A stretch of DNA of 64,000 nt from contig OZ250173.1 of NCBI GenBank assembly GCA_965238075.1, positions 3,072,001 to 3,136,000 of the forward strand. Direction: 5' to 3'. Every line of letters begins with the position of its first letter. The stretch's first letter is position 1. Position numbers and translations under genes: made by a program. The notes below the pieces were generated by a model, which made no database searches, was not told where the DNA came from, and saw only the letters and a program-made list of their open reading frames with translations. Of the stretch, positions 1 through 64,000 are shown one piece after another. The DNA is from Candidatus Entotheonellaceae bacterium (GTDB lineage: Bacteria; Tectomicrobia; Entotheonellia; Entotheonellales; Entotheonellaceae).

Positions 1-1
1 C

Positions 2-619
2 TGTGAGCGTCTCCTGTACGTGATGCGGCACGGGCTTACCGACTGGAATCAATCGAGACGCATTCAGGGCCATCTTGATCCGCCTCTCAACGCCACGGGA
101 AGGGCGCAGGCCCGCTTGGCTGGCTTACGCTTGGCCCTCCTGGGCGCTGCCGCTCTTTACAGTAGCGACTTGCAACGTGCTTCCGAGACAGCCCACCTGG
201 TCAGCCGGGCCACCGGGCTGCAGGTCATCCAAAATGTCGGCCTGCGCGAAATCAACTTCGGCGTTTGGCAAGGTCTGTCGTCGCAGGAGATTCGGCAGCG
301 CCACCCGGACGTGTATGCGGCGCGGCGCGATAATCCCTATGATGTGGCGCCGGCCGGGGCCGAAACCTGGCGGCAGTTCTACGCCCGTGCCGTTCAGGCC
401 GTGGGTGAGATTCTCGCCGCAACGCCAGCGGGGCCGTTGGTGCTGGTGACGCACAGCGGCGTCTGCACGGTGTTGGGATTGCGTGCCCAAGGACTCGACT
501 GCACGGGCCGGCGGACCTTCGAATCCCACAATTGCGGCATTCACACGGTTTCCGTCTGCGGCGACCGCTGGCGTGCTGTGCGGTTCAATGACACGTCCCA
601 TCTGGTTTCGCCTTCCTGA
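2..619 (+). CDS. Histidine phosphatase (phosphoglycerate mutase-like) family protein, probably 5'-truncated by the window edge
   Basis: RHGxTxWN catalytic motif, SSDLxRA, LREINFGxWQG, and late VTHSG His. The frame is open from position 2 (CERLLYVMRHG). Confidence 0.88.
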   Translation, partial: CERLLYVMRHGLTDWNQSRRIQGHLDPPLNATGRAQARLAGLRLALLGAAALYSSDLQRASETAHLVSRATGLQVIQNVGLREINFGVWQGLSSQEIRQRHPDVYAARRDNPYDVAPAGAETWRQFYARAVQAVGEILAATPAGPLVLVTHSGVCTVLGLRAQGLDCTGRRTFESHNCGIHTVSVCGDRWRAVRFNDTSHLVSPS

Positions 620-657
620 TGGATTTCCAACCTGGCGCCCGAAGCGGGTAGGGGAAC

Positions 658-1281
658 ATGCTTCGAATCGCGGTGTTGCTCTCCGGAACAGGTCGAAGTC
701 TGGACAATCTCCAGCAGGAGATCGCCGCGGGTCGCCTGCGCGCCGGTATTGCCGTGGTCATCAGCAGCAAGCCGGAGGCGTACGGTCTGGTGCGAGCCAA
801 GGCGCACGGCCTGGACGCTGTGGCGGTGTCGCGGCGGGATTATCCGGACCTGGAAGCCTTTAACGCGGCGATCAATGCAGCGCTGGTGCCGTACGATGTC
901 GGCCTGGTGGTGTTGGCGGGTTTTTTGTCGCTCTACCAGCCGCCGCCGGAACTGGGCGGGCGGGTGATGAATATCCATCCTGCCCTGCTGCCGGCTTTTG
1001 GGGGGAAGGGGTTCTACGGCGACCGGGTGCACCAGGCGGTGCTCGATTCGGGGGTGAAGCTGAGTGGTTGCACGGTCCATTTCGCCGAATCCCGGTACGA
1101 CCGCGGCCCGATTATTTTGCAGACGGCCGTGCCGGTGCTCGACGATGACACGGTGCAATCTCTGGCTGCGCGCGTCTTTGCCGCCGAGTGCGAGGCTTAT
1201 CCGCGAGCTATTCAACTATTCGCTGATGACCGGTTGCGCTTGGAAGGGCAGCGCGTGCGTATCCTGCCGGCCGGGGGTTGA
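658..1281 (+). CDS. purN: Phosphoribosylglycinamide formyltransferase
   Basis: IAVLLSGTGRSL, LVVLAGF, NIHPALLPAFGG, SGCTVHF, YDRGPII motifs. Confidence 0.95.
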   Translation: MLRIAVLLSGTGRSLDNLQQEIAAGRLRAGIAVVISSKPEAYGLVRAKAHGLDAVAVSRRDYPDLEAFNAAINAALVPYDVGLVVLAGFLSLYQPPPELGGRVMNIHPALLPAFGGKGFYGDRVHQAVLDSGVKLSGCTVHFAESRYDRGPIILQTAVPVLDDDTVQSLAARVFAAECEAYPRAIQLFADDRLRLEGQRVRILPAGG

Positions 1282-1414
1282 ACCCGACATTTTTTTCTTG
1301 AAGTCCCGATGGCCGAATGCCACTATGAAGACCGTAAATGCAAGTTGCAATAAACGAGCTTTGCGGCTCCTGTGATGGCATCCGGCAGCCCTCATTCTGG
1401 ACGAGGAAGTTCTC

Positions 1415-3130
1415 ATGAACGACTTTGAACGCGAGGAAATCAGCGCCCGCTCGGACGACTCGGAATCTCTCGATTTTTTCCCGCCGCATTACCGTGTTGG
1501 CCGCACCAAGTTCATCGTCGTCACGGGCGGGGTCATGTCCGGCGTCGGCAAGGGCGTGTGCACCGCTTCGCTGTCGCACCTGCTGCAACAGCTGGGCTTC
1601 AGTGTCACCACCATGAAAATCGACGGCTATCTCAACGTCGATGCCGGCACCCTTAATCCCTATCGCCACGGTGAAACCTTTGTGCTGGATGACGGCACCG
1701 AGTGCGACCTCGACCTCGGCACCTACGAGCGTTTCCTCGACACCACCCTGAACCGCAACAACTACATGACCTCCGGCAAAATATACGCCCGTATCCTGGC
1801 CAAGGAGCGGCGCGGTGAGTACCTTGGCCGGGACGTGCAGATCGTGCCGCACGTCACCGGCGAGATCAAATATCTCATGCGCCAGAAAGCCCAGGAAGGG
1901 CCTTACGACATGGTCTTGGTGGAGATCGGCGGCACCGTCGGTGACATCGAGAACGTGCACTTCATCGAGGCTGCGCGCGAGTTGATCCGTGACGAAGGGC
2001 GCGACAACGTCATGTACATCCACGTCACCATGGTGCCGTGGTCGGAGGCCACCGGCGAGCAGAAGAGCAAGCCGACCCAGCACAGCATCAAGAAGTTGCT
2101 GGAGATGGGCGTGCAGCCGGACATCATCGTGTGCCGGTCCAAGCATGATCTGCAGCGCAAAGTCCGCGAGAAAATCAGCTTGCACTGCAACGTGCCCATC
2201 GATCACGTCATCAGCAATCCCGACACGGAAAGCGTGTATACGTTGCCAGCCCTCTTCCAAGAACAGCATCTTGCGGAAACGGCCATCAGCCGGCTGCGAT
2301 TGAATATGCCGTACCCTGCCGAGGGCGAGAAGCAGGTGCCCTTTGCGCCGTTCTTGCGCCATGTCCGCCGCAAGAATCCACCGCTTACGATCGCCATGAC
2401 CGGCAAGTATTCCACCATGAAAGATTCGTACCTCAGCATCACCAACGCCCTGGAGCACACGGAACCCGCCGAGGGCGTGCACATTGACGTTCGTTTCTTG
2501 GACACCACCGATTTCGACAACGCCTCGCCGGCAATGTTGAGGGAGAACCTGCACGACGTGCACGGTATTCTGGTGCCCGGCGGCTATGGGGTACGGGGCA
2601 CGGAGGGCATCATTCGCTGCATTCGCTACGCCCGTGAGCGCCAGGTGCCGTACCTGGGCCTGTGTCTGGGCTTTCAGTTGGCGGCCATCGAGTTTGGGCG
2701 CTCGGTGTGCGGGGTGGAAAAGGCCACCAGCACCGAGTTCGATCCCCACACCCAGGAGCCGTTGATCTGCCTGCTGCCGGAGCAGCAACAGGTCCGCAAC
2801 CTTGGGGGCACGCAGCGTCTGGGCGGCCACGACGTCGCGCTGCTACCGGGCAGTCGGGTGCAGGCCTTTTACGGCCGCGATACGGTTCGTGAACGGTTCC
2901 GACACCGCTACGAGCTCAACAACGACTACAAGGTGGCTTTTGAGAAATGCGGCGTTGTCTTCTGCGGCATGACCCCGGATCAGCGTGTCATGCAGATTTT
3001 CGATTACCCAGCCCACCCGTTCTTCGTCGCCACCCAATTTCACCCCGAATTGCTCTCCCGGCCCCTGCGCCCACACCCGCTCTTCCTGGCCTTTGTGCAG
3101 GCAGCGAAGAAGCATCAAAACCCGTCGTAA
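1415..3130 (+). CDS. pyrG: CTP synthase
   Basis: TGGVMSGVGKG P-loop, HGETFVLDDG, EIGGTVGDIE, KSKPTQHS, GLCLG glutaminase Cys, QFHPE. Confidence 0.97.
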   Translation: MNDFEREEISARSDDSESLDFFPPHYRVGRTKFIVVTGGVMSGVGKGVCTASLSHLLQQLGFSVTTMKIDGYLNVDAGTLNPYRHGETFVLDDGTECDLDLGTYERFLDTTLNRNNYMTSGKIYARILAKERRGEYLGRDVQIVPHVTGEIKYLMRQKAQEGPYDMVLVEIGGTVGDIENVHFIEAARELIRDEGRDNVMYIHVTMVPWSEATGEQKSKPTQHSIKKLLEMGVQPDIIVCRSKHDLQRKVREKISLHCNVPIDHVISNPDTESVYTLPALFQEQHLAETAISRLRLNMPYPAEGEKQVPFAPFLRHVRRKNPPLTIAMTGKYSTMKDSYLSITNALEHTEPAEGVHIDVRFLDTTDFDNASPAMLRENLHDVHGILVPGGYGVRGTEGIIRCIRYARERQVPYLGLCLGFQLAAIEFGRSVCGVEKATSTEFDPHTQEPLICLLPEQQQVRNLGGTQRLGGHDVALLPGSRVQAFYGRDTVRERFRHRYELNNDYKVAFEKCGVVFCGMTPDQRVMQIFDYPAHPFFVATQFHPELLSRPLRPHPLFLAFVQAAKKHQNPS

Positions 3131-3159
3131 TTACCATGACCCCCGTTCAATCTCCGAAA

Positions 3160-3261
3160 CGTCATGCCGGGCTTGACCCGGCATCCAGTCTTCAGCGGGG
3201 AGCTGGGGCGAATCCTCAGCTGGACACGGTCGCTGGGATTCCGGCTTGCGCCGGAATGACG
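3160..3261. repeat. Inverted doublet of CGTC-tagged REP-like palindromes
   Basis: CGTC-ATGCCGGG-cttga-CCCGGCAT-CCA at 3160-3187 and GG-ATTCCGGC-ttgc-GCCGGAAT-GACG at 3236-3261, with a central imperfect hairpin at 3201-3221. Lies in the pyrG-purL spacer. Confidence 0.75.
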
Positions 3262-3314
3262 GTATGGGGGCTTGGTAAGGGATGTTTTCATAAGAACGCG
3301 CCGCGAGGTAACCC

Positions 3315-6287
3315 GTGCGGAACGTGACGATTCTGGTTGTCAGTCCGCGTCCGCAGATGCGGGACGTGCGCGGTGAGGCCCTGTTGCGCAGCCTGCGGGC
3401 GGATGCTCATCTTGCCGTCGAGCAGGTGAGAACGGCGGCCCTGTATACCATCCGTTCGCCGCGTTCCGTCGAAGAGTTGGAACCCGCCCGGCGAGCGCTC
3501 TTCACGGACGCCGTAGTCGAGGAATCGCGCTGGGACCAGCGGCCCTCTATGCCGTGCCGGTGGATCGTGCAGGTCGCCATGCTGCCCGGGGTGACGGACA
3601 ACGTAGGCCGCACGGCATCGCGGGCTCTGGAGGAGATGCTCGCCCGCCCGCTTGAGGGTGAGGTTTATACCTCGCTGCTCTACCTGATTGACGGCGATCT
3701 GCAACGCGACGATGTCGAACTCGCCGTACGGGATTTTCTCGCCAATCCCCTGGTTCAGCAGTGGCGCATCACCGCAGCGGCCGATTGGCAGGACGGTCCC
3801 GAAGCATTTCTGCCGCCGCCGATTGCCGGCGCCGACCACCCGCCGCGCGTCGCCTCCATATCGCTGGATATCAGTGACGACGCTCTGCTGCGCCTCAGTC
3901 AGGAGGGGTTGCTGGCCCTGAATCTGGCCGAGATGAAGGCCATTCAGGCGTACTTTCATGATCCGCAACGCTGTGCCCGACGGCAAGCCTACGGGCTGGG
4001 TCCTGCGCCCACGGACGTCGAGCTCGAAACACTGGCGCAAACCTGGTCGGAGCACTGCAAGCACAAAATTTTCCAGAGCACTATCGACTATCAGGACGAG
4101 CACGGGACGTCCATCACGATCCGCAGCCTGTTCAAGAGTTACATTGTGCGTGCCACCGAGGAGATCGGCCAGCGGGTTGACTGGCTGCGTTCGGTGTTCC
4201 ATGACAATGCCGGGGTCATCGCGTTCAACGAAGAATGGAACTTGGCGATGAAGGTGGAGACGCACAACACGCCGTCCGCCCTGGACCCGTATGGCGGGGC
4301 GATTACCGGGATTCTGGGCGTCAACCGAGATCCGTTTGGCACGGGCATGGGCTGCCGGCTGCTGTTCAACACGGATGTCCTGTGCTTCGCGTCCCCCGAC
4401 TATTCACAGCCCTTGCCGGGGCGCTTGCTGCACCCCAAACGCATCTTCGAGGGCGTGCATCGCGGCATCAAGGACGGCGCCAATCAAAGCGGCATTCCCG
4501 ACGTCAACGGCGCGGTGGTTTTCGACGAGCGCTTTTCCGGCAAACCCTTGGTGTTTTGCGGCACGGGCGGGCTGATGCCGACCCGCATCGGCGGCGAACT
4601 GGCGCACCTCAAGGCGGCCCACGTCGGGGATTACGTGGTAATGGTTGGCGGCCGCATCGGCAAGGATGGCATCCACGGCGCGACGTTTTCGTCCGTTGAA
4701 CTGGACGAGGCGTCCCCGGCCTCAGCCGTGCAGATCGGTGATGCCATTACGCAAAAGAACATGTTCGACATGCTGCTTGAAGCACGCGACCGGCAGTTAT
4801 ACAGCTGCATTACCGACAACGGCGCCGGCGGTTTGTCGTCGTCGGTGGGCGAAATGGCCCAATTCAGCAACGGCTGCGAGCTGCACCTGGAGCGCGCGCC
4901 GCTGAAATATCCGGGCCTTGATCCTTGGGAGATTCTGGTATCGGAATCCCAGGAGCGCATGACCGTTGCCGTGCCGCCGGAGCGGCTCGAAGCGTTTCTG
5001 GCGCTGGCCGCGCGGCGAGAGGTGGAAGCGACGGTTCTGGGCACGTTTACCGATACGGGCCTGTTTCACGTGCGCTACGATGGCAATACCGTCGCCCTGC
5101 TTGAAATGGCGTTTCTGCATGACGGGCTGCCGGAAATGCGCCTCCCGGCTCGCTGGCAACTCCCCCGCTTTGCCGAGCCGACGTTTGCCTGCCCCGCCGA
5201 CCTGACGGCATCGCTGCTGCAACTGCTGGGTCGCCTCAATATCTGCAGCAAGGAATGGGTTATCCGCCAGTACGATCACGAGGTGCAGGGCACCAGCGTC
5301 GTCAAGCCGCTGGTCGGCGCGCAAAATGACGGTCCGAGCGACGCTGCCGTGCTGCGTCCGCTGCCGGACTCTATGGAAGGGGTCATCGTGGCCAACGGCA
5401 TCTGCCCGCGCTACAGCGACATCGACACCTATCACATGGCGGCCAACGCGATTGATGAAGCCATCCGCAACGTCATTGCCGTGGGCGGGCGGCTCGGTCA
5501 CGTCGCCGGCCTGGACAATTTCTGCTGGCCCGACCCGGTGCTCAGCCCCGGCACGCCGGATGGCCCTTACAAGCTGGCGCAGTTGGTGCGCGCCAATCAG
5601 GCGCTCTACGACTGCTGCACGGCTTATGGGGTGCCGTGCATTTCCGGCAAGGACAGCATGAAGAACGACTACCACGTTGGCGACGTCAAAATCTCCGTGC
5701 CGCCAACGCTGCTGTTCTCCGTCATGGCGCGCATGCCGGACGTGCGGCGGGCTGTGACGATGGACGCCAAGCAGGCGGGCGATTTGATGTTCGGGGTAGG
5801 GGAGACACGGGACGAACTGGGAGGTTCGGAGTACTACGCCATGCACGGCGCCGTCGGCAACCGCGTGCCGCGCGTTGACACGCAACGTGCCCGCACTCTC
5901 TACGACGCGCTGGCCGACGCCATGCAGCGCGGCTTGATCAACGCTTGCCACGACTGCTCGGACGGCGGGTTTGCCGTGGCCGCCGCCGAGATGGCCTTTG
6001 CGGGCGGCCTGGGCATGCGCCTCGACCTGCGCGCCATGCCGCGCGCGGCCGACGTGACCCGTGACGACACGCTGCTGTTTTCGGAAACGGCCAGCCGCTT
6101 CGTGGTGACCGTGCCGGCCGCCCACGGCGCGGCGTTCCGGGACATCATGCCCGCCGGCTCGTGCGACGAAATCGGCTCGGTACACCACGCCCCCGAGTTT
6201 ATGGTCACAGGTTTGGGGGGAGAGGTCGTCATCGCCAGCCGGATTGACGAGTTGAAGGCGGCTTGGCAGCGACCGCTTGCTTGGTGA
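3315..6287 (+). CDS. purL: Phosphoribosylformylglycinamidine synthase synthetase subunit with N-terminal PurS-like region and no glutaminase domain
   Basis: QTWSEHCKHKIF, KVETHNTPSALDPYGGA, DNGAGG, SESQERM, QYDHEV, ISGKDSM, HDCSDGG. The N-terminal ~190 aa contain PurS-like LANPLVQ. Confidence 0.95.
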   Translation: MRNVTILVVSPRPQMRDVRGEALLRSLRADAHLAVEQVRTAALYTIRSPRSVEELEPARRALFTDAVVEESRWDQRPSMPCRWIVQVAMLPGVTDNVGRTASRALEEMLARPLEGEVYTSLLYLIDGDLQRDDVELAVRDFLANPLVQQWRITAAADWQDGPEAFLPPPIAGADHPPRVASISLDISDDALLRLSQEGLLALNLAEMKAIQAYFHDPQRCARRQAYGLGPAPTDVELETLAQTWSEHCKHKIFQSTIDYQDEHGTSITIRSLFKSYIVRATEEIGQRVDWLRSVFHDNAGVIAFNEEWNLAMKVETHNTPSALDPYGGAITGILGVNRDPFGTGMGCRLLFNTDVLCFASPDYSQPLPGRLLHPKRIFEGVHRGIKDGANQSGIPDVNGAVVFDERFSGKPLVFCGTGGLMPTRIGGELAHLKAAHVGDYVVMVGGRIGKDGIHGATFSSVELDEASPASAVQIGDAITQKNMFDMLLEARDRQLYSCITDNGAGGLSSSVGEMAQFSNGCELHLERAPLKYPGLDPWEILVSESQERMTVAVPPERLEAFLALAARREVEATVLGTFTDTGLFHVRYDGNTVALLEMAFLHDGLPEMRLPARWQLPRFAEPTFACPADLTASLLQLLGRLNICSKEWVIRQYDHEVQGTSVVKPLVGAQNDGPSDAAVLRPLPDSMEGVIVANGICPRYSDIDTYHMAANAIDEAIRNVIAVGGRLGHVAGLDNFCWPDPVLSPGTPDGPYKLAQLVRANQALYDCCTAYGVPCISGKDSMKNDYHVGDVKISVPPTLLFSVMARMPDVRRAVTMDAKQAGDLMFGVGETRDELGGSEYYAMHGAVGNRVPRVDTQRARTLYDALADAMQRGLINACHDCSDGGFAVAAAEMAFAGGLGMRLDLRAMPRAADVTRDDTLLFSETASRFVVTVPAAHGAAFRDIMPAGSCDEIGSVHHAPEFMVTGLGGEVVIASRIDELKAAWQRPLAW

Positions 6288-6378
6288 GTGGGGTTTTGAC
6301 TTGCAGCCATCTTTGTATTGTCCGTAAAGTCGTTATTAGACCGTGACAAGGGGCCCCCCGTACAGGGGAGACATCATC

Positions 6379-7242
6379 ATGACGGTTCCGTTTCCCACCT
6401 CTGCCATTCCTGCCGTCAACGTTGCTTCGGTGCCGCAGCGCAGTCCGTTGCGCTATCCGGGCGGCAAGACGTGGCTGATTCCACACATTCGGGCGTGGCT
6501 GGGTCGCACACCGCCGCATCCGCTGATCGTCGAGCCGTTTGCTGGCGGCGGTATCGTGTCGCTCACAGCGGTCATGGAGCGTTGGGTCAAGCGGGCGCTA
6601 ATGGTTGACTTCGACCACGACATAGCGGCCTTCTGGCGAGCGGTACTGTGTCATGGTTCAGACCTTGCCGAGCGGGTTCAACGCTTTACGCCCACCCGTG
6701 ACCGGATCGAAGATCTGGCGCGTCAAGCGCCGTACGACGTGATCGAGCACGGTTTCCGCACCCTGGTGCTGAACCGCACCCGGCGCGGCGGCGTTCTGGC
6801 GCCGGGCGCGGCGTTGACGAAAAACGGTGAGAATGGCAACGGAGTCGCGTCGCGTTGGTATCCCGGGACGCTTAGGAAGCGTCTCGCCGCGATCTCGGCT
6901 TGCGCGGAGTGCATCACCTTCTGCGAGGCTGACGGGGTGCGTCTGCTTGAAGACGTGGCGTTGCACCGTTCGGATGCGTGTTTCTTCATCGACCCGCCCT
7001 ACACGGCAGGCGGTAAGCGGGCCGGATCGCGGCTCTACGCGCATAACACGGTGGATCACGTCAAGCTATTCGAGTTGATGGCCTCAAGTCGCGCCGACTT
7101 CCTGATGACCTACGACTGCTCGGAGGAGATCGTTTCGCTCGTGCGTGCCCATGACTTCCATGCGGCGGTCGTTGTCATGAAAAACAACCACCACGCTCGG
7201 ATGCCCGAACTGGTCATCACGCGCGATCGGATGTTCACATGA
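6379..7242 (+). CDS. DNA N6-adenine methyltransferase, Dam/D12 (alpha) class
   Basis: SPLRYPGGK, EPFAGGG (motif I), catalytic DPPY. SD-like GGGGAG precedes ATG 6379. Confidence 0.9.
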   Translation: MTVPFPTSAIPAVNVASVPQRSPLRYPGGKTWLIPHIRAWLGRTPPHPLIVEPFAGGGIVSLTAVMERWVKRALMVDFDHDIAAFWRAVLCHGSDLAERVQRFTPTRDRIEDLARQAPYDVIEHGFRTLVLNRTRRGGVLAPGAALTKNGENGNGVASRWYPGTLRKRLAAISACAECITFCEADGVRLLEDVALHRSDACFFIDPPYTAGGKRAGSRLYAHNTVDHVKLFELMASSRADFLMTYDCSEEIVSLVRAHDFHAAVVVMKNNHHARMPELVITRDRMFT

Positions 7243-8091
7243 GCCGACGGCATCGCGGAGTGGTACGGTCATCCTTTCCTCGACCTGTTGCCGCACGACC
7301 GGCGACGATTTTCGGAAGTGGCGCTAACCGGCCAAGCACCGCCGCCGTGTCCTTTCCGGCAGATGCCCTGTAACAAGAGAGGCGGTGTTTGCAGCATCCA
7401 GCCATACGAGCCGGACGGCGACCACATCAGTCATGCGGCGGGCCATCCGGTGGTTGTCTGTCCGGTCAGGTTTGAACAGCAACAAATACTGATCAGGTGG
7501 CTGGCTGAGGTGGTAGGGTTTTCGCCGGAAGCCACGCTCGTAGCGCGGGAAATCCCGTTCATGCTTGGGACAAAAACCCGAAAGCCGGCTGGCAAAATCG
7601 ATCTGGTTGTCGCGCAGGATCAGCACGTTTTGACGTGGTTTGGGCTTGAGATTCAGGCTGTTTACTTCTCAGGTCCGGGTATGGATGTCGAGTTTGAGGC
7701 ATTGCGAGACAGCCAGTCGGACCGGCCACCATTTCCGCGTCGCATACGCCGTCCGGACTGGCGATCATCCAGCGCAAAGCGTCTGGCGCCGCAGCTCCAG
7801 ATCAAGGGGCCAACGCTTCGCCGGTGGCATTCCAAGATCGCGGTTGCAGTCGATAAACCGTTCTTTGCCTCTATTGGCGGGCCTTCAGACACGCCGAGTC
7901 ACGACCTTGATTCCGGCGATGTGATCTGGTTGGTGCCGGAGTTATCAGGCAATCGGCTCGAACGCGGGCATTGGGAGGTCTTAACGCTGGAAGCGTCAAC
8001 GGAGAAACTTCTATCCGCCAAGGCGATTCCGCGGCAGGAATTCGAGCAGGCTCTACGTAGGAAACTGACGCCGCTTACCGAAACTCAGTGA
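7243..8091 (+). CDS. NotI-family type II restriction endonuclease; start anomalous, possibly frameshifted
   Basis: CPF..C.K.GGVCS..CPxRF four-Cys pattern, GKID..LEIQAVYFSG PD-(D/E)xK-like core, RRPDWRSSSAKRLAPQL. GIAEWYG lies upstream of the annotated TTG at 7288. Confidence 0.78.
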   Translation, partial: ADGIAEWYGHPFLDLLPHDRRRFSEVALTGQAPPPCPFRQMPCNKRGGVCSIQPYEPDGDHISHAAGHPVVVCPVRFEQQQILIRWLAEVVGFSPEATLVAREIPFMLGTKTRKPAGKIDLVVAQDQHVLTWFGLEIQAVYFSGPGMDVEFEALRDSQSDRPPFPRRIRRPDWRSSSAKRLAPQLQIKGPTLRRWHSKIAVAVDKPFFASIGGPSDTPSHDLDSGDVIWLVPELSGNRLERGHWEVLTLEASTEKLLSAKAIPRQEFEQALRRKLTPLTETQ

Positions 8092-8137
8092 CACCGCAGA
8101 CTTCCCCATAAAAGCGGACAGCTTTTCAAATCCCTCC

Positions 8138-9409
8138 TCAGAACGGCAGCAGGCTACCGTCCGCCGCGAACGCCAGCGGTTCCGCCTCGCCGGCCGGCAT
8201 CAGGTCGTCCCGCTTTGACACTTCCGACAGGAAGGCTTCCGACACGTCCACTTCGGTCAGGTGCAGGGTGTTCTTGATGCGCACGACGCGGGCATCCTCG
8301 ATGCGGTCCAGGCCGAGGCAGGCCAGCGCTACGCCGATGGCTTCCTGCGCGGTGTCCATCACCGGCGGCAGCTTGCCGCCGCCCGGCGAGCAGGCGGTGA
8401 GATTGTTAATGTAGGTGGGCTCCCAGTTGACCGCATCCGCCAATTGGCGCGTGGTGAAGTCGGCGTTGCCGATACCGGTGGCGTTGCCGTAGCTGTTCGG
8501 CGTCAGGCCGCACACGGCGATAAAGGTGATTTTGGGATTGGTGAACGGGCGCTCGAAGAACGTCGTATGCCGGCCGATGACGTTGGTGTCCATCCCTGAT
8601 CCGGAAATGTCCTTGCCCATTTCGTCGACGATCAGCAGGTCGATGGGGTCGAACGGCAGCTTGGCCATCCATTCCTTGGCTTGGCGTAGCAATTCTCGCT
8701 CTCCGGCCTCGAGATCTCCCGGCAGGAAGGCGCGGGTAAGCGCGGTCTCGTCGTAGCCATTCTCGACGACCCCGAGCCCAAAGGCGATGCGGGCGCATTT
8801 CAGCATCTCGCGGCCCAGCGCGGTGATCATGGTTTCATAGCCCATCCGGATGTTGGCGCGATGCGCCTGCACCGCGCCGCGGTGCTTGCCCATGCCGATG
8901 GTCATCATCTTGAACATCCCCGATCCGATGTCGCCCGTAAAGCCGGTGTGCGGCTTTACCCGGTTGATCACCCCGATCCAATCCGCCTCGGCGGCGTAGC
9001 GGTCCAACCAGATCGGCAGACCGAGTACCTCACCGATCTGTACCACGTCCATCGTCGATTTGACGGGGCAGCCCATGGTCCCCTCGGTGACGCCGTAATG
9101 GGCCAACACGGCGGCTTGCCCCTCGGCGGTGCCGCCGCCGTGACTGCCCATGGCGGGGATGATGAACGGCTCGGCGCCCAGCGACTGCAGATATTTGACC
9201 GTCGCCTGCACGATGGTGTCGATATTCACGACGCCTCGGCTGCCGACCGTCAGGGCCACGGATTGCCCCGGCTTCATGGGCAGTTCCAAGTTGGAAAGGG
9301 TTTCTTGAACGGAGCCGGCCACGTCGGGGAGTTGGGGGCCCCCGAATTGCTGTTTGACCCGCAGCATGCGGGGGAACGTGGATGCGCGTGGAACACCTGT
9401 CAGTTGCAT
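8138..9409 (-). CDS. Lactate racemase (LarA-like)/DUF362-related domain protein
   Basis: GSRGV, PAMGSHGGGTAEGQ, NRVKPHT, GKDISGSGMDTNVIGR motifs typical of this uncharacterised family. Confidence 0.7.
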   Translation of the reverse strand: MQLTGVPRASTFPRMLRVKQQFGGPQLPDVAGSVQETLSNLELPMKPGQSVALTVGSRGVVNIDTIVQATVKYLQSLGAEPFIIPAMGSHGGGTAEGQAAVLAHYGVTEGTMGCPVKSTMDVVQIGEVLGLPIWLDRYAAEADWIGVINRVKPHTGFTGDIGSGMFKMMTIGMGKHRGAVQAHRANIRMGYETMITALGREMLKCARIAFGLGVVENGYDETALTRAFLPGDLEAGERELLRQAKEWMAKLPFDPIDLLIVDEMGKDISGSGMDTNVIGRHTTFFERPFTNPKITFIAVCGLTPNSYGNATGIGNADFTTRQLADAVNWEPTYINNLTACSPGGGKLPPVMDTAQEAIGVALACLGLDRIEDARVVRIKNTLHLTEVDVSEAFLSEVSKRDDLMPAGEAEPLAFAADGSLLPF

Positions 9410-9484
9410 GGGATCACCTCTCTCGGAGTTTCAAGGGCGGGATTTACTCCCGGAATTGAGGACGATGGTTGACGTGGCGCCGCG

Positions 9485-10558
9485 TCATGCCGTGGAACGC
9501 AGCGCCGGGATGACCTTCTCGCCGAAAAGGCGCATGGACGCCATGACCCTGTCATGTTCCATGTCGCCGAAGTTCATTTGACACAAGACGTGCTGAGCAC
9601 CGGCGTCGCGCAGGGCTGCGAGCTGCTCTCGTACGCGAGCTGGGGTGCCGTACACCGAACCCGTTTCAAGCACGTGGCGCAGGGCGTCGTCGTTTGGCAC
9701 GGCCGGATTCGACCACGGATTGAGCATCGCGGGGTCGACCTGGAAATCGTCCGGATTGTAGGCGGAGCGGACGTGCATCATATGGTTGCGGCTCTGCCCC
9801 AAAACCTCGGCGAGCTCATCTTCGGCCTGGGCATCGCTGTCGGCGACGTACACGTTGCGCCAGACCGCGGCCTGTTGCAGCCGGTTCCGCCTCGTCTCAG
9901 GGTCAAGCCCGCCTTCTTCCAGCCCCTCCTCATACAGCTTCCAGCGCTCCGCAATGTTCTCCAGTGACAGGCGGGCCGCCAGAATCGGCATCCCGAGGCG
10001 CCCGCATTCGGTGAACGAGGTTGGCGACACAACGCTGCGCCAAAGCGGCGGGTAGGGGCGTTGGAAGGGGCGCGGTCGGAGTTCGGGCAGGTGAAATTGG
10101 TAAAAATTACCGGCGTAGGAACAGGGCGCTTCCGTCCAGGTCCGCGTCAGGATGTCAATCGCTTCCTCCATGCGCGGTCGGCTGTCATCGCTGCGCAGGC
10201 CGTAGCCCACAAACTCGTATTCGTTGTAAATCGTGCCGCGCCCGACGCCGACGTCCAGGCGGCCCTTGCTCAGGTTGTCGAGCAGGGATAGCTGCACAGC
10301 GAGGCGCACGGGATGGTGCAGCGCCATCTGCAGCACGGCAAAGCCGATGCGAACCCGCGTGGTGCGCATGGCCAGCGCCGAGGCAAAGATGAGGGGATCG
10401 TTGTAGACGCTTTCGCCCGTAAAGTAATGCTCGGTGAGCCACACGTCATCGAAACCTGCCGCTTCGGCGTAGCAAGCCTGGGCAAGCTGCTGATCAATGC
10501 GCGCGGCATCCTCTTCCGGTGACGGCGAAAGCGATAGGGTCAACCAACCGAACTGCAC
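9485..10558 (-). CDS. LLM-class (luciferase-like) flavin-dependent oxidoreductase
   Basis: AEAAGFDDVWLTEHYF, HPVRLA..LDNLSKGRLDVGVGRG, PRPFQRPYPP. GTG start at 10558 with AGGAG SD. Confidence 0.9.
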   Translation of the reverse strand: MQFGWLTLSLSPSPEEDAARIDQQLAQACYAEAAGFDDVWLTEHYFTGESVYNDPLIFASALAMRTTRVRIGFAVLQMALHHPVRLAVQLSLLDNLSKGRLDVGVGRGTIYNEYEFVGYGLRSDDSRPRMEEAIDILTRTWTEAPCSYAGNFYQFHLPELRPRPFQRPYPPLWRSVVSPTSFTECGRLGMPILAARLSLENIAERWKLYEEGLEEGGLDPETRRNRLQQAAVWRNVYVADSDAQAEDELAEVLGQSRNHMMHVRSAYNPDDFQVDPAMLNPWSNPAVPNDDALRHVLETGSVYGTPARVREQLAALRDAGAQHVLCQMNFGDMEHDRVMASMRLFGEKVIPALRSTA

Positions 10559-10611
10559 GTGATTCTCCTGTTTCGTGTGCCGCACGAGCGTCCGGGGTGT
10601 GTGGGTCTGCG

Positions 10612-11495
10612 TCAGGTCTTCCACGCCACGGCTTCACCCCACGCCTCGGCGACAAACGCATGGGGATGTCTGCCCCACGCTATGAAGTTCTCACTCACCC
10701 GCGCGAGCGCGGCGCTGTCTGCAAGTCCTGCTTCGATCAACTGTGAGGCAAATGCTGATTTGCCGACCAACCCGGCGAGAAAGCAAGCATTCCGTCTTGT
10801 CTCCTCAGGCGTGCTTGTCCAGCAATCATAGGACGCAGACACGACAAGCTGGTCAAATCCCGCTTCTCGTAACCAGCGGAGTTGGTGCCTCCCCGCCATG
10901 GGATCGCCGCCGTTGTGGACCATTAGCCGCTTAGCCGCTCGAAGAGCGGCACAAACCGATCCAGGGGCGGTTCGGCGGGTTCAAGGAGGAAGCCGCCGAA
11001 GTCGGCATGGCGCGCGCCGACAATGCCACCGTGCTTGAGCACCCGGCGAACCTCTCCGAGGGCCGCTACCGGGGTCTGCATGTGCTCCAACACACCGTGC
11101 AGAAAGACGGCGTCGAACGTGCTGTCAGGAAAGGGCAGGGCGTAAAGGTCCGCGACCGAGAAATGGGTGTTCGAATTCTCTCGATCTGCGGCCTGCGCCC
11201 AGGCAAACCGGAGTTGGCTTACCTCGATGTCGACGCCAATCACCTCAGCCGGTGCTACGAGGGTGGCAAAATCAAGCGTGATGGTCCCCGGACCACAACC
11301 ACAGTCCAATAGGGTCATGCCGGGCCGCACATAGGGAAGGAAAAAGGCGGCATGACTGGCAGCACGGCGATGGTGGAAGAAGTTGGTTGTGGCAGTATCG
11401 TAGCCGACTGAATACACGTCCCGCTGGTCCTTGGCCCACGTAGATGCGCGTTCCGTGACTTTGGTGCTAACTGCTCTACACTGGTCAAGTTGCAT
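10612..11495 (-). pseudogene. Class I SAM-dependent methyltransferase split by an 8-bp tandem duplication
   Basis: N-terminal part (LLDCGCGPG, LPFPDSTFD) ends LFERLSG*. C-terminal part starts MVHNGGDP. TTAGCCGC occurs twice at 10923-10938, and removing one copy gives FERLMVHNGGDP. Confidence 0.82.
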
Positions 11496-11520
11496 AATGT
11501 CTGTACAGCCCTACTGTACA
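11493..11520 (+). promoter_or_regulatory. Putative antitoxin promoter/operator: -10-like CATAAT plus two TGTACA palindromes
   Basis: CATAAT at 11493-11498; TGTACA at 11502-11507 and 11515-11520. TGTACA is the core of the E. coli yefM-yoeB operator. Confidence 0.65.
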
Positions 11521-11541
11521 TGATTGACCAGGAGACTCAAT

Positions 11542-11790
11542 GTGCCAATCCAAACGACCTATACCCGTGCCCGCGCGAACCTTGCAGCGCTCTGCGACGA
11601 AGTCACAGCCAACCGCGAGGTTGTGATCATCCAGCGCCGCGGTGCTGAGGATGTCGCCCTGGTTGCTGCCCAGGAGCTTGATGGACTTCTGGAAACAGCG
11701 CACCTCTTGCGGTCCCCGGCAAATGCCGAACGGCTTCTGACGGCATTGGCTCGTGCCCATCGCCGCGCGCTATCCCCCGCAGTCTCTTGA
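11542..11790 (+). CDS. Phd/YefM-family type II antitoxin (orphan)
   Basis: TTYTRARANLAALCDEV..VIIQRRG..VALV..LETAHLLRSPANAERL. GTG start with AGGAG SD. Confidence 0.88.
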   Translation: MPIQTTYTRARANLAALCDEVTANREVVIIQRRGAEDVALVAAQELDGLLETAHLLRSPANAERLLTALARAHRRALSPAVS

Positions 11791-11836
11791 TACGCTGCGC
11801 GGGGACACGGTTCCCGATGCATCCGCCTGGAAACCT

Positions 11837-12484
11837 TTATTCGGTTGTCTCAGCCGTCTCAAGGACACGGCTCTGCGTAATCTTGGCCAGTTCATGGTTA
11901 GCGGCTCTGTCCGTCGTTTGTAGACCCTCCACAAGACCCACAATGTCACGCCGCGACCGATTCTGCCCGAGTTTGGCCTTCCCCTCAATCCGAGAGATAG
12001 GCATTTCAAAGCACACAATGGCTTTCATCAGCGCCGCAAAGGTTTCTTGCGAGAGTTTTCCGGGACGCCAGGATTCCGGTTCCGTTCCTTCGTGATAGTG
12101 GATAAGCTGCCTCAGATGAGCCTCCATGCCTTCGGCCTCTTGCACAACGCGTGGCATGCCGAAAGCGTGTACCACTACGTAGTTCCACGTGGGCACAGCT
12201 TCATCGGTGCTATACCACCGTGGAGAAATGTAGGCGTGAGGGCCATGGAAAATGGCCAGGCTTTCCTGAGACGTGTCGAACGCTCTCCAGTGCGGATTTG
12301 CTTTTGCCATGTGGCCGGCCAGCACGCCAAGGCGACCGGCGTCACGTCTGAGCAACAGGGGGAGATGCGTGACTTGCAATTCGCCTCCTGCCTCCGGCGT
12401 GATAAGGGTTGTAAAGTTCCATTGTTCCATGTCTGTGTGCATGGTTGGCAGGTCGGAAACCTTGAAGCTTTCTGGTGTGTACAT
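11837..12484 (-). CDS. FMN-binding negative transcriptional regulator (PaiB family)
   Basis: MYTP, THLP, GHMAKANPHW, FHGPHAYISPRWY, VPTWNY, GKAKLGQNR. AGGAGG SD. Confidence 0.9.
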   Translation of the reverse strand: MYTPESFKVSDLPTMHTDMEQWNFTTLITPEAGGELQVTHLPLLLRRDAGRLGVLAGHMAKANPHWRAFDTSQESLAIFHGPHAYISPRWYSTDEAVPTWNYVVVHAFGMPRVVQEAEGMEAHLRQLIHYHEGTEPESWRPGKLSQETFAALMKAIVCFEMPISRIEGKAKLGQNRSRRDIVGLVEGLQTTDRAANHELAKITQSRVLETAETTE

Positions 12485-13008
12485 GTCCGTTGCCTCCTGG
12501 CGGAAAATTGGCTGGATATAGAAATGGTTGTGGCTGTCCCGAAACCCAAAACGCGGGACACGCTCGGGCTTGTTGGAAGAGAACAGAACAGCTTGGGCAC
12601 GTCGCATGTTGAAATGCAGACACCGCGGGCGTGCTTGTAGACAGAACGCTGCCTCAGCAGGTCCGAGTCTGGCAAAGCAAGAAGCGGAAGTTTTTGCGTG
12701 GGACTATCGTCGTCGGCGGGGCAGGGACAAGGACGCAGGAGATGGGGTCGTAAGGACAGCCGAAAGATTCATGAAGCAAGAAGGGAGTTGAGTGGAATGA
12801 ATCCACGCATTCATCAGCGGACTCCTTAACTGTCAACCCTGGACAGGGCCTTTTCCCATAACCACCATGCGTGTGGGTAAAGACTAGGAAACCCGTAAGC
12901 AACCGTCAATGAGAAACTATAGGCCAAACCCACGCTGGAACGTCAGTGTCGGGAAGAAACGAAACGGCTGGCAAGCTTGAGCAGTAGCCAACTGGCCTCG
13001 CCACCCTG

Positions 13009-13757
13009 TCAGCTTCTGGTTCCAACCAACGCTGGCTGAAAGTAAGCGCCATCCAGCCGCTTCACATCGTCAAATCCCGTTCGCTCCATTAATGCCAGCA
13101 AGTGACTTGGGCTAATCGCATAGTACCTGGAACGCATGACGTGAATCTTGGCCGCTGCGGACTCTTTGTCATCCTCAATGAAATACATGGAGAGGGCGTA
13201 CTCCTCTCCTTCGAAGTCCCAGACCTGCCAGATCAGATAGCGCTTCCCGTCTTCCTCTCGGATTCCATAGGGCTTCACGATGCCCTTATCGCGTTCCTCT
13301 TTATCGTAATCGCGGATGGTAATGACGCAGCCGCCGCCGGGCCGAAGACAACCATGCATTGCTCGGAGGGCGAGCAGGATTTCTTCATCACAAAGGAGAT
13401 GAGGAAGGGAGTTATCTCCCGATAGGACGACATCGAAATCCCCGCCATGATGTGCGACGACTTGCCGCATGTCGCAGACAGAAAATGAGATATTGAGACT
13501 ACGAGACGCTGCCTCCCTTTTCGCGCGCTCCACGGCTGCAGGTGACAAATCCGATCCCGTCACCCGAAAGCCAAGGGCCGTCAACCCGATGCTTTGCGTG
13601 CCAATGCCGCATGAAACATCAAGGACAGACTTGGCGCTCTGCCCCACTGGCCATATATGATTTCACTCAAACACCTCGCCTGCTGTGCAACGTCGGCTTC
13701 CCAATCCCTGTAGATCAAATGATAGAACGGAGAAAGCTGATCATAAAAATCGTTCAC
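13009..13757 (-). pseudogene. Class I SAM-dependent methyltransferase with a one-base frameshift in a homopolymer
   Basis: GTG 13757 encodes NDFYDQLSPFYHLIYRDW..GQWG. The SAM motif VLDVSCGIGTQ continues in another frame. The switch is at the C4 run 13642-13645 (G4 on the coding strand). Confidence 0.75.
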
Positions 13758-13792
13758 TATGTTTTTCCTTCTCCGTTACCGCACACTCCCCG

Positions 13793-14839
13793 TCAGCCGC
13801 AAGCCAAAGCGTAGATCTGCGTCGCGTCCTGCGGCAGCGGGTGGGGTTCCCACGTCCCGCCGCCATCGGTGCTGCCGAACACCTCGCCGCCGTTGGTGGC
13901 GCTGTACATCCGGCTGGGCTGCCGCTCATCGAATGCCAGCTTGAACATCGTATGGCTCGGCTGCACGCCCATGTCCACACGCTTCCAGGTCATGCCGCCG
14001 TTGGTGCTGCGGAACAGGACGCCGACATCGCTGCGGAAATCCGCCCCGGCGGCCACCCAGATCGTTTTGGGGTCGCCCGGCACTTCCCGGATGTCGCGGC
14101 AGTAGATTTGCCCCTTGGCGTTGAGGGGTTCAAGACGCACGTGCTGCCAGTGGTCGCCGTGATCCGGGCTGTGGAACATGCCGGCGCGGGTGATGCTATA
14201 GACGACTCCAGGGCGCAAACGGCTGACCAGGACCCCGTGGGTGTCCACCGAGTCGTCGTTCAGGTATTGACCGTGGCTGAGGCTTTCCCAGTGCTCACCG
14301 CCGTCGGTGCTGCGAATCATGCCGCCGACTTCGATAGCGCCGTATAACACGTCAGGGTCGGCCACGCTGCCGCCGATCATCAAGACCCGCTTCGCCGGGT
14401 TGGCGCCCGGTGCCATGGTGATTTCCGGGAAGCGGACGCTGACGGGCACCGGTTGCCAGGTGTCGCCGCCGTTCTCGCTGCGGTAAATCTCGCAGTTCTC
14501 GTATCCGGCGTACATCAGATCGACGTCGTGCGGGTGAAAGAGCAGCGACCAGACGGGCAGGCCGTGGTCCGGCACGTTGACTTTCTCCCAGTGGTCGCCG
14601 TGGTCCGTGCTGCGGTAGGGGCCTTCCTGGGTGCCCACGTACACGATTTCGGGCTGCTGCGGGTGAACGGCGATGGCCCGAATCGCCGGCGCCTCGGGCA
14701 GGCCGTGACTCAGGGTTTCCCACTCACTATCGCCCGCGGCTTTGCGATACAGGCCGGATTGAACAACCCGGCCCGGCGTGGTTTCACCGGCCAAGCCGGC
14801 ATATACATAGGACCTCTGGTCTGACATTTGGGTTGGCAT
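13793..14839 (-). CDS. BNR/Asp-box beta-propeller protein (WD40/YVTN/BNR-like)
   Basis: Six Asp-boxes: STDHGDHW, SENGGDTW, STDGGEHW, SPDHGDHW, STNGGMTW, STDGGGTW. No signal peptide. AAGGAG SD. Confidence 0.85.
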   Translation of the reverse strand: MPTQMSDQRSYVYAGLAGETTPGRVVQSGLYRKAAGDSEWETLSHGLPEAPAIRAIAVHPQQPEIVYVGTQEGPYRSTDHGDHWEKVNVPDHGLPVWSLLFHPHDVDLMYAGYENCEIYRSENGGDTWQPVPVSVRFPEITMAPGANPAKRVLMIGGSVADPDVLYGAIEVGGMIRSTDGGEHWESLSHGQYLNDDSVDTHGVLVSRLRPGVVYSITRAGMFHSPDHGDHWQHVRLEPLNAKGQIYCRDIREVPGDPKTIWVAAGADFRSDVGVLFRSTNGGMTWKRVDMGVQPSHTMFKLAFDERQPSRMYSATNGGEVFGSTDGGGTWEPHPLPQDATQIYALACG

Positions 14840-14964
14840 GGAATGGGTCTCCTTCCTTGTGGTTTGCAGGGCGATTATCAAAGGTCTCCGAGCGTTCTCG
14901 GGCGCCAATCTTGGCCGGTTTACAGGGCGCCGTCAACGATTTCAGGCGGTTGTCCGCCGCAGTC

Positions 14965-16359
14965 TCATCCGAGAGCAGGGTGTCTGGATATCCACTCCGT
15001 CGCGCGTTCGTAGGCCCGGGCGACACGGTACACGGTCGTTTCATCGCCAGGTCTGCCGATAATCTGCATAGAAAGCGGCAAGCCCGTTGAGGCGAAGCCA
15101 GTGGGAACGGCGAGGGCCGGAGCCCCGGTGAGATTAAAGGGTGCTCGTGCTTGCCGTCCGTATTGTTTTTCGCACAACTCGGCATCCTCAATCGGACAGG
15201 CCGGATCCATGCTTGAGGCTGTGATGGCCACGTCGACGGATGCCATGCAGGCATTGAACTTATTCCTGAGCACCTCCCGTTGCCGCAGGGCGTGCACGTA
15301 ATCAACGGCGCGAAAAAAGGCGCCTGGCAGCAGTCGCTCGCGGGTCAGGTCGCCATAATCCGCCGGCCGTTCCTGCAGCCATTTTTCGTGAATCGCATAG
15401 GCTTCCGATAACAGGATCACCCGGTTTGCCGACGTATAATCGACGAGTGGACCCGGATCGATCTCTTGTATCTGCGCCCCCTGTCCGGCCAGAATCCGCA
15501 CGGCGTCCTCGATGCTCTGGGCCATCTCCGCATCGGCTTCGAAGTCGGTGTTGTAGAAGCGTCGGATGACCCCGACCTTGAGGCCGTCGACGCCTTTATC
15601 CAGGTCGGCGGTGAAATCCGGCACCGCGTCGCGGCTGCTGCCCGGGTCCTGAGGGTCATGCCCGGCAATGACGCCCAGTAGCAGTGCGTTGTCCGTGACC
15701 GTCCGGGTCATGGGGCCAATATGATCCAGGGAATACGACAGGGGGAGAACGCCACGGCGGCTGACACGCCCATAGGTTGCTTTCATCCCGACAATGCCGC
15801 ACATGGAGGCTGGGTTGCGCACCGAGCCACCCGTGTCGGTCCCCAAGGCGGCAGGGACAAACCCGGCAGCCAGGGCCACGCCGGAACCGCTCGATGATCC
15901 ACCCGGGAAGTAGTCCCGATTCCACGCATTCCGTGCGGGCGGCCAGGGTAGATCAAAGGACGGTCCGCCAAGGGCAAACTCGTGCGTTGACAGCTTGCCC
16001 AGAAACACGGCCCCGGCGGCCCGCAACCGACTTGTGACAAAGGCATCTGTCCGCGCCAGATTGTCAGCCAGAATTTTGGAATGACCCGTCGTTGGTATCC
16101 CTTCGACGTCGATGATGTCCTTCAGCCCGTACGGAATCCCATGCAGGGGGCCGCGCCAGTTGCCGGCCTGAATGTCGGCCTCAGCCTGTCTGGCTTGTTG
16201 CAGGGCTATTTCTGGTGTTTGACGCAAAAAGGCGTTGAACTTGGCGTCGTGGGTGTCGATGTGGCGCAAGAGGGCCTGGGTGTAGTCAACGGGTGAGAGT
16301 TCCTTACTGCGGATGCGTGCCGAGGCTTGTGCCAAGGTGAGATAGGCGAGTTCAGTCAT
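14965..16359 (-). CDS. Amidase-signature family enzyme (GatA/AtzE-like)
   Basis: GPLHGIPYGLKD, PGGSSSGS, GTDTGGSVRNPA (Lys-cisSer-Ser triad). Confidence 0.92.
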   Translation of the reverse strand: MTELAYLTLAQASARIRSKELSPVDYTQALLRHIDTHDAKFNAFLRQTPEIALQQARQAEADIQAGNWRGPLHGIPYGLKDIIDVEGIPTTGHSKILADNLARTDAFVTSRLRAAGAVFLGKLSTHEFALGGPSFDLPWPPARNAWNRDYFPGGSSSGSGVALAAGFVPAALGTDTGGSVRNPASMCGIVGMKATYGRVSRRGVLPLSYSLDHIGPMTRTVTDNALLLGVIAGHDPQDPGSSRDAVPDFTADLDKGVDGLKVGVIRRFYNTDFEADAEMAQSIEDAVRILAGQGAQIQEIDPGPLVDYTSANRVILLSEAYAIHEKWLQERPADYGDLTRERLLPGAFFRAVDYVHALRQREVLRNKFNACMASVDVAITASSMDPACPIEDAELCEKQYGRQARAPFNLTGAPALAVPTGFASTGLPLSMQIIGRPGDETTVYRVARAYERATEWISRHPALG

Positions 16360-16549
16360 ACTCACGCCTCCGCACCGCCCGGAATATATGGGCCGGTTCG
16401 TCGTACATGTGCAGATGGCGGGGAATACCACGTATCAACTGCTCAGCCGCCGCCTTGGCTTTGGCGAGCTGTGCCCAATGCGTCTCCGAGAGTTGGGTAA
16501 GCCCGGCTCGCTCGGCCTCATGTTGGAGTGCATCGTGGTCTTCGATCAT
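16352..16549 (-). CDS. Small (65 aa) putative amidase accessory subunit, AtzG/GatC-like
   Basis: Overlaps the amidase start; helical; C-terminal EPAHIF motif; GAGGAG SD. Confidence 0.55.
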   Translation of the reverse strand: MIEDHDALQHEAERAGLTQLSETHWAQLAKAKAAAEQLIRGIPRHLHMYDEPAHIFRAVRRREYD

Positions 16550-16600
16550 GCTGCAAACTCCTCTATCGACTGATTTCACACGTGTGTCGAAGGCAGATTT

Positions 16601-17029
16601 CTACTGAGCTTTGCTTTCGACGAGCTCGATGCTCACGCCGTCAGGGCCGGCGAGATAGGCGATGCGGGTGCCCGGCGCGAATTCGTACGGCTCCACGGCA
16701 AATTTGCCGCCTTTCTCCCGGATGGCGTTGCAGAACTCGGTCAGATCTCCGGCGACCTTGAAGCCGAAGTGATCGGTGCCCCATTGGTCGTGGCTGACGA
16801 AATTCTCGAACGATTGGAGGGGGGGGCGCTTCGCCGGTTGCTCCCCGGGGCGCCGGCCGCGGACCAGAATGGTAGCGCCGTTGAACTGCACCGCGATCTG
16901 GGGCGCGCCCCGCACTTCGCTGCGGCGGGTGACGGTGCCGCCCAGCATGTCGGCGTACCACGCGGCGGCGGATTGCGGCTCCTCGCAGATGATGTGTAAG
17001 TGGTCGAAAAGAATTTCTGCGCCGCTCAT
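16601..17029 (-). CDS. VOC (glyoxalase-like) family protein
   Basis: FDHLHI, AAAWYADMLGG, GTDHFGF, AYLAGPDGVSIELVE. Confidence 0.88.
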   Translation of the reverse strand: MSGAEILFDHLHIICEEPQSAAAWYADMLGGTVTRRSEVRGAPQIAVQFNGATILVRGRRPGEQPAKRPPLQSFENFVSHDQWGTDHFGFKVAGDLTEFCNAIREKGGKFAVEPYEFAPGTRIAYLAGPDGVSIELVESKAQ

Positions 17030-17264
17030 GATGGGTTCTCCTTCTTGGCATGTTGGGTTGGAAGAGGTTGGACGGAGGCAGATTCTATGCCCATTCCTCA
17101 CCGCAGGTCAAAAGGGAACGACGCTTACGACTGCCACTACTGGGGCTGTAGATGGACCGCCGCCGGTTTGTGACTTATAGTGATGCGCCACTCGTCAGCC
17201 GCCGCGGTGCGGACGCCGCGCCCTCACGAAAGCTTGCAGCCCCCCACCATAAAAGGACACTGCC

Positions 17265-18926
17265 TTGACTACCGACGTCGCAACCGGAATTGCACGAATT
17301 CTCAAGCAGGAAGGCGTGGAGTGGGTTTCCACCTTTCCCGTCTGCAGGGTCAACAACGCGCTCGGGCGCGAGAATGTGCCGATGCTCATGATGCGGGATG
17401 ACCGTTATGCCATCGCCGTGGCGGACGCATTCTCCCGCATCACCGGCGGTAAACAGATCGGCGTTGCCACGGTGCAGGGCGGCGTGAATGCTGCCGGGCT
17501 TCAGGTGGCTTATGCGGGATTGGCGCAGGCTTACGAGGACAATTCGCCGATGCTGTGCATCACCGACGGCGTGCCGGTCGGCAGCACCGAGAATTCCCAC
17601 TTCGACCTCACGGCCAGCCTCAAGTCGGTGTCCAAATGGTACGGCTACATCGACAAGCCGGAACGGGTACCCGAGTTCATGCGCCGGGCGTTCACCATGC
17701 TGCGCACCGGACGCCCGGGACCCGTCATTCTGGCCGTGCCCGAGGCGACCGGGCAGTACGACGAAACCGCCGACCCGTACACGCCGGTGAAGGGATGGAA
17801 GGCGCTGCCCGACCCGGCTGACGTGAAGCTGGCCGTCGAGTTGCTGATGGGGGCGCAAAGCCCGCTGCTCTACGTCGGCGAGGGTGTCATCTATGCCGAC
17901 GCGGCAGCCGAACTCAAAACGTTCGTCGAATTGGCCAACGTCCCGGTGATCACGACGCTCAAGGCCAAGGGGGTGTTTCCCGAAAACCACCCATTGTTCG
18001 TCGGGGTGCGTGGCGATCAGGTGACCGAATATCTGAAGAAGAGCGATTTGATCCTCGCCGTCGGCTCCAGCCTGTCGCCAGGGCGCTTCAGTCACGCCAT
18101 CCCCAATGCGGCGAAGAAAACCATCATCTCCTGCAACGTCAACGAGCTGGACGTGAACAAGGTGTTCCCGACCGCGCATGCCCTGATCGGCGACGCTCGT
18201 TTCTCCCTGCAGGCGCTGGCCGAGGAGTTGACGGCGCAGTCTGAAGGAAAGGGTTGCCCGCCCGGCAGTGTGGCGGCCGAGGTCAAAGCGTCCCGCGACA
18301 GCGCACTGGCATCCTACCGAGAGGCGATGGCCTCCGACGACGCGCCAATCAATCCTTACCGCGTATACAGCGAGCTCATGAAGATTCTGGACCCGCACAA
18401 GTCGTTCGTCACGCACGAGTCCGGCAACACCCGCGACCAGCTCAGCACGGTGTACGACACGCTCATTCCGAGGGGCTTCCTGGGCTGGGGCAACGTGTCC
18501 TCATTGGGATACAGCCTGGCCGCAGTGGTCGCGGCCAAGAAGGCGCATCCGGGGCGGAGCGCGGTTGCCGTCACGGGTGAGGCGGGTCTTGGCTACATGA
18601 TGGGCAATTTGGAAGTGCCGGTGCGGGAAAAGCTGGGGGTCACGGTCGTGCACATCAGCAATGGCGGCTTTGCCGGATACGGGCCGGGCTTCTGGGGCGA
18701 GGGCCACGACCCCTACACCCACCGCGTGCTCGGCCCCAACGACATTGACCTGTCGAAGGCCATCAGGGAATTCGGGTTGCACACCGAGCGGGTAACGGAG
18801 CCGGGTGCCCTTGCGGGCGCCTTGCAGCGTGCTCTGGCAGCGAATGCGGACGGCGTCCCGGCCTACATCGAGGCCGTATGCAGCCAGTTCCCAGTTTATG
18901 GGCAATGGGTGACGCGCAACGGATAA
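17265..18926 (+). CDS. Thiamine diphosphate-dependent enzyme (acetolactate synthase-like superfamily)
   Basis: ILKQEGVEW, RRAFTMLRTGRPGPV, PLLYVGEG, ThDP-binding variant TGEAG..SNGG. Confidence 0.85.
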   Translation: MTTDVATGIARILKQEGVEWVSTFPVCRVNNALGRENVPMLMMRDDRYAIAVADAFSRITGGKQIGVATVQGGVNAAGLQVAYAGLAQAYEDNSPMLCITDGVPVGSTENSHFDLTASLKSVSKWYGYIDKPERVPEFMRRAFTMLRTGRPGPVILAVPEATGQYDETADPYTPVKGWKALPDPADVKLAVELLMGAQSPLLYVGEGVIYADAAAELKTFVELANVPVITTLKAKGVFPENHPLFVGVRGDQVTEYLKKSDLILAVGSSLSPGRFSHAIPNAAKKTIISCNVNELDVNKVFPTAHALIGDARFSLQALAEELTAQSEGKGCPPGSVAAEVKASRDSALASYREAMASDDAPINPYRVYSELMKILDPHKSFVTHESGNTRDQLSTVYDTLIPRGFLGWGNVSSLGYSLAAVVAAKKAHPGRSAVAVTGEAGLGYMMGNLEVPVREKLGVTVVHISNGGFAGYGPGFWGEGHDPYTHRVLGPNDIDLSKAIREFGLHTERVTEPGALAGALQRALAANADGVPAYIEAVCSQFPVYGQWVTRNG

Positions 18927-18952
18927 GAGTAAGGGATGTGAAGAGGAGGGAA

Positions 18953-19024
18953 TGGGCGATACTGGATTTGAACCAGTGACCCCTGCCGTGTGAAGGCAGT
19001 GCTCTCCCGCTGAGCTAATCGCCC
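18953..19024 (-). tRNA. tRNA-Val(CAC), CCA not encoded
   Basis: GGGCGATTAGCTCAGCGGGAGAGCA CTGCC TTCACAC GGCAG GGGTC ACTGGTTCAAATCCAGT ATCGCCCA folds as a cloverleaf. Confidence 0.95.
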
Positions 19025-19082
19025 GTCGTGCTGGCGAGAAATGGACAGGCTAGCCATTTCTCCGGTGGTCTGGAAACCGCAA

Positions 19083-19155
19083 TGGACGGTAGGAGATTCG
19101 AACTCCCGACCTCTGCCTTGCGAAGGCAGCGCTCTCCCAACTGAGCTAACCGCCC
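19083..19155 (-). tRNA. tRNA-Ala(CGC), CCA not encoded
   Basis: Cloverleaf with anticodon loop TTCGCAA, G3:U70 Ala identity pair (GGGCGGT/ACCGTCC), and T-loop GTTCGAATC. Confidence 0.95.
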
Positions 19156-19201
19156 ACAAGGCCGCGGCAATCGCGCCGCGCCTGTTGGCTGGGGACCTCG
19201 G

Positions 19202-19230
19202 AGCATACTGGCGCGATCTGATGGTGTCAA
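19202..19230 (-). promoter_or_regulatory. Sigma70-type promoter for the tRNA pair
   Basis: TTGACA-17 bp-TATGCT on the minus strand, about 45 nt upstream of tRNA-Ala. Confidence 0.75.
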
Positions 19231-19246
19231 GAAGCGCGCTCGGCGT

Positions 19247-20092
19247 TCACAGGAACACCACCTCGCCGGAGACGACCCGCAGGCGCGAGTCGTCACGGCC
19301 GCGTATCAGCAAGGCCCCATCGTCATCCAGGCCCAATACGACACCCTCTTCAATGCCGCGTTCCGTGCTACAGCGGACAGGTTTGCCGGCAATGCGTCCG
19401 TAGTGCAGCCAGCGCGGTAAAATGGGCACGAGGCCTCGTTGCTGAAAGGTGTGGTAGAGCGGCTCGAGGCGGTTCAGGATGGCGGCAGCGAGGCGCGGAC
19501 GGGACACGAAACGTCCGGCTGCCAGTGCGAGGGAAGTAACTTGGTGCCGCAGCTCGGCGGGGAACTGTTCCAGCGCGGTGTTGACGTTGATGCCGATACC
19601 GACGATGGCCACGGGCGATAAATCGGCCTGGAACACGCTTTCGGTCAGGATGCCTCCCGCCTTCTTGCCGTGAATCATCACGTCGTTCGGCCACTTCAAT
19701 TCGATAGACAGCGTGCTCACCTCGGTGATGGCCTCCGCCACTGCCACCGCAGCCAGCAGGGTAAGCTGCGGCAGACGGCTGAGCTCAATCTGTGGTCGCA
19801 ACAGCAGGGACATGTAGATTCCCACGCCGGGTGGCGAGGCAAAGCTGCGTCCTTGGCGCCCCCGTCCCTGGTGCTGTTGCTCGGCCAGGACCACGGTGCC
19901 TTCCGACGCCCCATCCCGCGCCAGTTGCTTCGCGATGTCGTTGGTCGAGGTCGTCTGGGCCTTGATATGGATAGTCCGGCCCAACGTCTTGGTCGTGAGC
20001 AGCCGTTGCAGGCTAGCGGCTTCAAGCGGATCGGGTATCGAAGGTTGCTCGCGCCACGTAGAATCGTCCATAGAGGAGTCGGTTATTTTCAT
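19247..20092 (-). CDS. birA: Biotin--[acetyl-CoA carboxylase] ligase, lacking the N-terminal HTH
   Basis: TSTN, QHQGRGRQGR, KWPND, KKAGGIL, GIGIN. Confidence 0.93.
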   Translation of the reverse strand: MKITDSSMDDSTWREQPSIPDPLEAASLQRLLTTKTLGRTIHIKAQTTSTNDIAKQLARDGASEGTVVLAEQQHQGRGRQGRSFASPPGVGIYMSLLLRPQIELSRLPQLTLLAAVAVAEAITEVSTLSIELKWPNDVMIHGKKAGGILTESVFQADLSPVAIVGIGINVNTALEQFPAELRHQVTSLALAAGRFVSRPRLAAAILNRLEPLYHTFQQRGLVPILPRWLHYGRIAGKPVRCSTERGIEEGVVLGLDDDGALLIRGRDDSRLRVVSGEVVFL

Positions 20093-20173
20093 GACTCGGC
20101 CTCGCTAGCACTCTGGTTTTGGCCGCCGTTGAGGACCTGCATGTCGGGCGGTCACGAAAGGGGAACGGTCGCC

Positions 20174-21331
20174 GTGCGCATCATTGACCGCCACATCATC
20201 CGGGAACTTGTTCCCCTGACCTTGGTCGCACTCGGAGTGGCAACCGGGGTCTTCTTCCTCGATAAGCTCCTGTGGATGACGAGTCTCGTGCTGCAAAATC
20301 GCCTCGACGTTGGCATGTCGTCGAGACTGCTCTGCTACACCCTGCCCACCGTTAGCGGCCTGACGCTGCCCATCGGTTTCCTGATGGGCTGCACGCTGAC
20401 CCTCCACCGCATGTCAGCCGACAACGAGCTTGTGGTTCTGCGCGCCGCGGGGATTAGCGTCTATCGCCTGTTGATGCCCTTTTTCACGATTGCCGTGGTG
20501 GCCTACGCCCTGTCGGCGTTTGCCCTCATGTACGTATCGCCGTGGGGCTTTCAGGGACTGCAACGGCTCGTTTTCGATATCGCACGGGACCGTGCCTACT
20601 ATCACCTGAGGCCGCAGGCGTTTAACGACGCGTTCAAGGGACTGGTGTTCTACGTTGAGCGTACCCACCCTCAGGCGCAACGTTTCGAGGGAGTTTTTGT
20701 CGCCGACAATCGCTCACAAGTCACGCAGGTGATTACGGCAGAGCAGGGTGAATTGCTCGTCCAGCCGGAGGCGCTGCAAGTCGTCTTGCGGCTCAGCAAG
20801 GGCATCATCCATCGCTTCGTGCCGGCGGACGCGCGCTATCATCTGGTGCACTTTGGGCAGTACGACGTTGTGCTCGACCTGGATACTCGACTGGCGCGCC
20901 AGTCGGCCGGCTCTGCCGGCGTGCGCGAATTGTTCCCCCACCAACTGCGGGCGGAAATCTCCCGTCGAGAGGCGCTCGGTGAAGATGCCAGAGCCCTCCG
21001 GCTATTCTGGCACAAGCTTTTTGCGCTGCCCTTTGCGTGCATCATTTTCGCAGGTCTCGGCCCGGCGCTGGGCGCCACCCAGACCCGTTCAGGCCGCTCA
21101 GCGGGGTATCTGCTCAGCATCGCCGGTATTTTCGTGTACTACATCCTGCTCAGCGCCAGTGACGCGCTGGGCGAGGATAGCAGGCTGTCGCCTATGCTCG
21201 CGGCTTGGCTGCCCAACCTGTGCATGGTTGGGCTCACGGCATTGCTTCTGCGCCGCCACGTGCACGGTTCGCTGCGCATCGGGTGGGCAGGCCGTACCGT
21301 GTTCGGCAATGGCGACAGGGAAGGGGCTTAA
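20174..21331 (+). CDS. LptF/LptG family LPS export permease
   Basis: RIIDRHIIREL, RMSADNELVVLRAAGIS, HKLFALPFAC, AAWLPN. GTG start. Confidence 0.88.
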   Translation: MRIIDRHIIRELVPLTLVALGVATGVFFLDKLLWMTSLVLQNRLDVGMSSRLLCYTLPTVSGLTLPIGFLMGCTLTLHRMSADNELVVLRAAGISVYRLLMPFFTIAVVAYALSAFALMYVSPWGFQGLQRLVFDIARDRAYYHLRPQAFNDAFKGLVFYVERTHPQAQRFEGVFVADNRSQVTQVITAEQGELLVQPEALQVVLRLSKGIIHRFVPADARYHLVHFGQYDVVLDLDTRLARQSAGSAGVRELFPHQLRAEISRREALGEDARALRLFWHKLFALPFACIIFAGLGPALGATQTRSGRSAGYLLSIAGIFVYYILLSASDALGEDSRLSPMLAAWLPNLCMVGLTALLLRRHVHGSLRIGWAGRTVFGNGDREGA

Positions 21332-22362
21332 CGGTTGAGCTGGTACTTGCGCACGGCCCGGTTGTGCTCTTTCAGCGTCTTTGAAAAATGATGCGCGCCG
21401 TTTTCCCTGGTTGCCACGAAGTACAGATACTTCACGGCGGCCGGCGCCACCGCCGCGGCGATCGAGCGTCCGCCGGGATTGGCGATGGGACCGGGTGGCA
21501 ATCCGGCGTAGCGGTAGGTGTTGTACGGCGAGTCGATCCGTAAATCGGCCTTTCTCAGGTTGCCTTGAAAAGCCTCGCCCAGCGCATAAATCACTGTGGA
21601 ATCACATTGCAGGCGCATGCCGCGTTGCAACCGGTTGTGGAAAACAGCGGCGATGAGCTCGCGCTCCGAATCAAGTTGGGCTTCTTTTTCGATCAACGAT
21701 GCAAGCGTCACGACGGCATGCTGCGACAGCCCCAGGCCTTCGGCCATGGCGACGATTTCCGGGACGTAATTTTCGTCAAACGTACGCACCATGAGCGTCA
21801 ACAGGGCTGCTTCATCCATGTCCCGCGTCACGTGATACGTATCTGGAAACAGATAGCCCTCAAGAGAAGCCACCGTGAGACCGAGGGATGCTATGAAAGC
21901 CGGGTCGGAGCCGAGTCCCAGCACTCGCTGCTCGCTGCCCATGTCCTTGGCCGCTACCAACGCCGCGATGTCGCGAAGCGTCGCGCCTTCGGGAATGGTC
22001 AGGGCGTGATGCATGACCTTGCCGCGGTACAGGAGGTCGAGGATTTCGGCCGGGGACATGCTGGCGCTCAGCACATATTCCCCGGCCTGCAGGCGCGGCG
22101 CCAGGCGCTTGGCCTCGGCATACAGGACGAACGGTAGCGGATGACGGATCAAACCGGCCTCATGCAGCTGACTGGCGATCTGCCGCAGACCCGCGCCCCG
22201 GCCCACCTGGATGACCTGTTCTCTTGCTTCGATGGCGGCCGGCTGGTGGACGAGAATCCAAGTGCCCACAAGGCCGAGGAGGCCAAGAAACGCGGATAAA
22301 GTCAGAATGGACAGGCATTGTTTGGCACAGCGGCGGGCGCGTGGCACGGGGATGTCCCTCAC
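21328..22362 (-). CDS. mltG: Endolytic transglycosylase MltG
   Basis: TIPEG, LEGYLFPDTY, LASLIEKE, LQCDSTVIY, SPYNTY..GLPPGPIANPG. Confidence 0.95.
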   Translation of the reverse strand: MRDIPVPRARRCAKQCLSILTLSAFLGLLGLVGTWILVHQPAAIEAREQVIQVGRGAGLRQIASQLHEAGLIRHPLPFVLYAEAKRLAPRLQAGEYVLSASMSPAEILDLLYRGKVMHHALTIPEGATLRDIAALVAAKDMGSEQRVLGLGSDPAFIASLGLTVASLEGYLFPDTYHVTRDMDEAALLTLMVRTFDENYVPEIVAMAEGLGLSQHAVVTLASLIEKEAQLDSERELIAAVFHNRLQRGMRLQCDSTVIYALGEAFQGNLRKADLRIDSPYNTYRYAGLPPGPIANPGGRSIAAAVAPAAVKYLYFVATRENGAHHFSKTLKEHNRAVRKYQLNR

Positions 22363-22373
22363 GCTTGGGTGGG

Positions 22374-22799
22374 TTAAGTCTTGGCGGTCAGGCGCTGGTG
22401 ATCGAGATAGTTTTGCAGGATAAGCTGCGCGGCGAGCTTGTCCCGCACGGCCTTGCGTTTGCTGCGCCGCTGGTTGGCGGCGATCAGCACGCGCTCGGCC
22501 TGCTGTGTGGTGAGTCGTTCATCCCAGGCAATACAGGGCAGGCTGCAGGACTGTTCGAGGCGGTCGATGAAGGACGCCGTTTTTTCCGCCTGCGGGCCGT
22601 ACGAGCCGTTCATGTTGCGAGGCATGCCTACGACAATCCGGATGACGTCGTATTCGCTCATTACCTCCCGCAAAGCAGCTGTGTCGACAGCGAGGCTGCG
22701 CCGTTCGAGCACGAACAGGCCCTGAGCGAAAAGGGCCAGCTCGTCGCTTACCGCAACACCGATGCGACGGTCGCCAACGTCCAGACCCAAAATCCGCAT
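22374..22799 (-). CDS. ruvX: Holliday junction resolvase-like RuvX/YqgF
   Basis: ILGLDVGDRRIGVAVSD, VVGMP, WDERLTT, DKLAAQLILQ. Confidence 0.95.
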   Translation of the reverse strand: MRILGLDVGDRRIGVAVSDELALFAQGLFVLERRSLAVDTAALREVMSEYDVIRIVVGMPRNMNGSYGPQAEKTASFIDRLEQSCSLPCIAWDERLTTQQAERVLIAANQRRSKRKAVRDKLAAQLILQNYLDHQRLTAKT

Positions 22800-22825
22800 G
22801 ATGTGCCTTTACCTGTTCGCGCGCG

Positions 22826-24445
22826 TCATTGCAAGCGCGGGCCGTCCGGTTGCAGGGTGATGTTGTAGGAACTCAGGAGCGTGTTCTTGACTGCTTCGAG
22901 GCGGATGAGGGCTTGCAGGTAGTCGGTCAGGGCGTTGATTTCCTTCGAGCGCTCGACGCTCAAATCCCCCTGGAAATCCAGCACCGTGAACACGGTTGAC
23001 AGACCGACTTGCAGCTTCTTCTCCTCGGCCTCGAGCTGCTTTTGCGCCAGCTGGCTCGACACGCGCGAGGCCCGCACCCGCTGGGCATGGGTGGTCACGT
23101 CACGCGCGGCGGCGCGAACCTGCCGGATAATCTCTTCTTCCAGGTCCTTGATGCGTAGCATCTGCTGGCGGATGACCAGGCGGGATTGCGTGATGCGATT
23201 TTTGGCCTGCCGATTGCCCAACGGCCGGCTGAATTGCAAGCTGATGTCCCAGCGATACCGCTTTCCAGGATCGAACTCGCCGAGGTGGTCATCGAAGTTC
23301 TTGCTGACGCCGTTGATGCGCAGACTCGTTTCCAGGTCGAGGGTGGGCAGGGCTTGATTTTCGCTGAAGATGAGCGTGACGCGCTGGTTTTCCAGCATGA
23401 GCTTCGCCTGCATGAGGTCGACGCGTTGCTCCAGGGCCTGGCGAATCTGTTCTTCCTGGTTGATGGTGCGGGCATCGTAGGACGGGGTGTCAACGGGCAA
23501 CAGCACGACGTCCGCGTACTCGCCGAGCAGGCTGAGGTTCATGATGCGCTTGAGCCGGTCTTCCGTCGTCCGCAGCGTGTTCTCGGCAACGAGGATGCGT
23601 TCTTCGACGCGGGCAATTTCCGTTTCGGCCTGCAGCACCTCGATGGGCGCTAGCGTGCCGACGGCTACCTGCTTGCGAATCTGATCCAGAAGTTGCTCTG
23701 CCAGTGCCCGTTGCTGGCGCCGCACCTCCAGATCCTGACGGCGAAACACAAGGTCCCAGTAGGCCTCCTGGACCTGAGCGGTTACGTCGGTGATTTGCTG
23801 GCGGAAATCTTCCTGGGACACGGACAGGTTGTTTTGCGCGATGACAATGCGGTTGTTGGTGACCTGCGAGCCGAAGTTCTTCAACAAGGGCTGGGTGACT
23901 TTGACCTGTAGCTCCGCGGTGTTGAAGGCATTGCGCAGCGGCGGCTCCTGGTCCCGGGGCGTGTCGCGAGGAAAAGGCACGCGCCGGGTGGAGTCCACGT
24001 GCGCCTCCGAAAGTTCCACGCCGTACGTGCCGCCCCAGCGGTTGAGGCGCGACAACCCGAAACGGATCGCCTGTTCCTGCGTGTTGTCCTGGGCAACGGA
24101 ATCGTTAATGAATTCCTGGAAGAAGGGCGAGGTGGAAAGGAGGCGGGAGTCTGACACGGTGGCCGAAGCGTGCAACTGGATATCGAATATCCCTTCCTCG
24201 GCAGCGACCTGCGCCTCCCGGATGCGGGGTTCCAGGCCGGCGATTTGAATGTTCAGATTGCCTTGCAGGGCAAAGGCTGTGGCCTCGCGCAGGGACAGTT
24301 CCATCTCGCGTTGCTGAGCCTGCGCCGGCGAGGCGGTCCAGCCAGCGTGGCTCAAACAGACAACGACTATCAACGCGAGCAATGGCCGGACAGCGGCGAA
24401 TACCGACCTCGATGCGCGCATGCGGCTACCGCGTTGCATGCTCAT
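22826..24445 (-). CDS. TolC-family outer membrane efflux protein
   Basis: Signal peptide (ASPAQA), LSLREATAFALQGN, QPLLKNFG, AYWDL, long coiled-coil repeats. Confidence 0.85.
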   Translation of the reverse strand: MSMQRGSRMRASRSVFAAVRPLLALIVVVCLSHAGWTASPAQAQQREMELSLREATAFALQGNLNIQIAGLEPRIREAQVAAEEGIFDIQLHASATVSDSRLLSTSPFFQEFINDSVAQDNTQEQAIRFGLSRLNRWGGTYGVELSEAHVDSTRRVPFPRDTPRDQEPPLRNAFNTAELQVKVTQPLLKNFGSQVTNNRIVIAQNNLSVSQEDFRQQITDVTAQVQEAYWDLVFRRQDLEVRRQQRALAEQLLDQIRKQVAVGTLAPIEVLQAETEIARVEERILVAENTLRTTEDRLKRIMNLSLLGEYADVVLLPVDTPSYDARTINQEEQIRQALEQRVDLMQAKLMLENQRVTLIFSENQALPTLDLETSLRINGVSKNFDDHLGEFDPGKRYRWDISLQFSRPLGNRQAKNRITQSRLVIRQQMLRIKDLEEEIIRQVRAAARDVTTHAQRVRASRVSSQLAQKQLEAEEKKLQVGLSTVFTVLDFQGDLSVERSKEINALTDYLQALIRLEAVKNTLLSSYNITLQPDGPRLQ

Positions 24446-24821
24446 TAACCCCCTTTCGTCGTTGCCGCCCTCGCCCGTAGGCACTCCGGCAACGAACCGT
24501 TCGACGGCCCGTCTGGTGCAGGCCGGCGCGCAACTTCTTCCTGCAACCAAAGCATAGCCGGGTAGTCACGCTGACGGATGTTCGGATGGCTGTTGGTAAA
24601 TTGGCGACAGGTGGTGTGGCAATCGTAACGGTGTGCCTTGGCATCCAACCCAGCAGAAGGTACGAGTTTTGCAGAGGAGAACGGGTTCTGTCAAGCGCAT
24701 TCTGCCCTTGCTTCCGGTATCCATCGGGGGAGGCGAGAAAGCGAGATATGGTATAGTTTCCCACATCACAAGTCGATTGCGGCCCACCTTCACGCACATT
24801 AGAAACCAGCGGAATACCTCA

Positions 24822-25748
24822 ATGCGGATCCACGAGAGCCTTGCTGCTATCGAACCGACTTCATATCCCAAGCCTGTTCTCGCTCTCGGCAACTTCGACG
24901 GCGTGCATCTTGGCCACCAGAACATTTTCAGGCACGTGGTGAGCCGGGCGGACGAGATCGGCGGTACCCCCATGGTGTTCACGTTTGATTGTCATCCGTT
25001 AAAAGTGCTTGCCCCCGAGAGGGCGCCGCTGGTTCTGACCACCAACGCCCAGAAGCGCAGCCTGATTGGTGCCTTGGGCGTCAGGGTAGGTCTGTGGATT
25101 CCCTTTACGGAACAATTTGCCCGCCAGAAACCCCTTGCCTTCATCCGCGACGTGTTGCAGGAACGCATCGGTGTTCATGAGCTTGTGGTGGGATACGATT
25201 TCCGCTTTGGCCATTGTCGGGCCGGCAACGTGTCGCTGCTCCAGCAACAGACCGCGGCGCATGGTTACGAGGTCACGGTCATCCCGGCGGTCAAGCTGGG
25301 GGACACGGTGGTGAGTAGCTCCACGATCCGCGCCTTGCTGCAAAAGGGGCAGGTCGAAGAGGCCGCCCGCCTGCTCGGCCGGAATTACGTCTTGGCCGGT
25401 TCGGTTGTGGAGGGTTTCCACCGCGGCGCCAAGCTTGGCTTTCCCACCGCAAACGTCCGCATAGATCACGAGCTCGTGCCCCGTGTGGGCGTGTACGCCG
25501 TGCGCGTGGAGTGGAAGGGCCGGCACTATCCCGGCGTTGCAAACGTGGGAAACAATCCAACCTTTGGCAACGAATCCCTCAGTGTGGAGGTGCATCTGCT
25601 TGACTTCGAGGGTGACCTGTACGATGCCCAGCTAGGCGTGGCCTTTGTTGCGCGAGTCCGTGATGAGCGAAAGTTTGCCTCAGTCGATGAACTGGTGGCA
25701 CAAATTGGCTGTGACGTCCAGCAGGCACGACGCCTCCACGCTGGATAG
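24822..25748 (+). CDS. ribF: Bifunctional riboflavin kinase/FAD synthetase
   Basis: GNFDGVHLGHQ, VGYDFRFG, SSSTIR, GFPTAN, GVY, EVH. Confidence 0.96.
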   Translation: MRIHESLAAIEPTSYPKPVLALGNFDGVHLGHQNIFRHVVSRADEIGGTPMVFTFDCHPLKVLAPERAPLVLTTNAQKRSLIGALGVRVGLWIPFTEQFARQKPLAFIRDVLQERIGVHELVVGYDFRFGHCRAGNVSLLQQQTAAHGYEVTVIPAVKLGDTVVSSSTIRALLQKGQVEEAARLLGRNYVLAGSVVEGFHRGAKLGFPTANVRIDHELVPRVGVYAVRVEWKGRHYPGVANVGNNPTFGNESLSVEVHLLDFEGDLYDAQLGVAFVARVRDERKFASVDELVAQIGCDVQQARRLHAG

Positions 25749-25762
25749 AGCCGTTTTGCGGG

Positions 25763-26053
25763 TCACGATTCCCGTGTCCAAGGCAGACGCCAACGCCGCT
25801 GAGCCCGGTGCAGTGCGCGGATGAACTGTTTCGGATCGACGCGATACTTGAAGGCTTTGCGACCGTTGATGAAAACGACGGGAATCTCTTCCTGGTGACG
25901 CGCCAGCAGGTCCGCCCGCGTGGTGATATCCACTTCGCGCAGAGAAAACGAATAGCTGGCCCGAAGCACTTGCAGGAGTGCTTTTGCTTCGTGGCAGAGG
26001 TGGCAATCGGGCTTGCCCAATATCTCGACTGTCGGGGGAACGATTTCGGCCAT
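25763..26053 (-). CDS. Glutaredoxin-like protein (DUF836)
   Basis: KPDCHLCHEAK CxxC, EVDI, IPVVFING. Confidence 0.8.
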   Translation of the reverse strand: MAEIVPPTVEILGKPDCHLCHEAKALLQVLRASYSFSLREVDITTRADLLARHQEEIPVVFINGRKAFKYRVDPKQFIRALHRAQRRWRLPWTRES

Positions 26054-26222
26054 CCGTCTCATCTCCCAGCCGGCAATGGCGTTGCGAGGGGTTACTCCGT
26101 TGCGCCAGACGACAGAGCAGCGTATCAGCATGCAAACTCGGTAACAAGACGTAGCGCAACCCCGGTATTCCCTCATTGATTCGTAGCGTTCCAGTATCCG
26201 TTTCCCTTTGGAAAGGCATCTG

Positions 26223-26921
26223 ATGGCGGGCGAGCCCTCTGAGCCAATAGTCGTGGCGATCGACGGCCCCTCCGGGGTCGGCAAGAGTGTGGCTGCCGAA
26301 ATGTTGGCTCAAGCGCTCGGTTTCCACTACGCGCAATCGGGGGCCATGTATCGTGCCGTCGGCTGGCTCGTGGAGTCGCACGACATGTCCCTGCGAGACG
26401 GCGACCGTATCGCTGCGCTTGTGGCGGAAACCATGATCGACATCGCACTTTGTCCTGGGCAATCCGCCGTTTGGGTGCACGGACGAGATATCTCAGAGGC
26501 GTTGGCCGGGGAGGCCGTGGGCAAAGCTGCCTCGGCGGTTGCCACCCTGCGCGCGGTGCGCCAGACGGTCACGGCGCAGTTGCGCCGCCTGCGCTGTCAC
26601 GGGAGTCTGGTCATGGAGGGACGAGACATTGGCACGGTCGTATTTCCGGATGCCGACGTGAAGTTTTTCCTGGACGCCTCGCTCGATGTCAGAGCGCGAC
26701 GGCGGTGGCAGGAAATGCGGCAGGCGGGCTACGGCGGCACGTTTGAAGAAGTCAGGCAGGCCATCGCCGAACGCGATGAGCAGGACCGCGCCCGTGCCCT
26801 CGCGCCGTTGGTCCCGGCGGCAGATGCGCACGTTATTGATACGGCGGATTTCTCTATTGACGCTGTCGTGCAGACTATGGTATCAGAGACGCAACACAAC
26901 ATCCTGCGGGGTAACGGTTGA
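26223..26921 (+). CDS. cmk: Cytidylate kinase
   Basis: AIDGPSGVGKS, GAMYRA, MEGRDIGTVVFPDA. Confidence 0.95.
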   Translation: MAGEPSEPIVVAIDGPSGVGKSVAAEMLAQALGFHYAQSGAMYRAVGWLVESHDMSLRDGDRIAALVAETMIDIALCPGQSAVWVHGRDISEALAGEAVGKAASAVATLRAVRQTVTAQLRRLRCHGSLVMEGRDIGTVVFPDADVKFFLDASLDVRARRRWQEMRQAGYGGTFEEVRQAIAERDEQDRARALAPLVPAADAHVIDTADFSIDAVVQTMVSETQHNILRGNG

Positions 26922-27009
26922 GCCTGCCTGCGCGCCTTGGCCTTGAGTGTGGCAAGGTCATGTCGTCTCAGCGTTGCAATCCGTAGTTAATCAGGAGGCT
27001 GGAATTCCC

Positions 27010-28848
27010 ATGACTGACAAACCGGGGCAAGTTGAGGCCATAGAGCAGGGAGCACCAGAGGCGGTGGAGCAGGGCGCTCAAGAGCCGGCGTCTGTGCTAG
27101 AGGCCAGTGAATCTGCCGTTGTTGAGAAGGACGTCAGCAGCAGCGAGGAACTGGAAAAGCTCTATGAGGAAAGTCTCAAGCATATCCAGGAAGGCGAGAT
27201 TGTCCGTGGGCGTGTGGTGCACATCGGACGGGACACCGTGTTGATAGATGTCGGCTACAAGTCCGAAGGGACAATTGATCTGGACGAATTCCCCGACCAT
27301 GGAAGCCAGCTTCAGGTTGGCGAAGAATTGGACGTTCTGTTTGAAGAGAAGGAAGACAGCGAAGGCCAGGTCGTCCTCTCCAAGGAAAAGGCGAACCGCA
27401 TCAAAGTCTGGAACGAGATCAGCCAGCGTTACGACCGGGACGAGGTCGTCGAGGGCGTGGTTATCGCGCGCATCAAGGGCGGTTTGACGGTTGACATCGG
27501 CCTCAAGGCGTTTCTGCCCGGGTCGCAGATTGACCTGCGGCCGGTTCGCAACCTCGACAAGCTCATTGGCGAGAAGCTGCAGATGCGCATTATCAAGCTG
27601 AACAAGCGCCGTGGCAACATCGTCCTATCGCGCCGCGTCCTGCTCGAAGAGGAGCGGCAACAGGCCAAGGAGAAAACGCTGGCCTCATTGGCCGAGGGCC
27701 AGACTGTTGAAGGCGTGGTCAAGAACATCACCGAGTACGGCGCCTTTATCGACCTCGGCGGCATTGATGGATTGCTCCACATCACCGACATGTCTTGGGG
27801 CCGCGTCAGTCATCCCTCCGAACTGTTTGCCATTGGCGACAACGTGACCATTATGGTCCTTAAATTTGACCAGGAACATGAGCGCGTATCGCTTGGTCTC
27901 AAACAGACGACGCCCGATCCTTGGACGAACGTTGCCGAGAAATATCCCGAGGAATCCAGGGTGTCCGGCAAGGTTGTCAGTATTACGGATTACGGTGCTT
28001 TCATTGAACTGGAAGAGGGCATAGAAGGACTTGTTCACGTCTCGCAGATGTCGTGGGCGCGACGCACACGGCACCCCTCAAAGATCGTCAATATCGGCGA
28101 TATGATTGAGGCTGTCGTTCTGAGTGTTGACAAGGAAAGGAAACGCATCTCTCTGGGTATGAAGCAGATCGAGCCGAATCCATGGACGACGGTCGACGAG
28201 CGTTATCCCGTGGGTGGTGAGATTGAAGGCAAGGTGCGGAACCTGACGGATTTCGGGGCGTTCATCGCGTTGGAAGAGGGCATTGACGGCTTGATCCACA
28301 TTTCCGACATGTCGTGGACCCAGCGGGTCAAGCACCCGTCTGAAATCCTCAAGAAGGGCCAGCGCGTTTGCGCCGTGGTGCTTAACGTTGACAAGGAGAA
28401 CGAACGCTTGTCTCTTGGCCTGAAGCAGATGGAACCCGACCCCTGGACGCTGGTTGAAACGAAATATCAGGTTGGACAGGAAGTGCAGGTGAAGATCGTC
28501 AAGATAACCAATTTCGGGGCGTTCGCGGAACTCGAGAATGGTGTGGAGGGCCTTATTCATCTGTCCGAGCTCGGCCAAGGTAAGGTCACGGATCCCGAGG
28601 AGGTCGTCTCGGTGGGACAGGAGCTCGACACCAAGATCATCAAAATTGAAGTTGCAACGCGCAAAATTGGTCTCAGCATTCGTGCCATGACGGAGGAAGT
28701 TGAGCGCCATGAAGAGCCGGATGACAAGAATCTGCCCGTCGAAGGCCCGGCAATGGACGATGTCATGTCGGAGTCAATGTCGGGTCTGCAATCCGCTTTG
28801 GCGGATGCCATGAGAGAACAGCAAGAGCAGCAGGAACAGGAATGCTAA
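27010..28848 (+). CDS. rpsA: 30S ribosomal protein S1
   Basis: Six S1 domains (DVGYKSEG, AFLPGSQID, YGAFIDLGGIDGLLHITDMSW and others). Confidence 0.97.
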   Translation: MTDKPGQVEAIEQGAPEAVEQGAQEPASVLEASESAVVEKDVSSSEELEKLYEESLKHIQEGEIVRGRVVHIGRDTVLIDVGYKSEGTIDLDEFPDHGSQLQVGEELDVLFEEKEDSEGQVVLSKEKANRIKVWNEISQRYDRDEVVEGVVIARIKGGLTVDIGLKAFLPGSQIDLRPVRNLDKLIGEKLQMRIIKLNKRRGNIVLSRRVLLEEERQQAKEKTLASLAEGQTVEGVVKNITEYGAFIDLGGIDGLLHITDMSWGRVSHPSELFAIGDNVTIMVLKFDQEHERVSLGLKQTTPDPWTNVAEKYPEESRVSGKVVSITDYGAFIELEEGIEGLVHVSQMSWARRTRHPSKIVNIGDMIEAVVLSVDKERKRISLGMKQIEPNPWTTVDERYPVGGEIEGKVRNLTDFGAFIALEEGIDGLIHISDMSWTQRVKHPSEILKKGQRVCAVVLNVDKENERLSLGLKQMEPDPWTLVETKYQVGQEVQVKIVKITNFGAFAELENGVEGLIHLSELGQGKVTDPEEVVSVGQELDTKIIKIEVATRKIGLSIRAMTEEVERHEEPDDKNLPVEGPAMDDVMSESMSGLQSALADAMREQQEQQEQEC

Positions 28849-29076
28849 GAATTTAATCTTTCTGTCCACAGCGAAGACCTCGTATCACAAAGCTCCGAAC
28901 CCGACCTGAACAAGACCGATACAAGGAAAAATACGGTCAGCCCCAGTGATCTTTCATGCGCTGGGTTGAAGTGGGCCTTTTTGTCCCTTGTGGCGAGGCA
29001 TGACAGGCGTGGCGATGGTAAAGCGTAGACGGGAAACGCCCTCCATTAAGTGTTTTCCTTCGGTGAGGCTGGATAC

Positions 29077-29352
29077 ATGACAAAAGCAGAGCTTGCTGGA
29101 AGAGTTGCCGACAAAATTCACCTTACCAAGAAGCAAACCGAAACCATCGTCAACATTCTGTTCGCATGTATTACTGACGCTTTGAAAGAGGGCGACAAAG
29201 TCGAGTTGCGGGGCTTCGGCAGTTTCCGAACCCGAAGCCGCAACGCCCGCGAAGGGCGCAATCCCAAAACCGGCGACACGGTCCAAATCCCCTCCAAGAA
29301 GGTGCCTTTTTTTAAGACCGGGAAGGAACTTCGGGAAGTCGTAGACAGATAG
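29077..29352 (+). CDS. ihfB: Integration host factor beta / HU family protein
   Basis: MTKAEL, VELRGFGSF, GRNPKTG, PFFKTGKELRE; downstream of rpsA. Confidence 0.85.
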   Translation: MTKAELAGRVADKIHLTKKQTETIVNILFACITDALKEGDKVELRGFGSFRTRSRNAREGRNPKTGDTVQIPSKKVPFFKTGKELREVVDR

Positions 29353-29510
29353 CTTTATATCCCACTCTCGTTTTGTGCCACAAAGTTGCAAAATTCGTTC
29401 CCGACCCATACACCCATATATAGACACTGACGGCCGCATGCATTGGATGATCGGCTGCTTGGTATCTGGTCAGTTAGGGCTGTTGCTTTTTTTGCAGGAA
29501 TGGTCTCCAG

Positions 29511-30467
29511 ATGCTCAACCCGTTGGTCGTCATAGTCGGTCCCACTGCGGTGGGAAAGACCGCCCTTTCTTTGCGCCTTGCTCGGGCAATCCATGCCGAG
29601 ATCGTCAATATCGATTCGCGACAGATGTACCGCCATTTGGACATCGGCACCGCGAAACCCACTCCCTCCCAACAGGCTGAAGTGCCTCATCATCTACTCG
29701 ATGTGCTCCTGCCCGACCAATCAGGCAACGCGGCCAGGTGCGCCGACCTTGCGCGGCAAGCCATCGATGACATCAGACGACGCGGACGGCGTGCAGTGCT
29801 TGTCGCAGGTAGTGGGTTGTACCTGCAGGCATTGCTTTACGGCCTCATGTCGGTTCCGCCGGCGAATGCGCTCCTGCGGGCTGAGTTGTGTGCCTACGCA
29901 GACCGTCACGGAAACGCCGCATTGCACACCTTGTTGCAGCGGGCCGACCCGACCGCGGCGGCAACCTGCCATGTGCAAGACCGCGTGCGTGTTGTGAGAG
30001 CCCTGGAGGTGACCTACCTGACTGGCGTACCGTTTTCTGAACATCGTTCCCGCCATCAGATGCACAAGCCGTTGTATCCGTATGTGGGGATTGCTTTGAC
30101 GCGCGACCGTGCCGAGCTCTATGCCCGTATCGAGGAACGAACGGACGCCATGCTCGCGGCGGGTTGGCTAGCGGAAATCGAGATGCTGATTGCGTGCGGC
30201 TACACGGAGACCTGCGCAGCGATGAATAGTCTTGGCTACCGGGAATTACTGGGCCATTTGGCGGGCCGAACGGAGTGGCAGGAAGCTGTCGATGCCATCA
30301 AACAAGCGACGCGGCGTTTTGCCAAACGGCAGTTGACGTGGTTTGCCAAGTTTCCGGACTTGTCCTGGTACAATCTCACCCGCGTGAATGAAGGCACTGT
30401 GGTGACGGAAATCGTCAAAACGTTATGTATTGGGATGGACTCGCAAGTAGAGGCGCGCAGCCTGTGA
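29511..30467 (+). CDS. miaA: tRNA dimethylallyltransferase
   Basis: GPTAVGKT, DSRQMY..DIGTAKP, SLGYRE, AKRQLTW. Confidence 0.96.
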   Translation: MLNPLVVIVGPTAVGKTALSLRLARAIHAEIVNIDSRQMYRHLDIGTAKPTPSQQAEVPHHLLDVLLPDQSGNAARCADLARQAIDDIRRRGRRAVLVAGSGLYLQALLYGLMSVPPANALLRAELCAYADRHGNAALHTLLQRADPTAAATCHVQDRVRVVRALEVTYLTGVPFSEHRSRHQMHKPLYPYVGIALTRDRAELYARIEERTDAMLAAGWLAEIEMLIACGYTETCAAMNSLGYRELLGHLAGRTEWQEAVDAIKQATRRFAKRQLTWFAKFPDLSWYNLTRVNEGTVVTEIVKTLCIGMDSQVEARSL

Positions 30468-30510
30468 CGCCTGTGGGTTCTTGGGGTGCGCTCGAAACCT
30501 GGAGATCTGC

Positions 30511-31311
30511 GTGTATCCAGAGGTATTTCGCATAGGGCCGTTTGTGGTGCGGTATTACGGCCTGATGTACGTGATTGCCCTGTTGGTCGGCATCGTCTTG
30601 CTGCGTCTGGAGGCCAAGCGGCGCGGCCTGCCACCGGAGCGCATTGTGGATGCGGCCTTTTATGCCTTTGTGGCGGGGTTCCTGGGCGGGCGTCTGTATT
30701 ACGTGATTTTCAAGTGGGGCCATTACAGTGCCAACCCGTTGAAGATATTCGCCATTTGGGAAGGCGGCATGGCGATCCACGGCGGCATTATTGGCGGCAT
30801 GATCGGCTTGTGGCTCTACGCGTGTTCTAGCGGAATCTCGGTGCGAACGCTATGGGACATGGCCGTTCCGGCGGGGATTCTGGGGCAAGCCCTGGGCCGC
30901 TTCGGCAATTTCATGAACGGCGACGCGCATGGCTACCCGTTGCGTTCACTGCACCTGCCGAGCTGGCTGCAGCATTTCCCGGAATGGATGGGCGTGGTGT
31001 TTCCGCCTTCAAGCATTGCCGGACGAGAGTTCGGCCAAGTGCCACTGCATCCGGTCATGCTGTACGAGTTAGTTCTGAACCTGATCGGTTTCGTGCTGCT
31101 GTGGAGCCTGCGCAAATCCCGCCTGCCTGAGGGCGGGTTGGCGGGGATGTATCTCATTTATTACGCCTGGGTGCGGTCGTTCACGTCCCTCTTTCGGGCC
31201 GATGATCTTTATCTCGGCCCCCTACGCTTGCCGCATGTGGTGAGCCTCGCGATGATCGTGGTCGGACTGTATCTGCTGCGGCCGCGAGATCATCGCGTCG
31301 CTGCTTCGTAG
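30511..31311 (+). CDS. lgt: Prolipoprotein diacylglyceryl transferase
   Basis: YYGLMY, GGRLYYV, WEGGMAIHGG, GRFGNFMNGD, HPVMLYE. Confidence 0.95.
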   Translation: MYPEVFRIGPFVVRYYGLMYVIALLVGIVLLRLEAKRRGLPPERIVDAAFYAFVAGFLGGRLYYVIFKWGHYSANPLKIFAIWEGGMAIHGGIIGGMIGLWLYACSSGISVRTLWDMAVPAGILGQALGRFGNFMNGDAHGYPLRSLHLPSWLQHFPEWMGVVFPPSSIAGREFGQVPLHPVMLYELVLNLIGFVLLWSLRKSRLPEGGLAGMYLIYYAWVRSFTSLFRADDLYLGPLRLPHVVSLAMIVVGLYLLRPRDHRVAAS

Positions 31312-31328
31312 CTTGGCTGAGCGGCCGG

Positions 31329-31982
31329 TTACCGGACGCGACGTTTCGCCTGAGCCTGTAGCATAATCTCTTTGAGGGTGGCAGTGGCTCTTTCGACGTC
31401 CTTGGCGCTTACGATTGCGGAGCAGACCGCTACATGGTCAGCGCCGGCCGCGACGACTTCCGATATGTTGCGATCGGAGATTCCTCCCAAGGCGACGAGC
31501 GGGATGTCAATTGCTTCGAGGGTATCGTGCATCATCTCGGTGCCGCGGGGCGAGGCTACCGTCTCTTTCGTGGCTGTCTGATAGATGGGGCCGAATCCAA
31601 CGTAATCAGCCTGTTGCTGCTGAGCGCGGCGTGCCATATCGACCGAAGACGTGGAGACACCAAGTAGATTTGGCGTCGGCAGCAGCTTTCTGGCCATGTG
31701 GGCCGGCAGATCCGTCTGTCCTACGTGGGCACCCTCCGCTTCGATCGCCAAAGCAATGTCGACGCGATCATTAACGATAAGCGGTACCTGGTAACGCGTC
31801 GTTAGTTCATGAACGCGTATGCCTTCCTCAATTATCGTAGCCGCCTCGGCTTCCTTGTCGCGGAGTTGGACGACATCCACACCGCCTGCTAAGGCTGCCC
31901 GGACGACGTCAACGGTGGAACGACCGCGAGACAAGGCGCGATCGGTTATGAGATAGAGGGTGCATTCGCTGAAAGGCCGCAT
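31329..31982 (-). CDS. thiE: Thiamine phosphate synthase
   Basis: VVQLRDK, IVNDRVD, HVGQTD, GPIYQTATK, ALGGI. Confidence 0.95.
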   Translation of the reverse strand: MRPFSECTLYLITDRALSRGRSTVDVVRAALAGGVDVVQLRDKEAEAATIIEEGIRVHELTTRYQVPLIVNDRVDIALAIEAEGAHVGQTDLPAHMARKLLPTPNLLGVSTSSVDMARRAQQQQADYVGFGPIYQTATKETVASPRGTEMMHDTLEAIDIPLVALGGISDRNISEVVAAGADHVAVCSAIVSAKDVERATATLKEIMLQAQAKRRVR

Positions 31983-31993
31983 GCGCTACCCTC

Positions 31994-32788
31994 CTAGTCG
32001 AGAGATGACAGGGACAATTTCAGTTCGACGGGTCGCTGGTCTCTGGTTACATGCAAAACGACTTCTTCACCCGCCGCCTTGTTCTGGCAGAGGCTTTGAA
32101 AGTCCTGAACGGTGTTGATCTTCGTTCCATCCGCCTCCGTAATCACGTCTCCACGGCGCACGTCATGACCCTCGGCATGACGCTCCGGCTCAGCCGAGGC
32201 CACCAAAACCCCGTCCGTCGTGGTCAGGTTGAAGATGCGGGCGAGTTGTGGGGTAAGGTCTTGAACAAAAATGCCGCACATCTTGGCGGAATGCTCCGGC
32301 GTCTCCGGTCCGGCGAGGATGACGGTACGCGTGGCATCCAACACCTTGCGGGCGACGAATATTGGCGCATTTGTACGGATGGCGAGCGCGATGGCGTCGC
32401 TGGGGCGAGCATCGATGGTTATTGTTTCGGAACCGCGTTGCAAGTCAATCTTGGCGAAATAGGTGTTGTTCCGAAGGTCATTGATGAAGATGCGTCGCAC
32501 GCCAATTTTCAAATTGACTAGTATATTGTTGAGGAGTGCGTGGGTCAGCGGCCGGGGCGTGTCCACCCCCTCAAGCTCCAAGGCAATGGCACGCGCCTCG
32601 GGCAGGCCGATCCAAATGGGAAATGCCTTGTGCCCCTGACTGTCCTCGAGGATGACGATAGGGGAATGCCTTTCGGGGTCCATGGTGACGCCTCTCACCT
32701 TCATTTCGACTGCGTCGTCGGCGTGTCCGAGAATGCCAAAGCTGATCATCAATAGGCTTATCAAAAAAACGAGGCTACGTCGTTTCAT
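31994..32788 (-). CDS. DUF151 (bifunctional nuclease) domain plus C-terminal PDZ domain, with N-terminal signal peptide
   Basis: MKRR, hydrophobic stretch, GHA; PIWIG..EA, RPLTH, DARPSDAIALA; PDZ-like GIFVQDLTPQLA..GVLV..RGDVI. Confidence 0.8.
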   Translation of the reverse strand: MKRRSLVFLISLLMISFGILGHADDAVEMKVRGVTMDPERHSPIVILEDSQGHKAFPIWIGLPEARAIALELEGVDTPRPLTHALLNNILVNLKIGVRRIFINDLRNNTYFAKIDLQRGSETITIDARPSDAIALAIRTNAPIFVARKVLDATRTVILAGPETPEHSAKMCGIFVQDLTPQLARIFNLTTTDGVLVASAEPERHAEGHDVRRGDVITEADGTKINTVQDFQSLCQNKAAGEEVVLHVTRDQRPVELKLSLSSLD

Positions 32789-32977
32789 TACGTTTTCTCC
32801 AGGAGAATTAAAGGCACAGTGCTAAGGTATCTTGACATGACAGGTGTACGACAATCCAAAAACTAAATTACCTCATTTTCTATGTTTGCATGCTAGCTTG
32901 TCCCAAAGATCAAGTCAAAGAAAGAGAAGGTGGGGTGGTTGGAAATATGTTATGTTCAAGTAGTGTGATAGTGGTTA

Positions 32978-35872
32978 TTGATTCCTAGGGTGAGGAGCAT
33001 CAAGTATATGCTTGTTATGACTAGGCGCATGAGTCAGTTGATGGGTTTTCTCATTCTGGTAAGCATGATCTTTGTTCTTCTGAGCGTCGGTTCTTATTCG
33101 CTGGACGATCCGGCCTGGAATCACTACACGAGCCGAGAGGTGATTGACGTCGATAATCTTGGCGGGCGAGTTGGTGCTTTTCTTGCCGATTGGGGATTGC
33201 AGTTGTTCGGGAGCACGGTGTTTGTCTTCATTGCCTGCACGGCATTGGGGGCGATCTGCCTGATGCGTGCCCGCCTAAGACCTATCGTAGGAGCGGCATG
33301 GCGTGGCCTTCTGCTGATTGTGGCTCTCAGCACGCTGGCGCATTTGTATTGGATTGACGACCCATTTTTCAAAGCCGGATTGTTGGCGGGCGGGGCAAGT
33401 GGTCAATGGCTGGCCGAATTTCTAATCCCCTATCTCGAGTTGCCGGGCACTTATGCCGTGGCAGGATTGTCTGTGCTGTGCGTTCTATTGAGTTGCGCGC
33501 GGCTGTCTTTGCTCAAGGGAGTCAAGCATGTGATTGCCCCTGTCAGATTGACGAAAAAGCATCGTGAGTCTGACGATTCGGTCCTGTTCGATGAGGATTC
33601 GGTCCTGAGAGCCTACCCTTCTGCCTTCCAAGACGACGATGACCGAGGTGTATCTACTGATGAAACGAATTCTGAAGAAAGTAACCGGATGACAGGGCCT
33701 CGCGTCAGACGGCTTGCGACAGAGACCAGCGTCGCTGACCCGAATTTGGAGCAGGCGACTCCTGCGGAAAGCCGCCCATCAAAAATTCCCAATCCACCAT
33801 CGTTCCTTGCGCAGCGTGCGAGGAAGTCTCAGCAGTCCCACCAAGTGCCCACACGCGAAACGATTTCTGAAAAAAGTGACCCGGAGGAAACGCCCCGCGT
33901 CGAGCCGTCCGCGTCCAAAAACAGCACTGCTGAACTGGGCAAGAAACCGGCGGCTTCTTCCGAACACCGTCCATCGAAAATCCCCATATTGCCGTCGTTC
34001 CGTGCAAAGTACGTAATGGAACTTGAGCGGAGCATCCAAAAGCCCGCACGCCAAGAGGTCCCTGAAAAAAACGATGAGGTGGAAGTGCCTCTAGTCGAAC
34101 CGCATGTGACTGAAGATAACGTTGTTGGTCCGAGCACGGACAAGTTGGCCCCTTCGGAAGCCCGTGCATCGCAAGCCGCCAAACGGCCGTCGTTTCGTGC
34201 CAAGCGAGCGACGGAACCTCCGCGGATCGTCGAGGCCCTTCCGCGCGAAACGATTCCCGAAGACATCGACCGGGAGGAAGTGAGTCCTGCCGAACGGCCT
34301 GTGCCCGAAGGCAGCGTTGCTGAGCCGATTGAGGAGCAAGCGGCTTCTTCAGAAGCTCCCGCGCCGCAGGTCCCCATATTACAACCGCTTCCTGTCAAGC
34401 ACGTGACGCCGTCTCAGCAGCCCCAACTGCCCTCACTGGATTTGCTAGAAACCCCTTTAAATACCGAGGAGGGTCAAAGCGAAGAGGAACTCATGCAGCA
34501 GGCGCGCTTCCTCGAACAAAAGCTGCGGGAATTTGGCATTGAGGGGGAAGTCGTCCAGGTTTCACCGGGCCCGGTGATTACGATGTACGAGTTTGCTCCC
34601 GCTGCCGGCGTCAAGGTCAATAAAATTACCAATTTACAGGACGATTTGGCTCTCGTGATGCGGGCTCTCAGTGTGCGGATCGTGGCACCGGTTCCCGGCA
34701 AAGCTGTGGTGGGCATCGAGGTTCCCAATGTACGGCGGGAAACGATAGCGTTGCGGAGTCTGGTGGATACCGAGGAGTTTCAAGGCTCATCGTCAAAGCT
34801 GAACATTGTTTTGGGCAAAGACATCCTGGGTCAGCCGGTCATCACAGACCTTGCGCTTATTCCCCACCTACTGGTCGCAGGGGCCACCGGTTCCGGCAAG
34901 AGTGTCGGACTCAACAGCGTGATTTGCAGTCTGCTGTTTCGGGTGACGCCGGCCGAGGTCAAACTGATCATGATTGATCCCAAAATGTTGGAATTTTCGA
35001 TCTACGACGGCATTCCGCATCTGCTCGTACCGGTTGTCACCGATTCCAAGAAGGCCGCCGTGGCGCTACGGCGTGTGGTCGCGGAAATGGAAAGACGCTA
35101 CCAGCTTCTGGCCGCCAAAGGCGTCCGCAGTATGGCGCAATATAATCAGAGAATCAGGGATGAAAAGGCCCGTATCGAAAGCAATGGGGCGGACGCCGAG
35201 AACCAAGCGCCACCGGCCGAGCCGTTGCCCTATCTTGTTGTAGTGGTTGACGAGCTCTCCGACCTGATGATGGTTTCGTCACGTGAGGTTGAGGACTCGC
35301 TGATGCGCATCGCCCAGATGGCACGGGCTGCGGGTATTCACCTCATTGTTGCCACGCAGCGCCCATCGGTCGACGTGCTGACGGGCGTCATCAAAGCCAA
35401 TTTTCCCGCCCGCCTGTCGTTCCAGGTCACGTCCAAAATCGACTCTCGTACGATCCTTGACGCCAATGGCGCGGAAACGCTTTTGGGGCGGGGCGATATG
35501 CTCTTCCTCGCGCCGGGGACGTCCAAGCCGCAGCGCGTACACGGCGCGTACGTGTCGGAGGAGGAGATCACGCGCTTGGTGGAGGCGTGGAAGGCGATTG
35601 AACAGCCGAACTACAACGATAGCTTTCTGGAGCCCATCAACGAGCCGACGGATGACGAGGACAGCGAATACGACGAAAAATACGACGAGGCCATTGCGCT
35701 TGTGGCGCGTACCGGACAGGCGTCCATTTCCATGCTGCAGCGGCGCTTGCGGGTTGGTTACAACCGTGCGGCGCGCATGATCGAGGTGATGGAGAAAGAA
35801 GGGGTCGTGGGTCCGGCGGATGGCGTAAAGCCGCGGGAAGTGTTGGTGCGGGATACGTATGATGAGGTGTGA
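32978..35872 (+). CDS. ftsK: DNA translocase FtsK (start may be ATG 33008)
   Basis: 4TM N-terminus (NLGGRVGA), PHLLVAGATGSGKS, DPKMLE, ATQRPSVDV, gamma domain LQRRLRVGYNRAAR. Confidence 0.96.
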   Translation: MIPRVRSIKYMLVMTRRMSQLMGFLILVSMIFVLLSVGSYSLDDPAWNHYTSREVIDVDNLGGRVGAFLADWGLQLFGSTVFVFIACTALGAICLMRARLRPIVGAAWRGLLLIVALSTLAHLYWIDDPFFKAGLLAGGASGQWLAEFLIPYLELPGTYAVAGLSVLCVLLSCARLSLLKGVKHVIAPVRLTKKHRESDDSVLFDEDSVLRAYPSAFQDDDDRGVSTDETNSEESNRMTGPRVRRLATETSVADPNLEQATPAESRPSKIPNPPSFLAQRARKSQQSHQVPTRETISEKSDPEETPRVEPSASKNSTAELGKKPAASSEHRPSKIPILPSFRAKYVMELERSIQKPARQEVPEKNDEVEVPLVEPHVTEDNVVGPSTDKLAPSEARASQAAKRPSFRAKRATEPPRIVEALPRETIPEDIDREEVSPAERPVPEGSVAEPIEEQAASSEAPAPQVPILQPLPVKHVTPSQQPQLPSLDLLETPLNTEEGQSEEELMQQARFLEQKLREFGIEGEVVQVSPGPVITMYEFAPAAGVKVNKITNLQDDLALVMRALSVRIVAPVPGKAVVGIEVPNVRRETIALRSLVDTEEFQGSSSKLNIVLGKDILGQPVITDLALIPHLLVAGATGSGKSVGLNSVICSLLFRVTPAEVKLIMIDPKMLEFSIYDGIPHLLVPVVTDSKKAAVALRRVVAEMERRYQLLAAKGVRSMAQYNQRIRDEKARIESNGADAENQAPPAEPLPYLVVVVDELSDLMMVSSREVEDSLMRIAQMARAAGIHLIVATQRPSVDVLTGVIKANFPARLSFQVTSKIDSRTILDANGAETLLGRGDMLFLAPGTSKPQRVHGAYVSEEEITRLVEAWKAIEQPNYNDSFLEPINEPTDDEDSEYDEKYDEAIALVARTGQASISMLQRRLRVGYNRAARMIEVMEKEGVVGPADGVKPREVLVRDTYDEV
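33728..34390 (+). repeat. Degenerate 195-bp (65-aa) tandem repeat, about 3.4 copies, in the FtsK linker
   Basis: PSF codons begin at 33797, 33992 and 34187. SVAD/STAE/NVVG/SVAE begin at 33728, 33923, 34118 and 34313. All spacings are exactly 195 bp. Confidence 0.85.
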
Positions 35873-35896
35873 GCGCAAGGCATCGGAGAATGTCGG

Positions 35897-36118
35897 GTGA
35901 TCACGAAGCGAGGCGGCAAATGGCGCGCCTTATGGATTTGTGGTGCCGTGTGGTTCAGCCTGCTTGTACTCGCAATGACCACCGGCTGTGGGCGCAAGAA
36001 GCCCCCGATGCCGCTTAAACAGGACACTGCCCAACTGGTTGTTAGCGCTGGAAAGCATGAGGGAATGGTCGGCGGGCGAAGGGTGTCAACGGGAACGCAT
36101 AGGAGGATGAATCGTTGA
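35897..36118 (+). CDS. Small lipoprotein, LptM/YifL-like
   Basis: Lipobox TTGC followed by GRKKPP; overlaps the dapB start. Confidence 0.55.
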   Translation: MITKRGGKWRALWICGAVWFSLLVLAMTTGCGRKKPPMPLKQDTAQLVVSAGKHEGMVGGRRVSTGTHRRMNR

Positions 36119-36918
36119 TACGGGTCGTTGTCACAGGAGCAGCCGGAAGGATGGGGCAGCGGGTGATCGCCATGACGCAAGCTGACGCGCAGTTCACCCT
36201 CGCTGGCGCTGTGACACGCCCGCAGCATCCGGCCGTGGGCCGTGATGTCGGGGAAGTTGTAGGGGGCGGTGCTGTCGGTGTACAGGTCACCGACGATGCC
36301 GTGCCGGCATTGGTTCAGGCGGACGTGGTAATTGACTTTTCGGTGCCGGAAGCCGGGGTGGCCTATCTGAAAATGGCGAGTGACCTTGGTAAGGCCATGG
36401 TCATTGGTACGACAGGTTTTACGGCTGTTCAACACGACGAAATTCAACAACTGAGCCGAAGGGTGCCCTGTTTCCTGGCGCCCAACATGAGCGTTGGTGT
36501 GCACGTAATGTATCAGGCTCTACGACAACTGGTGACTCTGTTGGGGCCTGACTACGACATCGAGATTCTCGAAGCCCACCATCGAACGAAAGTTGACGCG
36601 CCTAGCGGCACGGCGCTTCGGATGGCGTCCATCGTCGCCGAGGCGCTTGGTACAAACTTGGACGATGTGGCGGTGTATGGACGGCAGGGCAGGGTGGGGC
36701 AGCGACCTGATTTAGCGATTGGCATTCAGGCCGTGCGGGCCGGTGACATTGTTGGCGAACACACCGTGCTGTTCGGCGGCATCGGCGAGCGAATTGAGCT
36801 GATACACCGTTCTCAGAGTCGGGATACGTTTGCCCGTGGCGCGGTGCGGGCTGCGGGATGGATTGTCCGGCAGAGCCCCGGCCTTTATGGCATGGATGAT
36901 CTCCTGCGTCCCTCCTGA
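36115..36918 (+). CDS. dapB: 4-hydroxy-tetrahydrodipicolinate reductase
   Basis: GAAGRMG, IGTTG, APNMSVG, EAHHRTKVDAPSGTA, RAGDIVGEH. Confidence 0.97.
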   Translation: MIRVVVTGAAGRMGQRVIAMTQADAQFTLAGAVTRPQHPAVGRDVGEVVGGGAVGVQVTDDAVPALVQADVVIDFSVPEAGVAYLKMASDLGKAMVIGTTGFTAVQHDEIQQLSRRVPCFLAPNMSVGVHVMYQALRQLVTLLGPDYDIEILEAHHRTKVDAPSGTALRMASIVAEALGTNLDDVAVYGRQGRVGQRPDLAIGIQAVRAGDIVGEHTVLFGGIGERIELIHRSQSRDTFARGAVRAAGWIVRQSPGLYGMDDLLRPS

Positions 36919-37363
36919 CATGCTTCTTTGAAAGCGGTTGATTCCAAGTCGCGCATAAATGCTCCGCTATTCATTGCATCAAGCAGCATGCGTGCGACGG
37001 CGCCCATTACCTGACCTTGAAGGTGTTGCCGAACCAGTTGGAGGACGATGGCTTCACGGTTTATAACGAGTCGGCGGTCGGCGGACTAGGGAGATTGTTA
37101 CCGAGGCCTTGCGGTGTACGTTTCAGGAGGAGCGCCAACGTATCGGCGTTCACCTTGATGGTATTGCACGCAGACGATTCACGTCTTGTGCGATGCCATT
37201 GTATGTCATGGCATGGGTGGTGTTGACCGAAGCAGATGAGGAGGCCTGCGAGCGGGGTCGATTCTGTTTCAGCATTGCCGAATGCATCGGGGGGGAGGAG
37301 CGCAAGGCGCAGACTCGGCAACGTTGTTGTATGTGATCACTCGTTAAGGAAGGGACGAATTTA

Positions 37364-38002
37364 GTGGACTATACGGGACAGGAAATGGAAACGTCCAGCA
37401 TCAAGAAAATCTACGCGTCCTATTCGCGAATATACGACTTCATCTTCAAGCGTTGGTTTTACCCACGCCAACAGCACGTCATCCGGTCGTTATCTCTGCA
37501 GGAAGGGCAGCGCGTGCTGGACCTGGGTGTTGGCACCGGCCTGTCGCTGCCTCTGTATCCTCGGCATGTGCAGGTCACCGGGGTCGACCTCTCCAACAGT
37601 ATGTTGCGAGAAGCTCAGAAGAAGATACGGCAGGAGGGCTTGGATCATGTCACGCTGCTGGAGATGGATGCCGGACAACTGGCGTTTGCGGATGACGTCT
37701 TTGACGTCGTCATCGCTGCTTTTGTGATTAGCGTGGTTCCCGATCCGATTCAGGTCATTGCGGAAATCAAACGGGTGAGCAAGCCTGACGGGAAGATTGT
37801 GATCATCAACCATTTCCAAAGTCAGAATAAACTTATTGCGCAGGTCGAAAAATGGCTGTCCCCATTGTGCAAAAAAATCGGTTGGCGTTCCGACCTGGCT
37901 TTGGAGTATCTGGTGCACTATGCGGGGTTGAGCGTCCAACAAATGTATTCGCTGAACAAGATCGATCTGTGGAAAGTGGTGTACGTGAGTAACAACAAGT
38001 AA
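37364..38002 (+). CDS. Class I SAM methyltransferase, phosphatidylethanolamine N-methyltransferase (PmtA)-like
   Basis: Y..YSRIYDFIF, VLDLGVGTGLSL, VISVVPDP, IVIINHF. Confidence 0.7.
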   Translation: MDYTGQEMETSSIKKIYASYSRIYDFIFKRWFYPRQQHVIRSLSLQEGQRVLDLGVGTGLSLPLYPRHVQVTGVDLSNSMLREAQKKIRQEGLDHVTLLEMDAGQLAFADDVFDVVIAAFVISVVPDPIQVIAEIKRVSKPDGKIVIINHFQSQNKLIAQVEKWLSPLCKKIGWRSDLALEYLVHYAGLSVQQMYSLNKIDLWKVVYVSNNK

Positions 38003-38018
38003 GAAGCGGGATCAAGCC

Positions 38019-40664
38019 TCAACTGCCGCAACACCTTTTGTACTTCTTTCCACTGCCGCACGGACAGGCGGAATTCCGTCCCACCTTTTCGCCTTGGCGC
38101 CGTACGGTTTTTGCTACGGCGGTTTCGCCACCGTCGCCCAGTGCGCCGCGATGTTCGACGTTTCGCGGGGAATGGGGCCGCTGGTGAGCGACCGGCACGC
38201 TCTCAGCGCTCGCCAATTCAACCTTGAATAGATATTCAACCACATCATTCTTGATGCGGTCCGTCATGTCGACAAACATTTCAAATGCTTCACGCTTGTA
38301 CTCATTCAAAGGATTTTTCTGCGCGTAACCTCGCAAGCCAATGCCTTCCTTCAAGTGGTCCATGGCCAGCAAATGGTCTTTCCAATGCTTGTCGATGACC
38401 TGCAGGACGATGAAGCGCTCCAGAGCTCTAAACGGCTCCGTGCTCGCTTCCGTTAGTTTGGCCTCGTAACTGGCGTCCAGATGTTCGCGAAGGTGTTCGA
38501 GAAGCTCTAAACGCCCGAAGTCTGCGAGGCTCGCCGGCGTCAAAGGCATTTGCACCCCATAGCGCTGGCGTACAGCATCCACAAGACCTGGGATATCCCA
38601 ATCATCGGCATAAGCTTCAGGGTCGATATGGATGTCGAAAATGTCCTGCAGCACCTCGCCGGACATCTCAACGACCAGGGCGTGGATGTCGTCCGTTTCC
38701 AGCACTTCGCGGCGCTGGTTGTAGATGACCTCACGTTGTTTGGTCATCACGTCATCGTATTCCAGAAGATGCTTGCGGATGTCGAAATTGTGGGCTTCGA
38801 CCTTGCGCTGGGCGTTTTCAATGGCTCGGGTGATCATGCGGTGTTCAATGGGTTCGCCTGCCTCCATACCCAACTTCGCCATTACGCCAGATATGCGTTC
38901 CGAACCGAAAATCCGGAGCAGATCATCCTCCAACGACAGGTAAAAGCGAGAAGATCCCGGGTCGCCCTGACGCCCCGAACGCCCGCGAAGCTGGTTGTCA
39001 ATACGGCGGGCCTCATGGCGTTCGGTGCCCAGAATGTGGAGCCCCCCACAGGCAACCACTTCCTTATGCTCCGTGGCGCACTGCGAACGCATTTTGGCGA
39101 GCTGTGCCGGGTACTCCGGATCGTTGATCTCGAGCTTGCAGGCTTGGCGCGCCAGAAATTCGGGGTTGCCGCCCAATAAAATGTCGGTACCGCGCCCGGC
39201 CATATTGGTAGAAATGGTCACGGCGCTCTTACGCCCAGCCTGAGCCACGATCTCCGCCTCTCGCTCATGGTTCTTGGCGTTGAGAACATTGTGCGAAATG
39301 CCGCGACGTTTGAGGTGGGTGCTCAACGCTTCCGACTTTTCGATGGAAATGGTTCCCACCAGGACAGGTTGTCCCTTGTCGTGGAGCGCTTGGATTTCTT
39401 CGCTGACAGCCTGAAGTTTCTCCGCCTCGGTGCGGTAGATGACATCCGGATACTCAAGCCGAAGCAGTTCGCGATTCGTCGGTATGACGGCGACGTCCAG
39501 TTTGTAGATCGTGTGAAACTCGACGGCTTCGGTATCAGCCGTCCCCGTCATGCCGGCCAATTTGTTGTACATACGGAAATAGTTCTGGAAGGTAATCGAG
39601 GCGAGGGTCTGGTTTTCATTAGCGACTTTTTGACGTTCCTTGGCTTCCAAGGCTTGGTGCAGCCCGTCGCTGTAGCGCCGCCCGGGCATGAGCCGTCCGG
39701 TAAACTCGTCAACGATAATGACCTCGCCATCCTTGACGACGTAATCGACGTCGTGCTTGAACAGGACGTGTGCTTTGAGGGCTTGGTTCACATGGTGCAG
39801 GGCTTCGATATTGCCGGGGTCGTAGAGATTGTCGACGCCTAGGAGTTGTTCCGCGGTTGCCACGCCTTCCTCGGTCAGAGCCACTGAGCGCGTCTTTTCG
39901 TCGAGCGTGTAATGGGGATCTTGCTTCAAACGAGGGATAATGCGGTTGATGCGATAGTATTTGTCGGTGGATTCCTCGGTAGGGCCGGAAATAATCAGCG
40001 GGGTGCGGGCCTCGTCAATAAGAATGCTGTCCACTTCATCAACGATGGCGTAGTGCAACGATCTCTGGACAAATTCGCTCTGGCTGAACTTCATGTTGTC
40101 ACGCAGATAATCGAAGCCAAACTCATTGTTGGTGCCGTAGGCGACATCCGCTCGGTAAGCGTTGTGCCGCGCCTTGTCGTCCATGTCATGTTGAATGATG
40201 CCGACGGAGAGCCCAAGGGCTTGGTACAGTGGCCCCATCCATTCGGCGTCTCGCCGCGCGAGGTAATCATTGACCGTCACGACATGCACACCTTGACCAA
40301 CGAGGCTGTTCAGGTACACCGGCAGCGTTGCGACCAGGGTTTTGCCTTCCCCCGTTTTCATCTCCGCGATGCTGCCTTCGTGCAGCATCATGCCCCCGAG
40401 GAGTTGCACGTCGAAATGACGCATGTTGAGCAGACGTTTGGAGACTTCCCGCACGACGGCAAAGGCTCCGGGGAGCAAGCTGTCGAGGGGGGCTCCATTG
40501 GCCAGCTGCTCCCGGAAGGTATTGGTCCGTCCACGCAGGTCGTCGAGTGTCAAGTTGGAGAGAGATGACTCGTGTTGGTTGATTTGCTCTACTCTGGGCT
40601 GCAGCCGTTTCAGTTCCCGCTCGTTTTTGCTGCCAAATACTTTGTGTAATACCGTCTCTAACAT
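38019..40664 (-). CDS. secA: Preprotein translocase SecA
   Basis: [57 protein letters not shown]. Confidence 0.98.
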
Positions 40665-41014
40665 GGTCGCATCCTATTGCCAGAGTGGATTTCATTTGAC
40701 GTATGACGAGTATAGCAGATACACCGATTACGCCGGTATCACGACAAGTTATGATTGGGCGAGGGAAATCTTGGTGACCAGCGATTTACGTGGCCGAAAA
40801 TTGGCACACGCGGTCATGCTGGTCAGCGCGGTGCGTGTAAGTCGTTTTCCGTGCTGATGGAGGAAGCGCCGCCCGAAGTGGGCGTGCGCCCAGCGACTTT
40901 GATGAATGCTATGGACTCACGGGACATGGGACTGCACGCCCTGGCCGCCCAACGGCACATTTTGAGTTTGGCACAACAAGCCATCAGTTTTCCTCTGTCC
41001 TATTGAAGCCTTGC

Positions 41015-41043
41015 TTGACAAAGGCACAGGGCCTCAGTATATT
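41015..41043 (+). promoter_or_regulatory. Sigma70-type promoter upstream of the DUF151 and Rieske genes
   Basis: TTGACA-17 bp-TATATT. Confidence 0.7.
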
Positions 41044-41131
41044 AACCAAAATCTCGGCAAGTGAAGCGTTTATAGAGGGTTAGAGGCTAGCGAAAGCGGT
41101 GGAGCGGTGCTTTCGCGTAAGGAGAAAACGC

Positions 41132-41614
41132 ATGCTTGAGATGAAAGTGCGTGGACTTACACTAGACCCGCTATCGAACATGGCGTTGGTTATCCTTCGC
41201 GACCTTGAAGATACTAAAGCATTACCTATTTGGGTTGGTATCCCCGAAGCTAACGCAATTGCCCTGGAGCTTGAACAGGTTCCGACTCCCCGCCCCATGA
41301 CCCATGATCTAATAAAGAATATCCTTGAAGGTATCCATGCTTCTGTCATACGGATTGTTGTTAATGACCTGCGAGACAGTACATTTTATGCAACGATCTT
41401 TCTATCGTTGCAAGAACAGGAAGTCTGCATTGACGCCAGGCCGAGTGATGCAATAGCAATTGCGCTTCGCGCGAAAGCCCCAATTTATGTTGCTTTGGAC
41501 GTTATAGAACGTGTTGGAAGCATTGATGTAAGCACACAAAATATTGCCGAAGATACTGAAGGCTTGAAAGAATGGCTCGACAACATTAAACCTGAAGACT
41601 TCGGCAAGTTGTAG
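41132..41614 (+). CDS. Bifunctional nuclease family protein (DUF151)
   Basis: LPIWVGIPEANAI, RPMTHDL, TFYA, DARPSDAIAIALR; AAGGAG SD. Confidence 0.92.
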   Translation: MLEMKVRGLTLDPLSNMALVILRDLEDTKALPIWVGIPEANAIALELEQVPTPRPMTHDLIKNILEGIHASVIRIVVNDLRDSTFYATIFLSLQEQEVCIDARPSDAIAIALRAKAPIYVALDVIERVGSIDVSTQNIAEDTEGLKEWLDNIKPEDFGKL

Positions 41615-41737
41615 TTCTTCCATAGCGGTCCTTTGTTTCAGCAATGCAATCCTCACGAATCGAGAGAGATGTATCTGTAACGTATAGTCTTGTCAGAAAT
41701 TTGTTCGCAATAATATGCAGTAAGGAGAGCAAAGTTC

Positions 41738-42253
41738 ATGGCCAGAGCGGCGGAGGCCTTATCAGCGGAGGAGCGGGGAACTAGGCGGCGTCTACTGAGT
41801 TTCTTGGGCTGGGGGAGCTTCGCTTCATTTTGTGGCGGTGTCACGGTCGGGTCGTTACGGTTTTTCTTCCCGAGGATTCTCTACGAACCTCCACAACAAT
41901 TTATAGCAGGCAAGCCGGAGGATTATCAGATCGGTGAAGTCAGCACCCGAATGAAAAAAGAACAGCGTGTCTGGATGATTCGTGATCAAAAGGGAATCTA
42001 TGCCCTTATATCCATCTGTACTCATCTTGGCTGTACGCCGATCTGGCACTCGACGGAGAATCGTATCAAATGCCCGTGCCACGGAAGCAATTTCCTGGTA
42101 GACGGGCAGAATGTTGCCGGTCCCGCGCCAAGCCCGCTTTTTCGGGCTGCCATTTCTCTGGACTTGGCTGGGAATATCATGGTGGACAAGAGCCAGCAGG
42201 AAAACCAGCCTGGAAAGCGTGATGAGCCACCTTTTATCCTTCCTTTGTCGTAG
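41738..42253 (+). CDS. Rieske iron-sulfur subunit of a Rieske/cytochrome b complex
   Basis: Tat-like RRRLL plus TM helix; CTHLGC and CPCHGS; GPAPSPL. Confidence 0.93.
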   Translation: MARAAEALSAEERGTRRRLLSFLGWGSFASFCGGVTVGSLRFFFPRILYEPPQQFIAGKPEDYQIGEVSTRMKKEQRVWMIRDQKGIYALISICTHLGCTPIWHSTENRIKCPCHGSNFLVDGQNVAGPAPSPLFRAAISLDLAGNIMVDKSQQENQPGKRDEPPFILPLS

Positions 42254-42426
42254 GACATTAGGTATTAGACCAAACAACGATCAATAATGCCATGCTCTCG
42301 CAGCGCATGGATTGTCGCCGTGTGCTGGTGTGCTCGAGAAGTATATCTTGTCTGAGACAAGATTGTTTCGTAACGTTTGTTCTGCCCCGGTAACTGTTAA
42401 CATCCGTGCGATCAAAGGAATGGTTT

Positions 42427-43212
42427 ATGGCAAACCTGAGCCTGAAAAATGTCCCGCAGGCTATTGTTGAAAGCCAAATATGGAAATCGATCTTTCGACA
42501 CGGCTATACGATGAACCGTCGGAATCGTTTATTGGCAATCACAAACAATGTCTTCTATCATATCCTTCCGACGAAAATCAGCAAATATGGCGTGCGGATG
42601 CGCTTCCACTGGGGTGCCGGAATTATTACGTTTTACCTTTTCTTAATACTGACTTTTACTGGCGTCTTGTTGATGTTTTATTATGTTCCGACCGTGCCCC
42701 GCGCCTACTATGACATGAAAGACTTGCAGCATGTGGTGCCGTTTGGAAACATTCTCCGTAATATGCATCGGTATGGCGCGCACGCCATGGTCTTTATGGT
42801 TATGGTTCACATGGCGCGCACGTTTTATACGAGTTCCTACAAGCCGCCACGCGAATTCAATTGGGTCGTAGGCGTTATTCTCCTCAATTTCACCTTCCTC
42901 CTAAGCTTTAGCGGATATCTGTTGCCCTGGGACCAATTGGCGATTTGGGCAGTGACGGTCGGAACCAATATGGCGCGGGCGACACCCCTTATCGGGCATG
43001 AAGGGCCTTTTGCCAACGTTCTTGGAATGAAGATCAACAATGACATCCGTTTTGCCTTGCTTGGCGGCACTACCGTGGGTTCCGCGACCTTATTACGTTT
43101 CTATGTGCTGCACTGTATTGGCTTCCCGATTATCTTGACCGTCTTTATTGTGGTTCACTTTTGGCGTGTACGTCGCGACGGTTTTTCGGGCGACGTGCCG
43201 GTTCGAGAGTAA
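42427..43212 (+). CDS. Cytochrome b6-like (N-terminal, heme-binding) subunit
   Basis: [47 protein letters not shown]. Confidence 0.93.
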
Positions 43213-43275
43213 TGCGCCAGGTCCAGCAAGACAGGCAGGAAATTGGTCGTTTTGCGCAGATAATAAGGTGAGGTT

Positions 43276-44100
43276 ATGGCAACTACCGAAAAAAGCGGGA
43301 AGACTGAACAGGCCACAAGAAGGGCAGCTCGAGCGGTGCCGACGGCCAGTTCGGAGAGGTTTGAGCTGACGTGGCCGTACTTCATGTACACGATCGTCAT
43401 CTGTTTCCTTTTAACGACGATCGTCCTGTGGGTTTGGTCCATGGTCGCCCCGGCGCCATTGGAGCCGATTGCCGACCCCAACAGGACGCCCAATCCCTCC
43501 AAGGCGCCTTGGTATTTTGTGGGGTTGCAGGAACTGCTGGTTTACTTCGATCCATGGATAGCGGGCGTGGCGCTGCCGGGTCTTATTCTCGGTGGTCTCA
43601 TGGCCATTCCTTATATCGACAAGAACACCCATGGTATTGGCGAGTATAACTATAAGGATCGAAAGTTCGCGGTGTGGGTGTTTTCCTTGGGAACGGTGTT
43701 TTGGTTCCTTATGATTATTATCGGATATTTCTTTCGCGGACCCAGTTGGCAGTGGTATTGGCCCTGGGAGAGTTGGGAAATCCACAAAGAATCCAACGTC
43801 GTTACCCATAGCTGGAGTCTACTTGTGGGCTCACTCTTCTTAATTGGTTACACCGCTATTGGTCTCATTATCCCTGTGGTGATTCCCTACTTGATCGGCC
43901 CAAGAGTCAAACCCGCTTCTTGGATTAAGAAGTTCTGTGACGCGCTGCAAGAATTCTACGAGAAGCGTGGTGCAATCATTTATACGATTGAAATGCTGTT
44001 GCTACTTGCCATGCTCGGCATCCCGGTTAAGATGATTCTGCGGCTGTTTTTCAACGTCAAATATATCCTGGAAATCCCTGCGATTAATCTAAATATCTAG
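43276..44100 (+). CDS. Cytochrome b subunit IV-like (C-terminal) subunit
   Basis: APLEPIADP..TPNPSKAPWYF, IPYIDKN, extra C-terminal TM helices. Confidence 0.85.
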   Translation: MATTEKSGKTEQATRRAARAVPTASSERFELTWPYFMYTIVICFLLTTIVLWVWSMVAPAPLEPIADPNRTPNPSKAPWYFVGLQELLVYFDPWIAGVALPGLILGGLMAIPYIDKNTHGIGEYNYKDRKFAVWVFSLGTVFWFLMIIIGYFFRGPSWQWYWPWESWEIHKESNVVTHSWSLLVGSLFLIGYTAIGLIIPVVIPYLIGPRVKPASWIKKFCDALQEFYEKRGAIIYTIEMLLLLAMLGIPVKMILRLFFNVKYILEIPAINLNI

Positions 44101-44189
44101 CCAGCTTCCGTATTGATCTGTCCGGAGTGAGGCAGAGCTTTGTTTGACGTCCGATAAAGGCAAGTGCGTAGTTTGGAAAGGAAAACGTC

Positions 44190-45509
44190 ATGGCAGAAAA
44201 GAAGGTTAAGCTGTTTAGCAACACCTTCATGGCTGCAGCGTTTGCTCTTGGTAATTTTGCATTGCTATTGCTGCTGATGTGGACAGTAACGTATGAGTAT
44301 GGGCCGGAGTGGAAGAAGTACCAGCGTCAGTATTATCGTTTGTTGTCGGAACGGACAGATGATGTCGAAGCCAGACAAAGAATCCTTTCTACACCTCTCG
44401 AGATAAAGCAGGTGTGGACACCTAAGTTGGAAATCATTGACCGCTGCATGACCTGTCACCTTGGTGTCAAGAATCCCAAGATGATTGACGTGCCTCAACC
44501 TTTCCGAGTCCATCCCGACTTCCAGCAGCACGCCTTTAATGAAATTGGATGCGCCGTTTGCCATGAAGGGCAGGGGTTCTCTACAACCGTGCATGCGGCT
44601 CACGTTATGGAAGACCTTGAGGCACGTTTTGGTCCCTTCGATGAGCAGCACTCGGGCTGGAGCCGACCCATGCTGCCATTGGAGTACACCCAGGCTTCAT
44701 GTCAAAAATGTCACAATGTGATGGAGGCACCCATCCCCGGCGCCGAACACCTCAACATGGGTTGGCAGCTGGTGCAAGAGAAGGGCTGCCGAACGTGCCA
44801 TTACATCGTTGACGGCGGTGCGAAGCAGGCGCCCGAACTCAGCATCGCAGGCTCGACCTTCTTCAATGAATCCGGCCATTCTGAGTTGTTCCGCCACCGA
44901 CGTTTTGGCTACCTCAAGGAATCTCTCCGTTGCCCGCAGGCGAATCTCAGCCACGTGGCCGCCGAGGCCTGCCCGGACCCGCCACCTGTGACCCCTCCAG
45001 ACAGCACGTCTGCGAACGGCGACGGTGGTGCGACGCCTGCTGTTACAGCGGTTGTTGCGATGCCCAACTTTGGGCTTGATGATGATGAGCTGCGGAACGT
45101 GGTCATTTTCCTCTTGAGCTTGAAAGAGGCGACGGTGACTTGGCCTCAGAAGTCTTTTGCTGAGATCGCTGAGGGTAACGGACAAGCCGCCGCAAGCGAT
45201 GTGCCTGCCTGGGCTGGAAAGAGCGGCGCGGAGTTGGTGCAAGCTGCCGGATGTATTGCCTGTCACAAGTTCGATGGCCCGGAACGCATGGTGGGCCCGA
45301 GTTTGTGGGATATTGGAGTGAGGAAAGACAAAGGTTACATTCGGGAATCGATTCTTGAGCCTGACAAAGTGATTGCCGCCGGCGATCCCCCATACGCTCC
45401 GGGGGTCATGCAGGCAACGCTGACCAGCGTGGGTTTTTATCAGCACATAACTCTGGAAGCATTGGAGAGTATCGTCGAATATCTCGCCAGCCTGAACGGC
45501 GAAACCTAG
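44190..45509 (+). CDS. Membrane-anchored pentaheme cytochrome c
   Basis: N-terminal TM; CMTCH, CAVCH, CQKCH, CRTCH, CIACH. Confidence 0.9.
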   Translation: MAEKKVKLFSNTFMAAAFALGNFALLLLLMWTVTYEYGPEWKKYQRQYYRLLSERTDDVEARQRILSTPLEIKQVWTPKLEIIDRCMTCHLGVKNPKMIDVPQPFRVHPDFQQHAFNEIGCAVCHEGQGFSTTVHAAHVMEDLEARFGPFDEQHSGWSRPMLPLEYTQASCQKCHNVMEAPIPGAEHLNMGWQLVQEKGCRTCHYIVDGGAKQAPELSIAGSTFFNESGHSELFRHRRFGYLKESLRCPQANLSHVAAEACPDPPPVTPPDSTSANGDGGATPAVTAVVAMPNFGLDDDELRNVVIFLLSLKEATVTWPQKSFAEIAEGNGQAAASDVPAWAGKSGAELVQAAGCIACHKFDGPERMVGPSLWDIGVRKDKGYIRESILEPDKVIAAGDPPYAPGVMQATLTSVGFYQHITLEALESIVEYLASLNGET

Positions 45510-45663
45510 GGAGAAACACTGTTCAGGGAGATATCATACATCGACCAAGGGTTTCCGCATCGGGCGTTCGAGGAGCCCGATGCATAAGTGGCAACAGGTT
45601 GCCGCGGTTGCTCCGGTGGTTTGGAGCTGCTTCATCGTTAAGTAAAGAGAGGAGAAAGTTGTT

Positions 45664-45894
45664 ATGGCTGACGTTGTCAATCTCGGACATCTCGCAGCGG
45701 GTTTTGGAGCGGGTGCGGTAACGGTTGGTGCAGGTTACGGCATTGGCCGCATTGCCGGGGCAGCCATGGAAGGCAGCGCACGCAACCCGCAGGCGGCAGG
45801 CGATGTGCGGACTTCGATGATTATCGCGTGCGCTTTGATCGAAGGTGTGGCGCTCTTCGGTGAAGTCATTTGTCTCCTTTTAGCTCTCAAGTAA
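45664..45894 (+). CDS. atpE: ATP synthase Fo subunit c
   Basis: GAGAVTVGAGYGIG glycine zipper, ARNP loop, LIEG carboxylate; GAGGAG SD. Confidence 0.95.
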   Translation: MADVVNLGHLAAGFGAGAVTVGAGYGIGRIAGAAMEGSARNPQAAGDVRTSMIIACALIEGVALFGEVICLLLALK

Positions 45895-45903
45895 GTACAC
45901 ATC

Positions 45904-46398
45904 ATGCTAACGATAGAACCCGGGCTATTAATCTGGACCATCATTACGTTCGTCATTCTGTTGGCCGTGCTGGGCAAGTTAGCCTGGAAGCCGTTGCTTG
46001 GGGCTTTGGAACAACGCGAGACGACGATACGCGAGTCGCTGGAAAAAGCTGAGCAGGCGCGTCTTGAAGCAGAGCAATTGATGGCTCAGAACCAGCAGAT
46101 TCTAGCTGAGGCGAACCGGCAGGCGAACCGTATTCTCGCGCAGGCGCAGGAGGAGGGCCAACGCCTCCGTGATTCTCTTGCTGAGCAGGCGCGTCAGGAT
46201 TCCCTACGCCTTCGGGAAGAGACCCGCCAGGAGCTTGCAAGGGAGAGGCAGCTTGCCGTGCAGGATCTGAAACGAACTGCCAGTGACTTGGCTCTCGCTG
46301 CTACGGAACGACTTCTGAGTACGGTTGTATCCAGTGATGATCATCGCCGTTTGGTCGACGAGTTCCTGGATCGCTTTCCCGACGGCCTAGATGGCTAA
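45904..46398 (+). CDS. atpF: ATP synthase Fo subunit b
   Basis: PGLLIWTIITF..LAWKPLL..R..I..L..AE coiled coil. Confidence 0.93.
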   Translation: MLTIEPGLLIWTIITFVILLAVLGKLAWKPLLGALEQRETTIRESLEKAEQARLEAEQLMAQNQQILAEANRQANRILAQAQEEGQRLRDSLAEQARQDSLRLREETRQELARERQLAVQDLKRTASDLALAATERLLSTVVSSDDHRRLVDEFLDRFPDGLDG

Positions 46399-46440
46399 AA
46401 CCCATATCGTCGCGCTGTTTGCGATGACCCCTGTTCTGCC

Positions 46441-46494
46441 AAACGGCGGGTGAAGGACGTAACTCCCCGTAGAGTTGTCCTATTCCCGCCGTTT
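46441..46494. terminator. Long imperfect hairpin downstream of atpF (terminator-like or structured RNA)
   Basis: AAACGGCGGG..AGGAC..AACTC / GAGTT GTCCT..CCCGCCGTTT. Confidence 0.45.
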
Positions 46495-46668
46495 CCTTCA
46501 GTACGCAATACGCCTACCTCGTTCGTTTTTCCTGACCCTTCATAGAAGTCATAATCCATTGTCACGACGTTTCCAATGTGCTTCTTGCTGGGGCACTTTC
46601 GTTGCAGGCAGGTATGCGTTATGCTCTGCTGACACGTGAGAGTTGCGTTTATCCAGGGGAGTCCATAT

Positions 46669-47592
46669 ATGCCTTCTTCCCTCCGCGAGAAGGGATCAGC
46701 ATTATTTGAACATCACCTCGACAGGCTGCAGCAATATCTTATCGTCGAGAAAGGTCTTTCGCGTAACACCCTCGCCGCCTATCTCTCGGATTTACAACGT
46801 TTCAAGGACTTCGTTCAACAAGAACGCCTCCCTGCCTTCCAGGACCTCACGCCTGACCACATCACTGGCTATCTTGCAAAGCGCCGACAGCAAGGGGTTG
46901 CCGCGCGCACCTTGGCGCGCGAACTGGTTTCCATCAAAACGCTGTATCGCTTCCTCCGAGAGGAGGGGACTCTGGCGGTTGATCCCACCGAGCAGATATC
47001 CACGCCGCAGCAAAGACAAGTTCTCCCTGACGTGCTCAGCCTGGACGAAGTCGAACAGCTTCTCGAGGCGCCTGATACGGACACGTCTTTGGGTAAGCGC
47101 GACGCCGCCATGCTCGAAGTTCTCTACGCTACCGGCTTGCGGGTTAGTGAATTGGTGGAATTGCACCTTGGGGATGTACACGCCATAACCGGTTACATAA
47201 AGGTGCGCGGCAAGGGTGGAAAAGAACGCCTGGTGCCCATGGGAGAGGTGGCGGCATGGCGAGTGGAAGATTATGTGTTGGCAGGACGCCCCGAGCTCGC
47301 CAAAGGCCGCCAAGCCGCGGCCCTTTTCATCAACCGTTCTGCCCGCGGGTTGACCCGGCAGGCGTTATGGAAGATCGTGAAGAAGTACGTGCAGCAGGCG
47401 GCAATTCATAAATCCATAAGCCCTCATACCCTGCGCCATTCCTTCGCAACGCATCTCCTTGCGGGTGGAGCCGACCTGCGGTCGCTTCAGCATATGCTGG
47501 GTCATGTCGATATTTCGACCACTCAGATATATACCCATGTTGTGCAGCATCGCCTGCGGGCAGTCTATACGGAGCATCATCCCCGTCCATAG
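46669..47592 (+). CDS. xerD: Tyrosine recombinase XerD
   Basis: EKGLSRNTLAAY, LYATGLRVSEL, GKGGKERLVP, SPHTLRHSFATHLL, LGHVDISTTQIYTHV. Confidence 0.93.
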   Translation: MPSSLREKGSALFEHHLDRLQQYLIVEKGLSRNTLAAYLSDLQRFKDFVQQERLPAFQDLTPDHITGYLAKRRQQGVAARTLARELVSIKTLYRFLREEGTLAVDPTEQISTPQQRQVLPDVLSLDEVEQLLEAPDTDTSLGKRDAAMLEVLYATGLRVSELVELHLGDVHAITGYIKVRGKGGKERLVPMGEVAAWRVEDYVLAGRPELAKGRQAAALFINRSARGLTRQALWKIVKKYVQQAAIHKSISPHTLRHSFATHLLAGGADLRSLQHMLGHVDISTTQIYTHVVQHRLRAVYTEHHPRP

Positions 47593-47602
47593 GATCAGGC
47601 GT

Positions 47603-50305
47603 ATGGCAACCTCCACCACCGCGTACGACATGCAAGGGGGGCCACATTCCTTTGCACCGCTTTTGGATCGCGGTTTTGAGCGGCCGCAGTTTCTTCAAGG
47701 CTTGAAAACGTTGACCGCCGCCGCAAATGGGCGCATCCGTCAGGAGCACGATGCCGGGGCGCGGGGTCGGAATGTCGTGCGCCACCTTTCGGCCTTGGTT
47801 GATGATGTGGTGCGCACCGTTTTTCAGTACGTTGTCGGCCATCATTCCAGTCCGGCGGAACCCTGTGCGCTCTTAGCCTTGGGGGGGTATGGCCGGGGGG
47901 AGATGAACCCCTATTCGGACATCGATCTGATGTTCCTCTGCCACAAAACGGCGCCTGGAGATGTGGTGCGAGAAACACTCTATTTGCTTTGGGACGCCGG
48001 GTACACCCTGGGCCACAGCGTACGAACTCGGCGCGACGTGATCAAAATGGCCGATGCGGACCTGACCGCCCAGACGGCGATGCGCGAAGCCCGTTTCCTT
48101 GAAGGCGATTCCCAGTTGTATCGCTGGTTTGAAGAGGAAATTCACCACAAGCGTTTCAGCCCGCGCAGGCGGCGTAGTTTCATACAGCGCAAGATCGCGG
48201 AGTGTCGTGAGCGCCACGCGACCTTCTCCAATACTGTCAATGTGATGGAACCGAACGTCAAGGAGAGCCCAGGAGGGTTACGCGATTACCATACGGCGCG
48301 TTGGATTGCCGCGGCATTTTACCGTGCCGAAACGGCGGCGGACTTGGAGAGCGAAGGGCTGTTAACCCAAGAGGACCGGCAGGCGGTGGAAGCAGCGCTG
48401 GATTTTCTGTTCCGAGTTCGTAATGCGCTGCATTATCACTACGGTCGCAAGAACGACTTGCTGTCCGTAGACGTGCAGGAGACTCTGGCAGCCGCGTTGC
48501 AGTTTGAGGCTAGTGACGAGAAGCTGGCGGTCGAATATTTCCTCAAGGCTTATTACGTTCATGCCAATGTGATCGCCCATTTTTGTCAAACTGTCGTGGA
48601 AGCTGTGTCGCGCATGTATCGGCCGCGCCTCTGGTCGATGTTACACCGTACTCGGCGGGTCGGGGATGGCTTCGTTATTCGGGACGGTTACCTGGGTTAT
48701 GAAGCTGCGGCCCTTGATGAGGTTTTCACAACTCAGCCGGCGCTCATGATGCAGGTCTTTGTGAAAGCGTATGACTGCCGAGTACCAATGGAGCCAGTGC
48801 TGTCCCGCACCATCAAGGCTAAGGCCGGCCTGTTCGCGGATGAAACCACCCGGTGCTCATCTGAAGTGCGGGCAACCTTTTGGCACATCTTGTCCCAGCC
48901 CCATTCAGCCTCCATTCTGCGTGCGCTGCACTGGCACGGCTTGCTGAACGCGTATATCCCGGAGTTTGCCCCCTTGACCTGTTTGCCGTCATACGATCTG
49001 CATCATTGTTATACGGTCGACGAACACACGCTTCTCACGATTGAAAAGATCGAAAGCCTTGCAGAAACCACAGTGCCCATGCTACGTCCGTTGGCGCGGC
49101 TTTACGAAGAAACGTCCGACTCGGACAAGAAATTGTTGAAGCTGGCCTTGTTGTTGCACGATCTGGGTAAGGATGTCGGGCCGGGCAAAGCCTCGCACGT
49201 GCATCGCAGTGGCGAGCTTGCCGAAGAGGCGTGTGAACGATTTGAATTGCCGGCTGAGCAACGCCACGTCATCCAGGTGTTGGTTGTGCATCACTTGGCG
49301 ATGAATCGATTGGCTCAGCGGCGGGACATTGCCGATAAGAAGGTTATCGCGGAATGTGCCAGCCTTGTCGAGACGCCATCCAATCTGCGGCAACTTTACC
49401 TACTGACATTTGCGGATACATCTGCGGTGGGGCCTGACGTGTGGACCGTCTGGAAGGGTACCCTATTGGCGGAACTTTACCACCGCACCCACGACTACCT
49501 TGTTCAGCAACGGCCGGTCATCGCACCGTCCAATGACGAACTCCGCAGCCGCGCCCGTGTGGGCCTGATGGCGGCCCTGAATGGCCAGGGGAGCCCTGCC
49601 GAAGTCGACTATTTCCTCGCCTCCATGCCGGCCAGGTACCTGATGGCCACGGCTCCCGGTCAGATGGCTATTCATCTGAGCATGGCGAAAAAATCCCGGC
49701 AATTGCCCGTTGTTCTGTATGCGGAACAGCACGCCTCGGCAGGGTTTAGCAGCGTAACGATCTGTGCCACGGAGAGACGTGGCATCTTTTCCCTGATAGC
49801 CGGGGTCTTGAGCCACAACAGACTCAATATCTTGGGCGCTGAAATTTATACCTCCCAGGACGATTTGGCCCTTGATATTCTGCATGTGGAGACGCTCGAT
49901 CAAAGAGCCGTGACGTCTCCGCAGGTGTGGCAGCGTGTCGAAGCGGCTTTGCGTGATGCTCTCGGCGATGTGCGTCACGTTGAGCAAGTTCCCTTGCCAG
50001 GACGGCGCCCCCTCAAGAGCCAGAAGTTCGACGTATTTGTGAAACCGCCGCATATTGTGATCAATAATAGTCACTCCGATACCCACACCATTCTCGAGTT
50101 GCAGGCTCAGGATAGCCTAGGGCTGCTTTATCGGCTCACGCGCGTCCTCTATGAACAGGATGTAGACATTGCGTTGGCAAAGATTTCTACAGAGGGAAAC
50201 AAAGCGATTGACGTTTTCTATGTGACGGATGCAGATGGGCGAAAGATCGTAGAGGAAACGGCGCTGGAATCCATACGACAGGCACTCTTGGCAGCGGCCG
50301 TTTGA
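47603..50305 (+). CDS. glnD: [Protein-PII] uridylyltransferase
   Basis: ALGGYGR..PYSDIDL, KESPGGLRD, HCYTVDEH, LLHDLGK (HD domain), two C-terminal ACT domains. Confidence 0.95.
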   Translation: MATSTTAYDMQGGPHSFAPLLDRGFERPQFLQGLKTLTAAANGRIRQEHDAGARGRNVVRHLSALVDDVVRTVFQYVVGHHSSPAEPCALLALGGYGRGEMNPYSDIDLMFLCHKTAPGDVVRETLYLLWDAGYTLGHSVRTRRDVIKMADADLTAQTAMREARFLEGDSQLYRWFEEEIHHKRFSPRRRRSFIQRKIAECRERHATFSNTVNVMEPNVKESPGGLRDYHTARWIAAAFYRAETAADLESEGLLTQEDRQAVEAALDFLFRVRNALHYHYGRKNDLLSVDVQETLAAALQFEASDEKLAVEYFLKAYYVHANVIAHFCQTVVEAVSRMYRPRLWSMLHRTRRVGDGFVIRDGYLGYEAAALDEVFTTQPALMMQVFVKAYDCRVPMEPVLSRTIKAKAGLFADETTRCSSEVRATFWHILSQPHSASILRALHWHGLLNAYIPEFAPLTCLPSYDLHHCYTVDEHTLLTIEKIESLAETTVPMLRPLARLYEETSDSDKKLLKLALLLHDLGKDVGPGKASHVHRSGELAEEACERFELPAEQRHVIQVLVVHHLAMNRLAQRRDIADKKVIAECASLVETPSNLRQLYLLTFADTSAVGPDVWTVWKGTLLAELYHRTHDYLVQQRPVIAPSNDELRSRARVGLMAALNGQGSPAEVDYFLASMPARYLMATAPGQMAIHLSMAKKSRQLPVVLYAEQHASAGFSSVTICATERRGIFSLIAGVLSHNRLNILGAEIYTSQDDLALDILHVETLDQRAVTSPQVWQRVEAALRDALGDVRHVEQVPLPGRRPLKSQKFDVFVKPPHIVINNSHSDTHTILELQAQDSLGLLYRLTRVLYEQDVDIALAKISTEGNKAIDVFYVTDADGRKIVEETALESIRQALLAAAV

Positions 50306-50342
50306 GGCGAATCGATACTGAGAGAAGACGTACGGCAGGGGC

Positions 50343-51350
50343 ATGGAACACATTCTTGAGTTGCCACGCGGGCGGGTGATTCCCCAGTTGTTCGGCATTC
50401 ACGATGCCAATTTGCGCTACATCGAGGAACATCTTTCCGTTGCGATCCGGGCGCATGAAAACATCGTAACCATTGCCGGAAGTGCCACCTCGGTTGAATT
50501 AGCAGCCAAGTTGCTGGAGGGGGCATATCGCTTGTTGGAGGCCGGTATTCGGCTCGATATCGCCGACCTGGGGTTTTTGACAAGCCTCATAGAAAATGGC
50601 GAGGAATTGAATCCCGGCACCATACGGTCTGAGCGTATCGCGATTCCGGGCAAGAAAGGTTTTGTGAGTCCGAAAAGCCTTGGACAGCGACGATATATTC
50701 AGGCCATACGACGTCACGATATCGTGGTGGGTATCGGCCCGGCGGGAACCGGAAAAACCTACCTCGCCATGGCGATGGCTGTGGCGGAGCTGGAGCAAAA
50801 GAGGTGCAGTCGCATCATTCTTGCGCGTCCGGCGGTGGAGGCCGGCGAGCGACTCGGATTTCTTCCCGGTGACCTACTGGATAAGGTGAACCCCTACCTG
50901 CGACCTCTCTACGATGCCCTGTATGATATGGTGGAATTCGACGAGGCCCAGCGTCTCATCGAACGGGGGGCCATTGAGGTCGCTCCGCTGGCGTTCATGC
51001 GCGGCCGCACACTCAATGACTCCTTCATCATCCTCGATGAGGCCCAAAACGCCACGAGCGAACAGATGAAAATGTTCCTGACGCGGCTGGGCTTTTATTC
51101 CAAAGCCGTCATCACCGGTGACATCACGCAGGTGGATCTGCCCAATCGCAAGGAATCGGGCCTGATCCAGATTCAGCGAATTCTGCATGGCATCGACGGG
51201 ATTGATTTCGTCTATTTTTCCGAGCGCGACGTGGTGCGTCATCCCCTTGTGCAAGAGATTATCAAGGCTTATGACCGCTACGGTAACGGGGCGGAGAAAA
51301 CGGCCGAGGAGCCGGGGGAGGAAACGTCGGGCTCCGTTTCGGACCGCTGA
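50343..51350 (+). CDS. phoH: PhoH family ATPase
   Basis: GPAGTGKT, RPAVEAGERLGFLPGD, MRGRT, DEAQN, VVRHPLV. Confidence 0.95.
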   Translation: MEHILELPRGRVIPQLFGIHDANLRYIEEHLSVAIRAHENIVTIAGSATSVELAAKLLEGAYRLLEAGIRLDIADLGFLTSLIENGEELNPGTIRSERIAIPGKKGFVSPKSLGQRRYIQAIRRHDIVVGIGPAGTGKTYLAMAMAVAELEQKRCSRIILARPAVEAGERLGFLPGDLLDKVNPYLRPLYDALYDMVEFDEAQRLIERGAIEVAPLAFMRGRTLNDSFIILDEAQNATSEQMKMFLTRLGFYSKAVITGDITQVDLPNRKESGLIQIQRILHGIDGIDFVYFSERDVVRHPLVQEIIKAYDRYGNGAEKTAEEPGEETSGSVSDR

Positions 51351-51356
51351 CGCGTT

Positions 51357-51824
51357 ATGGCCATATGGATCAACAATCGCCAGCGGCGCGTGGCACTCAA
51401 TACGCCGTTTGTGAAGAAACAAGCCCTGCGGATGATGGCCTACCTTGGGTGCAGCGAAAACGAGCTCAGCGTGGTCTTCGTGCATGACGAGCGCATGCGG
51501 TCGTTGAATCGCGCTTACCGCTGCAAGGACCGTCCCACCAACGTGCTGGCTTTTCCACAATGCCCAAGCTATGAAGGCGAGCCCCAGACCCTTTTGCTAG
51601 GGGATGTCGTGATTTCGCTGCCGACTGCGGCGCGTGAGGCCTTCGAACTCGGCCAGACGCTTGAGGAACGCGTCGTGTTTCTTCTTGCCCATGGCCTGCT
51701 TCACCTATTGGGCTATGACCATGAGCGGTCCGCTGCCCAACGTCGCCGGATGGAATGTCGCGAACAAGATATTTTCTCGCACCTGAAGGGACAGCCGGCA
51801 TCAACAGAGCGCTGTCAGCCCTGA
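51357..51824 (+). CDS. ybeY: rRNA maturation endoribonuclease YbeY
   Basis: LNRAYR.KDRPTNVLAF, LGDVVIS, HGLLHLLGYDH. Confidence 0.96.
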   Translation: MAIWINNRQRRVALNTPFVKKQALRMMAYLGCSENELSVVFVHDERMRSLNRAYRCKDRPTNVLAFPQCPSYEGEPQTLLLGDVVISLPTAAREAFELGQTLEERVVFLLAHGLLHLLGYDHERSAAQRRRMECREQDIFSHLKGQPASTERCQP

Positions 51825-51847
51825 CCCTGATCAGGACACACCATGTC

Positions 51848-54535
51848 ATGAACACATCAGGTTCAAGCCATCCGCCTCATAGCACTGTTGCCAATCCTCA
51901 ACTCACGCCCATGATGGAGCAGTATGCGAATTTGAAGGCCAAGGCCGGCGACGCGCTGCTCTTTTTTCGCATGGGAGATTTTTACGAGTTGTTTCACGAT
52001 GATGCCATCATCGCCGCCAAAGCCCTCAACATCACGCTGACATCGCGCCAGAAACACCAGGATGATCCGATACCCATGTGCGGGGTTCCTTACCACAGTG
52101 CTGAAGGGTATGTGGAACGCTTGTTGCAGCAGGGATTGAAAGTCGCCATTGCCGAACAGATTGAAGACCCCAGACATGCCGAAGGCTTGGTGAAGCGGGA
52201 CATTATTCGCATCGTCACGCCGGGAACTATCGTCAGCGCGAACTCACTGGAGCCCAAGGTCCACAACTTCCTGGCCTGCATCGCAATTACAACCGACGGG
52301 GCCGGGTTCGCATTTGTCGATGTGTCCACCGGTACCTTCGCGGTCACAACATGGACGTCCGAAGGCCCTTGGCAGCAGGCGCTCAGAGGTGAATATGAGC
52401 GCCTGCAACCGCGGGAAGTCCTCATCCCGAAGCCCCTTGCGATACCTGTCGATATCGTCGAACGCCCTGCAGATCATTTCCCCAACACGCTCCAACCGTG
52501 GGATTCCCAGCATTTCCGCGTAGACCGAGCCTACCGCCGCTTAACGCAGCACTTCTCCGTGCGCTCACTGGAGAGTTTTGGATGTGAAGAACAACCACTC
52601 GCCATTGCGGCGGCCGGTGCCTTGTTGGCCTATGCGTATGAGACGCAGCAAAAAAACATGGTGCACGTACATGGGCTGAATTATTACAACACGGGCGATT
52701 ACATGGTGCTTGACAAGACCACGAGACAAAACTTGGACTTGTTGCCGTCGCCCGCCACACAGGGACGCAATGGGTCCCTCTTGGAAGTCATTGATACCAC
52801 GGTTACGGCCATGGGGGGACGCCTCCTACGCGAGTGGCTGTCGCAGCCCCTGTGTCGGTTGGAGCCCCTCCAAGAGCGACAGGATGCGGTTGCGAACATC
52901 GTCGAGCAATCCGATAGGAGGGCGCGCCTGCGTGACGCTCTGGGAGCCATCGCCGATCTTGAGCGGCTTATGGGTCGGCTGTCGCTCGGCACGGTTAACC
53001 CACGCGAACTCGTGGCCTTGCGCCGCTCTATTGAGGGACTTCCGGGTATTGAAAAGGCGTTGCAGGGTGCCGATAGCGCGCTTCTGACCGGTTTCGGGTC
53101 ACAATGGGACTCTCTGGCCGATCTGGCCGTTCTGATCAAGGAGGCGCTTGTTGATGATCCCCCGGCGACTTTGCGGGACGGGTGGGTCATACGTTCGGAT
53201 TCCTGTCAGGAATTGAAAACGCTTCGGGAGGAGAGCACGTCGGGCAAGAATTGGCTGAGTGAATTGGAAGCACAAGAGCGCGAACGAACGGGCATTTCTT
53301 CACTGCGGGTCGGATTCAACAAGGTGTTCGGGTATTACATCGAGGTGCGCAAGACGTATCTGAACCAGGTGCCGGACAATTACGTGCGCAAACAAACCCT
53401 GGTGAACGCCGAACGTTTCATCGTACCGGTGCTGAAAGACCGTGAAGTACAGATGTTGCGGGCGGCGGAAGAGGCCATCAGTCTGGAGCACCAACTCTAC
53501 GATGCTCTGGTGAAACAACTGGTAGACAACGCCGGACGCTTGCAGCAGATGGCGCGGATTGTGGGCCAGATCGATGTCATTGCTGCACTGGCCCACACGG
53601 CAACGATTCGACGGTATTGTCGCCCGACGCTTGATATGGGTGATGAATTGGCGATTGCGGACGGCCGTCACCCGGTTCTGGAGGTCGTATACCAGGAAGA
53701 GCGTTTCGTGCCGAATGACACCCTGCTAGACCGGGAGGATCAACAGATTCTGCTGCTGACGGGTCCGAACATGGCAGGGAAATCGACGTACATGCGTCAA
53801 GTGGCGCTCAATGTCGTGCTGGGCCAAATCGGCAGTTACGTGCCGGCGCGCAGGGCTCACATCGGCCTGGTTGACCGGATATTTACCCGTGTGGGGGCGC
53901 AGGACGTATTGTCAAAAGGGCAGAGCACCTTCATGGTGGAAATGACCGAAACTGCCAATATCCTGCACAATCTCACGGCTCGGAGTCTCATCTTGCTGGA
54001 TGAAATTGGCAGGGGTACCAGCACCTATGATGGTATGAGCATCGCGTGGGCCGTCATTGAATACATCCACAACCATCGGGGCCTGCGTCCGCGAGCGCTT
54101 TTCGCCACGCATTATCATGAATTGACGAATCTGGCTGAGTGGCTTTCACGGTTGCATAATTTCAACGCTTTGGTTCAGGAGGAGGGGGAACAGATCGTTT
54201 TTCTGCGACACATCGTACCGGGAAGCGCTGATCGCAGCTATGGCATTCAGGTTGCGCGGTTGGCGGGACTTCCGACTTCCGTTGTGTGCCGGGCGAACCA
54301 ATTATTGACACGCCTCGAATCGAGATCAGCCTCTAGCGAATCCGCAGGGGACCACGCCCGCCCTCAGTCCGCCGCTATTCCCGCCCAACAGCCCTATCGA
54401 CAACCTACGCTCTTTGATGATCTTTCGACGCAGTTGTTGGATGAACTGCGAACGACCGCCATAGATGAATTGTCACCGCTGGAAGCTTTGAACAAGTTGG
54501 CGGAGTATCAAGGCAGGGCTCGCCGCCTCCCATAG
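51848..54535 (+). CDS. mutS: DNA mismatch repair protein MutS
   Basis: TPMMEQY, FRMGDFYELF, TGPNMAGKSTYMRQ, STFMVEM, DEIGRGTST, SYGIQVA. Confidence 0.97.
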   Translation: MNTSGSSHPPHSTVANPQLTPMMEQYANLKAKAGDALLFFRMGDFYELFHDDAIIAAKALNITLTSRQKHQDDPIPMCGVPYHSAEGYVERLLQQGLKVAIAEQIEDPRHAEGLVKRDIIRIVTPGTIVSANSLEPKVHNFLACIAITTDGAGFAFVDVSTGTFAVTTWTSEGPWQQALRGEYERLQPREVLIPKPLAIPVDIVERPADHFPNTLQPWDSQHFRVDRAYRRLTQHFSVRSLESFGCEEQPLAIAAAGALLAYAYETQQKNMVHVHGLNYYNTGDYMVLDKTTRQNLDLLPSPATQGRNGSLLEVIDTTVTAMGGRLLREWLSQPLCRLEPLQERQDAVANIVEQSDRRARLRDALGAIADLERLMGRLSLGTVNPRELVALRRSIEGLPGIEKALQGADSALLTGFGSQWDSLADLAVLIKEALVDDPPATLRDGWVIRSDSCQELKTLREESTSGKNWLSELEAQERERTGISSLRVGFNKVFGYYIEVRKTYLNQVPDNYVRKQTLVNAERFIVPVLKDREVQMLRAAEEAISLEHQLYDALVKQLVDNAGRLQQMARIVGQIDVIAALAHTATIRRYCRPTLDMGDELAIADGRHPVLEVVYQEERFVPNDTLLDREDQQILLLTGPNMAGKSTYMRQVALNVVLGQIGSYVPARRAHIGLVDRIFTRVGAQDVLSKGQSTFMVEMTETANILHNLTARSLILLDEIGRGTSTYDGMSIAWAVIEYIHNHRGLRPRALFATHYHELTNLAEWLSRLHNFNALVQEEGEQIVFLRHIVPGSADRSYGIQVARLAGLPTSVVCRANQLLTRLESRSASSESAGDHARPQSAAIPAQQPYRQPTLFDDLSTQLLDELRTTAIDELSPLEALNKLAEYQGRARRLP

Positions 54536-54648
54536 GCGAGGATGCATAAGGACTTATTGGCTTGCCTTTTCCTCGGTGTCCGTTTAGTGTGTGCGCGCAA
54601 TGTTTCATAACGGCATCGAATTCCTGCCTTTACATCTCCCTGTAATCT

Positions 54649-55035
54649 ATGTCTCTTAGACGACAGAACCAAGGATCAAACGAGGCTTTGTTTTGGTCAC
54701 TGCTTGCGAGGGCGCGGGTTATGCGCTTGGTCAGGTGTGGGCTATTGGTTTTGGTTCTCGGGGTAGGAGTAGAACTCTATGTGCCTCTTGGTGGTGAAGC
54801 TTCTACCTTCCGCTGGCACGATTTTTCCATCACACTGCCTCTCACCGCATTGATTGCCCGGATCGGATTAGGACTCGTAGGTGGGATGGCTTTGGACGAG
54901 CGCCGCAGAGTTGTCGAATGGTGGGAAATGACCGAGGAGTTCCTGCATGGCATAAGGGACGTTTTGAATTCGCTTCAACTGTCGCCTCGTATTGAACTGC
55001 CTATAGGCTCAACGAGGGCAGGGGACCTTTCATGA
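54649..55035 (+). CDS. Small two-TM membrane protein with degenerate HisKA H-box-like segment
   Basis: Two hydrophobic segments followed by FLHGIRDVLNSL; ends 10 nt before the REC-LpxC gene. Confidence 0.5.
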   Translation: MSLRRQNQGSNEALFWSLLARARVMRLVRCGLLVLVLGVGVELYVPLGGEASTFRWHDFSITLPLTALIARIGLGLVGGMALDERRRVVEWWEMTEEFLHGIRDVLNSLQLSPRIELPIGSTRAGDLS

Positions 55036-55045
55036 GGCGAGTCGA

Positions 55046-56344
55046 ATGACGGAAAGCATACACATGGGAATACGTCGCGTCTTAATTGTTGATGACGACG
55101 CAAGCCTGTCGAGGGCATTAGCTGGCGCACTTAAGGAAGAGGGCTTTCAGGCAATTTGCAGCGTCGATGGACAGGAGGCTCTGAGGCTTGTCCACAGTTT
55201 CCGCCCGGACGTGATGCTCCTTGACATCTGGCTGCCCGGCATGAACGGTATCGAAATCCTGCAAGCTTTGCAGAGCACGGATGTCGCATGTCCAGTCATC
55301 ATGTTGTCAGGCTACGGCACGATTGCCATGGCCGTGAAGGCGATTCAACTTGGAGCTTTCGATTACATTGAAAAGCCTTGTTCGCTCGATAGGCTGGTGG
55401 ATAGCATTAGACAAGCCTGTCCTCCGCGCGATGTCGCAGTCATTTCCCAGTCGTCTTCCGCAACCTCTTCGCTATCGATGGGTCATACCCGTTCAGGCTC
55501 ACCATTTGCGGTTCACCATCCCCAGCGCACGCTGCGCTGCAGTGTGGTTGGATACGGACTGGGACTGCAATCCGGTGTTAAGACGGGCATTATTCTTGAG
55601 CCGATGCCGACCGACAGCGGCATTGTCTTCAGGAACGTTGCAACAGGTGAAACGTTACCGGCCGCTATTGATTTCGTTACGTCCACCAACTTTTGTACGA
55701 CGTTGCATCGAAAAGGTGTCACGGTCAGAACAATCGAGCATCTCATGTCGGCCTTGCACGCTTATGGCATTACCAATTTACTGGTCCAAGTTGGCGACGA
55801 AGTGCCCATTATGGACGGCTCAGCCACCTCCTTCTGTCAGCTTATCGAAGAGGGCGGCGTCGTCGAGCAGGGGGGTGAACTGGAAGAATTCGTTGTGGAC
55901 CGCTGTTATCACGTGGGCCAAATCGACCCGGCGTCCAAATTCATTCTGGTCGAGCCTTACGATGGATTTAAGGTCTCCTACCGCTTGCATTACCCTCAGC
56001 CGTTAGGCATTCAAGAGTTCACGTATGAGCACCGGAATGGGGCGAGTTATCGCTTTGAGATTGCCCCAGCGCGCACCTTTGCGTTTGTGCGTGAGGTGGA
56101 AAAGATGCACGACATGGGACTAATCGCCGGCGGGCGCCTGAATAATGTCATTTTACTGGGCGATGAAAAAATCGTAAATAACGTACAGTTGCGGTTTCCT
56201 GATGAATGTGTTCGGCATAAGGTACTCGACCTCATTGGAGATTTGTACCTGCTTGGCAAAAGTTTGCGCGGGCACGTGCGGGCGAATATGACCGGGCACA
56301 CCGAAAATGTGGCTCTGGTGAAACAGCTTTCCGACGCCCTGTGA
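55046..56344 (+). CDS. lpxC: Response-regulator receiver domain fused to UDP-3-O-acyl-GlcNAc deacetylase
   Basis: REC: VLIVDDD, LLDIWLPGMNG, MLSGYG, DYIEKP. LpxC: QRTL, TIEHLMSAL, EVPIMDGS, ARTF, RHKVLDLIGDL, GH. Confidence 0.93.
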   Translation: MTESIHMGIRRVLIVDDDASLSRALAGALKEEGFQAICSVDGQEALRLVHSFRPDVMLLDIWLPGMNGIEILQALQSTDVACPVIMLSGYGTIAMAVKAIQLGAFDYIEKPCSLDRLVDSIRQACPPRDVAVISQSSSATSSLSMGHTRSGSPFAVHHPQRTLRCSVVGYGLGLQSGVKTGIILEPMPTDSGIVFRNVATGETLPAAIDFVTSTNFCTTLHRKGVTVRTIEHLMSALHAYGITNLLVQVGDEVPIMDGSATSFCQLIEEGGVVEQGGELEEFVVDRCYHVGQIDPASKFILVEPYDGFKVSYRLHYPQPLGIQEFTYEHRNGASYRFEIAPARTFAFVREVEKMHDMGLIAGGRLNNVILLGDEKIVNNVQLRFPDECVRHKVLDLIGDLYLLGKSLRGHVRANMTGHTENVALVKQLSDAL

Positions 56345-56353
56345 GTTGTTGCG

Positions 56354-57094
56354 GTGACCGCTGGAGGAGAGTGCCATTTGAAGGTAAGGTGCAGCGATTG
56401 GCGACGTAAACAGATCAGGCAGCTGCGTCTACCGATCAGTTGTCTATTGGCCGTGTTCATCGGCATGGTGGGGTTCATCGGAGACAGCAGGGGCCTGGAA
56501 CTTGGTACGTTGATTGACAGAATCCAGGTCGCTTATGACCGCATGCAAGCCTTGACCGCTGACTTTCAGCAAGTTGCAACCCTCACATCGATCAACCGGC
56601 AACAGTTTTCGTCAGGCCGTCTGTATATTGAGAAACCTCACTGGATTCGTTGGGAATATGACAACCCGGAAAAACAGACCATCCTTTATAACGGTTCGGC
56701 CTTGCGCATTTACACGCCCAAGCGGCGGCAACTCTTGCAAAGTGTCATCGATGAGAGCACCCGTTCCAGTGTCGCCCTTCTATTTCTTGCCGGAGTCGTT
56801 AAGCTCCGCGATGTTTTCGCCATAACGGCCCTGCCCGAAACCGAGACAGGGCAGATGCTGATCCGCTTATTGCCACGTTCGCGTTTGGCTGGTTTCACTG
56901 AGTTGCGTGCGGCGATTAACCCGCGGAGTTACTTTATAGAAGGTCTGTGGATACATGACCCGATTGGGAACTTTACGGAAATCCGTCTTTCAACGCTCAC
57001 CGTTCACGCAACTTTACCTGCACATACCTTTGAGCTTGATTTGCCTCCAGATACAGAAATACTCAGCCCCAGCGACTTCGCAACCCCCCAGTAA
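56354..57094 (+). CDS. lolA: Outer-membrane lipoprotein carrier protein LolA-like (start uncertain)
   Basis: Signal-like segment, LTADFQQ, SGRLYIEKP..RWEY..P, F.L..PP. Confidence 0.8.
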   Translation: MTAGGECHLKVRCSDWRRKQIRQLRLPISCLLAVFIGMVGFIGDSRGLELGTLIDRIQVAYDRMQALTADFQQVATLTSINRQQFSSGRLYIEKPHWIRWEYDNPEKQTILYNGSALRIYTPKRRQLLQSVIDESTRSSVALLFLAGVVKLRDVFAITALPETETGQMLIRLLPRSRLAGFTELRAAINPRSYFIEGLWIHDPIGNFTEIRLSTLTVHATLPAHTFELDLPPDTEILSPSDFATPQ

Positions 57095-57213
57095 TGGATG
57101 AGCGTCCAGCTTCGGCGGATTTGTCGAGATAAGTCCATCCGAACGGACAGACCTTGGCATGGCAGGACGCGGCGCGAAAATTGACCGCGGGGTTTTTGTA
57201 AAGGGACAACACG

Positions 57214-58284
57214 ATGGAACCGACAGTGGCAGTTTTTATCTTTACGGCATTGCGATTCCTTGCGGTGCTTGGAGCCCTCATCGCCGTGCATGAGTTCGGT
57301 CATTTCATCGTGGCCAAGAAATCCGGCGTGCTTGTCGAACGATTTTCTATTGGATTTGGGCCGCCAATCTGGCGCAAGAAATCGGGTGACACGGAATACC
57401 GCCTTTCGGTAATCCCGTTGGGTGGCTACGTCAAGATGTACGGAGAGGATTTGGATGCCGAAATCAAGGAGAGCGAACGAGAGGGGTCGTTTCAACATCA
57501 ATCGGTGTGGAAACGGATTCCGATTGTAGCGGCAGGTCCGGCATTCAACATTTTCTTTGCGATTGCTCTCATCGCCTTTGTCCAGGTGGTTGGCTATCCG
57601 GTGGAGCAGTCGGTCCATATCGGCCGCATTCTCGAGGGTTCGGCGGCGGCCGAGGCTGGATTGCAAGCGGACGACGAGGTAATCAGGCTGAATGGCCAAG
57701 TCATCAGGCGAATTGAAGATCTCAAGCAACAAATCGTGGCAAGCAGGGGTAGCACGCTTTCCATGCAAATTACTCGAAACGGGCAGGAGCAAAGTCTTCT
57801 CATAACCCCACGCCAGGTTCAGGATGCTGAGGAATGGCGTATTGGCGTGGAACTGCGTCCGGGTAATTTCGTCTTGCAGCGCACCGATCCGTTTTCGGCG
57901 CTCGTTCGCGGTTGCGTTTGGACTTGGCGGATAACGCAGTTGACGTTCACAGGCTTCGGACAGATCATCTCCGGTGCCATCCCGGTTTCGGAAAGTCTTG
58001 CAGGTCCGCTCGGTATTGCGCAGGAAATTAGCCGACAGGCTGACAATGGTTGGCGCAATGTGGTCTTTCTGACCGCTGCCATCAGCGTAAGTTTGGCTAT
58101 TTTGAACCTTCTTCCCATTCCTGTCCTTGATGGTGGCCACTTGCTCTTTTTCGTGATCGAAATCGTTCAAGGAGGGCCTCTCAGCGTGCGCAAACGGGAG
58201 ATTGCTCACCAAGTAGGACTGGTGATATTGGTGTGCCTGATGCTCTTTGCTTTCTACAACGACCTCATGCGTTTGTTCTCCTGA
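57214..58284 (+). CDS. rseP: RIP metalloprotease RseP
   Basis: HEFGH, FSIGFG, PLGGYVKM, one PDZ, NLLPIPVLDGGH. Confidence 0.96.
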   Translation: MEPTVAVFIFTALRFLAVLGALIAVHEFGHFIVAKKSGVLVERFSIGFGPPIWRKKSGDTEYRLSVIPLGGYVKMYGEDLDAEIKESEREGSFQHQSVWKRIPIVAAGPAFNIFFAIALIAFVQVVGYPVEQSVHIGRILEGSAAAEAGLQADDEVIRLNGQVIRRIEDLKQQIVASRGSTLSMQITRNGQEQSLLITPRQVQDAEEWRIGVELRPGNFVLQRTDPFSALVRGCVWTWRITQLTFTGFGQIISGAIPVSESLAGPLGIAQEISRQADNGWRNVVFLTAAISVSLAILNLLPIPVLDGGHLLFFVIEIVQGGPLSVRKREIAHQVGLVILVCLMLFAFYNDLMRLFS

Positions 58285-58439
58285 TGATGTTGTTGTCGGG
58301 TGCATGCGAATACGCAGTCATTTTTCGACGGAGCGGACTTTTCTCTTGCAGTAGAATAAGGCATTTGCCATACTCACCAACCACCTTTTCAATACCTTAG
58401 ACAGCATATCGGCCTATAGCATCACCTTAATGAGCCCTC

Positions 58440-58907
58440 ATGCAACGCGAAACATTGTCTCAACACGTTAGTGAAGCGATAAAACCTTTCCTCGATGCCC
58501 AAGGTGTCGAGTTTGTTGAATTGCAACTGCAACAACATAAGGGCCGATGGTTGGTACGAGTCTTCGTGGATAATAACGGTGGCATATCATTGGAAGATTG
58601 CCGCATTCTAAGTTTTGAGATCGGTCAGTTATTGGATGCAGAGAACCTGGTTCCGGCATCATATGTGCTCGAAGTATCTTCTCCCGGTTTAGACAGGCCC
58701 TTGAAAAATTTGCGGGACTTCCGACGCCAATGCCAGCGTATGGTGACTGTATTCTTGCATTCTCCATATCTGGATAAGGCTCAGTATACTGGCCGGGTGG
58801 CCGCAGTAACGGAATCGCATCTCTTTCTGCACAGCGACACCGAAGCGCCGATTACGATCCCATTTCAATCTATCGACCATGGGGTTGTCGAATTGGAGTT
58901 CAAATGA
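58440..58907 (+). CDS. rimP: Ribosome maturation factor RimP
   Basis: GISLEDC, YVLEVSSPGLDRPL; first gene of the nusA-infB operon. Confidence 0.95.
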   Translation: MQRETLSQHVSEAIKPFLDAQGVEFVELQLQQHKGRWLVRVFVDNNGGISLEDCRILSFEIGQLLDAENLVPASYVLEVSSPGLDRPLKNLRDFRRQCQRMVTVFLHSPYLDKAQYTGRVAAVTESHLFLHSDTEAPITIPFQSIDHGVVELEFK

Positions 58908-58973
58908 GCGTGTCCGGTTTTGAACGGGTCTCATGCAAAGTGCAGCCTGATGCCTAGGAGGAATGCATAGCTT

Positions 58974-60155
58974 GTGAATCCAGAACTGTTACGTCTCATT
59001 GATCAGATCAGTCGTGAAAAGGGAATAGAGAAAGAGACCCTGGTCGAGGCGATCGTCTCGGCCGTCCTGTCAGCCGGTCGTAAACGATTCGGCACGGCTG
59101 ACAACATGGGGGTGCGCCTGGATGAGGAAACGGGTGCCATTACCCTGTACTTTGAGAGGAAAGTCGTTCCGGTGTCGGATGTTTCTGATGACACGCTTGA
59201 GATCAGCCTTGAAGACGCCAGAGAGATGTATCCGGACGCGAATTTGGATGAAACCGTTGAAGTCCCGTACGAACTTGAAGATTTTGGCCGCATCGCAGCA
59301 CAGACAGCAAAACAGGTGATTATTCAGAAAGTCCGTGAAGCCGAACGCGACATGGTCTATCGCGAGTTCAAGCATCGCCAGGGCGATCTCGTGAATGGGA
59401 TCGTCACGCGGGTAGAGCGAGAGGATAACTTGATGGTTGACCTCGGCAAGACGGAAGCTCTTTTGCCGCGCCGAGAACAATCTTTTCGCGAGGTCTTCAA
59501 GCGAGGTGACCGAATCCGGGCGCATATTATTGAGGTCAAACGCTCTTCAAGCGGGCCTCAGGTCATTCTTTCCCGTACGCACCCTGTTTTCCTGATGCGC
59601 CTGTTTGAAATGGAAGTGCCAGAAATTTACGAAGGAATCATTGAGATCAAGGCCGCCGCGAGGGATGCCAGCGGCCGGGCAAAGATCGCCGTCATGTCTC
59701 ATGATAAGGACATCGACCCCATTGGCGCCTGCGTGGGTATGCGGGGCATGCGTGTGCAGTCTGTTGTGCAAGAACTGCGGGGGGAAAAGATCGATATCGT
59801 GCAATGGACGGAAGACGCCGTGCAATTCGTGCACAATGCTCTCAGCCCCGCCAAGGCGGTGCGGATAGAGGCGGACGAAGCTGAGAAAACAATGCAGGTC
59901 CTCGTTGCGGAAGACCAATTATCTCTGGCCATCGGCAAGCGCGGCCAAAACGTTCGTTTGGCAGCAAAGCTCACACAATGGAAAATCGATATCAGGAATG
60001 CTCAGGGGGCTGAATCGGACAGCCAGCGTCAGGAAGCTTTACGCCTTGCGGAAAGCGTCTTCCAGCCTGCCAAGGCTGTGGACAAAGAAGATGCTTCGGC
60101 GGCAGAGGAACAGAGCGAAGCCTCACCCCCAAACACGTTGTCTCCTGAGTGCTGA
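58974..60155 (+). CDS. nusA: Transcription factor NusA
   Basis: FGRIAAQTAKQV, LSRT, DPIGACVG, LAIGKRGQNVRLA. Confidence 0.97.
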   Translation: MNPELLRLIDQISREKGIEKETLVEAIVSAVLSAGRKRFGTADNMGVRLDEETGAITLYFERKVVPVSDVSDDTLEISLEDAREMYPDANLDETVEVPYELEDFGRIAAQTAKQVIIQKVREAERDMVYREFKHRQGDLVNGIVTRVEREDNLMVDLGKTEALLPRREQSFREVFKRGDRIRAHIIEVKRSSSGPQVILSRTHPVFLMRLFEMEVPEIYEGIIEIKAAARDASGRAKIAVMSHDKDIDPIGACVGMRGMRVQSVVQELRGEKIDIVQWTEDAVQFVHNALSPAKAVRIEADEAEKTMQVLVAEDQLSLAIGKRGQNVRLAAKLTQWKIDIRNAQGAESDSQRQEALRLAESVFQPAKAVDKEDASAAEEQSEASPPNTLSPEC

Positions 60156-60255
60156 GGAAGAACATTCAAAGCCGTAAGACGAAATCAGAGGCACGGCGTG
60201 TCGCGCATACAAGATGGGATCGATCAAACGGTTTCTGATCATGGCATGAGGACGT

Positions 60256-60843
60256 ATGCCTCCAGAACGCACCTGTATCGGATGCAAAGCCAAGCGAGGC
60301 CAAACCGAATTGCTTCGCCTTGTATGTGCTGCTAGCGGCGAAGTGGTGTTTGACCACACAGGACGTGCTCCGGGGAGAGGGACTTACGTCTGCTGTGACG
60401 CACGATGCTTTCGTAGGGCCTTCAAGTCCCCACGGCTGACTTCCGTGTTCCAGCGGGCCGTTGTCGTGCCGACGCTTGACGCTGCATGTGGAACAAACCT
60501 GTCATCTCTCTACGACCGTCTCGGTGGCTGCCTCAGTATTGCGCAAAGAGCCGGTGGGTTGGCCTCTGGCTACATGTCGCTGCGTCGGGCGTGCAGCCGG
60601 AGCCGGGTCGTGTACATGGTTGTGGCGGAAAATGCCGCTGCCCAGCGTGCCGCGGAATATCGTGTGTGGTGTGCGGAGCAGGAAGTTCCGTACATTACAC
60701 TGTTTACGAAAGAGGAATTGGGGCGGCGCATCGGTAAGACGAGTCGAAGTGCGGTCGGTTTGTTGAATCCACATTTCCGCGTTTCTTTTTGCGCGACGCT
60801 GACCTTATTGCAGACATTGGAGGCGTCACTGGATTTTCTTTAG
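60256..60843 (+). CDS. YlxR (DUF448) fused to an L7Ae/YlxQ-like domain
   Basis: PERTCIGC..LLRL..GRGTYVC..C (YlxR); LSIAQRAG..SG..TKEELGRRIGKTSRSAVG (L7Ae). Confidence 0.85.
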   Translation: MPPERTCIGCKAKRGQTELLRLVCAASGEVVFDHTGRAPGRGTYVCCDARCFRRAFKSPRLTSVFQRAVVVPTLDAACGTNLSSLYDRLGGCLSIAQRAGGLASGYMSLRRACSRSRVVYMVVAENAAAQRAAEYRVWCAEQEVPYITLFTKEELGRRIGKTSRSAVGLLNPHFRVSFCATLTLLQTLEASLDFL

Positions 60844-60920
60844 GTTAAGGGTGACGTTTGCCGCAATTGAAACAGGCGGCTTAAGGACAAAAGATTTTTT
60901 ATTGCGGGGGGGGGATATGC

Positions 60921-62939
60921 ATGCCGAGTGTAAGAGTCTACGAATTAGCACGGAATTTGGGCATTCCAAGCAAGGATTTTGTTGAAGTACTACGCTCCCA
61001 GGGTATTGAAGTCAAAAGCCATATGAGCGGTCTCGACGAGGAGACAGCCGGCCTTGTATCTGAGCTGTACCGTGAACGAGAAACATCTGACGAGTCAGAT
61101 GTTTCTCCTGCCAGTGATGACTTGACCGCGGAGGTCGAGGCCCCGTCATCGGTTCCCGCAACGCCCAAGCCGGCGGAGCCGAACGGAACAACTGTCGTAA
61201 GGGTGCCCGAAGCCTTAACCGTGAAGGACTTGGTCGACACTGCCCAGGTCAAGGCGAAAGACGTATTCTTGCAGTTGATGAGCTTCGGAACGCTTCCTTC
61301 CATCAACACAGTTATCGACATCGATATTGCCAACAGCGTCTTACTGAATATGGGCAAAAATATCACGCTTGTTTCGGAGCAGGCCGAAACGCTTGAATCC
61401 GTGGGCGACCCTTCTGCATCGGAAGCCCTGGAGCCGCGTGCGCCTGTCGTAACGATTATGGGGCACGTTGACCACGGTAAGACCTCACTACTCGACGCCA
61501 TCCGGGCGGCGAATATCCAGGCCACCGAAGCTGGCGGCATCACGCAGCATATCGGCGCCTACGAGGTTGAGACGGATAAAGGCAAGATTATCTTCCTAGA
61601 CACTCCAGGCCACGAAGCCTTCACGGCCATGCGTGCACGCGGTGCCCAAATTACCGACATAGTTGTGTTGGTGGTGGCGGCGAATGATGGCGTGATGCCG
61701 CAGACGCGCGAGGCTGTTGCCCATGCGCAGGCGGCGAACGTACCTATTGTTGTTGCGATTAACAAGATTGATCTGGAGGATGCCAATCCAGATCGTATCA
61801 AACAACAACTCACCGAATTGGATTTGGTTCCCGAGGAGTGGGGTGGTCATACCATTTTTGTGGAAGTTTCCGCCAAGCAGAAATATGGATTGGATGACCT
61901 GCAGGAAATGCTTTTGCTCCAAGCCGAGATACTGGAATTACGCGCCGATCCGCATCAGATGGCAAAGGGAACAATTATTGAGGCCAGGCTTGACAAGACG
62001 CAAGGTCCCGTTGCGACCGTGCTCATCCAGAAGGGCACGTTAGGGGTCAGTGAGGCATATGTCGCCGGTAACCATTACGGCCGTGTGCGGGCGATGAAAG
62101 ATGATCTGGGGCGGAAGATCAAGGAGGCAGGTCCTTCAACGCCCGTAGAAGTGCTGGGGTTTGCCGCCGTGCCGTCTGCCGGCGACGCTTTCACGGTTGT
62201 TAAAAATGAACGGCGGGCACGTCAGATAAGTAGTGTGAGGCAGGAGAAACAGCGCACAAAACAGCTTTCCCAAAGCGGCAGGGTGACGCTGGACGATCTG
62301 TATCGTCGTATCTCGGCCGGTGAAGTCAAAGATCTGAATTTGGTGATCAAGGGCGATGTTCATGGTTCTATCCAGGCCCTGTGGGATTCACTTTCCAAGT
62401 TGGAGAGCGAGAAGGTCCGGTTGCGTTTGATTCATGGTTCAACAGGCGGCATTACGGAGTCGGATGTCATGCTCGCGTCAGCCTCCAATGCCATCGTAAT
62501 TGGCTTCAATGTTCGTCCGATACCAAAGGCTGCGGAACTAGCTGAACACGAGCAAGTCGATGTTCGTCTCTATACAGTTATCTATGAGGCGATCTCCGAT
62601 GTCGAGAAGGCGATGCTCGGATTGCTGGCTCCCACGTACAACGAAAAAACGCTTGGACGCGCGGAGGTCCGAGCGATCTTCCGCATCACGCGTGTAGGGG
62701 CGGTGGCGGGATGCTACGTGCAGGAGGGCGTCATGCGGCGCAACGCGAAGGCGCGTATTATCCGGGATAGTGTGGTGATCCATGAGGGACGGATCGCTTC
62801 ACTCCGCCGTGTCAAGGACGATATCGAGGAGGTCTCGATGGGCTTCGAATGCGGTGTCGGTTTAGGGCGCTATCAGGACATCAAGGAGGGCGACACGATT
62901 GAGTCCTTTATGTTCGAGGAGATCGCGCCACACCTTTAA
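60921..62939 (+). CDS. infB: Translation initiation factor IF-2
   Basis: [36 protein letters not shown]. Confidence 0.98.
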
Positions 62940-62969
62940 ACACCGGCGGCCTCCGAGGCATTTACGATC

Positions 62970-63251
62970 ATGATTATAGGTGTGTGTACGATTGAATTAC
63001 GTTTGCGGGAGACGCGATCCCTCAAGGGTAAGAGACAGATATTGAAAAGTATTACGACGCGCGTCAAAAATAATTTCAATGTGGCGATTGCCGAGGTTGA
63101 TTATCAGGACAAATGGCAGCGCGCCTTATTGGGTGTTGCCGTGGTGAGTACGGCGCACGATCACGCAAACGGCATTCTGAGCAAAGTCGTCAATTTCGTC
63201 GAGTCGATGTATTTGGCTGAAATGCTGGATTATCATATCGAGTTCTGGTAA
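62970..63251 (+). CDS. DUF503 (YlxP) family protein
   Basis: SLKGKR, FNVAIAEV..QDKWQRA; between infB and rbfA. Confidence 0.9.
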   Translation: MIIGVCTIELRLRETRSLKGKRQILKSITTRVKNNFNVAIAEVDYQDKWQRALLGVAVVSTAHDHANGILSKVVNFVESMYLAEMLDYHIEFW

Positions 63252-63257
63252 CCCCCT

Positions 63258-63641
63258 ATGCAAAATTATCGTCCAACGCGCGTGGCGGAATTATTGCAGT
63301 CAGAAATCGCCGACCTCCTGTTGCGTCAACTCAAGGACCCGCGTCTGAGTATGGCGACGATTTCGCGTGTCGATGTGTCGCCGGATTTGCGTGAGGCTCG
63401 CGTGTACGTCAGCAGGGTAGGCGACGAAAACGAGCAGAAGGAAGCCATGGAAGGGTTCGCACGCGCCGTGGGGTTCATTCGGAGTCAATTGGGCAAACGC
63501 GTAAAGTTGCGCCATACGCCCAGTCTAACCTTCATATTAGATACGGCGATCGCCGATGGCGTTAGGATATCGCGGCTTTTGCACGACTTGACCTCTGCTT
63601 CAGTCACAGATGCCGATGAGAGCGATCCGCCGCATGCCTGA
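63258..63641 (+). CDS. rbfA: Ribosome-binding factor A
   Basis: RVAE, KDPRL, VSPDL, GFIRSQLG..LRHTPSLTF..D. Confidence 0.95.
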   Translation: MQNYRPTRVAELLQSEIADLLLRQLKDPRLSMATISRVDVSPDLREARVYVSRVGDENEQKEAMEGFARAVGFIRSQLGKRVKLRHTPSLTFILDTAIADGVRISRLLHDLTSASVTDADESDPPHA

Positions 63642-64000
63642 CGGCATTCTCAGCGTTGATAAACCCCGAGGCATGACATCCCATGACGCCGTGGAGATTG
63701 TGCGGCGGGCGTCGGGTATCCGCGCCGTGGGACACACCGGAACACTGGATCCGGAGGCCAACGGCGTACTCCTTTTGTGCCTTGGGCGGGCGACAAAGTT
63801 CGCCAAGGTCTTTGAAGCGTTGGAAAAAATGTATTGGGTGGTCTTGCAGTTGGGTGCCTGCACGGACACGCAGGACGCCGCAGGCAAGGTTGTTCGCATC
63901 CGAACCGTGCCAGCGTCGCTTTCGCGTGGGGAGGTTGAATCGGTACTGCCGCAGTTCACAGGTTGTCTCAAGCAAACGCCACCCATGTACTCTGCCCTCA
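63634..64000 (+). CDS. truB: tRNA pseudouridine-55 synthase (3'-truncated by the window edge)
   Basis: ATG 63634 reads MPDGILSVDKPRGMTSHD..GHTGTLDP.A.GVL. Not in the ORF track because it runs off the end. Confidence 0.93.
   Translation, partial: MPDGILSVDKPRGMTSHDAVEIVRRASGIRAVGHTGTLDPEANGVLLLCLGRATKFAKVFEALEKMYWVVLQLGACTDTQDAAGKVVRIRTVPASLSRGEVESVLPQFTGCLKQTPPMYSAL

Follow-up and report, generated by a model that had tools for sequence, protein, structure and literature searches.

We found that a receiver domain (REC) and a complete LpxC are joined in one 432-residue protein, encoded in a 64,000-nucleotide stretch of the genome of a Candidatus Entotheonellaceae bacterium (contig OZ250173.1, positions 3,072,001 to 3,136,000; hereafter, the window). 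LpxC controls the flux into lipid A and is among the leading targets for antibiotics. From the domain composition of the protein, the distribution of the fusion and the genes that surround it, we infer that REC-LpxC is a response regulator with an enzymatic output, the committed-step enzyme of lipid A synthesis, through which it gates that pathway, and that the window's copy is a reduced, kinase-less end state of its family. We regard this account, including its regulation, sign and mechanism, as the best explanation of the data and as a probable one, held with moderate confidence.

A receiver domain and an LpxC domain in one reading frame

The gene and its parts lie at the following positions of the window.

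55046..56344, + strand: REC-linker-LpxC open reading frame (ORF), 432 aa (P0001), a stop-free translation
55034..55037, + strand: Shine-Dalgarno-like GAGG, 8 nt 5′ of the ATG at 55046, read from the sequence
55079..55408, + strand: receiver domain of NtrX/NtrC type, residues 12-121, from Pfam and the best NCBIfam receiver match
55223..55225, + strand: codon of the predicted phospho-acceptor Asp60 (LLDIW), from motif position and conservation
55409..55522, + strand: Ser-rich linker, residues 122-159, predicted disordered, variable in length and evolving near-neutrally
55523..56332, + strand: LpxC domain, residues 160-429, from Pfam PF03331 and NCBIfam TIGR00325

Both domains score well above their thresholds. 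Pfam's Response_reg family (PF00072) matches residues 12-121 with an E-value of 7.7e-30 (103.8 bits against a cut-off of 30.2), and LpxC (PF03331) matches residues 160-429 with an E-value of 5.7e-83 (278.9 bits against a cut-off of 27). The NCBIfam lpxC equivalog, TIGR00325, scores 237.1 bits, above its cut-off of 187.25. The best receiver-only NCBIfam match of REC is NtrX, and the REC portion alone matches the NtrX equivalog NF051870 (102.9 bits against a cut-off of 600). Judged by its domain content, the protein is a derivative of the NtrX family that lies outside NtrX proper, having neither an AAA+ domain nor an HTH.

The characteristic motifs start at residues 16 (DDD, to residue 18), 58 (LLDIW, containing D60), 110 (KP), 229 (TIEH), 391 (HKVLD) and 416 (TGH). 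The receiver's phospho-site set is complete (D16-D18, D60, S88, Y107 and K110-P111), and the 38-residue linker, which ranges from 36 to 75 aa among relatives, contains SQSSSATSSLS. A reading of the window made from its sequence alone had described a complete receiver with D60 in LLDIW at codon 55223 together with Ser and KP, a Ser-rich linker, and an LpxC domain from about 55523 with TIEH, HKVLD and GH intact. Each of these elements is where that sequence-only reading had placed it; Pfam recognizes the receiver and starts the LpxC domain at 55523.

We mapped the active-site residues by aligning the protein with E. coli LpxC (from locus L014) and 136 fused relatives. E. coli E78, H79, K143 and T191 correspond to E231, H232, K298 and T344, and E. 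coli H238, K239, D242, D246 and H265 correspond to H391, K392, D395, D399 and H418; all nine are invariant or almost so among the 136 relatives. In the E. coli enzyme, we take H79, H238 and D242 to be the zinc ligands and E78, H265, T191, K239 and D246 to be the catalytic residues. With every zinc and catalytic residue in place, the LpxC domain is predicted to be catalytically competent. The differences seen in the window's subclade are peripheral (E. coli H19 is replaced by Gln and K262 by Met).

The fusion is the genome's only LpxC

The assembly consists of one 3.35-Mb contig, and its one PF03331 match is this gene, which answers whether the genome has another lpxC, a check that the sequence-only reading had proposed. 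An lpxD-fabZ-lpxA cluster and lpxB lie together at 2.344-2.349 Mb; the presence of these four genes indicates that the lipid A pathway exists in this organism. REC-LpxC would consequently serve as its housekeeping LpxC, with predicted deacetylase activity.

The same 432-aa ORF is found in all five other genomes of the genus, with 89-96% identity. Contigs from four sequencing runs, belonging to four studies, map to this stretch: two span its whole length and two more bridge the REC-LpxC junction, with no indels, although one near-identical run among the four may be the assembly's own source. The gene also occurs on contigs of two RNA libraries; one of these contigs is 47 kb long, and such contigs do not demonstrate transcription.

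Could the fusion be an artefact, whether an assembly chimera or a frameshift, or its LpxC an inactive paralogue? We found no point in favor of either, and we consider both to be refuted, with a probability that is close to nil. An artefact is contradicted by the single contig with its one LpxC match, by the recurrence of the ORF in the five congeneric genomes and in hundreds of independent assemblies, and by the indel-free contigs of four studies across the junction. An inactive paralogue is contradicted by the retention of all catalytic residues and by an LpxC dN/dS of 0.11. The two objections that the sequence-only reading had itself foreseen are thereby disposed of: the chimera is ruled out by the single contig, the five congeneric genomes and the junction-bridging contigs of the four runs, and the genome contains no separate canonical lpxC beside which an inactive copy could persist, the catalytic residues here being intact.

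A single origin and a wide distribution

The window's relatives carry the labels Candidatus Entotheonella or Tectimicrobiota. We surveyed 17 species genomes of the phylum and found exactly one LpxC locus in 16 of them: 12 short fusions like the window's, three long REC-AAA+-LpxC fusions (G008, G014 and G015) and one fragment at a contig end (G016). No LpxC locus was found in G011, which is 82% complete, and no stand-alone lpxC was seen among the 17 genomes.

Beyond the phylum, a pattern scan of species-representative genomes (one genome per species) returned at least 576 related loci, the best 80 of which all align to query residues from about 10 to 430. The metagenome-assembled genomes (MAGs) that carry these loci are labelled Binatia, Myxococcota, Thermodesulfobacteriota, Thermoanaerobaculia, Thermodesulfovibrionia, Dadabacteria, Bdellovibrionota and others, some of the labels being plainly wrong (for example, 'Mycobacterium'). 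In all five genomes tested from other groups, the fused gene is the sole PF03331 match. The search for the distribution of this architecture, which had been suggested from the sequence, thus reveals a widespread family spanning several phyla. Such an architecture must be visible in domain databases.

We classified the best 150 representatives at 50% identity with our own domain models.

REC-LpxC: 44 of the best 150
REC-AAA-LpxC: 15 of the best 150
AAA-LpxC (fragments): 6 of the best 150
LpxC alone: 78 of the best 150, including 2 whose domain match falls into two pieces
REC only, LpxC domain absent: 7 of the best 150

The fused LpxC domains, 53 in all, group within one clade of 58 rows (SH-aLRT 90) when 123 LpxC domains are placed in a tree (IQ-TREE quick search, LG+G4). 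The fusion arose once. The other five rows of this clade are four proteins with LpxC alone and one whose N-terminal extension is unassigned; truncated gene calls or secondary fissions may explain them. Long forms occur only inside a subclade of 44 rows, and the fused lineages at the base are short; within the tree, short and long forms are interleaved, and the starred branches force at least six changes between them. Because of this interleaving and the short basal lineages, the tree gives no direction, either from long to short or the reverse.

The long form consists of an NtrX-like regulator (REC, a sigma-54-type AAA+ domain, a lid and, in some, HTH_8) joined to LpxC. Its best NCBIfam receiver-family match is again NtrX, and its REC-AAA+ portion scores 276 bits against NF051870. 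We examined 19 long forms: GAFTGA is absent from the AAA+ domain in all of them, and a full Walker A is present in three.

An NtrY-like kinase accompanies the fusion in relatives

We clustered the neighboring genes of the best 80 loci and found a histidine kinase gene directly upstream of the fusion, on the same strand, in 46 of them. Five loci hold less than 1 kb of upstream sequence, so the proportion among informative loci is 46 of 75. The kinases are 730-800 aa long and their genes mostly end within 60 nt of the fusion. An NtrY_N, HAMP, PAS, HisKA and HATPase_c composition was recovered in every one of the 42 that were scanned, and in 43 of the 46 kinase-linked loci there is no other receiver or regulator within 6 kb. 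Other frequent neighbors among the 80 loci are ruvCAB, yebC and type II secretion genes.

When the kinase gene is not adjacent, it may lie elsewhere. Four of five such genomes encode a full-length NtrY-like kinase at another position (E-values from 1e-181 to 1e-299), and none of these four has a regulator in its 1.5-kb flanks. Across phyla, the DHp region around the phospho-histidine is 53-81% identical among the NtrY-like kinases, as would be expected of a conserved partner. Taken together, the linkage and the kinases' conservation suggest that, across the family, the fusion probably serves as the response regulator cognate to an NtrY-like membrane histidine kinase; we attach moderate confidence to this part of the explanation. 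If so, phosphorylation of Asp60 would alter LpxC output directly, bypassing transcription.

Loss of the kinase gene in the window's lineage

The fusion in the window is flanked by the following genes.

51755..54535, + strand: mutS, conserved on the upstream side of the synteny block
54649..55035, + strand: 128-aa ORF with a hydrophobic middle, occupying the slot of the relatives' ntrY; no family match
56354..57094, + strand: LolA-like gene, TIGR00547 at 99 bits, below the cut-off of 112
57214..58284, + strand: rseP (site-2 protease), TIGR00054 at 295 bits, above the cut-off; the conserved downstream flank

The LolA-like gene begins 9 nt past the lpxC stop codon and is therefore probably co-transcribed with it. 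The gene had been said to lie upstream of lolA and rseP; the second assignment is borne out by TIGR00054, and the first is better worded as LolA-like, given its score below the TIGR00547 cut-off. Scans for promoters and terminators returned no more sites than in shuffled sequence.

A comparison of gene order shows what is missing. In two genomes of the same class (G014 and G015), the order is mutS, an ntrY-like kinase gene, REC-AAA-LpxC, lolA and rseP. G008, of the same family, has this order too, with its kinase and AAA+ matches scattered over several frames. In the window and in G009, also of the same family, the order is mutS, REC-LpxC, lolA, rseP, rimP and nusA. Since the block of the class relatives contains ntrY and the AAA+ module and the window's block contains neither, we conclude that this lineage has lost both. 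As a separate observation, mutS of G008 is also split over frames, and the frame breaks of that genome may be sequencing errors.

The ORF in the ntrY slot (54649..55035) has no NCBIfam match, is found in 2 of the 80 loci and is conserved within the genus alone. We considered it as a relic of ntrY and rejected it: the hhalign probability is 2%, and 73 of 2000 shuffles equal its H-box resemblance score.

Profile searches of the window's genome returned no match to NtrY_N. All eight histidine kinases found in the genome adjoin their own regulators, and in the DHp region they are at most 31% identical to the NtrY-like kinases. Neither an orphan kinase nor an acetate kinase was found in this genome. 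The same holds for NtrY in five genomes of the same family, all of which carry the short form: no ortholog was found, and the best matches are 29-36% identical and partial. Two candidate partners were discarded. The genome's best NtrY-like match (HAMP-PAS-HisKA-HATPase, L102 5471-7012) lies directly behind an OmpR-type regulator, and a 297-aa ORF with a weak HATPase_c match (L110 1510-2403) has neither a HisKA domain nor an H-box.

A cognate histidine kinase, as expected for a response regulator, is consequently present in relatives (the 46 of 80 loci above) and missing from the window's genome. Here, we consider it likely, though far from assured, either that phosphate reaches REC from a non-cognate donor or that REC works as an allosteric, docked module. 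With neither a partner kinase nor acetate kinase found, phospho-control may be defunct in this genome. The sequence-only reading had proposed that a two-component phosphorelay gates LPS flux directly; the upstream NtrY-like kinases lend strong support to this proposal for the family as a whole, and it has to be qualified for the genome in which it was made, where the ancestral kinase is gone, the eight kinases are self-paired and acetate kinase was not found.

Selection on the orphan receiver and a proposed mechanism

We calculated dN/dS for each part of the protein over the 15 pairs of the six genus genomes.

REC: dN 0.041, dS 0.329, ratio 0.12
LpxC: dN 0.031, dS 0.278, ratio 0.11
Linker: dN 0.217, dS 0.350, ratio 0.62

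The receiver is under purifying selection as strong as that on LpxC, notwithstanding the loss of its kinase. D16-D18, D60, S88 and Y107 are kept in all six genomes, and the closest relative, G005, carries K110R at an otherwise invariant Lys. In the wider family, D60 is lost in 7 of 136 relatives, which indicates that REC can work without phosphorylation; in four of the 136, a D60G or D60N change coexists with a fully intact set of LpxC catalytic residues.

An AlphaFold2 (AF2) prediction from 100 diverse fused sequences gave a mean pLDDT of 89.7 and a pTM of 0.85 (five models, 88.6-89.7), with pLDDT below 50 only at residues 1-6 and 129-154. It replaced an earlier run on 70 close sequences (pLDDT 75.8; five models, 46-76). 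By our own estimate, two confidently predicted domains in independent positions would yield a pTM near 0.65, so that a value of 0.85, judged from pLDDT and pTM alone, hints at a defined packing of REC against LpxC. A complex prediction of the LpxC domain (155-432) with REC (1-127) as separate chains scored 0.08 against a mark of 0.32, which speaks neither for nor against such packing.

These observations bear on a rather unlikely, though serious, alternative: that REC no longer signals in this genome, being a pseudo-receiver in function, and supports LpxC as a structural or allosteric partner whose role does not depend on phosphorylation and which is needed for folding, dimerization or basal activity. 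The absence of the ancestral NtrY gene would fit such a role, as would the failure to find an orphan kinase or acetate kinase, the K110R change in G005, the relatives in which D60 has become G, N or E while LpxC stays intact, and the fixed REC-LpxC packing that the high pTM suggests. What this alternative does not account for is the phospho-site itself, since a purely structural role has no need of an acidic pocket. The whole set of D16-D18, D60, S88, Y107 and K110 is kept in the window and in five of the six genus genomes, and the short-form relatives (n = 117) retain D60 in 112 cases, S88 in 117, Y107 in 116 and K110 in 117.

Under the preferred reading, that of an enzymatic response regulator, an NtrX-type receiver would be connected through a flexible linker to an LpxC that is catalytically competent. 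The ancestral NtrX::LpxC fusion would have had its kinase gene and AAA+ module deleted in the window's lineage, leaving an orphan REC-LpxC that selection still keeps. The input to this orphan could be cross-talk from one of the eight kinases, or its role could be independent of phosphorylation.

As to the sign of control, the unphosphorylated protein would be active, and phosphorylation, where it happens, would lower its activity or availability. That the unphosphorylated form is probably active is suggested by the kinase-less lineage, which depends on REC-LpxC alone, and by the D60G and D60N relatives with intact catalytic residues. A scheme like that of CheB, with an unphosphorylated receiver that blocks the enzyme, is a poorer fit because a lineage without the kinase needs an active unphosphorylated enzyme. 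A restraining effect of phosphorylation, and with it the activity of the unphosphorylated form, is also suggested by R. sphaeroides, where, according to the available portions of two articles, loss of NtrYX raises lpxC mRNA 8.8-fold and increases LPS (PMC7240162, PMC12444477).

Relation to known regulators of LpxC

The closest comparison is with NtrY/NtrX of the alphaproteobacteria R. sphaeroides and Caulobacter crescentus. The kinases beside the fusion have the NtrY architecture, and the best match of REC is NtrX. In contrast to the alphaproteobacterial system, the receiver described here is covalently joined to an enzyme, has no AAA+ or HTH, and resides in a genome without NtrY. In the available text of one study, NtrX of R. 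sphaeroides and Caulobacter is a DNA-binding protein that controls a large regulon and affects lpxC indirectly (PMC7240162). A 2025 review of lipid A regulation, in the portions available, attributes to NtrYX only a transcriptional influence on lpxC and names proteolysis, PA-1/LapB-type routes and transcription as the controls of LpxC; the words receiver, fusion, fused and response regulator do not occur in those portions (PMC12444477).

A second system, DVU2931/DVU2934 of D. vulgaris, is likewise a two-component system devoted to lpxC, and its regulator belongs to the NtrC family. According to the available part of the source, the sigma-54 regulator DVU2934 has lpxC as its single mapped target, and lpxC neighbors the orthologous operon in S. 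fumaroxidans (PMC3333781). Unlike REC-LpxC, this system acts by transcriptional control, and its regulator and enzyme are separate proteins. The adjacency in S. fumaroxidans plausibly represents a stage before gene fusion.

These comparisons allow a broader proposal, to which we give a little less than an even chance. The path from NtrY to REC::LpxC would be an old, dedicated envelope circuit of many non-proteobacterial phyla; the transcriptional link between NtrYX and lpxC in alphaproteobacteria would be another form of the same ancient partnership; and the kinase-less lineage would show a second, kinase-independent role of the receiver. If the proposed regulation is true, a fused receiver behind an NtrY-type sensor kinase would constitute a direct phospho-switch on outer-membrane synthesis in several poorly studied phyla. 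The fusion would also be an independent argument for a partnership between NtrYX and LpxC, helping to explain the envelope phenotypes of ntrYX mutants, and the window's kinase-less lineage offers a way to inquire whether phosphorylation or docking underlies the receiver's action.

E. coli LpxC, controlled through FtsH, LapB and YejM, belongs to the same enzyme family and shares the zinc and catalytic residues. REC-LpxC ends near E. coli residue 273 and so has no C-terminal degron tail. The genome's sole match to PF18073, the LapB zinc ribbon, was rejected as LapB because it is the zinc ribbon of RadA/Sms, and a search of the genome for YejM gave no PF11893 match. Of the features that mark E. 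coli-type proteolytic control, the C-terminal degron is thus missing here, and neither LapB nor YejM was found by these searches, in line with the contrast that the sequence-only reading had drawn with the E. coli route.

Another, quite improbable, alternative is that REC sets the abundance of LpxC and not its catalysis, with phosphorylation exposing or hiding a degradation or adaptor-binding signal in place of FtsH/LapB/YejM control. The missing E. coli tail and the failure to find LapB or YejM would fit such a replacement, and RssB and CtrA are precedents for receiver-dependent proteolysis. Against it, no protease or adaptor gene is conserved beside the fusion, and allosteric control, as in the enzymatic response regulator that we favor, is compatible with control of abundance.

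Response regulators with enzymatic outputs include CheB (REC-methylesterase), PleD (REC-GGDEF) and RpfG (REC-HD-GYP). REC-LpxC resembles them in its N-terminal receiver, flexible linker and C-terminal enzyme, and in the post-translational control of output that this arrangement would provide. It differs from them in that their outputs are signalling enzymes, whereas REC-LpxC has as its output the enzyme that commits an essential biosynthetic pathway. The sequence-only reading had known of no characterized example; likewise, no paper describing a REC-LpxC fusion was found among the titles and abstract openings of the open literature that we searched.

LpxC as a domain of a fusion protein has one further counterpart, the bifunctional LpxC-FabZ (NF009667). 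There, the added domain is a C-terminal enzyme of the pathway, whereas here it is an N-terminal signalling domain, and REC-LpxC scores 201 bits against that family's cut-off of 465.

Two-component repertoire of the genome

We found that the genome carries 8 histidine kinases, each adjoining a regulator, a two-component set that is very small for a genome of 3.35 Mb. Two regulators have no adjacent kinase: the REC-LpxC fusion itself and an OmpR-type regulator (at about 542 kb) that has genes for a phosphate porin and a PstS-like protein next to it.

Gene neighborhood of the fusion

Many of the other genomes with a fused LpxC have an ntrY-like kinase gene directly upstream of the fusion. Around the fusion, the window contains the following features:

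54649-55035, + strand: 128-aa ORF occupying the position of ntrY in relatives
55046-58284: envelope-biogenesis cluster of lpxC, a lolA-like gene and rseP

Residues 85–113 of the 128-aa ORF bear a loose likeness to the NtrY H-box, with W, E, H, I, L and QLS in common. This likeness was not supported by profile alignment (hhalign probability 2%), and an equal or higher score was reached in 73 of 2000 shuffles. The ORF may be a relic of ntrY.

Downstream, the gap between lpxC and the lolA-like gene is only 9 nt. At the E. coli locus used for comparison, bamA-skp-lpxD-fabZ-lpxA-lpxB follow directly after rseP, so that rseP is again associated with genes of lipid A synthesis, though in a different arrangement.

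Long-form relatives

In the NtrX::LpxC proteins (REC-AAA+-LpxC; 19 examined, within P0041–P0120), the GAFTGA motif was not found in the AAA+ module, the full Walker A motif is retained in only 3 of the 19, and the Walker B glutamate shows no conservation across them. From these motifs, the AAA+ module of the clade looks degenerate. At one same-family, long-form locus (L106, G008:C79), matches of the kinase, of the AAA+ part and also of mutS are spread over several reading frames, which may reflect either sequencing frameshifts or real decay.

Residues characteristic of fused proteins

Four LpxC positions set the fused domains apart (residues 181, 240, 248 and 264 of the window's protein; E. 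coli 25, 87, 95 and 112), being at least 90% conserved among fused LpxC domains and common to at most 10% of stand-alone ones. Their consensus is G, Y, K and C, respectively, and the window's protein has Q at 248. These positions could form a contact surface for the receiver, or could record clade history only. Within the receiver, the otherwise invariant Lys110 is replaced by Arg in the orthologue of the closest relative (L016, G005; 96% identity).

LapB search and a second LpxC fusion

The Pfam LapB zinc-ribbon model (PF18073) matched the genome over its cut-off (47.9 bits; G000:C1:1863785-1865269, L015 1471-2955). We rejected this match as LapB, as the matched region is the N-terminal zinc ribbon of RadA/Sms. 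Gram-positive control genomes were also matched in the same search, and PF18073 by itself is no safe LapB marker.

In a 1217-aa protein from an NCBI record (P0300), Pkinase (Ser/Thr protein kinase) and TPR domains are joined to LpxC, and this LpxC domain shares 37% identity with that of the query. It is a second kind of signaling-domain fusion to LpxC, unrelated to the REC fusion.
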